From: Eledone cirrhosa
Lineage: Eukaryota
Assembly (NCBI GenBank): GCA_964016885.1
Contig: OZ024741.1
Span: 162,006,001 to 162,070,000, forward strand
Direction of reading: 5' to 3'
Length of the DNA stretch: 64,000 nucleotides
Shown here one piece after another: positions 1 to 64,000 of this stretch. The notes under the pieces were generated by a model that was given only the letters and a program-made list of their open reading frames with translations, searched no databases and was not told the origin of the DNA. The position numbers were made by a program, and so were the translations under genes. Every line of letters begins with the position of its first letter. Positions within the stretch are counted from its first letter, which is position 1.

Positions 1-635
1 CCCAGTTGATTGAACAAATGAATGCTCATTGTCAAAACCAAAGAAAAATCCATCATATTTATAATGTAAAATAGCTCCTTTCAGTGAGTCTCGGGTCAGA
101 GTAAACATTTCGTTTTTAGAGTAAGGTTTTGAGGGACAGTGAGAAAGGTTTCACTGACAGATATTTGATACCATGTCTGAAGATACAATGTCTTAAAGAA
201 CTTTGATATGAGATACTACTCTTGCACAGACACAGCCATCACTTAACTTACCTAACCAAAGAATGACAGAGGAGGGAAGGGGACTTGATACAATGATAAT
301 GTTACTTGGCTGGTAATAATGATAACAATATTTCTCAAGTGTATTAAATTTTCCTTTCTAACTCAACTGGGATAGTAACTGACTTGAATAACTGATCTTG
401 CTAACCTGGCTCCTCACTTAGCTTCAATCAATCCACCCCTCTGCCGTTACTGGGTTGCTGCCATTCACTCAACTTACAAAATCACAGCAAAATTTTGGTG
501 AGAAAGATTATGTATATTTCATGCTTTTCTTTTCATTACTTTTTATATTCCACCTCATCTTTCTCTAATCTGAGGTCTAACTCTCTCTGATCCTGAATCT
601 TACACACACACATACTCCCTCCTCTCTCTCTCCCT

Positions 636-666
<31 letters not shown>

Positions 667-822
667 CTCTCTCTCTCATCTCTCTCTCTCCCTTCTCTCT
701 CTCTCATCTCTCTCTCTCCTCTCTCTCTCTCATCTCTCTCTCTCCTCTCTCTCCCCCTCTCTCTCTTCTTCTTCTCACTCCTGTAGCTACCAGCCCCATT
801 CTTTATAAGTCAAATGTTGCAT

Positions 823-1032
823 TTAACCTTTAGCATTTACATTACTCTATATTTACTATTGTATTTTCATGGTAAAGACCTTACATAATATCGAATCTAT
901 GAGATTTTGATATTATTTATTTTGAAAACAATACCCTAACATAATTATGAGTGGCCGATTACGGCTGGTTTGAACAGAAAAAGGTCAGAGAATTCTGGCT
1001 GGATACGGCCAGATTAAATGCTAAAGGGTTAA
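823..1032. mobile_element. piggyBac-type MITE (family A, copy 1)
   Basis: TTAA at both ends; TIR cc(c)tttagcattta / taaatgctaaaggg; internal sequence shared with the copies at 6944, 21982 and 38699. Confidence 0.85.
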
Positions 1033-1877
1033 ACATTATCTCTGGTACTTTATTTTATCGATCCAAGGAGGATGAAAGGCTCAACTAATCTAAAACTACA
1101 TACACTATAACTAGTCTGGCTATCTTGGTTACCAACTTAAATGAATAATAAACTACATACAGAATGTTTTGTCTATCAATGCCTGTCTGTATGAATATGT
1201 CTACTTTTGTGTGTAACCATATCTACCTGACTGTGTATATGTGTGTATCTGTGATTGCATCTAACTGTCCCCCCCTCCCTCTCTCTCTCTGCAAGCCAAT
1301 GCCTGTAGTATGTGTATGCATGTGAATGTTAATATCTTCCTAGCAGTCTATGTGCACACACACTACTGACTATCAGTTTCTATAAAGCTGTCTCCTCTCT
1401 TTGAATATTTCTGTAAATTAAATTGTTGTGTGAAATTTAATTAATAGGAGCTCATATTTAGAATGGATAATTATTCAAATAAGTATATTAAAAAAAACTT
1501 TATTAATGCACACTCTCACTCCCACAGCCACATTATGTGCATATAGATAGACGTATGTGTATAACCTAAATATTTACTTCATTCTAAGAAAAGTACACAG
1601 AAGACAAAGAAAGGTGTATGTTGTAATGTTTGGTGTAGAGGACAGACTAAGGAAGCTACCTATGTTTATTTTCTATTTTTGTATAGGTTATACCAGAGGT
1701 TCAAAAAACCTTTTGGGTCACTGCCCCCCACCCCCATCCACCCTCTCACAGCTATGTAATACCCTCACCCATCCACCCCTATTTCCCGAGAGACCTACCT
1801 ATATGCAAATATTACTTACTTTCATGCATAGGAACTTATGTTAATCAAGGTAATAGATCTAAAACTAATTATATTAA

Positions 1878-3040
1878 TCATCATCATCATCATTTTACGC
1901 CCACTTTTCCCTGCTTGCAAGGGTGGGACGGATCCTATTCAGCACAGCATCTCTCCACTTGTCACAGTCCTTCGTCATCTCCTCCATGAGCTTCAGCAAT
2001 CTGAGGTCTGCTCTCACCACCTCCTCCCATGTTTTTCGTGGTCTTCCTCTTCTGCGTCTTCCTTCTACTGGGATTTCTTGGCACTTCTTTACCCAGGGGT
2101 CATCCTCCATGCGCATCACATGTCCATACCATCGCAGTCTTCTCTCCTACACACTACAACTTATCTCTCTTATACACAGTTTCTCAATCAACTCATCTAT
2201 GCTTGGTCGTTCACGCACATTGACACTGCACATCCAATGGAGCATGCATGCTTCATTTCTCTCTAGCTGTCGCATATCTTCTGCAGTTGCTGCCCATGTC
2301 TCACTACCATGCAGCATCGCACTCCTCACACAGGCATCATACAACCGGCCTTTCGTACACAGGGAGAAACCCTTTTGTCAGCAGAGGAAGCAGCTCCCTA
2401 AACTTCTTCCAATCTGTCCTTATTCTAGATACTATGGCCTCGGAACACCTCCCCACCCAGACTAATCTTATCACCTAGGTACCGGAAGCTATCAACCACT
2501 TCTATAGAAACCACCTACATTTGAGAAATGTGTCTATCACTGCAACTTCTACTGTCAAATTTCCCTCTACATCTACTGCATACATAGTTTTCCCTACCTG
2601 TTAGTTTGCCTGCTATCCCACTACATCTCTTGTGTACCCAACCAAGATCTGCATTGTGTACATTTTATAGAATTTATGCCAGTTCCTTTGCTGCATATCG
2701 AACATGGCTATTTCCCTGACGGAATCAGAGTTTTGTCCTCTTTTCTACTCATCAACAATTTTGTCTTAGCTAGGTTCACTCTGTCCTCTTGATTCCAACT
2801 GCTGTTTCCATAGCCAGAATTTATTCTCTAGCTCCTCTACTGATTCTGCTATAAGAACCAGATCGTCAGCATAGAGAAGTTCCCATGGACAGCCAGTCTT
2901 AAACTCCTCTGTTATGGCTTGGAGGACTATAATGAACAAGAGCGGGCTGAGGACCGAACCCTGATGTACCCCCTACTTGTATCTGGAATTCCTCACTAAA
3001 CTCCATTCCTACTCTCACTTTACTGACAGCACCTCTGTAT
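1878..3040 (-). mobile_element. RTE-clade LINE, 5'-truncated and decayed
   Basis: Minus-strand RT and C-terminal motifs (ELLYADDL, LHGSETWA, RGRPRKTW); 3' (GAT)n tail at 1878-1892. Confidence 0.9.
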
Positions 3041-3086
3041 ATTAATATATATATATATATATATTAATATTAATGATAATTGTTTC

Positions 3087-3270
3087 TACTTTTGGCACAA
3101 GGCCAGCAATTGCTCCAGTGCATTACTGGTGCTTTATTTTATCGATCCCATAAGGGTAAAAGGCAACGTTAACCTCAGCGGGATTTGAATTCAGACTGTA
3201 AAGGGCTGTAACTTCATGTTGCAAAGCATGGCGTTTGATCCTCCTCCAATACTGCCAATCTATCGCCATT
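3087..3270 (-). mobile_element. Nin/Deu-domain tRNA-type SINE
   Basis: Reverse complement of the core ...gcctttcatcc...gatcgataaaataaagcaccagt...ggccttgtgccaaaa with an (ATT)n tail; same family as 46005-46670. Confidence 0.7.
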
Positions 3271-4165
3271 AATATTAAGGATAATAAGATGAAGGATGAT
3301 GATGATGGATCGTCACATCTGATATGTCTTTGAGCATAGAGCTTCTGGATCAGGATTGATATGGGGCTAAACAATAAAACAACAGAAAGCAAATATAAGT
3401 TGGAGATATTTTATTAAGCTCTTACAAAGATGTGAAAAATGAATTGAAAAGCAGACAGTTTTCCCATTAGAAATATTGTTACTAAAGAATTAATCAACTT
3501 TATATAATCTCATTCTTTGCAAAAAAAAACCTTGTGCGTAGTCATAGGAAATTTTTCTGATATTATGTCAGTATAAAAGGTGAGTGGGGTACAGAATCAG
3601 TTGAGTGCCAGACAGAATGCTGCAGTATTTATTTGTATCAGTTTGTTCTGAGTTCAAGACTTATGTTAATTTTAACATTTACTTCCTGATACACAGCACA
3701 CGTCCCCCCCCCTCTCTCATATATATATATACCTACTGACGAAGGGCAAGAATCTAAAGCATTAAATTCTTCACTCCTAACAATTGAACATCTTCTATGC
3801 ACCCTTTCTATGGACTAATCCTTGATGAGATAAACCATGACCCGTTTCTTCTGATTATGGATTTTATCCTAGGTTAATATTTGCTCCAAGGTTGATAAGA
3901 TAGTACTAGTCAAGTACTGGTGGATTATTTTTAATCAACTCGACCTACTGCTTCCCTCATAATATGTTAAAATTTGTGACTGGCAGAACTGGTATAGTGA
4001 TGTACACAATGTCCAGGTTCTTTAACATTACATTCTTACTTAAAAAGCCATCAATGGTTAGCTTTGCTTTTAAACTTTCCAAGATTGATTCTATACATGT
4101 TGATTATATTGATTGATTTCACTCTTCCATCACCAAAATTTGTGGCATGTATTAGAAATCAGTCT

Positions 4166-4355
4166 TTAACCCTTTCATTACCATATTTATAATGAAATAT
4201 GCTCTGTCTGAATTAATTAATGAAGAATTTGGGGGGATTTACTAAAATATTTATTTTTTCCTTAATATGATTTAATGAAAGGGTCTTATATTAAATTATG
4301 TTGGAAGATATTCATTTAAATACAGTTTTGGACAGGTTGGTATCAAAGGGGTTAA
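4166..4355. mobile_element. piggyBac-type MITE (older family B)
   Basis: TTAA-ccctttcattacc ... ggtatcaaaggg(g)-TTAA termini. Confidence 0.6.
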
Positions 4356-4714
4356 ATATATTATCATGTTTCAACTTGAGGCAGCAAATTGGTAGGGTTG
4401 TTAGAATGTCAGATAGTGTGCTTTCCGGTATTCATTCTGGCTCTTTGCACTCTCAATCAAAATCCTGCCAAGGTCAACTTTGCCTTTTCTCTTTTAGAGG
4501 TCAATAAAAATAAAAGTACTTCAGTTGATTCTTCCTGTATATCTGTTTCTCAATTTCTCTTTATCACTCTCTCTCTCTTTCTCTCCTTCTCTGGAAATCA
4601 GCTATGTTCAGATCTGGAGAGGAATGGGCTTTGTTAGGTTTAAAATGCCGAAGAAATGCTGCATGTCACTACACCATCCCTACAACTTCACTAGGAGTTA
4701 CCGGTCCATACAGA

Positions 4715-5180
4715 TATCATCATCATCATCAACATTTAACGTCCGTGTTCCACGCTTGCATGGGTTTGGACGGGGGTTTTCCCACTTGAGGCAAGAGTGA
4801 TTATCTTGCTCGCATAGGACTGTCTGGCAGGGTTTTCTACAGCTGGATGCCCTTCCTAACACCAACCACATTTACAGTGTGGGGCTGGGAAGTTTTTACC
4901 ATGTTGCCTACACGGCCACATTACAGCGTGGACTGTCTGGCGGGTTTTCTACAGCTGGATGCCCTTCCTAACACCAACCACATTTACAGTGTGGGGCTGG
5001 GAAGTTTTTACCATGTTGCCTACACGGCCACATTACAGCGTGGACTGTCTGGCGGGTTTTCTACAGCTGGATGCCCTTCCTAACACCAACCACATTTACA
5101 GTGTGGGACTGGGAGGTTTTTACCGTGTTGCCTACACGGCCACATTACAGCGTGAACTGTGTGTTTTTTTGTCGTGACAC
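4715..5180 (-). mobile_element. RTE-tailed SINE with an internal 112-bp triplication
   Basis: (CAT)n tail at 4715-4730. The unit ggactgtctggc...ctacagctggatgcccttcctaacaccaacc...cattacagcgt repeats at 4817, 4930 and 5042. Same family at 12027-12240, 20615-20880 and 30900-31660. Confidence 0.75.
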
Positions 5181-5317
5181 CTACACAATCTCATTTGTTT
5201 CGGCCTGGATGTTGTGGCACCAACATAACTTTACATTGAAAGGGGCGGTGGGGGTGGTGGGACGGGGGTGTATTTTGTTAGAGATGCCTACTGACTGTAG
5301 TAGGTTTTACTTTGTAT

Positions 5318-5750
5318 TTAGGTAAGGCGGGTCTTCTCTGTTACTGAGTACCGCCAAAGGTCTCGGTCCAGTGACATTGTCTTGGTGAGGTGTAAGTGTG
5401 TGAGGTCGGAATTTATCAGCCCGTCCCAGGTTTTTCTGGGTCTGCCTATTCCGTGGCTACCGTCTATCTTTATTGCCCTGCACTTTGTTATACAGCTATC
5501 GTCTTTCATGCGCATCACGTGACCATACCAACGTAGCCTTCTCTCGAGTAAACAACATCTGATCCCTCTTATTTCTAATTTTTTCCTTAGTTCGTTTATG
5601 CTTTGCCGTTCACGTATATTACTATTACACATCCAGCGGAGCATGCAAGCTTCGTTTCTCTCTAGTCTGCGTATATCCTCTGCACACAATGCCCATGTCT
5701 CACTGCCATGCAACATTGCTGTTCGTATGCAGGCATCATATAACCTGCAG
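5318..5750 (-). mobile_element. RTE LINE 3' fragment
   Basis: ORF with LHGSETWAL, RLRWYGHVMRM and GRPRKTW. Confidence 0.9.
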
Positions 5751-6023
5751 ATATATTTTAACTTAAATAAAAAGAGAAGGTTAATCATATTTATTTATTT
5801 CATTTTTTTATGTTTTTACATATAGTTATTTCTTGTTTCAAATTCTTTTTTTCTTCCACATATATTTTCAGAATTACGATCCTGACCAGTCAATTCATTG
5901 GTTTAATACGGCAACAGTAACTGAGTAAAATAAAAAGGTAAAAAACCTTTAAAAAACAAACAAACAAACCAAAGATAAAGAAATCTGTCCAAAAAGCTCT
6001 GCTGTGTTTTTGCTAATGAAGTT

Positions 6024-6228
6024 ATGGAGACATCGGAGCTGTCTCCACCACATGTAAGCCACCAACTTCCACAGTTAACCTTTAGAACTACTGTGTTGCC
6101 ATCCAACATAAGCATGACCCTGGTTCTGAGGCCTGGACACTGTGCCAAGATTGATTACGACTACACAGTCATTCCAGCTGTGATATGTTCCATGTGTTTC
6201 CTCTTTGGAATTGTTTACACATTCTTTG
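6024..6228 (+). CDS. TMEM198: TMEM198 coding exon 1 (METSELSPP...IVYTFFG)
   Basis: ATG at 6024 in strong context (G at -3 and +4), with an in-frame TAA upstream at 5976. Ends in hydrophobic CSMCFLFGIVYTFFG, then donor G|gtaagt at 6229 (phase 1). An acceptor ttttcag at 5865-5871 suggests the exon starts at 5872 and follows a non-coding exon. Confidence 0.9.
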
Positions 6229-6943
6229 GTAAGTTACCAGTTTCTTCTATCTTGCATGTTTATCTGTCTGTTTTCTCCTTCGCCCCCTACATTCTTTCTT
6301 CTTTGATTTGATTTTTCATATATTTTAATGAGCTGTCTTTGACATACCTGTTTCTCTGTCTCATTCTTATACACATATTTCATTGATTTTTCATCATTTT
6401 ACTTCCTGTTCATCCATGCTGGTAAGGCTTGGACAGCAGCTTTACTCAATCACAGTGTTTTGACACTTATTGTGTTCCATCGGGTTCAGCATCCTGATAT
6501 CAGCCCACAATACTGCCTCTCCATAATTTATTCAGTCTTTTTCTTCTGCAAGTTCTTTCCATTTGGATTGCTTGACCTTTCTTTATTTCTACCCATCCCA
6601 AAAAGAGAATCTGTAAACCAGGACTCTGCCAGCAACTTTCTCTGTTTTCAGCATTCATTATTGCAGCAAAGTAGTTGTGAGGTTAAGTTGTTTCTCTGCT
6701 ATTATTACACTTCACTATAACCAATACAATGTCTCTTTTGTTTGATTAAACCTTTCCCTAATATATTTCTAATAAAAACTCTGCCTATAAGTTTCATATG
6801 ATTTTTAAATTAATCAAGTGTTTGTAGGGATTTAGTAATATAACTAACTTCTCATTATTATAAAGTTTGTGTTTGGAGCATAACTTAACAAACATTCTTA
6901 CATAAAAATTATGATGGATGATTTTTAGATAAATATAAACCCT

Positions 6944-7173
6944 TTAACCCTTTAGCATTTACATAACTCTATAATTACAATTGTATTTTTGCGGTTAAGG
7001 CTTTATCTCACATAATTATTCTACATAATATCAAATCTATGAGATTTTGATATTATTTATTCTTTAGAACAATACCTTAATGTCTGCATGAGCGGCTGGT
7101 TATGGCCAGTTTGAACAGAGAGAGGTGAGAGAATTCTGGCTGGATATGGCCAGTTTAAATGTTAAAGGGTTAA
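6944..7173. mobile_element. piggyBac-type MITE (family A, copy 2)
   Basis: TTAA TSDs and ccctttagcattta TIR. Confidence 0.85.
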
Positions 7174-7424
7174 AACACTCACTGCATCATTGATTCAGAC
7201 GGTTTCAAGCAATTTTGGTGACAAAAATGTCGAGCTAAGGGCTTTATTCTGCTTGCATCAATTTACCTGACTAACAAGTTTCTCTCCCTACTTCAGTATT
7301 GTGGTCAGCAGTAGGAAAGACATTTAGTACTAGTAAAATTAGAAAAAAGCAAGTAGAATATTCTTCCAGCAACCTCATCAAAACTGCCATCACCAACCAC
7401 ATGCCAGTGAGGGAGACTCTATGC

Positions 7425-8155
7425 AGTTGATAGATCTGTTAGAAATAGCAGCTAAATCGCCTTCACATCACATTCCAAAAAAGGACACATTGGATAATGT
7501 GGGTCTAGATTTCTAACAAATATTTAAAAAATGAGATGATCAATGAAATACTTTTGATTATAAGTCTTCTTTTCTCTATTAAGATTAGCTTGAAGCTAAA
7601 CCACAGCAACAACTGCCACAGGCCAATGATGAAACCTCTATGTGATTGCTTGATCTTATAGAAATAACAGCTAAATTTCCTTCAAACCATATTTTGCTGT
7701 CTTAAAAATGAAATGACCTATTGCATAATGAAGTCCAGAGCACACTGACTGACAAAAAAAAATAACAGGATACTCATGGTTGGAATACTTCTGATGATAA
7801 CTTTACTAGTATCATAAAGCTGCTTACTGCCAATATAACTACCACTTTAAACAGCTATTACAAATGTTTGGGTAAAGCAGCTCTAAAGTTTTGTCTCATG
7901 TCATTCCAGTTTGAACAAAAAGCAAGCTACTTTGATTTGACTTTGCCACATGTTATGCCATATCACCTGCACATTTATATAAGCTGAAGACTTTTCTAAC
8001 AGGACAATACTATTCAAATCAAGGCACAAGAGCCTATATCTGGTTGCTGAACTTGCTGGAAATACTTGCCAAATCTTGCTCAAAATTACTCCCAGGTGGG
8101 ATGGTCACCTTTGAATAATAGATCTGCTCAATCAGGACTGGCCTGGGACTCAACA
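7425..8155 (+). repeat. Three decayed copies of a short interspersed repeat (…tagaaatagcagctaaat… family)
   Basis: Shared core recurs at about 7440 and 7660, more decayed at about 8055; also at 21447, 24960 and 35500. Confidence 0.5.
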
Positions 8156-8964
8156 TAGGAATTTAGTTAAGCTACATATCTTTTCATTGGCTTCCTTGGT
8201 TCTAAAACAAAACAGTTAATTTCATTATGCTTATTTATTTTTATTTATTTTATCCACCCTCAAAGGATAAAAGGCAAAGTTGACCTAGGCAGAATTTGAA
8301 CTTTCTATAGTCTAACCCCACAGAGGTCAACTTCCTTTCATCCTTCCAGGGTCGATAAAATAAAGTACTAGTTACGTACTGGGGTTGATATAACCAGCTT
8401 TCCTTTTCCTCCAAATTGCTGGCCTTGTACCAGTGTTAGAAAGAATTTAAACAGGCATGGCAGTGGTTAATAGTAATATTGGCTCTTTGTGTTACTTAGA
8501 TCAGGTTCTAGAGTTCAAATTTCTCATTGGTTAACTTTGCCAACCATTCATGCTTTTTCAGTTAAAATATGTACATAGAATACTCATCCTCCTCGTTTCC
8601 TCAGTAAATTTGGGTCTTGTATCTTTTAGTCAAAATTTATACGTTTATTACAATCCTTATTTGGTAATGATTCTGTGTAGATAGAGCAAGTATATTTTTA
8701 CATATAAAACCTCTGTGTTTCCTCCTTTTCTATTTATCTATGAGTTGAGGGTTAATCTTTCAAACCTTAACCACTTGTTTTTATTATATTTTTTGTCCTT
8801 TTCCATCTGTAATCTCTATTTTAAATTTAAATCTAATGAAAAATAATAATAGAAAACAAACAAACAGCTGTCAGCTGCTTCTAGGATATCACAAAAGTTG
8901 CAAATGGATCCTAGCAACTATTTGTTATTTAATAACAATGCTATAATTTTTGGTTTGGATTTTC

Positions 8965-9309
8965 TATTCTCGGGTCTCGAATAATGCCCGCCCCCTATCC
9001 GTATCAATTTTTCAGGACCCCCTCCCCATTTATCAAGTTTTGGTAATCTATCTCTGGTGAAATTTTATTTTAACTGTAACATTCCTGTGACAATTAATTT
9101 TATTTATACATTAAAAAACATTATACATGACAAAAACGTACATTACTAGAAATTCCATGTTATAAAATAAATAGGATGGGGTGGGGTCACAGTATGTAAA
9201 CTAAACAACTAATTCTGGTTTTTAAAAAAATCAACAGAAACAAGCTAGAAAAATTACCAATTCTCTCCCCCTACCCCATTCCCCACCAATTAATTGAGAC
9301 CCAAAAGTA
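8965..9309. mobile_element. Tc1/pogo-type MITE
   Basis: Imperfect TIR ta-ttctcgggtctcgaataat / attaattgagacccaaaag-ta with TA flanks. Confidence 0.5.
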
Positions 9310-12300
9310 CTTAGCTACTTTCTGCTAAATTAATGAATTACATTATTTTTTCTTATTTTATCCTACATGATGAGGAAAAACTAATTATTTACAACATTTT
9401 TTTTTATTTTAAAACATTTATTCCATTTTATTTTTATTCATTTGTATTTTAAGAATTTTATGTAAACATCTGCTAGACTCATCAGTAAATCTGAAACCGA
9501 AGAAGAAGAAAAAATGATAGCAAATAAACAGCACTGATTAAAAATATTTCACCCTGTATATTTACTGTGTTATACTGTTCTACAGTGAATTAAACTCCAA
9601 TTATGGACCTTGAAAACTATTTTATGCAGTGTTGAAGTGTTTGATCAGTGGACCTTGAAAACTATTTTATGCAGTGTTTGATCAGTGGTCCAATAAAACA
9701 GTATTATGTTAGATACTTTCCAAAACAGTTTTACAGTCAATGATGCCAAAAGTTTCTTGGACTTCACAGTGATTACAAATCTTCTTAATTTATCTCAGTC
9801 TATTAAGTCTTTCAAGTTATAAGATATGTTGCCTCTGTTAAATACATTGCCTGTGTTAGATATTTTATCTATGAGTAAAACATTAAAGATTATAAAACAA
9901 AAACAAAACTAGATTATATATCAAATCACATTACTTTAAATTATCTACTTCTTAATGCCTGATATTTCAGTTTTAATGATCTATACTTTGATTCTTCAAT
10001 CCATTTGCAATTATACTTCTATCTGTAGAGCTCAGCTAAAATATGGACTTTCACCATTATAGAGCAGTAACTCTAAATAAGAATTAATAAAGGGGTCAGT
10101 CGTCTCTTTTGTCCTGTCACACACAACTTCTTTTATGCTGATGGCACAATAAAAGGCACCCGATTCATGTTGCAAAGAGGTTGGTGATAAAGCCCCTACT
10201 ATCACCAAAAATGATATGCACCACAGCAGAGATGCCTCTTTTCTTTTCTCAAGCGTTGCGTGTGCCAGATGACAAGGGACCATGGTTGGTGGTGAGGCAT
10301 GAATCTTGGAGTGACTAAAGACCATTTAAGGTGACAAGACATGGATCGTGGTGCAATAAAGGACCATGTGGATAGTGAGGAATTGAGAGACCGTCCTGAC
10401 TCATGCCAACATGAATAAGAAAAATAAAAAGTAAAATGAACTTGCGAATTTTATTTCTAAAGTTTTTGTTGCATTTATCTGTGATGGGAGTAAACAGTTT
10501 TATTAGTTTCAGAAATAGTGCCTGAACTTGATATTTAGCTATTCTACAGCCAAGCTATCAATTCCAAGCCTTCACACCCTTTTTTAAAACATTACTAATA
10601 GCATGTGTTGTTGATTGTAATCCCCTATAGATGTATTTGAAGCCACTCTCATCATTATATCATGTAATGTTGCTATGTATCCCAATTGGTCCAGTTAGAC
10701 ATTCTAGCCGTGAATGACCATATAGTATATTTAGGATTACTCTTTTAAAATAGGTGGCCATTGTTTGCAAACTGCCTAAAAGTACTTGAGTTCATCATGC
10801 TTTAATCTTATCATGGTGTACAGAAGTTAACCCAGTTTATTACATTACTAACTCTCTGCTTGTTGCCACTCAACTTTCTATATCATTATTTTCATATAGC
10901 TTTGTTTTTCAGTTTTGTTTGTGTAATCTATTTCTTTTATCCTTTCACATATTCAGCTTACCTACCTCTTTAATGAGATTTCATATGAATTCAAGCACAC
11001 CTGTCTACTTGAATAAAGATTTGTTTTCACCTTGCATGTTTCTTTGTATGTTGCAACATTTTAAGATTATATTTTGTTAGACTATTAAATAGCCATTCCT
11101 ACACTACATTTGGATCAGTTTGATCTTCAGTTGTTTATCATTCCTGGGTATGTTTTTAGGAGACTAGAGTCAAATTAGGAACTTTATTTTCTAAACCCAG
11201 AGTAGTAACACACTTATCCACTATGCCACTGATGCTTTTAGACAAGATTTCGTGTCATAGTCGTTAGTGTTTTTTAATTTGGTTTTCTTTGGCTAAATTC
11301 ATTATGCAATAGTATCGTTCCATTTATATAGAACCGGTACTGGATAATTGCTGTCAAGCAAGTTATATGACTACAATATTGTTCTCTATTTCTGGAATAG
11401 TTTCTACTGCTTAGACGCTCCCCTCACCCATAATGTACTGCTTCATGTTGTTGTTGTTGTAGTAGTTGTTGTTTACATTGAACTGGCCATTTATTCAGGG
11501 GTGGGTGGGGGGGGGGGTGCATTTCTTTGCAAAATAATTATCAAACAGTGTGAATAAGGTCATATGTTTTCTATTTACAAATAGTACAAAGGGAACAACC
11601 CTTTAGGGCAACTTCTCATTTAAAAATCTGTTTTTATTGAGATTTTCCATTGTTCTGTCATGGTGTTGCCATGTAGGAACAATAACAGCCATGAAAATAA
11701 TAAAAGAAAAAAGTAGAGCAAACCACAATGTGAATAACAATAGCAACATCAGTTACTATATTTCTTTCACATCTACAGCAGCAAAAAACGGCAGATCTCT
11801 TCAAAATCTCTTTGCTCAGCAAGGAATCATGCCTGGTATAGGTGGCCAAATTGGTCAAAGTGGACCCAATTAGAATAACGGCCAGAAAAATAGTGCTGTA
11901 GTATTGTGTGTTGGTAAAAACTTGATGTCCTAAAGCAGTACCACAGGCTCAAATTAAGAGAGCTTTAAAGTAACATGGCCTAATGAAAAATAAATCACAA
12001 TGGAAAGGAAGTTTAGGGGCATAGAAGTCATCATCATCATCTTAGTTTACCGTCCATCTTCCACTCTAGCATGGGTTGGACGGGTTGACCCATAGGGAGA
12101 GAATCAGGCCAGAGGACCATGTTTAGCTCACCCGGGGCAGATTTTGGCTTGGTTTCTACAGCTGGATGCCCTTCCTAACACCAACCGCATTTACAGTGTG
12201 TGCTAGGTGCTTTTTGTCATGTCACCTACCTGGGCACTTTTGTCTTGGAACTAAGGCGGTGGAGAGGAAGCTTGGGTAAATTGTGGACATAGGTAATAGG

Positions 12301-12376
12301 GGAGAGATGGTTACCACAAAGGGGAGTGTATGAGAGGGAGAAGGTTGAAGAAGATGTTGCCTACTAGGTATATGCC

Positions 12377-12680
12377 TCAGCCCAAGAATAATAGAGCACA
12401 GGTCTTCTGTAATACTACATAGTGCCAGAGGTCGCAGTCCTGTGTCATTGCCTTGGTGAGGTGTAATTGTGCAAGGTCAACTTTTATTACCTCATCCCAA
12501 GTCTTCCTAGGCCTGCCCACTCCATGGCTACCATCAACTACGAGCGCTCTGCTCCTATTTATACAGCTGTCATCCTTCATACACATCACTTGTCCATACC
12601 AACGCAATCTCTTCTCCTGCACGCAACAACTGATCCCTCTTATGCCTAATTTCTCATGCAGTACATTTATATTTTGTCGA
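12377..12680 (-). mobile_element. RTE LINE 3' fragment
   Basis: QEKRLRWYGQVMCM and GRPRKTW; same family as 5318-5750. Confidence 0.85.
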
Positions 12681-13469
12681 ACACTATACAGTCTGCTGTC
12701 AGCAACAATTACGGTCTTTTTCTGTCCTATTTAGGGATAAGAACAGTAAGGATTGTAGGTGTTCCACTGGAGTTGGGCATCTGGTGAATCTTGACCTCCA
12801 TTGTCTTGGAGGGAAATGACACCTTCCTTGACATAGAGGTTGGCAGGAGAAATGGTCAGGGATCACTTTAGAAATCCTGTTTCAGATCAAACTAGAAAAC
12901 ATGAAATGGATCCCTGCCAAATGGAATGGAGCTGCATATTGCAGTTGAAGACAGAACATTTTGGTGTTGTTTATGTGATGATGTCAAAAAATAGACAAAA
13001 TAAGTTTCAAAGAAGACAACACCATCTCTCAACCTTACACATCTACAACAACACTAACTCTACCATCACTACCACTACTTAAAGCAAAAAAAAAAAACAA
13101 CAACAACAACAAAAACACACAGACATTAGAACACAGCAACAGACACAAAAACTCAACAACAAACCACACCTATACCAAACTTTGTGCTAGTGAATGAGAC
13201 AAAAAGCTGATGTCCATGAAAACACTAAAGAGGGACATGGAAACAGAATGGAAAATATTTAAAACCAGCATGTCCAAAGCACCACAAAGTTTGAAAATGG
13301 CAGGGTGAAGTGTAGCAACCAATAAAACATTGAGGGAGAGCTTCCTACATTACAATAGAAACCTAAAAGTCTAGGCTACCTATTAGCTCCTAAAGAGTTT
13401 TTCTCCTTGCTTCACATCTCCCACCATGCATCACATGTCTCTCCATGCTGCTTCTTTGCCTACATATTC

Positions 13470-15760
13470 CTGAAAGGGTTGTAGGGGTAGAGTTCTCAAG
13501 CACCCGTCTAGCGAGTCCTGTCAGAAGCAACAATCTCCAATTAATCTGGCTGGATCACCAAGCTTGGCCAGCCAAGCTCATAGATGTTATCTAACCATCT
13601 TGCAATGGGCCTACACCTAGATCTCTTGCCTGTTGGTTTTGCCCATAAAATCTGTCCAGCGATACTTTCCTGAAACATTCTAACCACATGCCCACAGTAT
13701 CAGAGCTGTGATCTCTCAATTCAGAGAAGAAGGGGCTCTACCTGGAGTGACTCTCTGATCTCTGAGCTACACACTGTATCAAGTAAGGTTACACCAAAGA
13801 CCCTTCGGAAGAACGTCATTTTGACTGCTTGTATTCATGATTTTATTCTTTTGGTCATTACCCAAGATACATGACCATAGGTAAGGGTTGGTATGAATAC
13901 CAAATTGAAGATAACGAGTTTGGCTTTTACACCTACCTCCCTACCTCTTCTGATGAAATACTGAAGCTCCTGCAATTATTGTACTTAATTCAGTTTCCTG
14001 CCTTCCATCACCCATGAACACGACCCTAAGACTTGAACTTCTCCAACTGCTTCAGTGGAACTCCATTCACATGTAGAGTGCACTGAGCAAGCTTCCTTGA
14101 AAGGACAAGTGTCTCAGTTTTCACAGCACTGATTTTCATTCCAGCCATGCAGCATTTGGCATCAAACCTACCAAGTGCAAATCAGAAATCACCTTCTGTT
14201 GAGTTAAGTAACACCATGTCTGCAAATTCCAGCCGACTGATTTAACACCTGCTAGTCGTGATACCACTTCCAACCCAGCTGCGCATATCAAAATAATGTA
14301 GGCACCCTTGGCAGAGTCCAACTCCCACATTGAATGGTTTTAATTTAGCACCATTTATCCAAAGGCATTCATATAGAGATATCAGGGCAACAAGAAGCCA
14401 TCCATCGAACCCATACTCCTGCAGAACCTTCCACATGTCTCTTGGAACATGGTCATATGCCTTTTTGACAATACTCCCATGATTTCTCAAAGACCTGCTG
14501 TAGTGTGAATATTTTGTTGGCTGTGCTGCATTCAGGGGCGAAAACCACACCTAGCTTGAACGGGACAATATCCCTACATCTCTTTGCCAGACACTTAGCA
14601 TAGACTTTATCAGGAGGCTTAACAAAGAAATTACTCAATAATTAAAGCAATCTCTCTTGTCTTCCTATTTGAAGATTAGGATTATCACTCCTGATTGCCA
14701 TTACTTAGATGCCTTTATAGAGATCCAGACCACTTGGCACACACAAGTCAGCCACAGATTACCTTCTCTATTCAAGGTTTTTAACATTTCAGGCAGAATT
14801 TTATCCTCCCTAGAGGCCTTACCACATTGCTCTTGTGACTTCAGCCTCCATGAGGCTAGTCATCACTCTCAGATGCACCTTGTGTACATCGAAGATGCTG
14901 TTGTGACCGGGATTCTGAGAGAAGAGAACCCTAGACGCATTCCTGATAGCATGGGTGACCTGAAGTCAGATTAGCTGACAGCTCAGCCACTCTAACATGG
15001 ACATCCAACACAGAATCAAAGAGATCAGAGACAATAATAAAATCAATTATTGAACTTTGTCCCCAATTCCGCTTATACCCTGTGTATTTATGGGTGTCTT
15101 TGTGCTATATCGGAGTCACCATTTCTTCCAATCACTCCTTTCCATGTCGGGTGGTAAGTGCCAACATGTGCATTGAAGTTTCCTATTAGGATATATGACT
15201 CAGTCTTAACTATATCTAATGCTGCAGTGACTTTATCAACAAAGGATCTGTACTTGGGCTCTCTGTTTGGCACATAAACTTGCACTGTCGACTTCACGAG
15301 GCAAATCTCTCTTCCCAATTGGATCCAGTTCATAACACAGCAGGGGGCTTGTGAGTATCCCCACTCCTACCTGTGCAGTGGTTTCTGGCACTACCCCTGA
15401 ATAGTTGAGTTTCCAGCCTCCCTCCAAATCTACAGTACCACAGCCACAGAACCCCATCTATATTTAGCTGGTAGCATCTGGCCTCCTCAACTAGTTCCTG
15501 ATCGCTGCCTATATAGGTTGTAATGTTCCAGTTGCCAATTGTCAAGGTTTGCTCCCTTTCAAACCCTCTCTGGGGTCTTGGGGTACGCAGCCTTTATGCT
15601 TCCATCCCACACCTCCCTGGACAAGTCACAGACCCATCACCAGTTCTTGCAACATTGGGTAGAGACTGCAATATATTTTTCAAATAGGCCCCTCTACCTA
15701 AGGCCTGAACATGCTCCTTGTTATCCTGTGTGAAGGACAATGTGGTATGGATGGCTTTAC
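13470..15760 (-). mobile_element. RTE (Rex3/Expander-like) LINE, near full-length, internally deleted pseudogene
   Basis: APE motifs (TIGNWNIT, GVGILTSP, ILIGNFNAHVG) at 15088-15545; RT motifs (KVYAKCLAKR, KKAYDHVPR, FNVGVGLCQGC) at 14242-14640; 3' region homologous to 20390-20600 and 53860-54200. Confidence 0.9.
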
Positions 15761-16899
15761 TATTTCCTGCCATATTTGCAGTGTTTTGTTGGTCTCATTC
15801 ACACCAGTCACCAATTTGGTACTTTTCTGTGAAAACTAAGATTTTTAGAGGCAACTTTTACTTGTCTCCTTATAGCTACATCACTGAATTGTAAGAATTT
15901 TCTTGGGAGCTAACAGTGTCGCCCATTGCTCCATCTCCCCTTGTAGTTTACCACTTTGGTCCAAGACTGCTTATTTGTCTGATAGGAGCCTTCTATATCG
16001 CGACTAATCATCATATGTGATGGTTATATCATTATCCACCCCCTGCGACCCATTCTGTAGCAGAACAGCTCTGCCAAATTTTTTTTAGAGATTTGTGATG
16101 GGGTAAGTGTTTGTGACGTAAAAGGAAGAAACATTTACAGTGTTTTTTTTTTGTGCATTTCTATGTGTGTGTTTCTTTAGTTTTTATTCCCTTCTTTCAT
16201 TATATGTTCTTTGGACCATCAACAATTACCTACATATAAAATTTCAGCACAAGAATCACATACACCAACATTTATTTAAACTTTTTATATATTTTGAGAC
16301 CTGACCTTTATGGGATACATCCCCTCAGTTAAAATTCACATAGGAGCGTACTGCACATGTATCTGATACAGTGCTGTTATATAAACACCATTTGACCAAC
16401 TAAGCAAGATTTACTCAGCTTCAATCTCAAGCTCACAAATTACTATTTTTTTTCTTCTTTCTATTGCTTCTACAACTACTACAATGCTCCTCTGAATAGA
16501 CAAATTGTATGGTATCCTTACCCAAATCCACCTGATGTACTCATCTGTCCTCTTCCAGTCACCTCTTTCGATATAACCCAGATCCTGCACTTAACACTTA
16601 GCTTAATTTAAACATTCTTTCCCTGAATTGCATCCCTCTCAGACTCTTTCCATCTCATTAAAATTTTCCTGCAGCTGTCAACGCTACAAAAATTTAAAGT
16701 GGACACCAACCTCATTAATCTCACATATCAATGAAGAAAAAACAAAACAAAAAATGTGGTGTGAGAGAGTATTCAGAGAATTATGTTCTGTGTTCAGAGA
16801 GTGTGTATACACACATACATATGTTTAACATCTATTTTCCATACAAGCCTTATATGTTTACATTAAACTCACAAATATTTCTGTATTTCTTACTTTCAG

Positions 16900-17463
16900 G
16901 TTACCGATTCTTCAAGGCTGTTATGTTCTTAACTGGTTTCATCTTTGGCACAGTGGTTGTATATATAGTCTGTATAGAAGAAACAGTATTGCCGAAAGAG
17001 GCGAACATTGGCATTGCAGTGGGTGCCGGCATAATCTGTGGACTGATTACTATGCTGGTCCAGTATGTTGGACTTTTTCTGACCGGATTCCACTTTGGTG
17101 TTGGTCTTTCAACTGGAGTGTTGGTCACAGTTGACCAGTTCCATAATATTGCCAACAAATGGATACCAATTGGTGTTCTCATTGGTGTTGGTATTTTATT
17201 TGCACTGCTGACTCTGAAATTCCAGAAGGCAGGCACGATTCTTGGCACAAGTGTCTTTGGTGCCGCCTTGATGGCAATTTGCCTGGACTATTTTATAGAA
17301 AAATTCCTGATCGTGAACTATGTGTGGGAGTGTATCAAAGTGGAGGATTCTGATCCACCCTGTTGGTACAGCTGGCTGATTCTCGGATGCTGGCCTTTCT
17401 GCTTCCTTGTAGGCTCCTTGACCCAGTGGAGGATAACGGGACAGAGTTCAGACCATCATGAAA
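16900..17463 (+). CDS. TMEM198: TMEM198 coding exon 2 (multi-pass TM region, GYRFFKAVMFLTG...CWYSW...DHHE)
   Basis: Acceptor tactttcag at 16891-16899; donor A|gtaagt at 17464; phase 1-1, 564 nt. The motifs GYRFFKAVMFLTG, VGLFLTG, DYFIE and CWYSW are characteristic of TMEM198. Confidence 0.95.
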
Positions 17464-18959
17464 GTAAGTAATTTTTAATAAAATGTGTGTGTGCTTGTGC
17501 CTTTGTGTGTATTTGTGATATAACTGTTAGTTGTATGATGTTGAATAAGATAAAATCAACATCAAAACAATGATGGTAATCATGTATTTAGGATGAAATG
17601 ATTCATATTGGAATTAAAAGCTTCCCTCATCATTTTTATATAGAAACTTTTGCTAAGTTATGATCTAAACTCCTACTTATGTAACGAAAAAGATATTTTA
17701 CTAAACCAGTCCAAATATTTTATTTTGAAAATTAAGACAAGAGACAGTGTATTTCAGTAGAGATTGTCCAGCATTTACTAACAGGGGAAATGGACGTTAA
17801 ATAGTGATGATGATGGCAGCATTAGTGGTGACAGTGGTTCAAAGGGGTTAAAAATACTTTTGATTTAATAATAATAAACTTTGTCGGAGGGGTTCTAGTT
17901 ATAAATACATTTTTATCCTTAACACAAATAAAAAAAAAAGTAAATATCAAAGCAACTAACTAGATAGGGAGAAAAAAAAATGCATGTAATTAGTTATATC
18001 TTCTCTAGTAATGAAAAGTATAATTAATAATGTTGATGTTTGCCAAATCATCATCCTTTTTTCTATGCTAGAGAATATTTAAAATACTTTGGCCTTTATT
18101 TGAGAGTATGAAGCTCTACAAATAGCATATGGCCTACTGAGACTCTTTGTAGAATAAAAATCAAAATAGTCTATTTTGTCTTAATATACTCTCATTAACT
18201 TGAGCTTTTACTATATTTATTTATTCTTTCACTGGTTTCAGTCATTCAATTGCAGCTATTATGAGACACAGTCAGTTATATCGATCTCAAAACTTAGTTT
18301 CATACACATTTCAATGATCTCTATTTATTGATTAGTTGACTTAGGCCACTTTTAGTAAGTTACCTCCCTTCAAATTTATATAGTAAAAGTATTGGTTTGG
18401 ACAATGTGTATTCTATTACTTCCCACTGATAAGGTGTAAATGGATGTATATACCACAGATACATGTACACTTAATGTAATCCTAGAGGAGAATCAGCATG
18501 TTACATGTGTGACAAGGCTGGCTTTTTGAATTCCAGGTACAAACCATCCAATGGGCTTCCACTATTTCTGCCTATAAATCCCCTTCACAAGTCTTTGTTC
18601 AAGAGAGAAAACTATGTTGGTATGGCCATGTGATGCATATGGGGGATGAGAGCTGCATAAAAAAGTGCAGTCAATGGAAGCTGTGGAAAAGGAAGACCTA
18701 GAAAAACATGGGGCAACATGGTAAAGACTAATCTCAAAAAGTTAGACATCATGGAGATGACACAGGATTGAGTCAACTGGCGATATTCCATACTACAGAA
18801 GACTCACATTCTTACAACACACTAATGGGATTGAACAAGCATGGAGAGGAGGGTGTAAAAAGCATAAAAATATAGCAACATTTAGGTTATCTTCTTACAT
18901 TTCTCTCTCCCCACTATCTATTTCCCCCATCTAGTCTTCTCCTGTGCACAATGGTATAA

Positions 18960-20610
18960 ACAGGTGTGAAAGGTCACGACAGAGACAGTAAAAGCATCCA
19001 AGGTTAAGAAATGGGAAGACATTTGGTTAATTTGGTGTCCGACTTTAAATCAGCAATTAAAATATTTTGGCAGACCATCTGCTGACTTTGTAATAAAAAG
19101 TCCCCTCCATGCCTGCAATCAGGAATTCGACTGAAGATACTTCTTGAAAAGAGGTGCTTCCTCACAAAGTGGAGAGAATGCTTTGATCTAAATCTGGCCA
19201 CAACAATATCTTCTGATGAATGAGGTGCATTTAGCAACAAAGACTAACCTTTTGGAGGCTGAGATTACCAGAGCAACTAAAGCAAAGGCCTCTGGGGAGA
19301 ATAAAGTTCAACCTGAGATGTTAAAAACCTTAAATAGTGAAGGTATATCAGGCTGTGTTGTCTGTGTCAGATGTCCTGGATCTCTGGAATGGCACCTAAG
19401 AAATGGTAATTGGGAGTAATAATCTCAATTTTCTAAAAGGCTGGTAAGGGACATTGCTCTAATTATAGAGGAATTCATTGTTAAGCCTCCCCTGTAAAGT
19501 CTATGCCAAGTGTCTGGCAAAGAGATGTAGAGATATTGTCCTAGCTAACTGACTAACTGTGGTTTTTGCCCTGGACATAACACAGCTGACCAAATATTCA
19601 TTCTGTGGCAGATCTTTGAGAACTCGTAGGAGTATTGCCTAAAGACATATGTTTTTTTTCTTGGGCCTCAAAAAAGCATAAAAACACCTTCTACGGGACT
19701 TGTGAAAGCTTCTACAAAAGTATTTGGTTAACAGACAAATTCTTGTTGCCTTGAAGTCTTAGTGTTTGTGTTCTGATGAAGTCAAAACCATTCAATGTGG
19801 ATGTCAGACTTTGCTATGGGTGTGTATTGTCACTTCTGTTCATAAGCTTCATAAACAGGATTAACATGCACAACCAGGCTGGAAGTGGTATCAAAACCAG
19901 AGGGTGTAGGACCAGCTCAAATTTGCAGATGATATGTTGCTACTTAACTCATTGGAAGGGGGATCTCTATCATTCACTGGATAGGTTTGCTGCTGAGTGC
20001 TGCATAGACTGAGAACGCCTGCACAGTGCACTCTACATATGAGTGGAGTTCCACTGAAGCAGATGGAAAAGTTCAAGTATCTCAGAGCTGTTTTCATGAG
20101 TGATTGAAGGCAAGAAGCTGAATTGAGTGTAAGTTGGTACAGTAATGTGCCAGCTTCAGCCACTTAATCATCAGAACGGGGCAAGTAGATATAAAAGCTA
20201 AACTCACTATCTTCAATTTGGTCATGAATCCTGGGTAATGTCTGAAAGAATACAATTGTGAATACAAGCGGCTGAAATGGGGTCCATCTGAAGGGTCTTT
20301 GGAGTAATATCATTCAATAGGGAGTTGCTCTAAGTAGGGCCACTACTTTAGCTCTGGTACTATTGACATGTCATGTGGTTAGAATATATAAGGAAAGAAT
20401 CATTGGACAGATTTTATGGGCAAAGCTCACTGGTAGGAGACCCAGAGACTGACCACAAGCAAGATGGTTGGATAACATCCATAAACTCAGTTGGTGTCAC
20501 TTGGCAATCCAGCTGGATCATTCAGAGATGATTGCTTCTGATAGGACCCTCTACAAGGCGTGTCTGAGAACTCTCCTCCCCATTACCCTCTCCTGAATAA
20601 ATGGGCAAAG
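18960..20610 (+). mobile_element. RTE (Rex3/Expander-like) LINE, decayed, inverted relative to 13470-15760
   Basis: KASGENKVQPEMLK, aaagtctatgccaagtgtctggcaaagagatgtag and PFNVDVRLCYGCVLS; 3' end similar to the 13.5 kb copy. Confidence 0.9.
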
Positions 20611-20908
20611 ATTCATCATCATCATCATCATCATCACCGTTTTACGTCCGTTCTTCCACGCTAGCATGGGTTAGACGGGTTGTCCTGTTGTGGGCAGTGT
20701 CTGGTCGGCTGACCATGCCTTGCTCATACAGGAACTGATTTGGCTTGATTTCTACAGCTGGATGCCCTTCCTAACACCAACCTCATTTACAGTGAGTGCT
20801 GGGTGCTTTTTCGTGGCGCCTACACGTCCACTTTACAGTGTGGGCTGGGTGCTTTTTTGCCGTGGCACCTCCACGACCATAGATTATATATATATATATA
20901 TATATATA

Positions 20909-21828
20909 TCATTATCTATAAAAGGCAGATTGTTGTTTTTGTTGTGTGTGTGTGTGTGTGTGTGCATGTTCCATGTTTATACATTTGCACAATTTCAAAC
21001 CGATTCGACTCAGTCTGTAAGAATGTTGTAAATGGTCTAACTTAGGTCAACGACTATTTATTTCATTCAAACTCACCCACAATTACGGAAATAATCAATA
21101 AAACTAAATACATGACGCTTTAACCCTCTAATAGAATCTGATTACTTCTCTCTACTCCCCTTAAAATTCGATAAAACTACATACATGCTTACAAACTTCC
21201 TTTAGAAACGCCGAAGAGTGAGAGGGAGAGAGAGAACGTTTGTTTTTGAGTGTGGAACGGTCAAACATTTATTTACTTCAATGACAAAGAGAACTTATTA
21301 CATTTCATACGAAACAACAATTATTCAAAAGCAACAGATAAATTTATTCAACAACAAAAAAAATAGTGATAAATCTTTTTTAAAACCTCTCAACGAACGT
21401 GGAAGATAGAAGTATCAGTTTATTTACTATACACAATAATATCCTCTATGAGGTCACTAAACCTGCTAGAAACAGCAGCTAACTCTCCCCCATATCACAC
21501 CCCTCCCTACTGTCTTAAATTTAGAAAACACACATTAGACAACCATGCAGAACAACTCCATCGCAGCTCTGTTGTTCGGCTGGCATCATCTATGCACGTG
21601 TTGCGCAAGTACTGTGAAACAATAAATTTCAACACTTCTTTGCACAGAGATAATATCCATAGGCGAAAGTACAATTGTCACTGCTGGCGCAATTCCTGCT
21701 TCGGCAGTCCAGGTCTGCAATTCATTCACCCAGTGCCTGGCAGACAAAAAAGTGCTGCCATAAAATAGGTGGTGCAACCTAACTTTGGTAACTTACTGAC
21801 CCCGAGCAACGCCGGGCTTTAATGCGAG
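20909..21828 (+). mobile_element. Non-autonomous Helitron
   Basis: a|TC start followed by tataaaagg and a (GT)n tract; 3' hairpin cccgagcaacgccggg followed by a decayed CTAG (cgag)|t. Confidence 0.6.
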
Positions 21829-21981
21829 TATATATATATATATTTACAGTTAGGGATGAAAACACTGATTGATCGGTAATAGCCCTGAAATATCATGCTA
21901 AATTACACTGGGTAAAACATTACTTGGTTTTGTTTAATTTGTCATTTTCCCTTCATATTTTTCTACTGCATTGTACTGACT

Positions 21982-22196
21982 TTAACCCTTTAGCATTAAC
22001 ATTATTCTATATATACTATTATATTTTCATGGTAAAGGCTTTACCTCACATAATATCGAATCTATGAGATTTTGAAAGTATTTATTTTGAGAACAATACA
22101 TTAACAACAGTTTGAACGACCAGTTACAGCTGGTTTGAACAGAAAAAGGTAGAGAATTCTGGCCGGTTTTCTCCGATTTGAACATTAAAGGGTTAA
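21982..22196. mobile_element. piggyBac-type MITE (family A, copy 3)
   Basis: TTAA TSDs, TIRs and shared internal sequence. Confidence 0.85.
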
Positions 22197-22256
22197 AAAA
22201 AAATCAGTTCCCGTCCCACCCTTGCAAGCAGGGAAAAGCAGAGAGAGGTAAAATGA

Positions 22257-22259
<3 letters not shown>

Positions 22260-22292
<33 letters not shown>

Positions 22293-22733
22293 GGAAAAAA
22301 TGAAACGAAATTTCATTTCTCACTCTTAGTATGGCTGTTACTTAAAAATAAGTATGTATACGTACATACATATATGTATACAGACATACAGTAGTATATA
22401 TAAATATACATACATGCTCAGCCGTTAATATGCATAAGGAAAGTATATACTTTCAGACGTTCAACTATCTGGCAGGAAGGTATACGTTGCTGACGATAGC
22501 TAATAAGCTTAAAACTAGTACAGCGTTCCTTTGTCAGTGTTGAACAAATGAGCAACGATGGTTGCTAGACACTGTACGGCTTAATTCGGGATGGTTGTTT
22601 ACAAACACACCGGGCATTATAATAAATGTTCGGTGAATCCATACGTACATATATATATGTGTGCATGTATGTATGTATATATATATACATACTACTGTAC
22701 GTCTGTATACATATATGTATGTACGTATACATA

Positions 22734-22800
<67 letters not shown>

Positions 22801-23020
22801 ATACTTAGGGAGGGTCATGTTGCCAATAAGAAACACACGCACCAGTTGCTTTCACTTCAATTTATTATAATAAATTTATAAATTTATTATAATAAATTGA
22901 AGTGAAAGCAACTGGTCCGTGTGTTTCTTATTGGCAACATGACCCTCCCTAAGTATAACAATATCGGTTTCAACACACAATTTCAGATAAAGAATCTTGC
23001 TAAACAAATTCAGAAACGAA

Positions 23021-23107
<87 letters not shown>

Positions 23108-24540
23108 AAAATTACACAGTTATATTAGGTTCATGCTTGGCGGAAGATATATATTTATTTATAATTAAAGATATATATATATCTAGTCGGTGCAACGTGC
23201 AGTTACTGTAGCTTCACCCGAGTGACCACTCGAGGCGTAGTTTCCTCGTCTGTAAAGAGATGTGTAAATATAATAATAAAAAGACGATTTGTTATGTCTT
23301 TATTAGATTTATTGAGTAGTGATGCACGTTTTGCTATTGATCAGCATTACCACAGCAGAGGTCTGATGAACTTTTGATTCCAGAGTCTGGCCAGATCGAT
23401 ACAGATCAAACCTTGAGCTGATCAATAGCAAAGCTTGTGTTACTACTCAATATATCTAATGAAGATATAACAAATCGTCCTTTTATTATTATTATTATTA
23501 TATATATATATGTGTGTGCGTGTGTGTATATATATATTATAATATTGCCAGAAATATATGATTAGACACACTCACTGTTTGGTTTGGATTGGTTTTCACT
23601 TCTGTCTATTTTATATCCCTATAATTAATTTAGGTGGCAATCAATGTTTATCATTGATTGACTAACTGTTAGAAATATAAATATATATAGTCTATCAAAG
23701 TTCTTTCATCACACACCTGTGACATCATCAGTGGTACTATTATGTTTCTTCCCATTGTATTGTGATGTCTAGACATTACAAGAACTTAGATATATTTTTA
23801 ACTCTTGGTCAATCAATGATAAACATTGATTGCCAGCTAAATTAACTATAGGGATATAAAATATACAGAAGCTAAAAACCAATCCAAAACGAAAAGTGAG
23901 TGTGTTTTATTATATATTTCTGGTAATATTATAACAATATGACCCTCCCCAAATATAACAATATTTGTTCCAACACACGATTTCATATGGAAAACCTTGC
24001 AAAACAAATATATATATATATTGTATATATAAGTGCGTCAAGCAGCCAAAGTGTACAATAAAATTATATCACTATATATACTGAGTAGGTAACCGAGACT
24101 GCGCCAATGTGTATATAAATATAGGCATGGAAACATGCCAGAAATATGAATTTCCCTGTAAATTGGAAAAAAAGTAAACATCTTTAATCAATATTCAAAC
24201 CTAGTTATGTCTTCATCAGAAGGTGAGTATATCATCTAAACAACCACAGGGAAAAACTTATTTGATAAGCTTTAATACCCATTCACTCACAATAGAATTC
24301 TGAAATGGACGTACTAATTTGCATATAATTTACATGTTTGTTGGTAATTAAGATATATATATTAAATATGTGTTTCCTTGTGGTTGTTTAGACGATACAC
24401 AACCTGCTAATGAAGACCCAACTATGTCCAAAAATTGATTAAAAGTGCTTATCATTTTTGCAGCTTACAGGGAAATTCATATTTCTGACATGTTTAAATA
24501 TCTGTATATTAAACATGTGTATATTTATATATATATATTA
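22260..24540. mobile_element. Cluster of (TA)n-flanked palindromes / Penelope-like pseudo-LTR relics in TMEM198 intron 2
   Basis: Inverted repeats at 22793-22964, 23271-23490, 23537-23934 and 24131-24495, separated by (TA)n; decayed hammerhead cores at 22484-22526, 23353-23420 and 24178-24226/24401-24447. Confidence 0.7.
22484..22526 (+). ncRNA. Minimal type I hammerhead ribozyme, G12A variant (probably inactive)
   Basis: acgttg-CTGACGA-t-AGC taataa GCT-t-AAAA-ctag-TA-cagcgt. Stem I is 6 bp, stem II 3 bp, stem III is the palindrome ACTAGT; GAAA is mutated to AAAA. Confidence 0.65.
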
Positions 24541-25299
24541 GTCTTAGGTTAACTTTAATGAAGCCAACTTTTAATCAAAGGAATTTCTAGCAGTGACCAT
24601 CCTATCTGTTTGTTAGGTACAGTTAAGCTAGGGTTACATTATTAAATGTGTCTTAAGAGAGTACGGTATGATTTGTCTACTTCTATTAGATCAAACAACC
24701 ACATAAATACTTTCTCATTGGCTTACATAGAAGCTCATTCATTGACCCAGAGAATGGTTATATGGAGGAATAGGGTACCTGAAGTTTATCTAATTGAAAT
24801 GTTTTGTAAAAACATGAAAATAAGAGAAATAAGTCTGGAAGATTTTAAATTATCAATTTAGAATTTTATGAGTCAGTTGTAGAAATTTGTAATAATCAAA
24901 TTTTTTTTGTGCTAGCTTCATTAATGACAATAGTTACTGACTTGTAGAGTCAACAAGGGTTCTTTTATAGATTTGCTTGCTTTGCTAAAACTAGATACCA
25001 AATCTCTCACAGATCACACTATTATAAAGAATGGAGTGGTACATTCAATACTATAGTTCTAGATCTACTGGGAAAAAAGATGGCATGGTTGCTGCTGGAA
25101 CACTTTTGAACATTGATCTGGGTTGGCCTGTAACTAAACAATAACAATAATCTTTCCATATTTATTGAGGGCGATAGAGTAAAACATTTCTAGACATTTT
25201 GTGTGATAAACGTTAGCAACAAGAATTCAGTAGAAATATTAATTTTCTGCATGGACACGAGAGATTAAAATGATATAGATATACGTTATGTTGTGATTA

Positions 25300-25660
25300 T
25301 CATCATTATCAAGTTCCCACAACTGGTGCAGCCAGTCATTAAGGTACCACTCTTGACGTTCTAGTGCAGCCAGTCGGTGGAGTGTCATTCTAGATTGTAT
25401 GGTGTAGCCAGTTGTTGGGGTGCTGCTCTAAACATTCTGGTACAGCTAGTCATTGAGGTGCCACTTTAGACATCTTCATATCCATGTCACCATCATGCAT
25501 AGAAAGGTCATGATCTTGTGGGACCAAGATTTTCTTTGTCTGCCTCTTTTTTTGCCCTCCTTCAACTATGCGCTCATGGACGGTTTTAGACAGAGTTGTG
25601 GCAGGATACGTGATTGTACCATCTGAGCTTCCATCTTTTTACCATGTTGATCTGTTGTGG
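25300..25660 (-). mobile_element. RTE (BovB-like) 3' end with a 4x 38-bp tandem amplification of the 3' UTR
   Basis: Minus-strand VEGGQKK..RQRKSW-like motif; the repeats match the reverse complement of the 3' UTR at 45340-45390. Confidence 0.65.
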
Positions 25661-28349
25661 ACAAAGAATGTGATTAATGATTCCAGTAATGTATTTTGTC
25701 TGAGATTAAAAAAATATGTAGATTCTAGATTTTTGGTACAAAGGAACTGGATTAATGATGCTTTGCTACTAGAAGAATTGAATACCAGGACATACTGAAT
25801 TTCAGGACTTTTTTTAAGATTAAAAGTGTTGAATAATAGAGAAAAGTTTCTAAGTAAATATTCAGTATTAGAGGAAGAAAAGCTGGATAATGGGAAGAGT
25901 GCTTTTTTAATTTGAAAAGTTAATGATGTTAAATAATGGAGAATATTTTCTAGATTTGATACTGAAGACATTGCTTAAGTGAAGATTTTTTTTTAATGTT
26001 GGTATTGCAGCAGTTGGATTATGAAAATGTATTCCATGAGTAATTGATTGTTTTTTTTTTCTGCTTTTCTTTTATTATTTCTGTGAGTATTATTGCATTT
26101 CTCTACTCTCTAGGAGTACATAGAAATAATGTCTCATCTGCCAAATATCGGTCTCCGAGCTCTGACGAAGTTGATGGTAAGACCATTGTTTCACTGCATC
26201 ACATTTGTTTATCCTCTAGCATGATGCATGAAACATCAAGTATATAAAACCTTCCCCTCTATTTTCCTTTGTTTTGTTGTTGTTGCTGCTAGTGATGATG
26301 TTGAAGCAATTTTTACCTGTTATTACACTTTGATCTTAACCAAAAGGCCAAGATGATTTCTATGTTTATAATGTAATTAATTTCATCTTTGTTTTCCATC
26401 CTTCTGATATATTTAAAATCTTTCTGAGCAGTTTAGATTGTTGCATGATGTTGATAAGGTTATCCTTGCTTGGATTCATTTACCTTAATTTACCAATTTG
26501 TTTCACTTACCTGTATTAGTCAAGAAATTGTCTTGCTTAAATATTATCTGAACACATTGGTCTTGCAGACATATCCTTGATCTAAAAGACATGTCTTGTC
26601 TATAGCCACATTGTTCTATTACACATTAGTCAATCAGACATGTTTCTGGCCACTCTCGTTTAGCAAATATGTCTTTGGCTGCCTTGGTTTACTATTTACT
26701 ATTTATTGGCTCAGTCTGTGGGCTGTGTTTATGCTGGAGTAGTACAAATTTATATAACAGGTTTGTCAAATCTGGACCAGTCTAGAAAAGAAAGACTGAA
26801 AAGAAAATACAAAGTTATTTCTGGAATCTATGATAGTTAGATTATTGTGTTCAGACTGATCCAGACTTTAAGAGTTCAAAACTATTGGCATCATAATTCA
26901 GAATATGACAACTTATATTACATTGCACGACTTAACTGACGCATATTTCTTAACATAAGGAAAGACAAGGTGTGCCCACAGCTAAAGATCACTTATCAAA
27001 GAAAGTATTTTGTTGAATCACCCATTTTTGTGCCACATTTCTACCTGAGTGGAGTTGAATTAAAAATTTCTACCTAGCCTGTCATATCATGACATGGTGG
27101 ATTTGACTTTTTTACTTGTAAAGGTTTTGGGCTTCTGTGGGGTTTTTTTTTGATGATCGGGTGCATGAAGAGAGCAGATTCATTCAAACAATATTAAGGA
27201 AAATAAATGAATAAATAAAATATCCAACATAAAAAATGTGAATCTAAAATTTTAAAAGTAGGAGGAGAATCTCCTAGAAATGTTTCCTGAGTTTTATTAG
27301 GAGAGTAGGGATAGACAAAATATAATTAAGAGCTTAAACTTGAGGAATTATTGGTCATGGGGTTGGAAAGAGGCAGGTTTCTGTAAATGTTAGAGAGTCA
27401 TGATAAACATGTGGCTGGTTTTATAAATAAGATCATGCTTGCTTTTTAAATTTTCCTTGTTGATGTTGTTTTAATATTTAGTTTTTATTGGGTGTTTTAG
27501 TTATGTTTGTTGTTTACCTATTCAACACAATTGAAAATGTTCTTTATTGTTGTTTTTGTACACTTTACCTTCTGTTTTTCTGTGATTGAGATATATTGTT
27601 TCCTTATTTTGCATGTGAGGCTGGGGGATTCTTTGAATTTAAAAAAATGGTCATAGAGAGTAGAAACATTATTAGTACAATGAGCATTCTATTTACACTT
27701 CTCAACATTTATCTATTACTTGCAAAGAAGCTGACATATGATCAGTGTTTAATTACACACAGTTAACTTAGAAACTGGAGTTTAAACTTTATCAAATCTT
27801 CAAATATTTCATTCTGTTTAAAGAATGGAAGAAGGTAGTATGGTTAAACTACAAGTGTATTCTATGACAAGATAACTCAACAATATAAGTAATATGCAAC
27901 CATAACTAAGTTCAAATCTTGCCAGAATCAATTTTGCCTTTTGTCCTTCAAAGGAGGTAGAGGAAGTCATTTACTAAGTAACAGTCAAATACTGGGATTG
28001 ATTTAATTGGCTATTTCCTTCCCCCCTCCCCCCAAATATGTGGACTTTTGTTAATATTAAACATAACTTTTGCCGTTCATCCTTCTGGGTGTTAATAAGT
28101 GTCTGTTGAATACTGGTGTTGGTTTAATTAACTATTTCTGTTGCTGAAAATGTGTAAACTTCTCACAAATTGTACAATATTTGACTAATATTAAACCATA
28201 ACCTTATTGGACAGAATAAGCACCAATGTTAGGCAATAAAGAGCAACAAGCCACTGATGAGAAAAATATATAGTTTATACACTATATAGCAGGTTTGTTT
28301 AAAAGAAAAGCCCTCACAAACACATTATCTAGTAATTATTTTTCCCAGC

Positions 28350-28531
28350 TTGTGGTGTTCGTGACGTTTGGTGGAAGTGGGCCACTGACAGAGAAGTTCT
28401 TGTCATCGCTGGCCGTTCGGCTTACTGAGGTGTCAGGTGATGCCCATGAGGGTGCCTGGCTGTTTCAGCGCCTTAGCCTCACCATCACCCGTGGCAATGC
28501 TGCAAGCATATTGGCTTGCCTCAGTGTTTAG
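28350..28531 (+). mobile_element. CRE-clade non-LTR retrotransposon, C-terminal RLE fragment
   Basis: TFGGSGP...LAVRLTEVSGD...WLFQRLSLTITRGNAASIL* matches the QRxSxAxQRGNA C-terminus of CRE elements. Confidence 0.75.
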
Positions 28532-28898
28532 TTAACCCTTATGATGTGATGTGCAGCCCATTGTCGTTTTTGTTTTTGCTTCCACCACCCCTTTTTTCTT
28601 TTTTCCTATTTTCTCTCTTTTATGCGTTTATATTTGTGTTTATCAATGACATTATATTTATAATGTTCTGAATGAATTGTGAGCAATTTATAATATTATT
28701 AATGTATTTGTAATGTTATTTGTAATATTATTTATGTATATATTTAAAACTTATTTGTAATGTTATTTACATATATAAATGAAACTACTTATATACAAAT
28801 ATACAAGCGAACAAAACTCTTGGAACGTAACTTTCTTTTTTTCACTTGAATTAATAATTTATTAATACATTTTCTCCTGCACCCTTTCCTGTCTCTAG

Positions 28899-29029
28899 TT
28901 TTACAAAACAAACGATGCCGCAAAGTGAACCTACAAAGAATACGAGCAAAGCAGAAACGAGAACAGCAGCAATCGAGGTACCGGCACCTATATCAAGTTC
29001 GGCGCTTCAATGGTGATGTTATATCTCAG
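28899..29029 (+). CDS. TMEM198: TMEM198 coding exon 3 (ILQNKRCRKVNLQRIRAKQKREQQQSRYRHLYQVRRFNGDVISQ)
   Basis: Polypyrimidine tract plus ctctag acceptor (AG 28897-28898); donor CAG|gtgagt at 29030; phase 1-0 fits its neighbours. RRFNGDV matches the conserved TMEM198 C-tail. Absent from the ORF track; translated by hand. Confidence 0.93.
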
Positions 29030-29117
29030 GTGAGTTTCTTCGACAACTGAGACTCTTTTCAGACACTTTTTTTCCCCTCATGATTCATCTAATGTTTAGA
29101 ACAGTGAATGACTGTGG

Positions 29118-29153
<36 letters not shown>

Positions 29154-32100
29154 ATTGAAAAATAGCAAAGATAAAAATTAAATCATTTTATTCTCTTAAC
29201 ATGTATTACCTAATTATGTGGGTTTCTAGCTCAACTCCTACTTTGCCAGATGATTTCAGCATCTCAGCATCTTTTTCTTTTTTCATCTCTTTGATTGTTT
29301 CTCTGACTCTGTAACTGTCAACTTTAATAGCTGGTCCTTCCGTTAAGTCTACCATGAGTAGTCCTTCGCTTTCTGCCATTCATTCTCCATCAATCTGTCA
29401 TGATAATGTTTCCAAGCCTCTTCTGAGTACACCAGTATCATTTTAAACACACTTTTCCCCAACAATATCCTTATTCACACTCACACAATGCTTTGCAATG
29501 CAGAACACCTTATGCCTCTGCTCTTCATATTGTAGAATGTTGGTAAATCTCATGCTTTCAGCCTCTTTATGTGCTATGTAAACCTGTCATATAGCTTCTC
29601 TTTTTGATATTGTTCCTTTTTGACCTCATTTTTCAGTCTTTTCATGCCTGATTCTTAACTTCAAGGGCTCTGTCTAAAGTGCTGTTCCACCAACAGGTCA
29701 TCCTTCATCTGGTCGGTTCCTTGCTCCAGTAACTGGTCCTGTCAGTAGCCTGCTACCGCAGGCTACTGACAGGACCATAGAAACTTCCAATTTTCCTCTG
29801 TCATATGTGACTGTCTCCTCTTGCTCGCATTGTATGCATGATATAGAGCATTTCTGAATCTGTATTTAACAGAATGGTCTTTTAGCTTTTGTACTCTCCT
29901 TCTCCAGATTTTTCTCTGATTTTGTCAAGTTTTTATTCTGATGTCACTGATAATTAACTTATGTTGGGAGAGCATTCTTCTCCAGGAAAAGAATTAGCAT
30001 TCATAACCTTCTATCTCATTTTTTAATGAGCAAGTAGTCAGTCTGGTTTACATATTCACCTGATTGGTAGGTGATCGGGTGGCTGGCCAATTTCCTGAAG
30101 TTAGTGTTGCAAAGTCGGTTGCATTACCAAATTCTAGGAGCCCTAATCTCTCTTTATTTCTCAACCATATCCATGGCCACCATGCACTCGAACATAGCCA
30201 TCTTAGTGCTGCCCAGCATCTCCATTGAATTCACTAGTCAGTGTGATGAAGTTGCTGTCATAAAAATGGTCTTTTTGTTCTTTACTTAGTCATGACTGTG
30301 GTACATAAATGGAGATAAACATTGTCATTCTATTGCTTTTGACTATTCTGAGTTTGATAATTCTGTCATTTACTTTAATTACTTTATCTATCCATTTCTC
30401 AGCTAATAAAATGCCCACTCCACCTACCCTGTCATCATTTCCTACCCAGAAATGCTTATATCAATACTGTTTTCCTCTAAGGAGTCTGGTTGTGACTCCT
30501 CTCCAACTTACCTCTTGAACACAGCACACATCTGCTCATCAACTCTTAAGTGTCTTTGTGATTTCTTTGGCTCTACCTTTCAGTATGGCAGCCCTGAAAT
30601 GTGTTACTTGATATTGATGGCTGAGTCATCTTCTAATAGCAACTTTCTGTATCTAAAAGGGAAAGTAATTATACAATTGTTTGATGAGAGTTGAAGGGTT
30701 CTCACACATGGCTAGTTTAGCCACTCTACAACTCTGCGCAACACTAACATGATTAGTATTAATATTGTATATACAATTAGTGTATATGTTGTGAGTTGTG
30801 CTTTTCATAATATTTGACAGGGTTTTTCCACTCATGAGTTAGCTTTTTTGTCAGGAAACATATGCACAGTACAGCTCCCATGACCAATAAAGTGGTCATC
30901 CTGGAGCCACAACAAAAAGTATCCAGTACACACTGTAAAGTGGTCGTGTAGGTGTCACAAGAAAAAGCACCCAGTACACACTGCAAATGTGGTTGGCGTT
31001 AGGAAGAGCATCCAGCCATAGGAACCAAGCCAAAATCAATTTGTGAGAGCAAATCATGGTCCATGACCTGGATCTCCCACAATGGGACAGCATGTCCTAC
31101 CCATGCTAGCATGGAAAATGGATGGTAAATGGTTAGAGCATTGGGCTTGCAATTGAAAGGTTGTGGGTTCAATTCTCGGACCAGGTGATGTGTTGTTTCC
31201 TTGAGCAAGACACTTTATTTCACATTGCTCCAGTTTACTCAGCTGTAGAAATGAGATGATAATAGAACTGGGGTCCCTATCGTTCCACTGCAAAGTGGTT
31301 GTGGAGGTGCCACGGCAAAAAAAAGCACCCAGCACTCACTGTAAATGAGGTTGGTGTTAGGAAAGACATCCAGCTGTAGAAATCAAGCCAGAATCAGTTC
31401 CCTTCCCACCCTTGCAAGCAGGGAAAAGCAGACGTAAAATGATGATGAAGCACCCAGTCCATACTGTAAAATGGTTGTGTAGAAGTCACGGCAAAAAGCA
31501 TCCAGCACAGGCTGTAAATGTGGTTACGTTAGGAAGGGCATCCAGCCAGAAACAATTCTGTATGAGCAGGAAAGTGACATGACCCAACTTGCCTCAAATG
31601 GGACAACTCATCTAACCCATGCTAACGTGGAAGGTGGACTTTAAATGACGATGATGATGATATATATATATATTTAAAACAACAGAAGGCCAGACTGGAA
31701 ATATCCTTTTAAGGTTTTAATGTTGCAAAAAACACTATACATGTTTCAATGTCCAAATTACATCATCCAACCATGGCACAAGACCTTGGCGACATCATCA
31801 GGTGCAGATTGCATAATTAGTTCAGCAATAAAAGGAATTATGGCCAACACAAACAAAGAATATATACTTGATCCAGAGATGGCTCACGAAATTCGGTGTT
31901 TCGTTGCTGTGAAGTCTCTCTGATTCAGAGATGGTTCCCTGCAACAATTTTGTAAGCCATCTATGGATCAAGTATGTTCTCTGTTTGTGTTGGGTGTAAT
32001 TCCTTTTAGTAGCAGATTTGTGAGAATGTTGGATATAATGCTTTGCAGTATTTGTTCCAACTCTCTTTGATCAGAGTCCAGATCCTGCTATGGTCAACTT

Positions 32101-34439
32101 TGCCTTTCATCTTTTCAGAACCAGGGTTAGTTCTTCCTCTCTATATCTTTCTCATCCACTAAACTCATTTGACTTATGGCTGGGCATCTTCCCCTCTCCT
32201 CCCTATAGCAAATTTGCAGAGTTGTTAGAATGTTAGATAGGATATTTTGTGGTAAGAATCCCAGCACTCGGTGCTTTCTGAGCTCAAATCTCACTGAGGT
32301 CAACTTTACCTTTCATCCTATCAAGATCAATAAAATATAATAATACTGAGTCCAATACTGAGGTTGATTCTTTTTCTATATTTCTTCCTCATTTCCTCTT
32401 TCTCTCTCTCTCTCCTGTTTTCTCTGGAAGAAATTGGCTGCATTTTGGCCTGGAGAGGGGATGGGCTCCACCAGGTTTAAACTGCCTCTACAATTCCATC
32501 GTTACAGGTCCATCCATCTATCCATACATACATACATACATATATAGAACCTCTTCACCATTCACCACCACCCGCATGCATAAACACAAGAAGTCATGAG
32601 GCTTAGTATTCGTTCCTGTTTTTATAGTGCTAAGTGGATCAAACAAACCGTCTCTTTCCCAGGTAAGCTAACAGTCTATTTTTTAAAGGCTAGCACCTAT
32701 TCCAAACAGTTATATGAACTAACTGAGGAGGGAGGAGGGGTGGCTTGTCGATGTAGAATTACATGTATTGCCCAAATATACCTTACAAAATTCTTGCAAC
32801 TTATTTGAAGACCTCTAAGTTCATAGTGCAATGTACCTTTACCACTTGTTCATTTTACACAGATGCACACACAAGCATACCACCTTTAATCTTATATACT
32901 TGATTTCATTTTTATTTTCCATTGTGTGTGCGTGTGTGTTGGTGTTGTCTCTCGATCTGAAGATCCCCAGTGTATGCAGTGGCACACACCTTATGGAGAA
33001 GGTCACCCTCAATAGCCCTGATGACCACTGTTCAACATCATCCTCAAACCCAAGGTAGTACTAACTGCAACATTATCCCATTTATTTATATATATGTGTA
33101 TATATATATGTATATATATATAACACATTGGCTCTATTTCATCTATGTTTCTTGTTCCTCCTTACTTTCATTTTCAATATATTTTAACTCATTGCTCCTC
33201 CCATTCCCCTTATTTTCTCCACATTCTGACTCATTCATCTTTCTCCCCTTGTATTCTTTCCTCTCTCTCTCTCCTCTCATTTTTTCTTCTCTATCTCATT
33301 CCTTCCTCTCTCTTCTCACTCACTTCTCTATCTTTCCTCTCATACTTTCCTCTCCACCTCTCTCTCCTTGCATCCCTTCCTTTCTCTCTCTCTTTCTCTC
33401 TGCCCCCTCCCTCTGTGCGTGATTATATGTGTGTGTGGAAAGCAGCATGTCTAACTAACCTTTGAAAGATGTTTGGTTGCCAGGCAAGGGCCCTATTGAA
33501 CTAACTGCTCATTCCTTACTACATTTTCCTCTCCTCTTTTGCAAGTTCTTCTGGCATGATTATTACCTCTTTAGTCCATGTCTTCAGGAAATTCTTGGTT
33601 TTCATCTCTTCCAGAATACCTAACTCTCCATAAAATCAATCATTTAATAATTAATATTATTAACCACATCATCATCATCAAGTCATCAATATTCTATCCT
33701 CATCATAATCATTATAGTCACCATCATCATAAATTGACAATCATTTAGTATCTTTATTATCTATTATTTGTATGTTATTATCTACTTTATTTAGGATTGT
33801 GAATTGGCAGAGTTGTTAGAGTATCAGACAAATGCATGGCAGTATTCATTCCGGCTCCTTATGTTCTGAGTTCAAATCCCATTGAGTTCAACTTTGTCTT
33901 TCATCCTTTCGAGGTCAATAAAATAAAATACCAATCACGTATTGGGGTTAATGTAATAAATTTTTCCCTCCCCTCAAATTGCTGGTCTTGTGTCTCAATA
34001 AGAAATTGTCTACTTTATTTATCCATTATTATTGTTCTTGTCATACATGTTTTAACTTCTATATTTCCATGCTACTGTAAGTTGGATAAGTCTATTACTA
34101 TACTTTCTGCTTTTGTGTTTGAGTCTTAACTGAGAGGCTTAACTTCTCCCAGTCTCTTCTCAACATTTCTTGCTTCCTATATCTTCATCTGGTCTTCCTC
34201 ATCTCATTCTAGCATAGAACATGTTCCTACACTGTCCCCTCATTATCATATCTCGTTTCTGTCATCTTTTATCATCTATTCACCTTTATACCATCTTTTT
34301 TTTATTCATCTTCATCAGCACCTTTATCATCATAGTAATCCATCATTATCACCATCATCATAATCAATGCTATAATCATAGTAATGAGCACACTTATCAT
34401 CATCATTGTCATTATCTGTGACATTATAGTGTAAACTTT

Positions 34440-34740
34440 ATTGTTCTTTGTCTTTGTTTTCATTGTCACTACCACCATCTCCACTATTACCATCATCATC
34501 ATCTCCACTGTCATCATCATCACAACTGTCATCATCTCCATTATCACTACAATTATTACATCATCACCACTATCACCACTATCACTACAATTATCATCAT
34601 CATCTCTACTATCACCACTATCACTACAATTATCATCATCATCTCCACTATCACCGCTATCGCTACAATTATCATCATCATCTCCACTATCACCAACATT
34701 GCTACAACTATCATTAACAATTCTCACTAATTACTACTAG
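34440..34740. repeat. (CAT/CAC)-derived minisatellite with 39-bp units
   Basis: Unit tcatcatcatctccactatcaccactatcactacaatta, about 4 copies. Confidence 0.8.
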
Positions 34741-35282
34741 TAATGGTTACTAACACAGTCATATGATTCGTGTTGCATGTTAATGTTTGAACTATTTATC
34801 ATTGATGAACATTTCTCATATTTTTCCCTACAAGATCAAAAGTAAGTCTACCTGTCAATATGCCAGCAGAGAGGGGGAAAAATGCAAATTTACAGCCAAA
34901 ACTTTGAAAAATAAAATATTTACTCTGCTATATGTATTGAGTGTTCATTCAGTTTATGTTTGGCTGTTTCTATGGATGATTATACATAAAACACTTCTAT
35001 AAATATATATCAATAATGATGTATTCTGCATTGGTCTCAACAAAGGAGAGGTAACTAAAAGATATAACCCCAAAAAAGTGCAAATGGTGATGCAAGCAGA
35101 AAATTTGGAACAATTCTCCTTAGTAATCTTTCTCATAATTAACATCCAGCTACACAGAATTTTGCAAAGTTTCAAAATGGCTACCTGTAAATTTCAAGTT
35201 GAAGTTTGATTACATTTCTGTGTCTGTTCATGACTGCATGCTCCCTCAAAACCGCAAATGAACACAATTATGAATGGTGGTT

Positions 35283-35323
<41 letters not shown>

Positions 35324-35903
35324 TCTTTTATTGGTATATATTGGTGAAGGATAATTGCAAAACCCAAAACAGAAAAAGAATTCTAATCAGCAATATTATT
35401 GTTGACAAATTACAATTCAAATAAATCTTAGGTCTGCTGAATCAGTATTCTCCTGGGGCTGGCTAAACAACATTGTATCCATGAAGTAAATGGAGTCACT
35501 ATGAAGCTAGTTAATCTGCAAGAAATAGCAGCTAAATCTACCTTATATCACACCCTTTTACTTTGAAAGAAGGGAGGGCATTTTGGACAAGTTAGTCTGA
35601 GATATATTCATTGATTGTGCATAAAGACAGTATGGTAATAGATAGAAAGTTTTGATCATTAGAATTGACTCTGGGCTAAACACATGTTTAGTAAAATTAT
35701 GCCAGCACTGGCATTGGGCATTGTTAAGATAATCATTTAAAAACTAAAATAATTGTGCCTGCCTTTTAATACTTGTTTCTAAATACTCCTAAAATATGCA
35801 AAAAATAAAAATAAAAAAAACTCAGAAATGATCCCAGCATGCATTATTTTATTTATCTTAGCATGCATTTTTAAAAAATACATGTGTGTGTGTGTGTATC
35901 CAT

Positions 35904-35940
<37 letters not shown>

Positions 35941-36469
35941 ATATGTATGTAAGTATATATGTGCATGTATATACATATGTATGTACTGAGTATATATATA
36001 GATATATATATCATCATCATTATCGTCAATTCTGTTTTAACATTTGTATATTTTTTCATTTCTTTTCTGTACTTGAGAATTTTTTTCTTTTACTTTTTTT
36101 GTTTAACAATTTCACTTCTTTTTTCTTTTGATTCTGTGTCTTGTAATTTTTTTTCTCTCACCAAATTTTTCATTTTGAACAAATTAGATAATGGATTTGA
36201 TTAATTTTTAAAAAGATTAAGCAAAGAAAAATTTAGTCAATTTGTGTGTATAAGGGCATGTATATATGTGTGCGTATATATATATATATATGTATCTGTG
36301 TGTGTGTAATATACCATGTATATCTAGTTTAGGAAAGTCACACCATATCCCTGTGTGTTGTAAGAGATGGCTAAAAGGTTTAGTGTGAAGAAGGCCTGTC
36401 ATCTTAAAAAGGGTGGTGATGATATATAGGCAGTGTTTTATATATATATATATTATATTATATTATGTC

Positions 36470-37762
36470 GTACTGTTCATGTGAGACAACTATAAGAGTT
36501 CTCAGCCAAAAATAAGCCACTATACCTAGCTTTCGTTGTCCTAGAAAAAGCATTTGAGAGAGTCCCCTGATCTATTATATGGTGGTCTTTAAAGAAATTA
36601 AGTATAGAAGAATGGTTGGTAAGAGCAGTGCAAGCTATGTACAGAGAAGCTGTCAGTTAAGTGAGAGTAGGAAATGAATTTAGTGAGGAATTCAAGTTAC
36701 AAGTAGTTCAAGGTTCGGTTCTTAGCCTACTACTATTCATTATAGCCCTCCTGGATCTAACAGGAGTTTAAGACCAGCTGCCTATGGGAACTTCTCTAGG
36801 CAGATAATTTGGTCTTTATAGCTGAATCCATTAAAGACCTAGAAAATAAGTTCTGACTATGGAAGTGGAATTTAGAATCAAAAGGCTTCAGTAAACTTGG
36901 CCAAAACTGAAGTGCTAATGAGTAGGATAGAAGATAGGACTCTGATTTCTTTAGGGAAGCGGCCCTGCTCAATATGTAGAAAGAGAGTAGGCATAAACTA
37001 CATACGATGTACACAAGTAAATCTTGGGTACATAAGAGATGTAGTAAGATAACAGGTAAACTAACAGGAAGGGAACACTTTTTTGTAGAGGATGCACAGG
37101 GGTAACCAAGGGGAAGATAACCAGTGTTGTAAGCCTAGTCCAGTCACAGGAAGGACATATAGAAGTGGTTAATAGCTTTTGCTATCTAGGCAACATAATT
37201 AGTAGTGGGGGAAGGGTGCTCTGAGAGCATAATAGCTAGAATAAGGATCGGATGGAAAAAGTTCAGAGAGCTATTCCCACTGTTGACCACAAACAGTTTT
37301 TCCTATGTGCAAAAGGACAAATGTACAACACTTGTGTGGGAAGTGCGATTACTGCATGGTAGTGAAACATGGGCTGTAACTGTAGATGACATGCATAGAC
37401 TAGAGAGAAATGAAGTAACCATGTTCTATTGGATGTGCAAAGTAAGTGAGAGAGAGGCAAAACTTGGACGTGTTGTAGGAGAAGCTGGGTTTAAGAGGAA
37501 TTTGAAGTGGTGTGCAGGAGAGAAGGCTGTTGGTTTGGACAGTTGAGTAAAGAAGTGCAAGGAAATGCCAGTGGAAAGAAGTCGTAGTAGAGGTAGACCA
37601 AGAAAAACCTGGGCAGAAGTTGTGTGAGTTGACCTCAAATCATCGACACTCACAGAGGCAATGACAAAGGACCGTGATGCGTGGAGAGATGCCATGCTGA
37701 GAAGGACCTGTCCAACCCATGCAAGTATGGAAAAGCAGATGTGAAAATGATGGGGATGATGA
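36470..37762 (+). mobile_element. RTE LINE, 5'-truncated, same family as 1878-3040 in inverted orientation
   Basis: RT motifs, RIRIGWKKFREL, LHGSETWAV and RGRPRKTW; (GAT)n tail. Confidence 0.9.
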
Positions 37763-38698
37763 TATATTGTTGTTGTTGATCCTCTGAACAACAGATGTTC
37801 CAGTTGTTTGATGGAATAATTTGCTCATAAAATTAACATGCAAGTGGCTGAGTATTCAATGTAATTTTCAGGGAGATTCTGCATAACAATGTGTGACAGC
37901 TTGCTCTGCGAATTACAGGTACAACTTAATTTTTTCAACAGAGTTGACTGGAGCAATGTGAAACAGTGTTTTACTGAAGAACACATTGCACTATTGGGAA
38001 CTCAGAGCCTTAAATTGTGTACTGAACACCTTAATCATACACACAAATGCAATGGGCTTCTGCAATCTATCCAACTATCAAATACCACAATATTTTTGTC
38101 AATCTGACGCTATAGTAAAAGATATTTGCCAAAGAGATGTAGAGTGAGATAGAACTCAGAAACACATGGTTGTGACGTCAACTTCTTAACCACACTTCCA
38201 TATCTGCACCTATGTATATTGTGCATGCAGGTATATATGAATGCTTAAGAAGTTTGTTTCTCAATCATGAGTTCTTGGGTTTATGATTGAATGTTGGTAA
38301 ACAGAAACTGCATGAAGGCCTGTTGGATGGATTTGTATATTTTATTTAAAAGGTCAGCCATGTCATTATGCCATGCTGATTCTACTTGATAAAATTATGT
38401 TACGGGTTCTTGTGCCTGTGGAATGCTTGGTCACTTACACTCAATACATAGGTAATTCAGTTGATCAAACAATGGGAACACTCATTGTTAAACTGCTGGA
38501 GAATCCATTTATTTTATATATATCAGTGTCTTGTTAACTAAGTAGAATGTGTTGCTGAGGAGGTTTATTAATGCTGATACAAGTCCATTGCTTTCACCAG
38601 TGGCTTTAAAGACTAATCTGCATTGTCTATGTTGTCCAAAAATTTCAGTCAACTGATGTTGTTGGAGTTATCTACCTTGTTTTAGATTTTTAACCCCC

Positions 38699-38906
38699 TT
38701 AACCCTTTAGCATTTAAACCGGCCGTATCTGGCCAGAATTCTCTCACATCTTTCTGTTCAAACTGGCTGTAACTGGCCGCTCATACTGATGTTAAGGTAT
38801 TTTTTCTCAAAATAAATAATATCAAAATCTTATAGATTCGATATTATGTGAGATAAAGCCTTTACTGTGAAAAAAATATAGAGTAATGTAAATGCTAAAG
38901 GGTTAA
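38699..38906. mobile_element. piggyBac-type MITE (family A, copy 4, reverse orientation)
   Basis: TTAA TSDs; internal sequence is the reverse complement of 823-1032. Confidence 0.85.
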
Positions 38907-39022
38907 AGGTGTTTTTGTCTACTAATTTCCTTTGTTATCTTAATTGATCAAGATTTTTCAACTCTGTAGGTTTAAGTATTAATGTTTTTCTTGAGTAATT
39001 ATAAATGTTACTTTCTTTCCAG

Positions 39023-39142
39023 AACTACATACAAAGCATCCAACACAAGCTGTCTCCTGCCATGAGGAGTCTGACTACTATTCACTGCGAACCTGTTGTT
39101 GACCTAGAGAGTGCCAATACCACATTGACTCAAGTTTCATGA
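39023..39142 (+). CDS. TMEM198: TMEM198 last coding exon (NYIQSIQHKLSPAMRSLTTIHCEPVVDLESANTTLTQVS*)
   Basis: Acceptor ctttctttccag (AG 39021-39022), phase 0. YIQS continues the conserved GDVxSxxYIQS motif; TGA at 39140-39142. Spliced CDS 205+564+131+120 = 1020 nt = 339 aa. Confidence 0.9.
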   Translation, partial: NYIQSIQHKLSPAMRSLTTIHCEPVVDLESANTTLTQVS

Positions 39143-39734
39143 ACACATTTCAATGCTGCACTTGCACTATTAACATTATTATTTCATTATTGTTATTGTT
39201 ATTATTATTATTATTATTATTAATTTTAAAAACCAAAAGAAAACCCCCTTTTGACAATATGTCAAGTGCAGTAGTTCATTAAACCACACTCGTACACACA
39301 CGCACACACACACATGTACACACACACATACACATGCTGACAGTTACACAACTTTATGAAATACAATTTTTTTTAATTTTTGTTTTATTTTTATTTTTTG
39401 TGATCAGTGATTGGTTTGTTTTGAAAGAAAGAAAAACCCCATTGTATATATAATATAATAAGTGTATGTATATATATGTATATATGTGTGTGTATGTGTG
39501 TGTGTGTATATGTGTGTGTGGTGAATAGGGTTACAAACCTTATGTTTAAACGTTTCACATATAGCCAGCCAGCCAAGCCTTGAGCTGCTTATGAGCAATC
39601 TTTTTGTATGGGTTCTATATAATCATAGGTTATGTATGTATATATGCACCTATGATACATACATGTATATATACATCAAACTCTACACACTTCCAATGCA
39701 TGTATCGAGGTTTTTTGTTTGTTTTTTGTATGAA

Positions 39735-39797
39735 AATAAATATATACATACAGTATTCACACACACACATATATACATAGTTTTACACACAAATAAA
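39735..39797 (+). promoter_or_regulatory. Candidate polyadenylation signals of the TMEM198 3' UTR
   Basis: AATAAA at 39735-39740 and 39792-39797, followed by U/GU-rich sequence, about 600 nt after the stop codon. Confidence 0.4.
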
Positions 39798-40399
39798 TGG
39801 GTTTGTTTCATAAGTTGTACAAAACGAAACAAAAAAATATGTATTTGCTTTGTATGTGTATATTTTTCGAAGTGTTTTTTTAATTCCTATTTTATATTAT
39901 TTATTTAATCTTATTTTGGATCTTTTAATTCTTTTTTTATCATTTTTTTAACTTAACCCTCCCCACTTGTAATATGTATTCATTCATTGCATATTTGCAT
40001 AGTTTTCATTGTAATTAAAACTCTTACCTTCATCTTGGAATTATTATTATTATTATTATTATTATTATTTTATATATGTGTATAAGTTTATATATATAAA
40101 TATGTGTCATACTCATCATCAACATTTAACATCAGTTTTCCTTGTTAGCAAAGGTTAGACAGGTCATCACAGACCAAATCAGTACTTAGTAAAGTTACTG
40201 ACCTCTCGGGGTAGGCCGGGACCTGGTTCTTGCTTACAAAGTACACTGGGTGCATTTTATCTATCTATAATTATTGAAATACTGATCTTAGTTACCTTGA
40301 AATGGTAGTGTTTAAGTTGATTGAAAACAGAATGGCTGTTAGGTGATTTATAGCTTTAAGATTAAATATTGCTCAAAACTTCTATTTCTTGCTCCTGCT

Positions 40400-40680
40400 C
40401 AACGCGGGTGGGGTCATCCAAAGTCAATGATCCCAAATCATCGTTGTCATGGCGAGAGGGCTTGTGTGTTCCGTAAATCTGAGTGAGCATTACCGTCTGG
40501 AGCTTTGCTCCTGCTAGAGCCACCCTAGGCGGGCTGGTCTCTTGGGGAGGTTCCAGAACAACAGTAACTCACAGCATGTCAGCTTGCCACCAAGATGGCA
40601 ACCGCATCATCTGACTATTCTGTGGAGAGCCAACAACCCACGCATAAGAACCATCAACCTGTTACGAAAGACTTCAGTCA
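40400..40680 (+). mobile_element. Isolated RTE/BovB-like 5' UTR fragment
   Basis: GC-rich island with ttgtcatggcgagaggg gcttg and gccaccctaggcgggctggtc, resembling BovB-type 5' UTRs. Confidence 0.5.
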
Positions 40681-41522
40681 ATATAAATTGAAAATGTCTC
40701 GAGTTCCATTTTCATAATAATAAGCTAACTTTTCAATATTAGGACCCTTCAACTGTTACAAATATAATCATTCTTACTAGATTTTAAGAATAAAATTTAG
40801 AATTTTGCCACTAAGCTATGCCTTGCTTTACCAAATTATAGTATTTGAAACACATTTTTGATAGTTGGCAATCAATCACTTCTCCTATAAAGCAAGTGGC
40901 ATCTTCTTCATTATAATAGAAACAGCTCCACACATTGGTTTCAAGGATTTTAACAGGCAGTATATTACAAACAAGATGGTCAGGTGTAGAAAGGTAACTA
41001 AAGATTAAGATTCCACATAACATTCTATGCTCAGTTTATAACTCCAACTTTATCTATGACTATCATCTCCAACAGAACTAGATCAACAACTAATCATTTC
41101 TTATAGAAATTCATCAAACTCTCATGGACAGAGAACAATCTTAGTTGATCTGGTACCTATTTCTGACAGTTGATCTGTGACAGGCAGAATCAAGTGTACT
41201 CCTCAAATACACCTGTAATAGAATTGAACTGAAGACTCATGAGTCATATTCAGTCAGGTATTTCATAATTTACTTTATTCAATATTGATTGACTCGTCAT
41301 GTCCTGTACCACATTAAGCCACACAAGCAAGATATTCCTGAAAAGTACAAAACAATGCCATGACTGCATCACAGTTTGTATTTTAGACTGCTGCAAATTT
41401 GCACAAAGATATTTCCAAACATTTGTATTAACAAACCTATTCTCAGATATCTCCACCAAATCACCACAGGATGTTAAGAGCTAGAGATGGTTGTTATCAG
41501 GTAAAAGATATGTGAAATTGTA

Positions 41523-42761
41523 TTAGGTTGTCTCACATGAAATGTATTTGAAATGGAAAGAATAAAATTGTTTTTAAGTGTTTAATTTATTCAAAATATG
41601 ATCCTTGTTTACATATGACCTTCACCCAACGTTCCTTTAAGGCATATATTCCATCTTCAAAGAATTTATCAACTTTTGCACTGATAAACTGTCCGAATGC
41701 TTCAATTACCTCTTCTCTATTTAAGAATGTTTTATTGCATATAAAAAGCTCAAAATGCTTAAATAAGTGATAATCAGTAGGAGAGATATCAGGAGAATAG
41801 GGAGGATGTTGCAAAATTTCATAATTCAGACTTTGCAACTTGTGGACCGTAGCTTGAGAGGTGTGAGGCCGTGCATTATCGTGAAGCAAAATTGGGCCAT
41901 CTCTATTCACTAGTCTGGGATGCTTCTTCTTCAATTTTTCATGCATACGATCAATTTCCTGACAATATGATGTTGCAGTTACAGTATTGCCTTGTTGCAA
42001 AGATGAATAATGAATAATCCCCTTTGCAGACCACTATACAGTGACCATCAACTTCTTAGGGTGCAATGGTGGTTTCGGGTAGTGTTTCGGTGACTCTTCT
42101 GCATCTAACCTCTGCCTAGTCCTTCTGCTGTTATCGAAGAGTATTCATTTCTCATCACACGTAATGAGTCAATGCAAAAATGGATCTCTTTCGAGCCGAG
42201 AAACCAACATTGAGCACACTTTAAGACGCCTGTTTCTTTGAATCTCATTAAGTTGATGTGGAACAAACCTGTCCATCTTTTTGACTTTTCCAATTTTCTT
42301 CAGGTGTCGAGAAACAGTTGAGCGAGATGTCTGGAGCTCAGATGAGATTTTTCGAACCGTTGTTCTCGGATTTTGTTTAACCAAAGCATTCAATTCATCA
42401 TGGCGAATTACTGATATGGGTCTCCCTCTCAGTTCATTTTTAAGGCTCTCATTTTCTGAACGAAATCTTTGAAACCATCTCTGGACAGTTCTGGTGTCAA
42501 CAGAATCGTTACCTAAAGCTTGCTTAATGTTTCATAGGGCTTCTGAGGCCGAGTGACCCAGCTTGTATTCGTACAAGAAAACCACTCGGTATTGTTCAGT
42601 TGTCAACATTGTCATAGGATTGTGGGTAGCGATTTTGAATGGTAATATTGTCTGGAATAAAAGATAGTTAAGATTAAACACAAGCATACACATAATCGAG
42701 CTTATAAATGGCTGATAAAGAAACTTATTAAAAATACGACATTTCATGAGAGACAACCTAA
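41523..42761 (-). mobile_element. mariner (DD34D) transposon, full-length, frameshifted transposase
   Basis: TA TSDs; TIR ttaggttgtctcacatgaaatgt / acatttcatgagagacaacctaa; motifs FVPHQL, HDNARPH and YSPDISPTDY; 1239 bp. Confidence 0.95.
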
Positions 42762-43236
42762 TACTTCCACGTTTGTATGAAAAAAAATAGTTAAAAGTCA
42801 AATCAGAAATTATTAGTACACTAGTTATATTGGAGGGAACAGTAACTCTGATTTTGTAAAAAAAGAATTAACATATGAGAAAGTGGAAGTAATAGGGAAG
42901 GAGGAGTTGGGGTAAAATCAAATATACAAAAACAAAATAAACACAACAGGAGTCAGTGTTGTTGATTTAGTTCATATTTATGTCTGCAATACATCAACAT
43001 TAACAAAATAAAGAATTCCAGGAATGCAATATAAACTTTTGTTGCAGAAATTGTTTAATAAATAATATACAAAAACTATTCTCAAAAATTAGCCTAACAA
43101 ATTTTGGTAGGGTGATGTCAAAAGATATTGGTTGAGTCAAAGCAATGTATTTGCTTAGTATACAAATGACTGAACAATATCGTTACTGATGATCAGCAAC
43201 TTTTAGATATTTCAGCCTGTATAAGAGACTGTTGTA

Positions 43237-44474
43237 TTAGGTTGTCTGGAAAGTTTTTAGCATTTTTTTTTTTCGAAGCATAATAAAAGATAAGACATTT
43301 TAAACATACTCTCATCTTTATTCATTAAAGTAATTGCCATTGTTTTCTATGAATTTAGTCCACCTAGCAGGCAATTTAAATATTTAATCGGCATAAAACT
43401 CAGCTGCTTTTGAGGAAAAGAAGTCATCTATGTGGGTTTTGACACCATCTAAATCATTAAATGATTTTCACTTTAGAGAGTCCTGTAGAGACAAAGACAA
43501 ATAGTAGTCAGATGGTACAATGTGAGGGGAATATGGTGGATGGGGCAAGACATCCCAGCTAAGTTAATGCACAGGTAGCCAAATACATGTGATTGGACAT
43601 TGTCCTGGTGGAACACAGCACCTTTCCTGTTGGAGAGCTCTAGCCTCAATTCCTTGATCTTCTGATTCAAATTTGCTAGCTGATGGCAGTACACATCAGA
43701 ATTGGTCTGATTTTGTGAGAGTAGCTCAAAATAAATAATGCCTTTGAAATCCCACCTGACACAAAGCATGACTTTTTTAAAATGAATATTCTGCTTTGGA
43801 AGCTGTTTTGGAGGAGCCTCAAGCAAATTCAAGGATCCTTTTCTCACTATATCATCGTAAATAGTCTACTTTTCATCTCCAGTTACCAGTTATGTTTTAG
43901 AAGCATATCACAGATGGAATACCGGTCCATACAGTTTTGATCTGACAGTTTGTGAGGCACCCAAACATCATAGTATGAAACATACCCAAGATTCACTAAG
44001 TGTTCGTGAACAGTACTTTTGGAAATTTCCAACTTCTCTGCTAGTTCTCTGGTCGTAATGTTTGAGTTTTCTTCAATGGTTACCTTCAAAATATCATCAT
44101 CTAAGGTTGAGGATTTTCTACAAGGACTGTCATTTTCTAAGCTGAACTCACCATGTCTAAATCTTGCAGACCACCTCCGAGCTGTTGATTCACCTACATC
44201 ATCTTCACCATAAACTTCATAAGTGATTTTACATATTTCCGCATTTTTACTCTTTTGGAAGAAAAAAAGCATTACTTTTGGTTATCCATTTCAAATGGCA
44301 ACTAGATCTAAAAGAGGTAAAATATATATACTGATTTTTAATGTGGAACTTAGCTTGTAGGCTTCAATACTGTAAGCAATTCTGAAATATGAGTCGTACA
44401 AAAATTAGGATTGTTTCACAAAGGGTTTAATGGCATAAATCTTAAAATCGCCCAGAACTTTCTGGACAACCTGA
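43237..44474 (-). mobile_element. Second mariner transposon (different family), full-length, decayed
   Basis: TA TSDs; TIR ttaggttgtctggaaagtt / aactttctggacaacctga; motifs WVPHKL, KVMLCVRWD and HQDN; 1238 bp. Confidence 0.93.
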
Positions 44475-44506
44475 TAGTTTGCTTGAAGCATTATGGAAAA
44501 TGAAGA

Positions 44507-44850
44507 GAGTGTATGTTTTGGAAGCTACTACAATGCAGATGGCATTGTCAATATTGAGGTACTAAAATTGGATGAGATTGAATGCAAAGAAAATTGAGAA
44601 ACCAAAGATTATGTTACCTTTGTAATATTTATTAATCCCAATATATTTCGGATACACTCTCCATTTTCAAAGGATCTTTAGAGATCTGTATCTGAAATAT
44701 ATCATGACTAATAAATATTACCAAGGTAACATAATCTTTAGTTTCTAATTTTTCTTTTTTATTCTTCCCTTCTTTGCACTCACTTAAAAATATCTCCTTT
44801 ATCTGATTTTGTTACCCCATCTGCATTGTAGCTGCTTCCAAAATATGCTC
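44507..44850. repeat. Long imperfect inverted repeat (PLE pLTR-like)
   Basis: Arms pair over about 150 nt. The right arm has GAAA-tata-TC followed by AATAAA, the 3' half of a hammerhead with a palindromic stem III. Confidence 0.65.
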
Positions 44851-44949
44851 ACTTTTAAGTTTGTATTTTATTATATTTCTTAACTTTTCTCAAATGAATA
44901 TTTCCTTGCATCAAACAATATTGTAATATTGAGAAAGGCTTTTGTTGCC

Positions 44950-45392
44950 CTATGTATGGGTGTAAGAGTTGGACTCTCACAGCTGACTTGGAACAAAGAA
45001 TCCAGTCATTTGAGCACAAGTGCTTCAGAAGGTTGCTACACATCACATACATGGAACACAAAACAAATGGCTTTGTCAGGCAGCAAGTTAACGAAGATGC
45101 TGGCAGACAGGAACCACTCCTTGCAATAGTGAAAAGATGGAAGATTGCCTGGTATGATCATGTATCCCACCACAACTCCTTGTCTAAATCTATCCTTCAG
45201 GGCACAGTTGAGGTAGGGCAAAGAAGAGGCAGGTAAAGAAAATCCTGGTTCAACAACATCAAAGACTGGACTGGTCACAACATCGAGACCCTTCTATGCA
45301 CGACGGAGTCAAGACCAGTGGCGACGACTGACTGCAAAAGTGTGGCACACCAATGACTGGCTGCACCAGTTGTGGGAACATGATGATGATAT
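44950..45392 (+). mobile_element. RTE (BovB-like) 3' fragment
   Basis: YGCKSWTL..IQSFEHKCFRRLL..ILQGTVEVGQRRGR; (GAT)n tail. Confidence 0.88.
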
Positions 45393-45569
45393 TTCTATTA
45401 AAAGAAAAATAATACAATTCATTTTGGTCCAAATAAATATTACATACATCAGAATGGATTTTAGAGTCATTCATAAGTATTAATTTTGATATGACCTTGT
45501 AGCATTTAAAAGTGTTGCATAGATATGCTTAGAGGGATGGCACATTTCTTAGAGTTTAGGGTGTTTGGT

Positions 45570-45860
45570 TTACAATTGCAAGGTTATGAGTTTGTTTCCT
45601 GGTGAAGCATTGTGTCCTTGAGCAAGATACTTTATTTCACGTTGCTCCGGTCCACTCAGCTGGCAAAATTGAGTTGTATTTGTAATTAAAAGGACCAGCC
45701 TTGTCACTGTGTCACAATGAATCTCCTTGTTAACTATGTTAAGGGTGTACGTGTCTGTGGAATGCTCAGCCACTTGCATGTTAATTTCACAAGCAGGCTG
45801 TTCCATTGTTCAAACAACTGAAATACTTGTCCTCGGAACCACTGGATCCAACAACAAAAA
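45570..45860 (+). mobile_element. Meta/CORE-type tRNA SINE
   Basis: tgtgtccttgagcaagatactttatttcac core and (CAA)n tail; related copies at 31130-31270 and 52955-53490. Confidence 0.6.
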
Positions 45861-46004
45861 ATACCCCTACAAGAGATAACTTGACACAATTGCTCGAATT
45901 TTAAAATGCTAGCATCAAATAAGATCTGTTTATATTATGAGGGTTCTTTTATCTTGACAACTACTATAATTTTTTTAATTATATATTTTATTTAATTATA
46001 GAAA

Positions 46005-46670
46005 GAGGCTATTTTGCCGGTAAGGGTGTCAGATACCGTGCTTAGAATTACACCGCTTTATGATCTGAGTTCAAATTCGGTCGGGGTTAGCTTTGCCTTT
46101 CATCCTTACGGGGTCGATAAAATAAAGCACCAGTAATGCACTGGGGTCGATTTAATCGACTTTACCCTCCTCCAAAATTGCTGGCATTGTGCCTATTGTA
46201 GAAATCATTATATATTTACTTTAATTATAGGAAGAGGCTATTTTGTCGGTAAGGGTGTCAGACACCACGTTTTGCAGCATAGAGTTGCGGCCATTTACAG
46301 TTTAAGTTGAAATCCCGCCGAGGTTAGCTTTGCTTTTCATCGTTACAGGGTTGATAAAAGAATCGATTTAATCGACTTTCCTCTCCCCCCAAAATTGCTG
46401 GCCTTGTGCCTATATAAGAAACAATTATTATGAAGGCACGTAGGGGTGGTGGATTGGCAGTTTCAGTAGAGCATCGGACACCATGCTTTGCAGCATAGAG
46501 TTACGTCCCTTTGTAATCTGAGTTCAAATGCCACCGAGGTTAACTTTGCCTTTCATCCTTACGGGGTCCATAAAATAAAGTAGCAGTGTCGCTCTGGGGT
46601 CAATTTAGTCGACTTTCTCCTCCCCCAAAATTGATGGCCTTGTGTCTATATAAGAACCCATTATTATGAA
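46005..46670 (+). mobile_element. Head-to-tail run of Nin/Deu-domain SINEs (3 copies)
   Basis: B-box-like gagttcaaat, core tttgcctttcatccttacggggtcgataaaataaag and (ATT)n tails; two more copies at 47548-47953. Confidence 0.8.
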
Positions 46671-46679
46671 GGCAGGTAA

Positions 46680-47214
46680 TCTAAACTATAATAAAAGGTC
46701 TGCGGGACTGCGTACGGTTTATTTATTTTTTTATCCCGTTAGTAAAATAAGTTGCATTACTTTGAATAAATAGTGAATTAATATTACATAATTTATCTAC
46801 TAAATTTCGTAAACAAAAATAATTTCGTAAAAATAAATAATTTAAAATTGACTTCTTTTCAAAGTTGCACTTCCGGTATATCGTTGCCACCACCACCACT
46901 TCAACTACCATATATATCGAAAGAGAGAGTGTGTGATGGCAACACTTCCGGTGGCGATCACTTAAATAAACATACTAATTTTCTTCTAATGCAGTTTATA
47001 TATAATATCGTCTTTTTTTAATGTATCATAGATTACGTTACATATTACATAAGACAGTGTAACACAGTCTTCGTTCAATTTCTATCTATTATATATTGTC
47101 AATTACGATTTTATTTGATGTATCATATCTACATGTATATATATTTGCGTATAATATCAATATACACACTACATATGCTAGCAGAAAACTACCCGAGGGT
47201 GGTTTTTCTGCTAG
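46680..47214 (+). mobile_element. Non-autonomous Helitron whose terminal hairpin includes the CTAG end
   Basis: a|TCtaaactataataaaagg start; 3' ctagcagaaaac...gtttttctgCTAG|t; inserted in an AT dinucleotide. Confidence 0.65.
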
Positions 47215-48359
47215 TGTTAATAATAACAACAGACAGATTTAACACAGAAGTTTATTTATTTTCACCACCAATTATTAAGACAATTTAAACCCTAACCCAA
47301 ATCCAACACTAACACAATTTATATTTACCAAAATAATCTTTAAAAGTATGTTTGTCTATTTTACCGGGACCAGCAAAATAGCCTATTCGTTAATTATACA
47401 AATATATTATGTCAACTATAGTTTACAAAAAAAAGTTAGATATTTTATTTTGAGTTATCCCCCCTGATTTTGAAAGTATTGATCAACAATGTTACCTTCC
47501 CTTAGTATGGGTATAGTCTTGATTAATTAGTTATCATCCTCATTATAGCAGTATCGGTAGGGCGTCAGACACCATGCTTTGCAACATAGAGTTCAAACCC
47601 CGCCGAGGTTAAATTTGCCTTTTACCCTTACGGGATCGATAAAATAAAGCACCAGTAATGCGCTGGAGTCGATTTAATTGATTTTCCCTTCTCCCCAAAT
47701 TGCTGGCCTTGTGCCCATAGTAGAAATCATTATTATTATTGGCAGTATCGGTAGAGTGTCAGACACCTTGCTTTGCAGCATAGAGTTACGGCCCTTTACG
47801 TTCTGAGTTGAAATCCCGCCGAGGTTAGCTTTGCCTTTCATCCTTACGGGGTCGATAAAATAAAGTACCAGTAATGCGCTGGAGTCGATGTAATCGACTT
47901 TCCCTTCCCACAAAATTGCTGGCCTTGTGCCTATAGTAGAAATCATTATTATAATTAGTTCCCCGCTCCCATCAATTTATCAAGACAATAAAATCTTTGT
48001 TTACACTAAAGGACCTCTTCACCATTTAGGTTGTGTTGTTTATTTTTTATTTTTTATTTTTTTTTTTTTTATTTTAAAACGCATTTCTTACTTTTATATT
48101 TCATAGATTTTATTTAAAGTTTTCCTCTTAAAGTCGCTGCGGATCCACTGTGAACTCATTTGGCCTCCACCCGCTGTCCTGTCGCTACAGGTCCGGTCAC
48201 CTTCCACACCATGTTGCTCTCATCGAGGTCATAAAGCATGGCTTGGATGCTGCAGGCTTCCCCTCCCAGTTCGAGCAGAACAATAATATGAGAGACGTAA
48301 GATAAGAAAATTATAAAATTATAAAAAAATTATAAAATTGACTTACTTACTTAAATATC

Positions 48360-48442
48360 ACTTCCAACTAATTAGTTTCTGGAATAGAGTAAATATATTT
48401 TCCGAAGAATATATAAAAAAAGCATTCCGTCGTCAGGAAAGT
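48360..48442 (-). ncRNA. Type I hammerhead ribozyme, intact core
   Basis: actttc-CTGACGA-c-GGAAT...ATTCC-a-GAAA-ctaattag-TT-ggaagt on the minus strand. Confidence 0.8.
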
Positions 48443-48964
48443 CTATTTTCATGTAAGTTTCCAGGCATAGCGAGGACTCTGGAAACTTATTAAAAAATAA
48501 TTCAGTGGAAAGGAAATAGCGAAGCGTGGACTGAAATCCTAGCCATTGAGAAAATCACTGCCTCTACGTCTGTGGCAAATTCAAAAAGAATCAATCACGT
48601 GACATCGAGGTCAATCAGTGGAAAGCGAGTTGTTAATAAGACAGCGGCCTGCCTACTACTATAGCAGCAGTCATGGCCAATATTGCTCGACAAATGAATT
48701 GGAGATAATTATAAAGAATTTATATCTAGTAACATTTATATACATACAGATGCATATCAATGCCAGCAAATATATAGGTTTTGTCTGAGTAACATTGTGG
48801 TTCAATGCATGGGGTTGCAGAACAATAATATGAGAGACGTAAGATAAGAAAATTATAAAATTATAAAAAAATTATAAAATTGACTTACTTACTAAAATAT
48901 CACTTCCAATTTTTTAATAAGTTTCCAGAGTCCTCGCTATGCCTGGAAACTTACATGAAAATAG

Positions 48965-49046
48965 ACTTTCCTGACGACGGAATGCTTTTCTATATATTCT
49001 TCGGAAAATATATTTACTCCATTCCAGAAACTAATTAGTTGGAAGT
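48965..49046 (+). ncRNA. Type I hammerhead ribozyme, intact core
   Basis: Stem I actttc(48965)/ggaagt(49041); CTGACGA at 48971; stem II ggaat/attcc; GAAA at 49027; palindromic stem III ACTAATTAGT; GUU triplet, predicted cut after 49040. Confidence 0.8.
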
Positions 49047-49110
49047 GATATTTTAGTAAGTAAGTCAATTTTATAATTTTTTTATAATTTTATAATTTTC
49101 TTATCTTACG

Positions 49111-49239
<129 letters not shown>

Positions 49240-49843
49240 ATTTATTTGTAGGTATGTGCGTGCGCTTGTTATATAAGTATTTATTTACTTATAAACGTTT
49301 ATATAATTATTTATTTATTTGTACACAAGCATACACACACACACATATTTATATGTGCGTGGTTTCGTAGACCTATGGTAAGGTTTTGCGGATGCTTGTG
49401 TATGTACGTATCTGTTTGCGTGTATGTATTTATTTGTTTCTATTACTTCTGTATTGTATTTATTTACTTTGTTCTTAACTCTGTAGCGGAGATTCATTTG
49501 GTCTCCTAGTTAGTATTTTAGTCTACGACTTCTGCTATACCATTTACGTGGTTTTGTCTTTGCGTGCTATTGTTCTCCACGCTCCACATATGACTTATTA
49601 TCTTCGTTTCTTCGTTCATTGCCAGAGAACGTCTCTATGCACCACCTAAGAGAACATTAGTCTATGACCTCTTTTATACCATAAACGTGGTTCTGTCTTT
49701 GCGCGTGTTTTTCACCGCTCCTATTAATGACGTATTATTCGTTTTTTCCCGTTCTTTGCCAGGGAACGTTTCCACGAACCAAAGTATCGTCTTCCTGTCT
49801 TCCTCCGGTTACAACGTTTTTTGAAATATTCACTTCTGCGTTC

Positions 49844-49919
49844 ACAGATTGACTTTGTTAGTTTCAGAAGATCCCGTTAAGGGTGAAAGCAGCGATTCTT
49901 TGCTTAAACTTTAATCTGT
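49844..49919 (+). ncRNA. Type I hammerhead ribozyme with extended stem I, U4A variant
   Basis: acagattg..agttt-CAGAAGA-t-CCC gttaa GGG-t-GAAA-GCAG cgattct TTGC-TT-aaact-t-taatctgt; followed by AATAAA. Confidence 0.7.
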
Positions 49920-50016
49920 TATTTTAATAAATATTTGCTCTACGGTTTTTATATATTTGATATATATTTTCCTTATCGAGCCCTCTTTGGATTTTAGTCT
50001 TCAATTTTATTATTAT

Positions 50017-50052
<36 letters not shown>

Positions 50053-50279
50053 AGGGAGACACAAAGCAGGCTTTTTTTTAGAAACGGCTAGCGAATTTGA
50101 AAACTAGGTAGTAACATGTGCTTACACCGTATTTGACTAAACAGAATTAGTCTGTTAGTTAGGATTAAAAACAACCCTCTGATGTGGGTTAGTGTCCCAT
50201 GTATGTCAATACTTAACCTTTTTTTCCATTCAGAGGGCTTTTAAAAATCCCAACTAACAGACTAATTCTATTTAGTCAA

Positions 50280-50376
<97 letters not shown>

Positions 50377-50464
50377 GTATTTCCGAAGAAAAGGTAAAGG
50401 AAAGAAAAATGCTCCATGTATAGTACAGAACTATTTAATTATATAACAAACAACACAATAGAAT

Positions 50465-50538
50465 TATTCCATTACCTAAGGTTTCATGAAGCTAGACGAT
50501 TTTGACTGAAACGTCCAGTTCACTCATCAGATGAAATA
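50465..50538 (-). ncRNA. Type I hammerhead ribozyme, intact core (mirror copy)
   Basis: Minus strand: tatttcat-CTGATGA-gtgaa ctggacg...cgtctag c ttcat-GAAA-ccttagg-TA-atggaata. Confidence 0.8.
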
Positions 50539-50610
50539 TTTCATCTGATGAGTGAACTGAACGTTTCTGTTAGAATCGTCTAGTTTCATGAAACCTTAGG
50601 TAATGGAATA
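50537..50610 (+). ncRNA. Type I hammerhead ribozyme, intact core
   Basis: tatttcat-CTGATGA(50545)-long stem II-GAAA(50590)-cc tta gg-TA-atggaata; GUA triplet, predicted cut after 50602. Confidence 0.8.
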
Positions 50611-50665
50611 ATTCTATTGTGTTGTTTGTTATATAATTATATATATATTATTGAATAAAATGATT

Positions 50666-50870
50666 AACGGAGTTAATTATTACTGAGTGAAATGACAGGA
50701 GGCCGGACTGGTGAAATTCCTTCAAAGATTTATTAAAGCAAACACTATGTACATTTCAGTGGCCAGGTTCCGTAAGATCCTGGTGACATACTGTTTGCTA
50801 TAATAAATCTTTGAAGGAATTTCACCAGTCCAGCTTCCTGTCATTTTACTCAATAACAATTAACTCCGTT
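50666..50870. repeat. Inverted repeat, PLE pLTR-like
   Basis: About 85-bp arms; the minus strand has GAAA-TGTACA-TA (palindromic stem III) followed by AATAAA. Confidence 0.7.
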
Positions 50871-51005
50871 CTCGCACCACCAACAAGATTCAACATCACA
50901 GATGGATGAGTTTTATAATGTCGAGTGCTTTTCCTATTATGACATCATGGTTGGCTATACGGAATGACCAGTTCTATCCAGTGGTGAACCACCAAACTTA
51001 AATGA

Positions 51006-52048
<1,043 letters not shown>

Positions 52049-53118
52049 CGCGTGTAAGTATGTGTGTCTCTATGGATAAGAAAAGTCAACAAACCAAAAA
52101 CATAGGAGAAAAATACAAAACAATGATGATATATATTAGTTTAAATTAGGAAAACAAGTTTAATATATTTATGTATATAACCTCACTTTCATATTTCCTA
52201 AATTTTGTTTTCAAATCCATATTTAATAAAAACACCATCTTATTTATTCATTCTGACGACTGAAGACAGACATAACATTTACCTTCAAGAAGCTACTGGT
52301 AAATGAAATAATTATCTTATGTTGCTTATTACATAACTATATATGTGTGTGTGTGTGTGTGTGTATGAATATGTATATACGTGTATGTATATATGTGTAT
52401 GAATGTTATTATATGTGTATGTATGTTTTTTATTTATATATATATATATATATGTATGTGCATATGTGTGTGTTTGTATATATATATATATATATATATG
52501 TGTGAGTGTTTGTATGTGTGTGTGTGTGTAATACAATGAAGATATATTAATTTATCTTCGTTTAACGCTTGATATAGTAGTAAAGGTTTCTTAATATATA
52601 TAATTATTACTTTCATTAACAGTATTATTACCATCGTTCGTATTATATGTATACTTGTGTGTTTACGTGTGTGTGTATGTGTGTGTGTACGTGTGTGAAT
52701 GTGTGTGTGTTGAAAGGCACAAATGTTCTCGGCAGGGTTTCAATTTAGAGCCCAAAGTGCCGGAACACATCTTAATAGTCACGAGGTCAAACGCTTTAAT
52801 TATGCATTTTGTTCCACGCCCTAACCTATTAAAATTAAGTTTGTTAAGTTTGTATAGTCTTATTGTTATGTTAATTGATTTGGCACAGGTGAATAGCAGG
52901 TGGGACAACTACACGATATTCTTTTCTGTTTAATGTTGTTGCTTTTATATAGAGTGTTTGATTCACAATCATAAGCTTGAGTTCGATTCCTGGCGGCTGG
53001 TTATGTCTTTAGGCAAGACACTTTACTTCATGTTACTCCACTCCACTGCAATTATACCTGTGATTCAAAGGGCCAACCTTGCCACACACTATGTCATGGG
53101 TACACGTGTCTATGGAAT

Positions 53119-53449
53119 TATAGCGAGAGTACTGGGTTGTATGAATGTAACAAGGAATACATTGTTTGTGTAGATAATATTTAATTAACAATGGTAGATA
53201 GTATAGTTGCCATGTCAAAGAAATAGATGATAGAATGAAACAAAGTTAGTCGTTACCGTTTTGATTGCCAGGCAAACGCGGCTGGCAGAGGACGCCTGGC
53301 TAAGGCCAGCCAGGCCGTATGAGAGGCAGAGCCAAATGAGAGAGTGAGAACTTAAAGTTGTTAGTTTTATAGGATTCTGACCGGAAGTTACAGAAAGGGT
53401 TCTACTTCCCGTCTAGATGTTAATCCAAACAAGGGAGACAACCGCTACA
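53119..53449 (-). mobile_element. Solo LTR (Gypsy-like) nested in a SINE
   Basis: 4-bp TSD gaat (53115-53118 and 53450-53453); termini tatagcg / cgctaca (TG..CA, one end mutated); TATAAAA and ATTAAA on the minus strand; interrupts the SINE at tggaat. Confidence 0.75.
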
Positions 53450-53494
53450 GAATCTTCATTCATTTGCATGTTCATTTCACAAGCAGGTTGTTGT

Positions 53495-54258
53495 TAAAAG
53501 GAGGTAGGTGTAAAATCCAAACTCGCTATCTTTAATTCGGTATTTGTGCCAACCCTTATCTTTGGTCATGAATTTTGGGTAATAACCGAAAGAATACGAT
53601 CAAATAGCCTCTTTGGATTAACATTACTCGATAGCGTGCGTAGTCGATCAGAGAATCACTCCAGGCAGAGCCGCTACTTGTCCGAATTGAGTCTTGCATG
53701 GCTGGAATGAAAAATCAGTGCTGTGAAAACTATGACACTCGTTCTCTCAAGGAAGATTGCTCGGTGCACTCTACATGTAAATGTAGAATGCAACAAGAAT
53801 TGCAGGAGCTGATGCAGTAATGAATTGTGTGTAATAATCGAGAATACTATCGGTCGAAATGCGGTTCCTTCGAAGGGTCTTTGCAGTAATGTTACTCGAC
53901 AGTGTGCGCAGCTCGCAGATCAGTGTGTCACTCCAGGTAGAGTCGCTAATTCTCCGAATTGAGAGATCACGGCTCCGGTACTATGGGCATGGGGTTATAA
54001 TGACTCCGGAAAGAATCGCAGGACAGATTTTACGGGCAAAAACAATCAACAAGAGACCCAGGGATAGACCCCGAACAAGATGGTTGGATAACATCCATGA
54101 ACCTGGTTGGTCTCGCTTGGGGATCCAGCCGGATCAGTTGGAAACGATTGCTTCTGACAGGACCCGCTGGAAGGAGTGTTTAATGACTCTGTCCCCATGA
54201 CCTTCTCAAGAAGAAGAAGAAGAAGAAGAAGAAGAAGAAGAAGAAGAAGAAGAAGAAG
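53495..54258 (+). mobile_element. Rex3/Expander-like RTE 3' fragments (rearranged) with a (GAA)n tail
   Basis: EMRFLRRV..RIERSRLRYYGH..RPRDRPRTRWLD. Confidence 0.88.
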
Positions 54259-54279
54259 GTTCCGTTTATCAAACAATTG

Positions 54280-55350
54280 TAATATTCGTCATCGGAATCG
54301 GCGGAGGCCCAACAACATATTGTTTTAAAAAAATGGTTATCCGACCATCCTTCACCTAATAGCAGATCAAAAAGTTGAAGTTTTTAAGTGCATAACACTC
54401 CCTGAAACATAAGTAATACACATGTAAAGTTTGAAAAAAATCGGTTGGGTACTTCTCGAGTTTTAGGGATTCAAACTCACAGACACACACACACAGACAT
54501 CCTCAGAGAAGTGACGTAATGCAGACAGTCAGACATACAGACAGATATTATAAGGGCGCGACGTTATATGTATGTATCTATCTAAAAAGAGAAAGACTAA
54601 GAATTATAGAGAGAGATCGCTAAATCGCCTAATGCGGTCCTTAGGGCATTAAAACTTTGAAATATATTTTGCTCAGAACAGTCCCTGAAACATAAGTATT
54701 ACATGTGTAAAGTTTGAAAATAGTCGGTTGGGTGGGGTTCTCGAGTTTTAGGGATTCAAACTCACACACAGACAGACATCCTCAGTTTTATATATATAGA
54801 CTAGCAGAAAACCACCCAGTGGGCGGTTTTCTGCTAGCAAATCTAGTGTATATACTGATATTGTTGAGATTTGGATGAGAAATGTTTTCGGCACCACATT
54901 TTCACCGTCTCTCGGTGTGTCTTTTATGCATGTATAAATATATATGTTATCTATACGGTGAAATCTTTGAAATAAATATATGTTAAAACGAAAAAGGAGA
55001 AAAAGAGATTAGTGACGGAAATATAAACGTTATGATACATAAACGTTATGATATAACGATGGAAATATATCTTCAAATGGTCCTTGGCATGGTGTCAAGT
55101 CAGAACCGCCTCGAACTGGTTACTTCTGGCTTGTGCAAGGTGTCTCTATAGCAACCAGCGATTCCCTCGGCCTCAGTGACCAAAGTCAGTGGAGAGGGGA
55201 AGGTAATGTTTCAGTAGCGACAGTGTTTCTCTTGGTAGTACCAAAGTGGAGAAATGAAGGGGAAGGTAATATTTCTGTAGCACCTACATTTGAGTTTTAG
55301 GGAAGGACAGACAGACAGACAGACAGACAAACAGAGAAATGCCCATATAT
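54280..55350 (-). mobile_element. Tandem non-autonomous Helitrons
   Basis: Duplicated block ccctgaaacataagta...cagacatcctcag (about 54400 and 54683); head-to-tail junction tatataga|ctag at 54800/54801. Confidence 0.6.
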
Positions 55351-55921
55351 TTCTGTGTGTATATATATATATATATATGAAAATATGGGTGAGAAGAATA
55401 CTGCTGGTTGCACATGGATAACATGTTATAAAATGAGTCCCTCATCAGTGATTTACCAAACGATCATGGGTATTTCATCGCATTAAAAATCATATACCTC
55501 ACGTTGGAGCGATAATAACTAAAATAAGTTATTAGGACAATAGAAACGCGTAAAGCGAGTGAGACAAGTAAACGACACAGGGGGAAGCTAACCGAAGATG
55601 GAAATAAACACAAGCAACATAGTTATTCTTTCAGCATAAGCTGTGTGAATATATGCGCGAGTCAGGAACATACCTTTCGCTAGTGAATCCGGTGTTAGAA
55701 AGAAGGAGAACCGTTTTCCCAGCGAACGGGAGGAAGAAAGAAGGGGAGAAACAGGGACTGAGTGAGTGGGAGTGCGAGGAAGAGGTCAGTAGAGAGAAAG
55801 AGTTAACTGACATGGCAGAGGGGACGAAAGAAAGTAAGAGAAACAGAGAGAACGAGGGAGCAGTAAGAGAGAAAGAGAGAAACACAGAATTGCAGTTTGG
55901 GTAAATATATGAAATATGGTT

Positions 55922-56212
55922 ATATATATATATTACACACACAGAAATGTATATATATTTCTGTGTGTATATATATATATATTACACACACAGAAATGTA
56001 TATATATTTCTGTGTGTATATATATATATTACACGCACAGAAATGTATATATATTTCTGTGTGTGTATATATATATATATTACACACACAGAAATGTATA
56101 TATATTTCTGTGTGTGTATATATATATATATATTACACACACAGAAATGTATATATATTTCTGTGTGTGTATATATATATATATTACACACACAGAAATG
56201 TATATATATTTC
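55922..56212. repeat. Minisatellite of about 50-bp self-complementary units (6 copies)
   Basis: Unit attacacacacagaaat gtatatat atttctgtgtgt(at)n; further copies at 56861-57025. Confidence 0.9.
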
Positions 56213-56339
56213 TTAGAACAAAATTATTATTAATGTTTTGCTGTTCATAACAATTGGAATTGAAAAATTACTTTTGAAATTATTAGTTATTTTACTAATG
56301 CTTAGATATGTAAAAATGAAGCAATGTTTCTAATAATTG

Positions 56340-56525
56340 TTTCTACGTTTGGCACAAGGCCAGCAATTACCCAGTACATTACTGGTACTTTATTTTATCG
56401 ACCCCGTGAGGATGAAAGGCAAAGTTAACCTCGGCGGTATTTGAACTCAGACCGTAAAGGGACGTAACTCCATGCTATGAAGCATGGTGTCCGACTCTCT
56501 ACAGATTCTGCCAATCCACCGCCCT
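56340..56525 (-). mobile_element. Nin/Deu-domain SINE
   Basis: Reverse complement of the 46.0 kb family, including the head ggcggtggattggcagaatc. Confidence 0.75.
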
Positions 56526-57202
56526 AATGTCTGTACGTAATGAGGGAGTGAGAGGGGAGAGAAAGAAAGGCAGAGGTGAAGTGACGAAGTGACTCTCTCC
56601 TCCTCCTCCTCCTCCTCCATCTCCCTATTCGTCACAGCGATAGAGGGGAGGAATGTTAGTGTGTTACAAAGAGAAAGAGTGAGAGTGAGAGAAACAGACA
56701 GACTAAAAGAGAGGGATAGCTGGAGAGAGAGAGAGAGATAGCAACCACGCGCGCGCGTGTTTCCACTGTCGGACAGACAGACAGAGAAATTGCTGGTTAT
56801 ATATTATAAGGAGACTAGCAGAAAACCGCCCCCGGGTGGTTTTCTGCTAGTATATATATATATTACACACACAGAAATGTATATATATTTCTGTGTGTAT
56901 ATATATATATATTACACACACTGAAATCTATATATATTTCTGTGTGTATATATATATATATATTTCTGTGTGTGTATATATATATATATATATTACACAC
57001 ACACAGAAATGTATATATGTTTCTGTAGCACTCCTCAATTCCCCCTCTCTCCCTCCCGCTATCCCCCTCTCGTAGTCTGTCTCTTTCTTTCACTCTCACT
57101 CTCTCTCTACGCGTGCGCAAAAAACATTCGCACGCGCGCACGTGTTTCCACTGTCGGACAGACAGACAGAGAAATTGCTGGTTATATATTATAAGGAGAT
57201 AA

Positions 57203-58311
57203 CACTGGTCAACAAAATTTTGCTTTTTTTCTGCTTACCTAAGTTTGAGACCTTTCTTGAGTAATTTGGGGCCGCTCAGTTTTAAAAATGACAATACTTT
57301 TTTTTTATCACGTGACAGGACTGTTTAAAGTGATGGGTGCTCTACAGTATGATCCTCATGAATGGAGACTCTTTATAGATAGCACTGGTCAACGCACGTT
57401 TTGCTGACTTGGGTTTTGTTGTTGTTGTGCGGATTTCAAATATAGCATACATTTTTTCTTAACACATCAGGTTTTCATTTTAGAGCACAACCCTATTTCA
57501 TTATGCACTGTATGAATAACACTGGTCAACAAAATTTTGGTTTGTTTTCTACTGACCTAAGTTTGAGACATGTTCTTGAGTAATTTAGGACCGCTGAGTT
57601 TTAAAATGACAATACTCTTTTTTCTATCGCGTCAAGTTATTTGTCTATGGGCTGGTCCATATTGGGCCCACTCATAGCTACAAGAGATATCATACGTAAT
57701 AATTTATGTTGATATTTTATTTTATCCAATGTATTTAGGTATCTTTTTATCTGTCTAGAAACACCTAGATATATATAAATATATTATATCTAATAAATAT
57801 TTTCCATCTTTTCAGATTGATTTCAAGAAATAACGCAGGTGTTCAGTAGTATGGCTTCATTACAAAGTAAATGTTTGCATTCCCCTGACTCTTTTTGCTA
57901 TATATGCGGTAGTTTTACCGTACCAAGTCCATGAATGAACATTAGTGAATTTATGATAAGAGCATACTTGTTTTACTTTAAGCTTAAAATTGGTGATCAG
58001 GATAAATCATGGGCCCTGTACAATGTATGTAAACCATATGTCGAAAGTCTACGCCAATGGACAAAAGGAAACAAGGAAACAACTAGCATTTAGAATTACT
58101 GTGGTATGGCGGGAGACAAATACTTCTGGTTATAGCAAGAAAACACGCAGAAATAAGTTATGCAAATCTGGATTCAGCAATTCGTCCCGTGCTTCACAAA
58201 GATCAAAACCTGATGTGTTAGGAAAAAATGGATACCATACTTGAAATCAGGACCTCAAAATAGCTATACACAACAACAAAACCTAAGTCAGCAAAAAGTG
58301 TGTTGACCAGC
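57203..58311 (+). mobile_element. Chapaev3 (CMC) DNA transposon fragments, nested and internally deleted
   Basis: CACTGGTCAAC termini at 57203, 57383 and 57520 (two preceded by TAA) and gttgaccag at 58302. From 57851 the sequence reads CLHSPDSFCYICG*...YFKLKIGDQDKSWA..VC; YDPHEWRLFIDS at about 57347-57382. Confidence 0.85.
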
Positions 58312-59231
58312 TAATTCTGATAAAAAGGATAAGTTCTTACGCCAATTTTAAGATCTAGGCCTGAGGACTCCCTTTTCCATTTTCCTTCAAATTGTTTCAA
58401 TTAGGGGACCATTTATTACATTATGTTCTTGGGGGGGGGGGGGGTCGATTCTCTGCTCACCCCCACCCATCCAATCACTTTCTTATCTTTTCTTTCTTTT
58501 CCTTTCCCTTTCTCTGGAAGAAATCGGCTGTGTTCAAACCCGGAGAAGGATAGACTGATGTCAATGCCCAAGACTGCGTTCCTACGACTCCTCGAGGAGT
58601 TCAAGACCTATGGGTGGATGGATAGATAACTTGTACAATAACAAAGCAATATTAGGGTATTTTAAAACAATACTTTGGGCATTATAATATTGGATAATTT
58701 TGTAGTTCTTTCTCTTTGTTCAACAATGTATATCTGTATATATACATAAGGTGGCCAATTGACAGTCATTAGACCGTCACAGAATACTTTGCAGTATTTA
58801 TTCTGACTCTCTGCGCCCTGAGTTCGAATCCCACTGAGATCAAATTAACGAATTATCCTTTTGTAGGTCGATAAAGAAAGTATCAGTGAAGTACTGAGAC
58901 TGTTTCTCTCTGTTTCTCACTTTCTATGTTTCTTTCTCTAGAAGAAATCGACTGTGTTCACACTGGCACAGGGATGGGATCATGGATGTGTGCATGTGAT
59001 TGTGTGTGTGCGCTCGCATATCTGTGTGTATGTACGTCTGTGTGTGCGTGCGTGTGTGTGTGTGTGTGTGTGTATGTGAGCGAGTGTGTGTGAATCTGTG
59101 TGTGTGTGTGTTTGTTTACCATTTGTATTATCGGTCTATTTCTTGACCTTTAAAATAATTAAATAAGTATTATGAATAAGGTCAAGAAATAGACAAACCA
59201 ACAGATAAGTAATCTGTGTGGTTATATGTAC

Positions 59232-59273
<42 letters not shown>

Positions 59274-59565
59274 ATGTATAGTTATGTATGTATGTATGTA
59301 TGTATGTATGTATGTATGTATGTATGTATGTATGTATGTATGTATGGGCCCAGCACTATGTGTCAATAATTGTCACAAGTGTAGTGTTTGTACCAGAGTT
59401 TTCAAGTCGCTGGCTGGACTAAAAAGTCACACTCGTTCAGCGCATCGGTAGGGCTTCTCCTACATGGATATAAAGTAGTGGCCGTACTCGAAAACAAGTT
59501 GGCAGCCACCATGTATGTATGTATGTATGTATGTATGTATGTATGTATGTATGTATGTATGTATG

Positions 59566-60687
59566 TTATCTCTTTCTCTTAATTTCGAGTATATTTTTTT
59601 GACCGGCCACCTTCCTGGTGGCAAGGTTGTAAAAGAAAAGAAATTGTCATCCCTTGAATGGCAAGAATGTTTTGCAAATTTTGAAGGTGCCAGCTATCGC
59701 AGCCATTTGTAGACTATGAATTAGGGAGCTGCGCTTTTTGTCCGCAAATCCAAGTTCAGTCATACTTTGGTTGGTATATAACCCGTAGCACCAATAATGA
59801 TGGGTATGAAGCTAAAGGTGTATCTTGGATACTGGATTTGTAAACTCCTCATCAATGGTCCGTAGATGTCCTCCTTCTCCTGTATTTTTCTGACAACATT
59901 TACATCAAGTGGGCAGCTGATCTCCACAACAGAACACGTTTTCAATGTGTGGTCCCAAACTACAATATCAGGCCGGTTGTGCTTTAATTTGGTGGCAGTT
60001 TTTATTTTCAGGTTCCACCAGTATTCCTTAGTGCCATCTGTCTCAATATATTCTTCCTCGTTTGTTGTTAATTTTGTTTTCCGAAGTGCGTTCCAGATGG
60101 TTCTAGCTATCCCATCGTGTCTCATGGGGAGGTAGTAGCGAGATGACATTCTTTCGCAGCTGGCAACAATGTGGCTTACATCCTCGATCTTTGTTTTACA
60201 TAGCCTACATTTATTGTCAGCTGCTGGCCCTCCTCTTTTGTGCAGCAGATATTTGGTAGGGAGTTCTTGTTCCTGTATTGCATAGAGATATCCCTCAAGG
60301 TGTGATGTCATAAACTTGTCGGAACTCCATGCCAGGCTTTTTGAGTGGTTTATCCCCTCTATGGTCTGTGTTTTACGCCTCAAGTATCCATGCACAACTT
60401 TATCTGTAAATTGGTCAATTTTTTTATCTTGTTTGAACATTGTATAGGATCTTCCGATTTCTCTGGGTGAGAGATTTATATCAGGCTTTATTCCATATCT
60501 CTCCTCCAGATCAGTCGCTATTCTAATGATATTTCTTTTTTCATGGTCATAAACCTGGGCAAGATGGTTGCCAACCTTTTTCCTCTGTTGAAGGTGTTGC
60601 TTCAGTGTCACTATCCGGGTCTCATATGTTGTTAATATTGATTTTAGACCCCGGCCACCTTCCTTGCGTGAGAAGTATAGCCTATCC
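59566..60687 (-). mobile_element. R4/Dong-clade non-LTR retrotransposon, 5'-truncated copy 1
   Basis: RLYFSRKEGGRGL, AIQEQ, CCHC knuckle CRLC..H..C, RHD, and RLE nuclease RPDIVVWD..VEISCP..K..Y; flanked by (TATG)n. Confidence 0.9.
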
Positions 60688-60718
<31 letters not shown>

Positions 60719-61436
60719 TGTATGTATGTATGTATGTATGTATGTATGTATGTATGTATGTATGTATGGGCCCAGCACTATGTGTCAATAATTGTCACAA
60801 GTGTAGTCTTTGTACCAGAGTTTTCAAGTCGCTGGCTGGACTGAAAAGTCACACTCGTTCAGCGCATCGGTATGGGTTCTCCTACATGGATATAAAGTAG
60901 TGGCCGTACTCGAAAACGAGTTGGCAGCCACCATGTATGTATGTATGTATATATGTATGTATGTATGGGAAGGGAGCTCTTAAGAGTCAATAGCCATCCA
61001 AAATCACCGGGAGAGATGACCCCTTAGCCTTTGTCAAGGCAGAATTCTAGGAGAAGGAAAACTCTGATATAACACCTGCAACCCTGATGGTATCCAATGA
61101 TGTTGACTTGTTCTTCTTTTTGGTAAATATCATCTTGGTTAAGAGAGTGGGACTGGCTTTGTGCAGCGCCTTTGCTCACTATAAAAGCTTCACAGCACAG
61201 GCATTGCTTTATATCTGGAGATCTCTCTGCACTTGTCATCACATGGTACCATGGGCCCTGCACTATGTGTCAATAATGGTCACAAGTGTAGCCTTTGTAC
61301 CAGAGTTTTCAAGTCGCTGGCTGGACTAAAAAGTCACATTCGTTCAGCGCATCGGTAGGGGTTGTCCTACATGGATATAAAGTAGTGGCCGTACTCGAAA
61401 ACGAGTTGGCAGCCACTATGTATGTATGTATGTATG

Positions 61437-62218
61437 TTATCTCTTTCTCTTAATTTCGAGTATATTTTTTTGACCGGCCACCTTCCTGGTGGCAAGGTTG
61501 TAAAAGAAAAGAAATTGTCATCCCTTGAATCGCAAGAATGTTTTGCAAATTTTGAAGGTGCCAGCTATCGCAGCCATTTGTAGACTATGAATTAGGGAGC
61601 TGGGCTCTTTGTCCACAAATCCAAGTTCAGTCATACTTTGGTCCAAGCGGGTTGGTATATAACCCGTAGCTCCAATAATTATGGGTATGAAGCTAAAGGT
61701 GTATCTTGGATACTGGATTTGTAAACTCCTCATCAATGGTCCGTAGATGTCCTCCTTCTCCTGTATTTTTCTGACAACGTTTACATCAAGTGGGCAGCTG
61801 ATCTCCACAACAGAACACGTTTTCAATGTGTGGTCCCAAACTACAATATCAGGCCGGTTGTGCTTTAATTTGGTGGCAGTTTTTATTTTCAGGTTCCACC
61901 AGTATTCCTTAGTGCCATCTGTCTCAATATATTCTTCCTCGTTTGTTGTTAATTTTGTTTTCCGAAGTGCGTTCCAGATGGCTCTAGCTATCCCATCGTG
62001 TCTCATGGGGAGGTAGTAGCGAGATGACATTCTTTCGCAGCTGGCAACAATGTGGCTTACATCCTCGATCTTTGTTTTACATAGCCTACATTTATTGTCA
62101 GCTGATGGCCCTCCCCTTTTGTGCAGCAGATATTTGGTTATATGTTCCTGTATTACATAGAGATATCCCTCAAGGTGTGATGTCATAAACTTGTCGGAAC
62201 TCCATGCCAGGCTTTTTG

Positions 62219-62219
<1 letters not shown>
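61437..62219 (-). mobile_element. R4/Dong-clade non-LTR retrotransposon, 5'-truncated copy 2
   Basis: Same family, ORF runs to its natural stop at 61518, different 5' truncation, flanked by (TATG)n. Confidence 0.9.
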
Positions 62220-62249
<30 letters not shown>

Positions 62250-62847
62250 TGTATGTATGTATGTATGTATGTATGTATGTATGTATGTAGGTTTCTTGGT
62301 GAGGAGGGTGACTTTGGACATCCTGCAGGACTAAAAACAAAACCTGTCAAAGGGCAAAGGAGCTCTTAAGAGTCAATGGCCATCCAAAATCACCGGGAGA
62401 GATGACCCATTAGCCTTTGTCAAGGCAGAATTCTAGGAGAAGGAAAAATCTTATATAACACCTGCAACCCTGATGGTATCCAATGATGTTGACTTGTTCT
62501 TCTTTTTGGTAAATATCATTGGTTAAGAGAGTGGGACTGGCTTTGTGCAGTGCCTTTGCTCACTATAAAAGCTTCACGGCACAGGCATTGCTTTATATCT
62601 GGAGATCTCTCTGCACTTGTCATCACAAGGTACCATGGGCCCAGCACTATGTGTCAATAATTGTCACAAGTTTGTACCAGAGTTTTCAAGTCGCTGGCTG
62701 GACTAAAAAGTTACACTTGTTCAACGCATCAGTAGGGGTTCTCCTACATGGATATAAAGTAGTGGCCGTACTCGAAAACGAGTTGGCAGCCACCATGTAT
62801 ATATATAAATGTATGTATATATGTATGTATGTGTGTATGTTTATGTC

Positions 62848-62961
62848 AGGTCACCAGTTGGTGCTACTGGTAACATGTATCCCAGTACAACCTGTCCCAT
62901 GGTCGGGTCGTTGGCGACTAAACTGGCAACCCTACCAAGGTTTCTTGGTGAGGAGGGTGAC
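62848..62961 (+). ncRNA. Twister-like ribozyme fold at the 5' end of the full-length SINE
   Basis: P2 gtca/tgag; L2 CC; P3 gttg..tactgg/ccagta caac; L4 GTCCCATGG; 3' GAGGG. The cleavage-site strand and P1 are non-canonical. Confidence 0.5.
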
Positions 62962-63613
62962 TTTGGACATCCTGCAGGACTAAAAACAAAACCTGTCAAA
63001 GGGCAAAGGAGCTCTTAAGAGTCAATGGCCATCCAAAATCACCGGGAGTGATGACCCATTAGCCTTTGTCGAGGCAGAATTCTAGGAGAAGGAAAACTCT
63101 GATATAACACCTGCAACCCTGATGGTATCCAATGATGTTGACTTGTTCTTCTTTTTGGTAAATATCATCTTGGTTAAGAGAGTGGGACTGGCTTTGTGCA
63201 GTGCCTTTGCTCACTATAAAAGCTTCACGGCACAGGCATTGCTTTATATCTGGAGATCTCTCTGCACTTGTCGTCATATGGTACCATGGGCCCAGCACTA
63301 TGTGTCAATAATTGTCACAAGTGTAGTGTTCGTACCAGAGTTTTCAAGTCGCTGGCTGGACTAAAAAGTCACACTCGTTCAGCGCATCGGTAGGGGTTCT
63401 CCTACATGGATATAAAGTAGTGGCCGTACTCGAAAACGAGTTGGCAGCCACCATGTGTGTATGTATGTGTGTATGCATGCAGTCTATCGATCTATTTATC
63501 TATCTATCTAATGGAAAAACTAATGGAAACATTGTTTCCTTGGATCGATTTGACGAGGTTCACCCCACCCGGCAAGCGAATGAGGTCTGGGATCTTGTCA
63601 ATCGATCAGAACG

Positions 63614-63700
<87 letters not shown>

Positions 63701-63717
63701 CTACGTATTCCTCTACG

Positions 63718-64000
63718 TATTCCTCACCGGACAACCGGTGTGGGCCCCGTTCGTGAGGCGAGCCTTCCCACGACTCGTCTCGCTGACCGAGCTGCAGTCC
63801 TGGGTCAAGCAGAGACCGAGGAAAATGGGCGACTGGCACATCGAATGTGCTTAGGCGTTCACAGCCCTCTGGCAGGCGGACCCGGCGATCAGTGGAGACT
63901 CCACTTCGTCATTCTATAGAGGGTTGGTCCGCAGCAAGTGCGACGATGCGCTCGGTGAAACTCTAGGCGTAGAGGAAGATGAACTAGCCAGTCTGTTCGG
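63718..64000 (+). mobile_element. L1/Tx1-like LINE ORF2 fragment (post-RT), running off the window
   Basis: Abrupt GC-rich segment after (TCTA)n, reading PVWAPFVRRAFP...WHIECA*...FYRGLVRSKCDDALGETLG; the family assignment is from memory of similar elements. Confidence 0.5.

Follow-up and report, generated by a model that had tools for sequence, protein, structure and literature searches.

Layout of the locus

How did seven retroelement copies come to lie end to end in a single stack, and which of them choose the four-letter arrays that separate them? We addressed this question in a 64-kb stretch of DNA, referred to below as the window, in which the stack occupies positions 59283-63475 with (TATG)n arrays between its members. 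Five copies on the plus strand (S1-S5) have a common 3' end and four different 5' ends, S1 and S2 sharing the same one. Two LINE fragments on the minus strand (Da and Db) have the same 3' junction and unlike 5' ends. The features of the stack are as follows; arrays are given without strand.

59233-59346: left compound microsatellite, (TCTG)10 then (TATG)16, with no RTE-derived copy upstream
59347-59513, plus: S1, 167-bp 3' part of the RTE-derived element, with a C2H2 remnant (59347-59448), stop and 3' hairpin
59514-59565: (TATG)13 between the 3' ends of S1 and Da
59566-60688, minus: Da, 5'-truncated Dong copy a, with post-RT region, CCHC knuckle, RHD and PD..E-type RLE
59566-59646, minus: 3' UTR of Da
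59606-59622, minus: Dong 3'-UTR hairpin, 6 bp with a 5-nt loop, conserved and covarying among relatives
60689-60768: (TATG)20 between the truncated 5' end of Da and the start of S2
60769-60935, plus: S2, 167-bp copy with the 5' end of S1 and ATG microhomology with the array; differs from S1 at 5/167 sites
60936-60967: (TATG)n, 8 units, one of them variant
60968-61419, plus: S3, copy of about 450 bp, the most diverged
61417-61436: (TATG)5 between the 3' ends of S3 and Db
61437-62219, minus: Db, Dong copy b, more deeply 5'-truncated, with a 233-aa open frame to the stop
62220-62289: (TATG)17 plus TA between the truncated 5' end of Db and the start of S4
62290-62797, plus: S4, copy of about 510 bp
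62798-62844: degenerate array, TATG mixed with TA/TG
62845-63455, plus: S5, the longest copy (611 bp), with the RTE 5'-UTR motif (63082-63101) and a 3' stem-loop (about 63420-63451)
63456-63475: degenerate (TATG) tail of S5, then (TCTA)n

The coordinates and junction letters confirm two elements of a preliminary description of this DNA, namely five (TATG)n-bounded copies in one orientation with four 5' ends, and two antisense R4/Dong copies with one 3' junction and different 5' truncations; the two rightmost arrays are degenerate. That description had also placed each Dong copy in a tail of the short element, and at both Dong 3' ends the adjoining array does come after an RTE-derived copy. In the sense orientation, the 3' junction of both Da and Db reads ...AGAGATAA joined to CATACATAC. 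Arrays of (CATA)n flank both sides of each fragment, with 13 and 20 units around Da and 5 and 17 units around Db.

Neither the Dong nor the RTE-derived family was found elsewhere in the 64-kb window. Of the 59,200 bases that remain once the cluster is set aside, 20 belong to perfect (TATG/CATA) arrays of at least four units, a comparison made around a cluster chosen for its pattern and not a genome-wide test. Under a looser definition, and with the same choice of cluster, (TATG)/(CATA) repeats make up 0.38% + 0.31% of the sequence outside it; the corresponding figures for (TA)n and (TG)n are 2.7% and 0.9%. The sole other (CATA) array of at least four units in the window, at 32523-32542, adjoins neither family.

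The minus-strand fragments are R4-clade LINEs

Da encodes the motifs CRLC..H..C, RHD and RPDIVVWD..EISCP, which correspond to a C-terminal CCHC knuckle followed by a PD..(D/E) restriction-like endonuclease (RLE). Its match to the Pfam zf-RVT family exceeds the cut-off, and a profile of 15 relatives gives a weak alignment (E 0.0007) to solved R2 proteins over their RLE. Da carries a 10-bp deletion that shifts the frame near the C-terminus, and 5' truncation has left no RT domain in either Da or Db; it has also removed the 5' end, where an R4/Dong element would carry an HDV-like ribozyme. The RT domain (PF00078) is present in 53 of 54 longer relatives. The nearest named protein, P0222 from Argonauta hians, has 61% identity over 309 aa, contains RVT_1, gives no APE match and is the sister in the tree (98/94), which suggests that the host is an octopod. 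The N-termini of 11 close relatives align with those of 10 distant R4-type proteins at an hhalign probability of 99.9, and full-length relatives have an N-terminal region in common with B. mori R4-type proteins; this region of R4/Dong elements has been described as Myb/SANT-like (PMC7998251). A C2H2 pattern was found in the first 350 aa of none of 21 relative proteins.

Assignment of the window LINE fragments to the R4 clade is well supported. The R4/Dong membership originally proposed draws its support from the CCHC-RHD-RLE order and from the RT domain and N-terminus of the relatives, and the Dong trees were built from relatives without family names together with an R4-type protein of B. mori. 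Neither family's DNA motifs gave a match in the viral_contigs and genome_contigs collections, and the Dong protein profile found no relatives in either collection.

The short element is best read as an RTE derivative

The plus-strand element had been called a SINE, a label that the analysis does not uphold. An Rfam scan of 62700-63600 gave no match near threshold and no tRNA was found. Neither a B box nor the CORE motif CCTTGGG was found in S5, although a head could lie further 5' than the start of S5. This copy does contain the RTE 5'-UTR motif GGAGAAGGAAAACTC at 63082-63101, which occurs 74 times in the RTE/SINE alignments of a published supplement (PMC5786205). The last 167 bases hold a C2H2 coding remnant above the Pfam cut-off, a stop, a stem-loop (z = -2.0) and the repeat. 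Stops break all six frames of S5, and there is no coding capacity between the two parts. Since no SINE head was found, an RTE 5'-UTR motif is present and the 3' end has a C2H2/hairpin/repeat structure, the short element is best read as a bipartite non-autonomous RTE derivative in which an RTE 5'-UTR motif is combined with an RTE-like 3' end. Bipartite derivatives of this kind are known (PMC5786205).

No parent LINE or autonomous RTE ORF with the same 3' end was found. In a search with the 57-aa C2H2 peptide, the best 150 of 603 hits each had 3 to 20 matching stretches, and we rejected these as the parent RTE, the pattern being that of multi-finger proteins. A 5' ribozyme in S5 was likewise rejected (no Rfam match; stability not unusual, z = -0.5). 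The words GTGGCCG and TACTCGAAA occur in the 3' ends of both families and raised the idea that Dong mobilises the short element; we discarded it, since the two tails are on opposite strands and the hairpins are unlike.

The copies probably arose by separate insertions

We compared the copies with one another to distinguish separate insertions from duplication of a local unit. The ten pairs among S1-S5 differ at 3 to 9 sites each over the shared 167 bases, and S1 is nearest to S5 (3/167), then S2 (5) and S3 (9). The two composite units diverge unequally, S1 and S3 differing at 9/167 sites and their Dong partners Da and Db at 14/772 (Fisher p = 0.012). Variation among the copies is star-like. 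Read data were used to assign minority letters, with 16 Db sites taken from 40 of 501 variant rows. Among the site rows listed, Db has the minority letter at 9 of the 16 sites, and Da has the family majority at 8/9. S3 has 10 minority letters, two of them common to another copy, including one rare letter (about 4% in X12) that it shares with S2. Da and Db share one rare letter (15%).

Unequal divergence of the partners and the scarcity of shared minority letters favour separate insertions, which are the simplest reading of the variants, although some local copying may have taken place. Local duplication, unequal crossing-over or conversion between arrays could also have built such a stack, and would account for the recurrence of a unit made of an element, an array and a Dong 3' end, for the 5' end common to S1 and S2, and for the single rare letters shared by S2 with S3 and by Da with Db. 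We regard this as very unlikely for the stack as a whole, however, since the 5' ends of both partners differ between units, partner divergence is unequal, hardly any minority letters are held in common, and S1 is closer to S5 than to S2 or S3. The possibility that the paired copies are sister duplicates had been raised with the preliminary description, and these comparisons favour independent insertion.

The Dong lineage likely prefers (CATA)n

All four Dong junctions in the stack lie in (CATA)n, and both the repeat and its register are identical at the two 3' junctions. These flanks differ from the (TAA)n target that characterizes Dong in the narrow sense. The arrays are read as targets because a 3' tail cannot place (CATA)n at two different 5' truncation points. 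They are not later interruptions of longer copies, because the missing 5' parts of Da and Db were sought beyond the arrays and no further Dong pieces occur in the window.

Relatives of the window Dong were sought in metagenome contigs, where 31 pattern matches yielded 9 relatives with 47-53% identity. The terminal hairpin of Da was found in five of these nine loci, and all five end in a four-letter array 60-73 bases past the motif; the other four have neither hairpin nor array. One locus (L001) ends in (ATAC)n, and its last stretch, GAGAAGTGATA, resembles the GAGAAAGAGATAA of the window. Four loci (L002, L003, L005 and L007) end in (TTAC)n, L002 and L003 representing one family. The metagenome loci are known from their 3' ends alone, at which tail and target look the same. 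When the hairpins of Da, Db and four of the five loci are aligned, every one of the 30 cells pairs and both partners have changed in 5 of the 6 pairs, a count from few and related rows for a structure specified by the analyst. A 29-row tree places L001 with the window copies among 11 rows (90/95) and sets the TTAC loci apart as a clade of their own (100/100), a grouping that a quick tree of 96 rows also gives. The branch that unites L001 with the window copies has a bootstrap of 90, below the 95 mark.

Read data give a broader sample of both families. Four read runs were aligned to 60968-62219, with loose ends at 61408-61448 left out, 848 further loose-end rows beyond those listed, and no Dong 5' junctions among the latter; runs X4-X11, with small word shares, were set aside. 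In organism G the two families are both highly abundant, with 12,797 contigs in X12 and 98,954 reads in X21. Two of the loose ends listed mark 5' truncations of the RTE derivative, and both are TATG/TA arrays (61007, 10 contigs in X12; 61016, 1 contig in X17). Dong-like 3' ends with no CATA in 30 letters also occur, at 61466 in at least two contigs of X12 and at 61467 in at least one contig of X17. Among the loose ends listed, position 61467 in X12 is represented by 42 contigs with a mixed consensus (agreement 0.74) of ...GAGA-AACAA and not ...GAGATAACATA. This GAGA-AACAA variant is possibly a second Dong subfamily. Copies for which both Dong flanks can be read number two, from one locus picked for its pattern.

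The 3' ends that lack CATA count against strict specificity. They also fit a reading in which the Dong family only loosely prefers AT-rich short repeats, or in which its subfamilies differ, and the locus is an enriched corner of a broader distribution; the diversity of octopus Dong-R4, with 51 families in a supplementary table of PMC13282606, points the same way. We consider this reading unlikely. (TA)n and (TG)n are several times commoner in the window and hold no Dong copy, repeat and register are the same at both 3' junctions, and the repeat unit tracks the tree. It is likely that the Dong lineage prefers (CATA)n, and that its target is a new variant within a clade already known to target microsatellites. 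The preference was part of the preliminary description, and both the arrays at each end of Da and Db and the (ATAC)n end of the related L001 support it. More tentatively, and short of an even chance in our estimate, a wide R4/Dong lineage with a conserved 3' hairpin, likely of marine invertebrates, may have left (TAA)n for four-letter targets, with a single-base switch separating the (ATAC)n and (TTAC)n sister clades, and its (ATAC)n branch in octopods may share a target with an array-adding RTE derivative so that both feed a growing stack.

Origin of the arrays and proposed mechanism

A host compound microsatellite probably seeded the cluster, since the (TATG)16 at the left edge comes after (TCTG)10 and no RTE-derived copy lies upstream of it. 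The seven copies then quite probably arose by separate target-primed insertions, two of them by a Dong element that prefers (CATA)n and five by RTE derivatives that favour the same arrays from the other strand. The Dong RLE would cut within (CATA)n, where reverse transcription would be primed, and the cut may be guided by the Myb-like N-terminus, by pairing of read-through repeat RNA, or by both. An APE-type RTE would move the RTE derivative in trans, and the (ATGT)n end of the derivative could prime on the opposite strand via pairing of tail and target. Microhomology at the 5' end (ATG at S1 and S2) would close the junction. Each insertion would split one array into two, and slippage could regrow both, providing more targets for both families. 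RTE tails have been published as sources of microsatellites and as influences on site choice (PMC2887409; PMC6007223), and priming by tail-target pairing has been proposed for them in general (PMC6007223; PMC2887409).

In its strong form, the preliminary description held that Dong depends mainly on the tail arrays of the short element, making a two-element feed-forward system. The position of both Dong 3' ends next to an array that follows an RTE-derived copy is consistent with this, as is the great abundance of the RTE derivative in organism G. By hand-counted private differences, S3 looks older than Db (12/446 against 9/772, p = 0.066), whereas the corresponding comparison of S1 with Da is less clear (2/167 against 4/772, p = 0.29). 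We find such dependence doubtful. No RTE-derived element precedes the leftmost array, neither family is found next to the other (CATA) array at 32523-32542, and L001, which comes from a different source, terminates in (ATAC)n and gives no sign of such a partner. Shared targeting alone also yields adjacency in an alternating stack. Any element that targets microsatellites should multiply its arrays as it inserts, and because each insertion leaves two arrays, self-expansion by itself requires no two-element system. The proposed self-expanding two-element system is a plausible candidate and in part a generic one.

Comparison with known systems

RNA-guided gene-insertion tools derive from RLE retrotransposons, whose changes of target have yet to be explained. 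Two sister clades with targets one base apart would offer a natural pair for asking what determines the target: the Myb-like domain, the nuclease or the pairing of RNA with DNA. The proposed mechanism would also offer an explanation for repeat hotspots and for the abundant compound microsatellites of octopod genomes. Dong-R4 elements are among the most active LINEs of octopod genomes. In Octopus vulgaris they are abundant and recently active, with 5 families and 1129 young insertions (PMC13282606, Table 1), and they are present in O. bimaculoides (PMC9115989). These octopus families are catalogued with no target stated in the available portions of the sources (PMC13282606; PMC8967140; PMC9115989).

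The short element resembles Bov-A and WALLSI3, in which an RTE 5'-UTR domain is joined to an RTE 3' end with a microsatellite tail (PMC5786205). Ceph-SINEs, in contrast, have a tRNA head and a CORE motif, neither of which was found in the window element, and the latter retains a remnant of C2H2 coding sequence. The octopus element RTE-2_OV has been described as encoding a C2H2 finger and ending in a microsatellite (PMC9115989), a description that fits the C2H2 remnant, stop, hairpin and microsatellite found here.

Dong of Bombyx mori, DongAg, DongBg and the ostracod Dong have a single ORF with RT, CCHC and RLE and insert into microsatellites (PMC7998251; PMC3812793). Full-length relatives of the window Dong share with them an N-terminus without zinc fingers, of the type described as Myb-like (PMC7998251). 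Identity between the window Dong and the B. mori R4-type protein, whose record does not bear the name Dong, is 28% over 320 columns. The established target is (TAA)n in silkworm, mosquito and snail (PMC3812793) and in most insects, molluscs and cnidarians (PMC7998251), and TAA repeats are likewise part of the 5' junction primer for B. mori (PMC3774820). Some RLE elements use other microsatellites, such as Togen, which targets (TG)n (PMC4640811). Waldo, of the R1 clade, targets ACAY, which includes the ACAT of the (CATA)n repeat (PMC3812793); it is an insect R1 lineage with an APE endonuclease, and a target match with the window Dong would be convergence. We found no report of R4/Dong on (CATA)n or (TTAC)n in the literature covered, which took in Kojima and Fujiwara 2004 as cited by others; Repbase and Dfam lay outside it, as did Fell et al. 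2025, whose survey spans 4,464 animal genomes according to PMC13586686, so an earlier description may exist. The Dong targets given in this literature are (TAA)n, whereas the window copies lie in (CATA)n and their sister clade ends in (TTAC)n, and this one-base difference between sister clades is the most useful lead to come from the locus.

Conserved 3' hairpin of the R4 lineage

The five R4-lineage metagenome loci that are related to the window's Dong and end in a four-letter array (L001, L002, L003, L005 and L007) share a conserved hairpin with compensatory changes. It consists of CCTT(T)G, a 6-bp stem, a 5-nt loop and YGG, and lies 60-73 bases upstream of the 3' array in these loci. Its positions are as follows.

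Positions of the 3' hairpin
L001: 2782-2842
L002: 2699
L003: 3088
L005: 3203
L007: 3001

In this R4 lineage, the hairpin is a candidate signal for RNA recognition. At L003:3159-3312, (CTTA)n passes gradually into (TGAC)n and (GACG)n, a gradation like that of a host compound microsatellite running on beyond the insertion.

Sequences flanking the cluster

Immediately left of the cluster of R4/Dong and RTE-derived copies is an inverted repeat (59134-59194, 78% over 64 columns), possibly a small MITE. Farther left, 53838-54200 contains an open frame followed by a trinucleotide repeat; the frame, which has no Pfam match, is similar to the C-terminal end of an RTE-type LINE. Units of ~38 bases, whose cores are (TA)n and (CA/TG), form a satellite-like array at 55900-57050, and ~70-base blocks are duplicated at 56740-56820 and 57130-57200.

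A possible second microsatellite-inserted element is present at the right edge.

Feature at the right edge of the window
63484-64000: possible second microsatellite-inserted element

Here, ~100 unique bases (63511-63614) are flanked on both sides by (TCTA)n arrays and followed 3' by (TCTA)21 and a GC-richer ORF-like fragment cut by the window end. We take this fragment to resemble the post-RT region of Tx1/L1 elements; searches of 63484-64000 against Pfam and Atlas gave no informative match.

Relatives of the two families

In organism A (read run X1), a related family departs from the window's RTE-derived sequence at 61078-61086 and continues to a GATGGCAGCCAA-type end, and this divergence suggests a shorter RTE-derived relative with the 5'-UTR domain in common. 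For the Dong, a 248-aa protein (P0057) entered at NCBI under a Pseudomonadota MAG has 65% identity to the window's element; the bacterial bin probably contains animal DNA here. Compared with the nearest named relative, from Argonauta hians, P0057 is seemingly near-identical across the aligned part.

What the first reader, a model, noticed from the sequence alone, without database searches (positions are those of the whole stretch)
62845..62965. Twister-like ribozyme with a covarying pseudoknot at the 5' end of an RTE-derived SINE
Seen: the full-length copy begins c-AG-GTCA-CC-A-[P3]-cct-GTCCCATGG-t-cgg-[two hairpins]-TGAG-GAGGG-tgac. The CCC/GGG T1 pseudoknot and the G-A of GAGGG are present. 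The usual GC/GC T2 pair is replaced by CC/GG, a compensatory change. Known: twister ribozymes process the 5' end of the RTE-clade Perere-3 in Schistosoma, with P1 partly supplied by flanking DNA. Inference: this is a variant twister with an expanded P5 region on a mollusc non-autonomous retroelement. This copy's cleavage strand (AG instead of AA, a G-G in P2, weak P1) may be decayed.
Basis: partly seen in the sequence, partly recalled or inferred. Interest (0 to 1): 0.72.

Follow-up and report, generated by a model that had tools for sequence, protein, structure and literature searches.

The report
Non-twister structured head of RTE retroposon
The start of a very abundant short jumping element carries a folded RNA segment that is conserved in other genomes and fails key tests for the twister ribozyme; it likely cuts the element's RNA free from longer transcripts, but cleavage is untested.

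Summary
The twister-like letters are present at 62847-62961 as described, but they are not a decayed twister. Contigs of the family (9,890 and 5,420 laid) begin GTCAGGTCA like this copy. So do 9 of 12 homologous heads from other assemblies; 0 of 12 can encode the expected AACTCA. Twister position A2 is therefore fixed as G, a change reported to nearly abolish cleavage (PMC11662667). The claimed T2 'CC' varies as part of a local hairpin while the loop GG stays. The middle T1 base is the most variable site, with no compensation. A twister core is feasible in only 3 of 10 homologues.

What is real is a roughly 150-nt structured head on a 608-bp, very high-copy, non-coding RTE-derived element with (TATG)n tails. 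It has two hairpins with compensatory changes and a conserved CGACTAAA loop. It matches no Rfam family, my HDV-like descriptor, or a second RTE head motif found here. RTE heads carry ribozymes in other lineages, so an unassigned self-cleaving RNA is the leading reading (about 45%). It is untested.

The parts
62845..63452 (+). Full-length non-coding RTE-derived retroposon copy (608 bp)
   Evidence: Shared with four shorter copies at 95-98% identity; stops in all six frames and no A/B box; very high summed contig depth in the best-holding sample
62845..62853 (+). Conserved 5' start GTCAGGTCA; first conserved base G62845, three bases upstream of the twister model's cut
   Evidence: Loose-end consensuses with mixed AT-rich flanks; the 8-mer from 62846 is encodable in 9 of 12 homologues, 8 of them with the G
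62854..62861 (+).
   Evidence: Other subfamilies read CT-CTTG-AG (145 and 143 contigs) or GGC-TTCT-GCC (43 and 44 contigs) in loose ends of agreement 0.46-0.64; low probability in the ViennaRNA ensemble
62865..62887 (+).
   Evidence: Pair probability 0.88-0.95; pairs 62867:62885 and 62870:62882 hold in 13 of 13 covering homologues, without two-sided changes
62891..62906 (+). Twister-L4-like segment; pairing partner unresolved; 62897 is T in about 60%, C in about 25%, G in 12% of family depth
62910..62927 (+). Hairpin closing a conserved 8-nt loop CGACTAAA (62915-22)
   Evidence: Pair 62910:62927 is G-C or G-T in 10, A-T in 2, possible in 1 and broken in 1 of 14 homologues; readable loop positions are compatible with the window letter in 13-14 of 14
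62933..62950 (+).
   Evidence: Pair 62937:62946 is A-T 4, G-C 2, T-A 2, G-T 1, broken 1 of 10 homologues; 62933 is C in 97-99% of family depth, making a Watson-Crick pair with G62950; probability 0.88-1.0
62951..62961 (+). Purine-rich AGGAGGG then TGAC, which can pair with GTCA 62850-53
   Evidence: Long helix probability 0.94-0.98; A62954 is T in 3 of 10 homologues
63059..63111 (+). Conserved RTE 5'-UTR domain (the segment also used in Ceph-type SINEs)
   Evidence: 75-87% matches to many of the 120 metagenome loci; the motif occurs 74 times in the supplement of PMC5786205, aligned to RTE-3_BF and RTE-12_AMi; an APE-like reading frame follows it in 3 loci (Pfam only E=0.066 for one of 2 scanned)
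63453..63478 (+). Degenerate (ATGT)n tail
   Evidence: all five copies end at the same base before such a tract
62290..62794 (+). 5'-truncated copy D, directly upstream of the full copy
60970..61416 (+). 5'-truncated copy C
60769..60932 (+). 5'-truncated copy B (same start as A)
59347..59510 (+). 5'-truncated copy A

Best explanation
This is the conserved, structured 5' head of a very high-copy non-coding element that carries an RTE 5'-UTR domain; it fails key twister features and likely acts as a self-cleaving RNA of unassigned fold that would cut just before G62845 to free the element's RNA from read-through transcripts. Shown: the element's anatomy, the fixed start, conservation in other assemblies, two hairpins with compensatory changes, and failure of the twister features. 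Inferred: cleavage, its site, mobilisation by an RTE protein, and a preference for (TATG)n tracts that places copies behind one another and so inside co-transcripts.
For: Sharp shared start with variable flank in family contigs and in 9 of 12 homologues, against 1 of 37 background stretches. The head is conserved in 14 spurious translations from other assemblies, with compensatory pair types in two hairpins and a conserved terminal loop. No A/B box or tRNA. The same position holds other 5' RNAs in RTE-type elements: twister in Perere-3 (PMC8501958), HDV-like ribozymes (as cited in PMC5786205 and PMC6765202), HDV-like folds in 2 of 109 loci, and a covarying motif in 46 of the 120 loci. All five copies lie between (TATG)n tracts, and D and E are head to tail.
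Against: No cleavage data and no catalytic motif of a known class. The full tertiary fold could not be assigned, and several alternative pairings remain. The head is not unusually stable (z = -1.5, 14 of 200 shuffles as good). The short 5' hairpin has probability 0.004 in the computed ensemble. Homologues were found through protein likeness, which favours conserved first and second codon positions, and several are close kin, so they are fewer than 14 independent events. A sharp start and conserved letters would also arise from an internal promoter. No autonomous partner or 3'-end match was found in the window.
Confidence: 0.45

Rival explanations
1. The head is structured but not catalytic: an internal promoter or start signal, or a binding and translation platform for the RTE protein, possibly descended from a ribozyme that has lost its chemistry.
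For: No known catalytic motif matches. Summed contig depth over the head is similar to that downstream, as expected if active templates start here by any means. The twister-like loop and GAGGG could be relics.
Against: Compensatory changes indicate selection on RNA pairing, not DNA letters alone. Other RTE heads at this position are ribozymes (PMC8501958; citations in PMC5786205).
Confidence: 0.38
2. An active variant twister with a swapped T2 pair and a two-hairpin P5 insert.
For: Order and spacing match the Schistosoma twister table. A62848, G62953 and A62954 sit at the general-acid, general-base and A46 places. The C26U change, the family majority, is tolerated (PMC5113685). P1, P2, P4 imperfections and P5 inserts are tolerated (PMC11662667). 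The relaxed match is uncommon locally, 67 of 3000 shuffles.
Against: A2 is fixed as G, and A2 changes gave near loss of activity. G13 is one of four positions intolerant of single change, and the text read reports rescue only for the C14-G30 pair. The T2 5' letters vary (CC, CT, GG in the family; YA and TG read from P0001 and P0006) while TGG stays in 12 of 13. No change at 62955-57 reaches 2% against 12% G at 62897. The core is feasible in 3 of 10 homologues. The element starts upstream of the twister cut. The twister-constrained nested fold is 30 kcal/mol above the minimum, pseudoknot energy not counted.
Confidence: 0.07
3. An aberrant HDV-like ribozyme cutting before G62845, using CTAA (62918-21) as the catalytic strand and CCAGT/ACTGG as P2.
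For: The start is a G after a variable base. The P2-like pairing is possible in 14 of 14 homologues and the CTAA letters are conserved.
Against: My HDV-like descriptor finds L077 and L115 but nothing in the head. The required P4 pair 62910:62915 is impossible in 4 of 14 homologues. An older subfamily reads ACCAG, which breaks that P2. No P3-L3-P1 order could be built.
Confidence: 0.06

Closest known systems
Twister ribozyme (type P1) at the 5' end of Perere-3, Schistosoma mansoni (PMC8501958)
   Same: Position at the 5' end of an RTE-type element; a 9-nt loop starting GTC followed later by GAGGAGGG; a P3-like hairpin.
   Different: No AA after the supposed cut; T2 and T1 do not covary; a 46-nt insert whose second hairpin takes the P2 3' strand; the element starts upstream of the twister cut, whereas Perere-3 target duplications abut the AA.
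Bipartite non-autonomous RTE elements (RTESINE1/2, WALLSI3, RTE-N2_Lch; PMC5786205)
   Same: Short, non-coding, carries the conserved RTE 5'-UTR domain, microsatellite tail, 5'-truncated copies, no small-RNA head.
   Different: The parent RTE and the origin of the 3' part were not identified here; copies cluster in (TATG)n tracts.
HDV-like ribozymes of RTE, R2 and L1Tc elements (as cited in PMC6765202 and PMC4908430)
   Same: The element begins at a G after a variable base; structured 5' head.
   Different: No nested double pseudoknot with a P3/L3 consensus could be built.
Motif M, a second RTE head found here (no Rfam match)
   Same: Same position upstream of the same RTE UTR domain; 5' strand followed by a variable hairpin; a GTCC-type segment followed by GGT.
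   Different: Neither a profile HMM nor a covariance model of motif M matches the head; the GGAC that a mapping would need is not kept in homologues.

Membership tests
Twister ribozyme | A1 (general acid) after the cut | tested here: met
Twister ribozyme | A2 in L1 | tested here: not met
   G62849 in family contigs and in 9 of 12 homologues; AACTCA encodable in 0 of 12; importance from PMC11662667
Twister ribozyme | General-base G and following A in the L1 3' strand | tested here: inconclusive
   G62953 and A62954 present in the family; A62954 is T in 3 of 10 homologues; G62953 falls on a third codon position
Twister ribozyme | T1 pseudoknot maintained or covarying | tested here: not met
   62897 is T 62%, G 12%, A 2% with no change of 2% or more at 62955-57; T1 and A46 cannot both hold in 4 of 10 homologues; the T variant alone would be tolerated
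Twister ribozyme | T2 pseudoknot (G13-C31, C14-G30) maintained or covarying | tested here: not met
   5' letters vary as a local hairpin while the loop TGG is kept in 12 of 13 homologues; linkage within single family copies was not seen
Twister ribozyme | P2 helix | tested here: inconclusive
   3 of 4 pairs possible, G-G fixed; probability 0.000 and 3' strand partly in another hairpin; P2 defects are tolerated in real twisters
Twister ribozyme | Element 5' end at the cleavage site (as in Perere-3) | tested here: not met
   G62845-C62847 conserved upstream of the supposed cut
Twister ribozyme | Match to Rfam twister models | tested here: not met
   a long insert could also cause a miss
Twister ribozyme | Self-cleavage | not testable with these tools
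   Needs an in vitro assay
HDV-like ribozyme | Nested double pseudoknot P1-P2-P3/L3-P1.1-P4 with catalytic C | tested here: not met
   My own descriptor (motif recalled) finds 2 of 109 loci but not the head
Bipartite non-autonomous RTE | RTE 5'-UTR sequence | tested here: met
Bipartite non-autonomous RTE | No coding capacity, microsatellite tail, 5' truncation | tested here: met
Bipartite non-autonomous RTE | 3' end shared with an autonomous RTE | tested here: inconclusive
   No significant match in the window or the loci; no genome held
Bipartite non-autonomous RTE | Target-site duplication | tested here: inconclusive
   Both flanks are (TATG)n-like tracts
Pol III (tRNA-derived) SINE | tRNA-like head with A and B boxes | tested here: not met
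   no 5S or 7SL match

The most novel reading that the evidence does not exclude
The head is a self-cleaving ribozyme of an undescribed class that matures the 5' end of one lineage of animal RTE retrotransposons, cutting before G62845. RTE 5' ends would then be a hunting ground where at least four interchangeable RNA folds (twister, HDV-like, this head, motif M) do the same job.
Probability: 0.27. Interest if true: 0.87.

Novelty: new variant of a known kind. Interest (0 to 1): 0.52.

Why it matters
New ribozyme classes have been found by looking where known ribozymes are expected but missing (PMC10085705 and PMC6765202, passages). RTE 5' ends are such a place. This head is short, conserved across assemblies, present at very high copy in one genome and cheap to assay. 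Cleavage would add a catalytic RNA fold from animal genomes and explain how a promoter-poor element defines its 5' end. A negative result would still define an uncharacterised RTE start signal. The element itself is an ordinary kind.

Tried and rejected
Rfam: nothing at gathering over the window; 11 weak non-ribozyme matches at E<=10 over the element; 1 irrelevant match over 16 loci. No whole genome is held.

Runs: no RNA holder was listed. Raw-read run X21 laid 0 of 12.8 million reads and X17 laid 0 contigs. X4, X8, X12 and X19 gave 1-6 contigs at depth 2-52, which I read as trace DNA and did not count as relatives. I laid 8 of the 24 listed runs; X1 and X2 are one sample.

Collections: viral contigs gave only chance matches. 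The head-specific pattern found 0 in genome contigs. Three contaminated bins held only the shared UTR domain, no twister-P1 over cut-off and one decayed likely homologue. The first protein search found nothing. P0004 was dropped as a repeat-driven false hit and P0016 as a duplicate of P0011. One search had a wrong offset for P0015, corrected; its joint-core test did not cover P0015 and stands.

Models rejected: the 7-bp GGTCACC/GGTGACT helix as an HDV P1 (no P3/L3 before it; first pair lost in an older subfamily); a twister-sister or lantern loop (not recognised by eye against passages of PMC11620745); a mapping onto motif M. The bacterial promoter scan is uninformative. Earlier-findings look-ups returned nothing.

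No paper describing this head turned up, or in supplement searches (four files of PMC9115989 were not searched). Repbase and Dfam were not available, so the element may already be catalogued.

Full report
Observation. They open a 608-bp element (62845-63452) followed by a degenerate (ATGT)n tail. Four more copies lie between 59347 and 62794, all truncated at the 5' end, all ending at the same base, and all flanked by (TATG)n tracts. The cluster sits in and beside a duplicated minus-strand LINE fragment with a zf-RVT match. The element has stops in all six frames, no A/B box and no tRNA. Its segment near 63059-63111 is the conserved RTE 5'-UTR domain: it matches many of 120 metagenome loci, the motif is aligned to RTE-3_BF and RTE-12_AMi in the supplement of PMC5786205, and an APE-like frame follows it in 3 loci. 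This fits a bipartite non-autonomous RTE as described in PMC5786205 (passages). The origin of the 3' part is not shown.

Is the twister match more than chance? Rfam gives nothing at gathering and no twister at E<=10. A relaxed descriptor that accepts this locus fires in 67 of 3000 shuffles and at 35 places in the window; with AA required it does not accept this locus. The match is therefore mildly unusual, not decisive.

Family test. Two runs of one sample laid 9,890 and 5,420 contigs at summed depth near one million, which shows very high copy but is not a copy number. No other letter reached 10% or 2% at 62843-62879, though detection near a stretch end is weaker and divergent contigs are clipped. 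Their clipped ends read GTCAGGTCA after mixed AT-rich flanks. A trace contig in run X8 spans 62843-63022 with only two differences. So AG and the G-G in P2 are the family state, not decay.

T1 and T2 in the family. Position 62897, the middle of the claimed T1, is T 62%, G 12%, A 2% and C for the rest, with no change of 2% or more at 62955-57. The T form would be a tolerated wobble (PMC5113685, whole text); the G form would not pair. The claimed T2 'CC' is replaced in other subfamilies by CT or GG, each time as part of a small local hairpin (CT-CTTG-AG in 145 and 143 contigs, GGC-TTCT-GCC in 43 and 44). These are loose-end consensuses of agreement 0.46-0.64 and are not linked to the loop in single copies. 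Position 62933 is C in 97-99%, which strengthens a hairpin that uses T62949-G62950 of the claimed P2.

Homologues elsewhere. One frame of the head, used as a spurious protein, found 3 homologous heads at E 5e-5 to 2e-4 (a fourth hit was dropped). A profile of these found 11 more, 14 in all, from unnamed ENA and NCBI contigs. Reading codons back, 9 of 12 with upstream sequence can encode TCAGGTCA (background 1 of 37), 8 of these with G62845, and 0 of 12 can encode AACTCA (background 4 of 37). A joint twister core (U24, A28, G30, G45, A46, three T1 pairs) is feasible in 3 of 10 covering homologues. Four fail on U24 plus A46 or T1, two on A46, one on G30 and A46. Two of the three feasible ones still have G at A2 and a broken T2 by my reading of their first codons. 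PMC11662667 (abstract and sections 32, 33, 38) reports that P1, P2, P4 defects and P5 inserts are tolerated, but that A2 changes nearly abolish cleavage and T2 mismatches are harmful. Caveats: these are single genomic copies that may have decayed, several are close kin, third codon positions are unreadable, and the search favours conserved letters.

What is conserved instead. Pair 62937:62946 appears as A-T, G-C and T-A; pair 62910:62927 appears as G-C and A-T; the hairpin at 62865-87 is intact; the readable letters of the loop CGACTAAA are compatible with the window in 13-14 of 14. The computed ensemble favours a long helix joining 62850-55 to 62956-61 and closing a multiloop, and puts the twister skeleton 30 kcal/mol higher without pseudoknot energy. 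It gives the short 5' hairpin only 0.004, which counts against that part of my model, although four pairs of the long helix and a two-pair hairpin can coexist. Overall stability is ordinary (z = -1.5). I could not assign partners for 62891-62906 or a tertiary fold.

Context in other RTE heads. Among the 120 metagenome loci, 2 of 109 with enough upstream sequence match my HDV-like descriptor and 46 carry another structured head, motif M (48 hits, two loci in two pieces and two short). On 20 aligned copies motif M has 10 of 28 pairs with two-sided changes, 0 of 500 shuffles as high, with relatedness not controlled, and it has no Rfam match. No canonical twister was seen among these loci. The head studied here matches neither motif M nor the HDV-like descriptor. 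Twister heads Perere-3, where target duplications abut the cut (PMC8501958; abstract, sections 3, 17 and part 1 of 18). HDV-like ribozymes in RTEs I know only through citations of Ruminski 2011 in PMC5786205, PMC6765202 and PMC4908430 (passages).

Mechanism. Most likely (0.45) the head is a self-cleaving RNA of unassigned fold that cuts before G62845, releasing unit-length RNA from read-through transcripts such as those running from copy D into copy E. An RTE protein would then insert it by target-primed reverse transcription, often into (TATG)n tracts. RTE tails are known to generate microsatellites (PMC2887409, passages). All of these steps are inferred. A non-catalytic start or binding signal is nearly as likely (0.38). 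An active twister (0.07) or an aberrant HDV-like fold (0.06) is unlikely. Descent from a twister cannot be excluded.

Host and novelty. The host was not tested. A cephalopod-like genome is my inference from the repeat landscape and from a decayed likely homologue (E 1.5e-4 in 196 kb) on a contig of a bin that is rich in Ceph-type SINE sequence. I found no description of this head in the searches listed under Tried and rejected, but repeat libraries were not available. Other papers seen as passages only: PMC13282606, PMC10085705, PMC11620745, PMC6154101, PMC9901934; PMC9115989 as a supplement search only. Verdict: the twister claim is not supported; a conserved, unclassified structured RNA head in a ribozyme-expected position is real and worth one cleavage assay.

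Noticed in passing
L054:59-217 (-), L033, L066, L025, L098 and about 40 more of loci L005-L124: Motif M: a roughly 150-nt structured head on RTE-type elements, with covarying helices and a pseudoknot, a 5'-terminal strand that appears by eye to pair internally, and no Rfam match. An APE-like frame follows in L063 and L064. It is a second candidate undescribed ribozyme with better covariation support than the head studied here.
   Followed up: partly
L077, L115 (also L104 and L018 by eye): HDV-like ribozyme folds upstream of the same RTE UTR domain; L115, L104 and L018 were scanned against Rfam without a match, L077 was not scanned.
   Followed up: partly
window 59567-60688 and 61438-62219 (-): Duplicated fragment (96% identical over 788 bp) of a LINE with a zinc-finger and a restriction-like endonuclease-type C-terminus (family call recalled; Pfam zf-RVT only), interleaved with (TATG)n tracts and the five copies; copies A and B look like one duplicated insertion.
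   Followed up: partly
L125-L157 (records CAXXGD01, CAXXMW01, CBDHHR01): Bacterial genome bins in the genome collection contain long animal contigs full of Ceph-type tRNA SINEs, that is, host contamination.
   Followed up: no
L194:1497-1575: Old, decayed likely homologue of the head on one of those animal contigs.
   Followed up: partly
window 16719-17471 (+): Exon-sized reading frame with a TM7S3/TMEM198-like domain, E 6.6e-37.
   Followed up: no
window 41587-44281 (-): Several reading-frame fragments that look like mariner-type transposase (recalled resemblance).
   Followed up: no
protein collection, P0001-P0003 and P0005-P0016: Spurious predicted proteins that are translations of this RTE head sit in the public protein collection.
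   Followed up: yes
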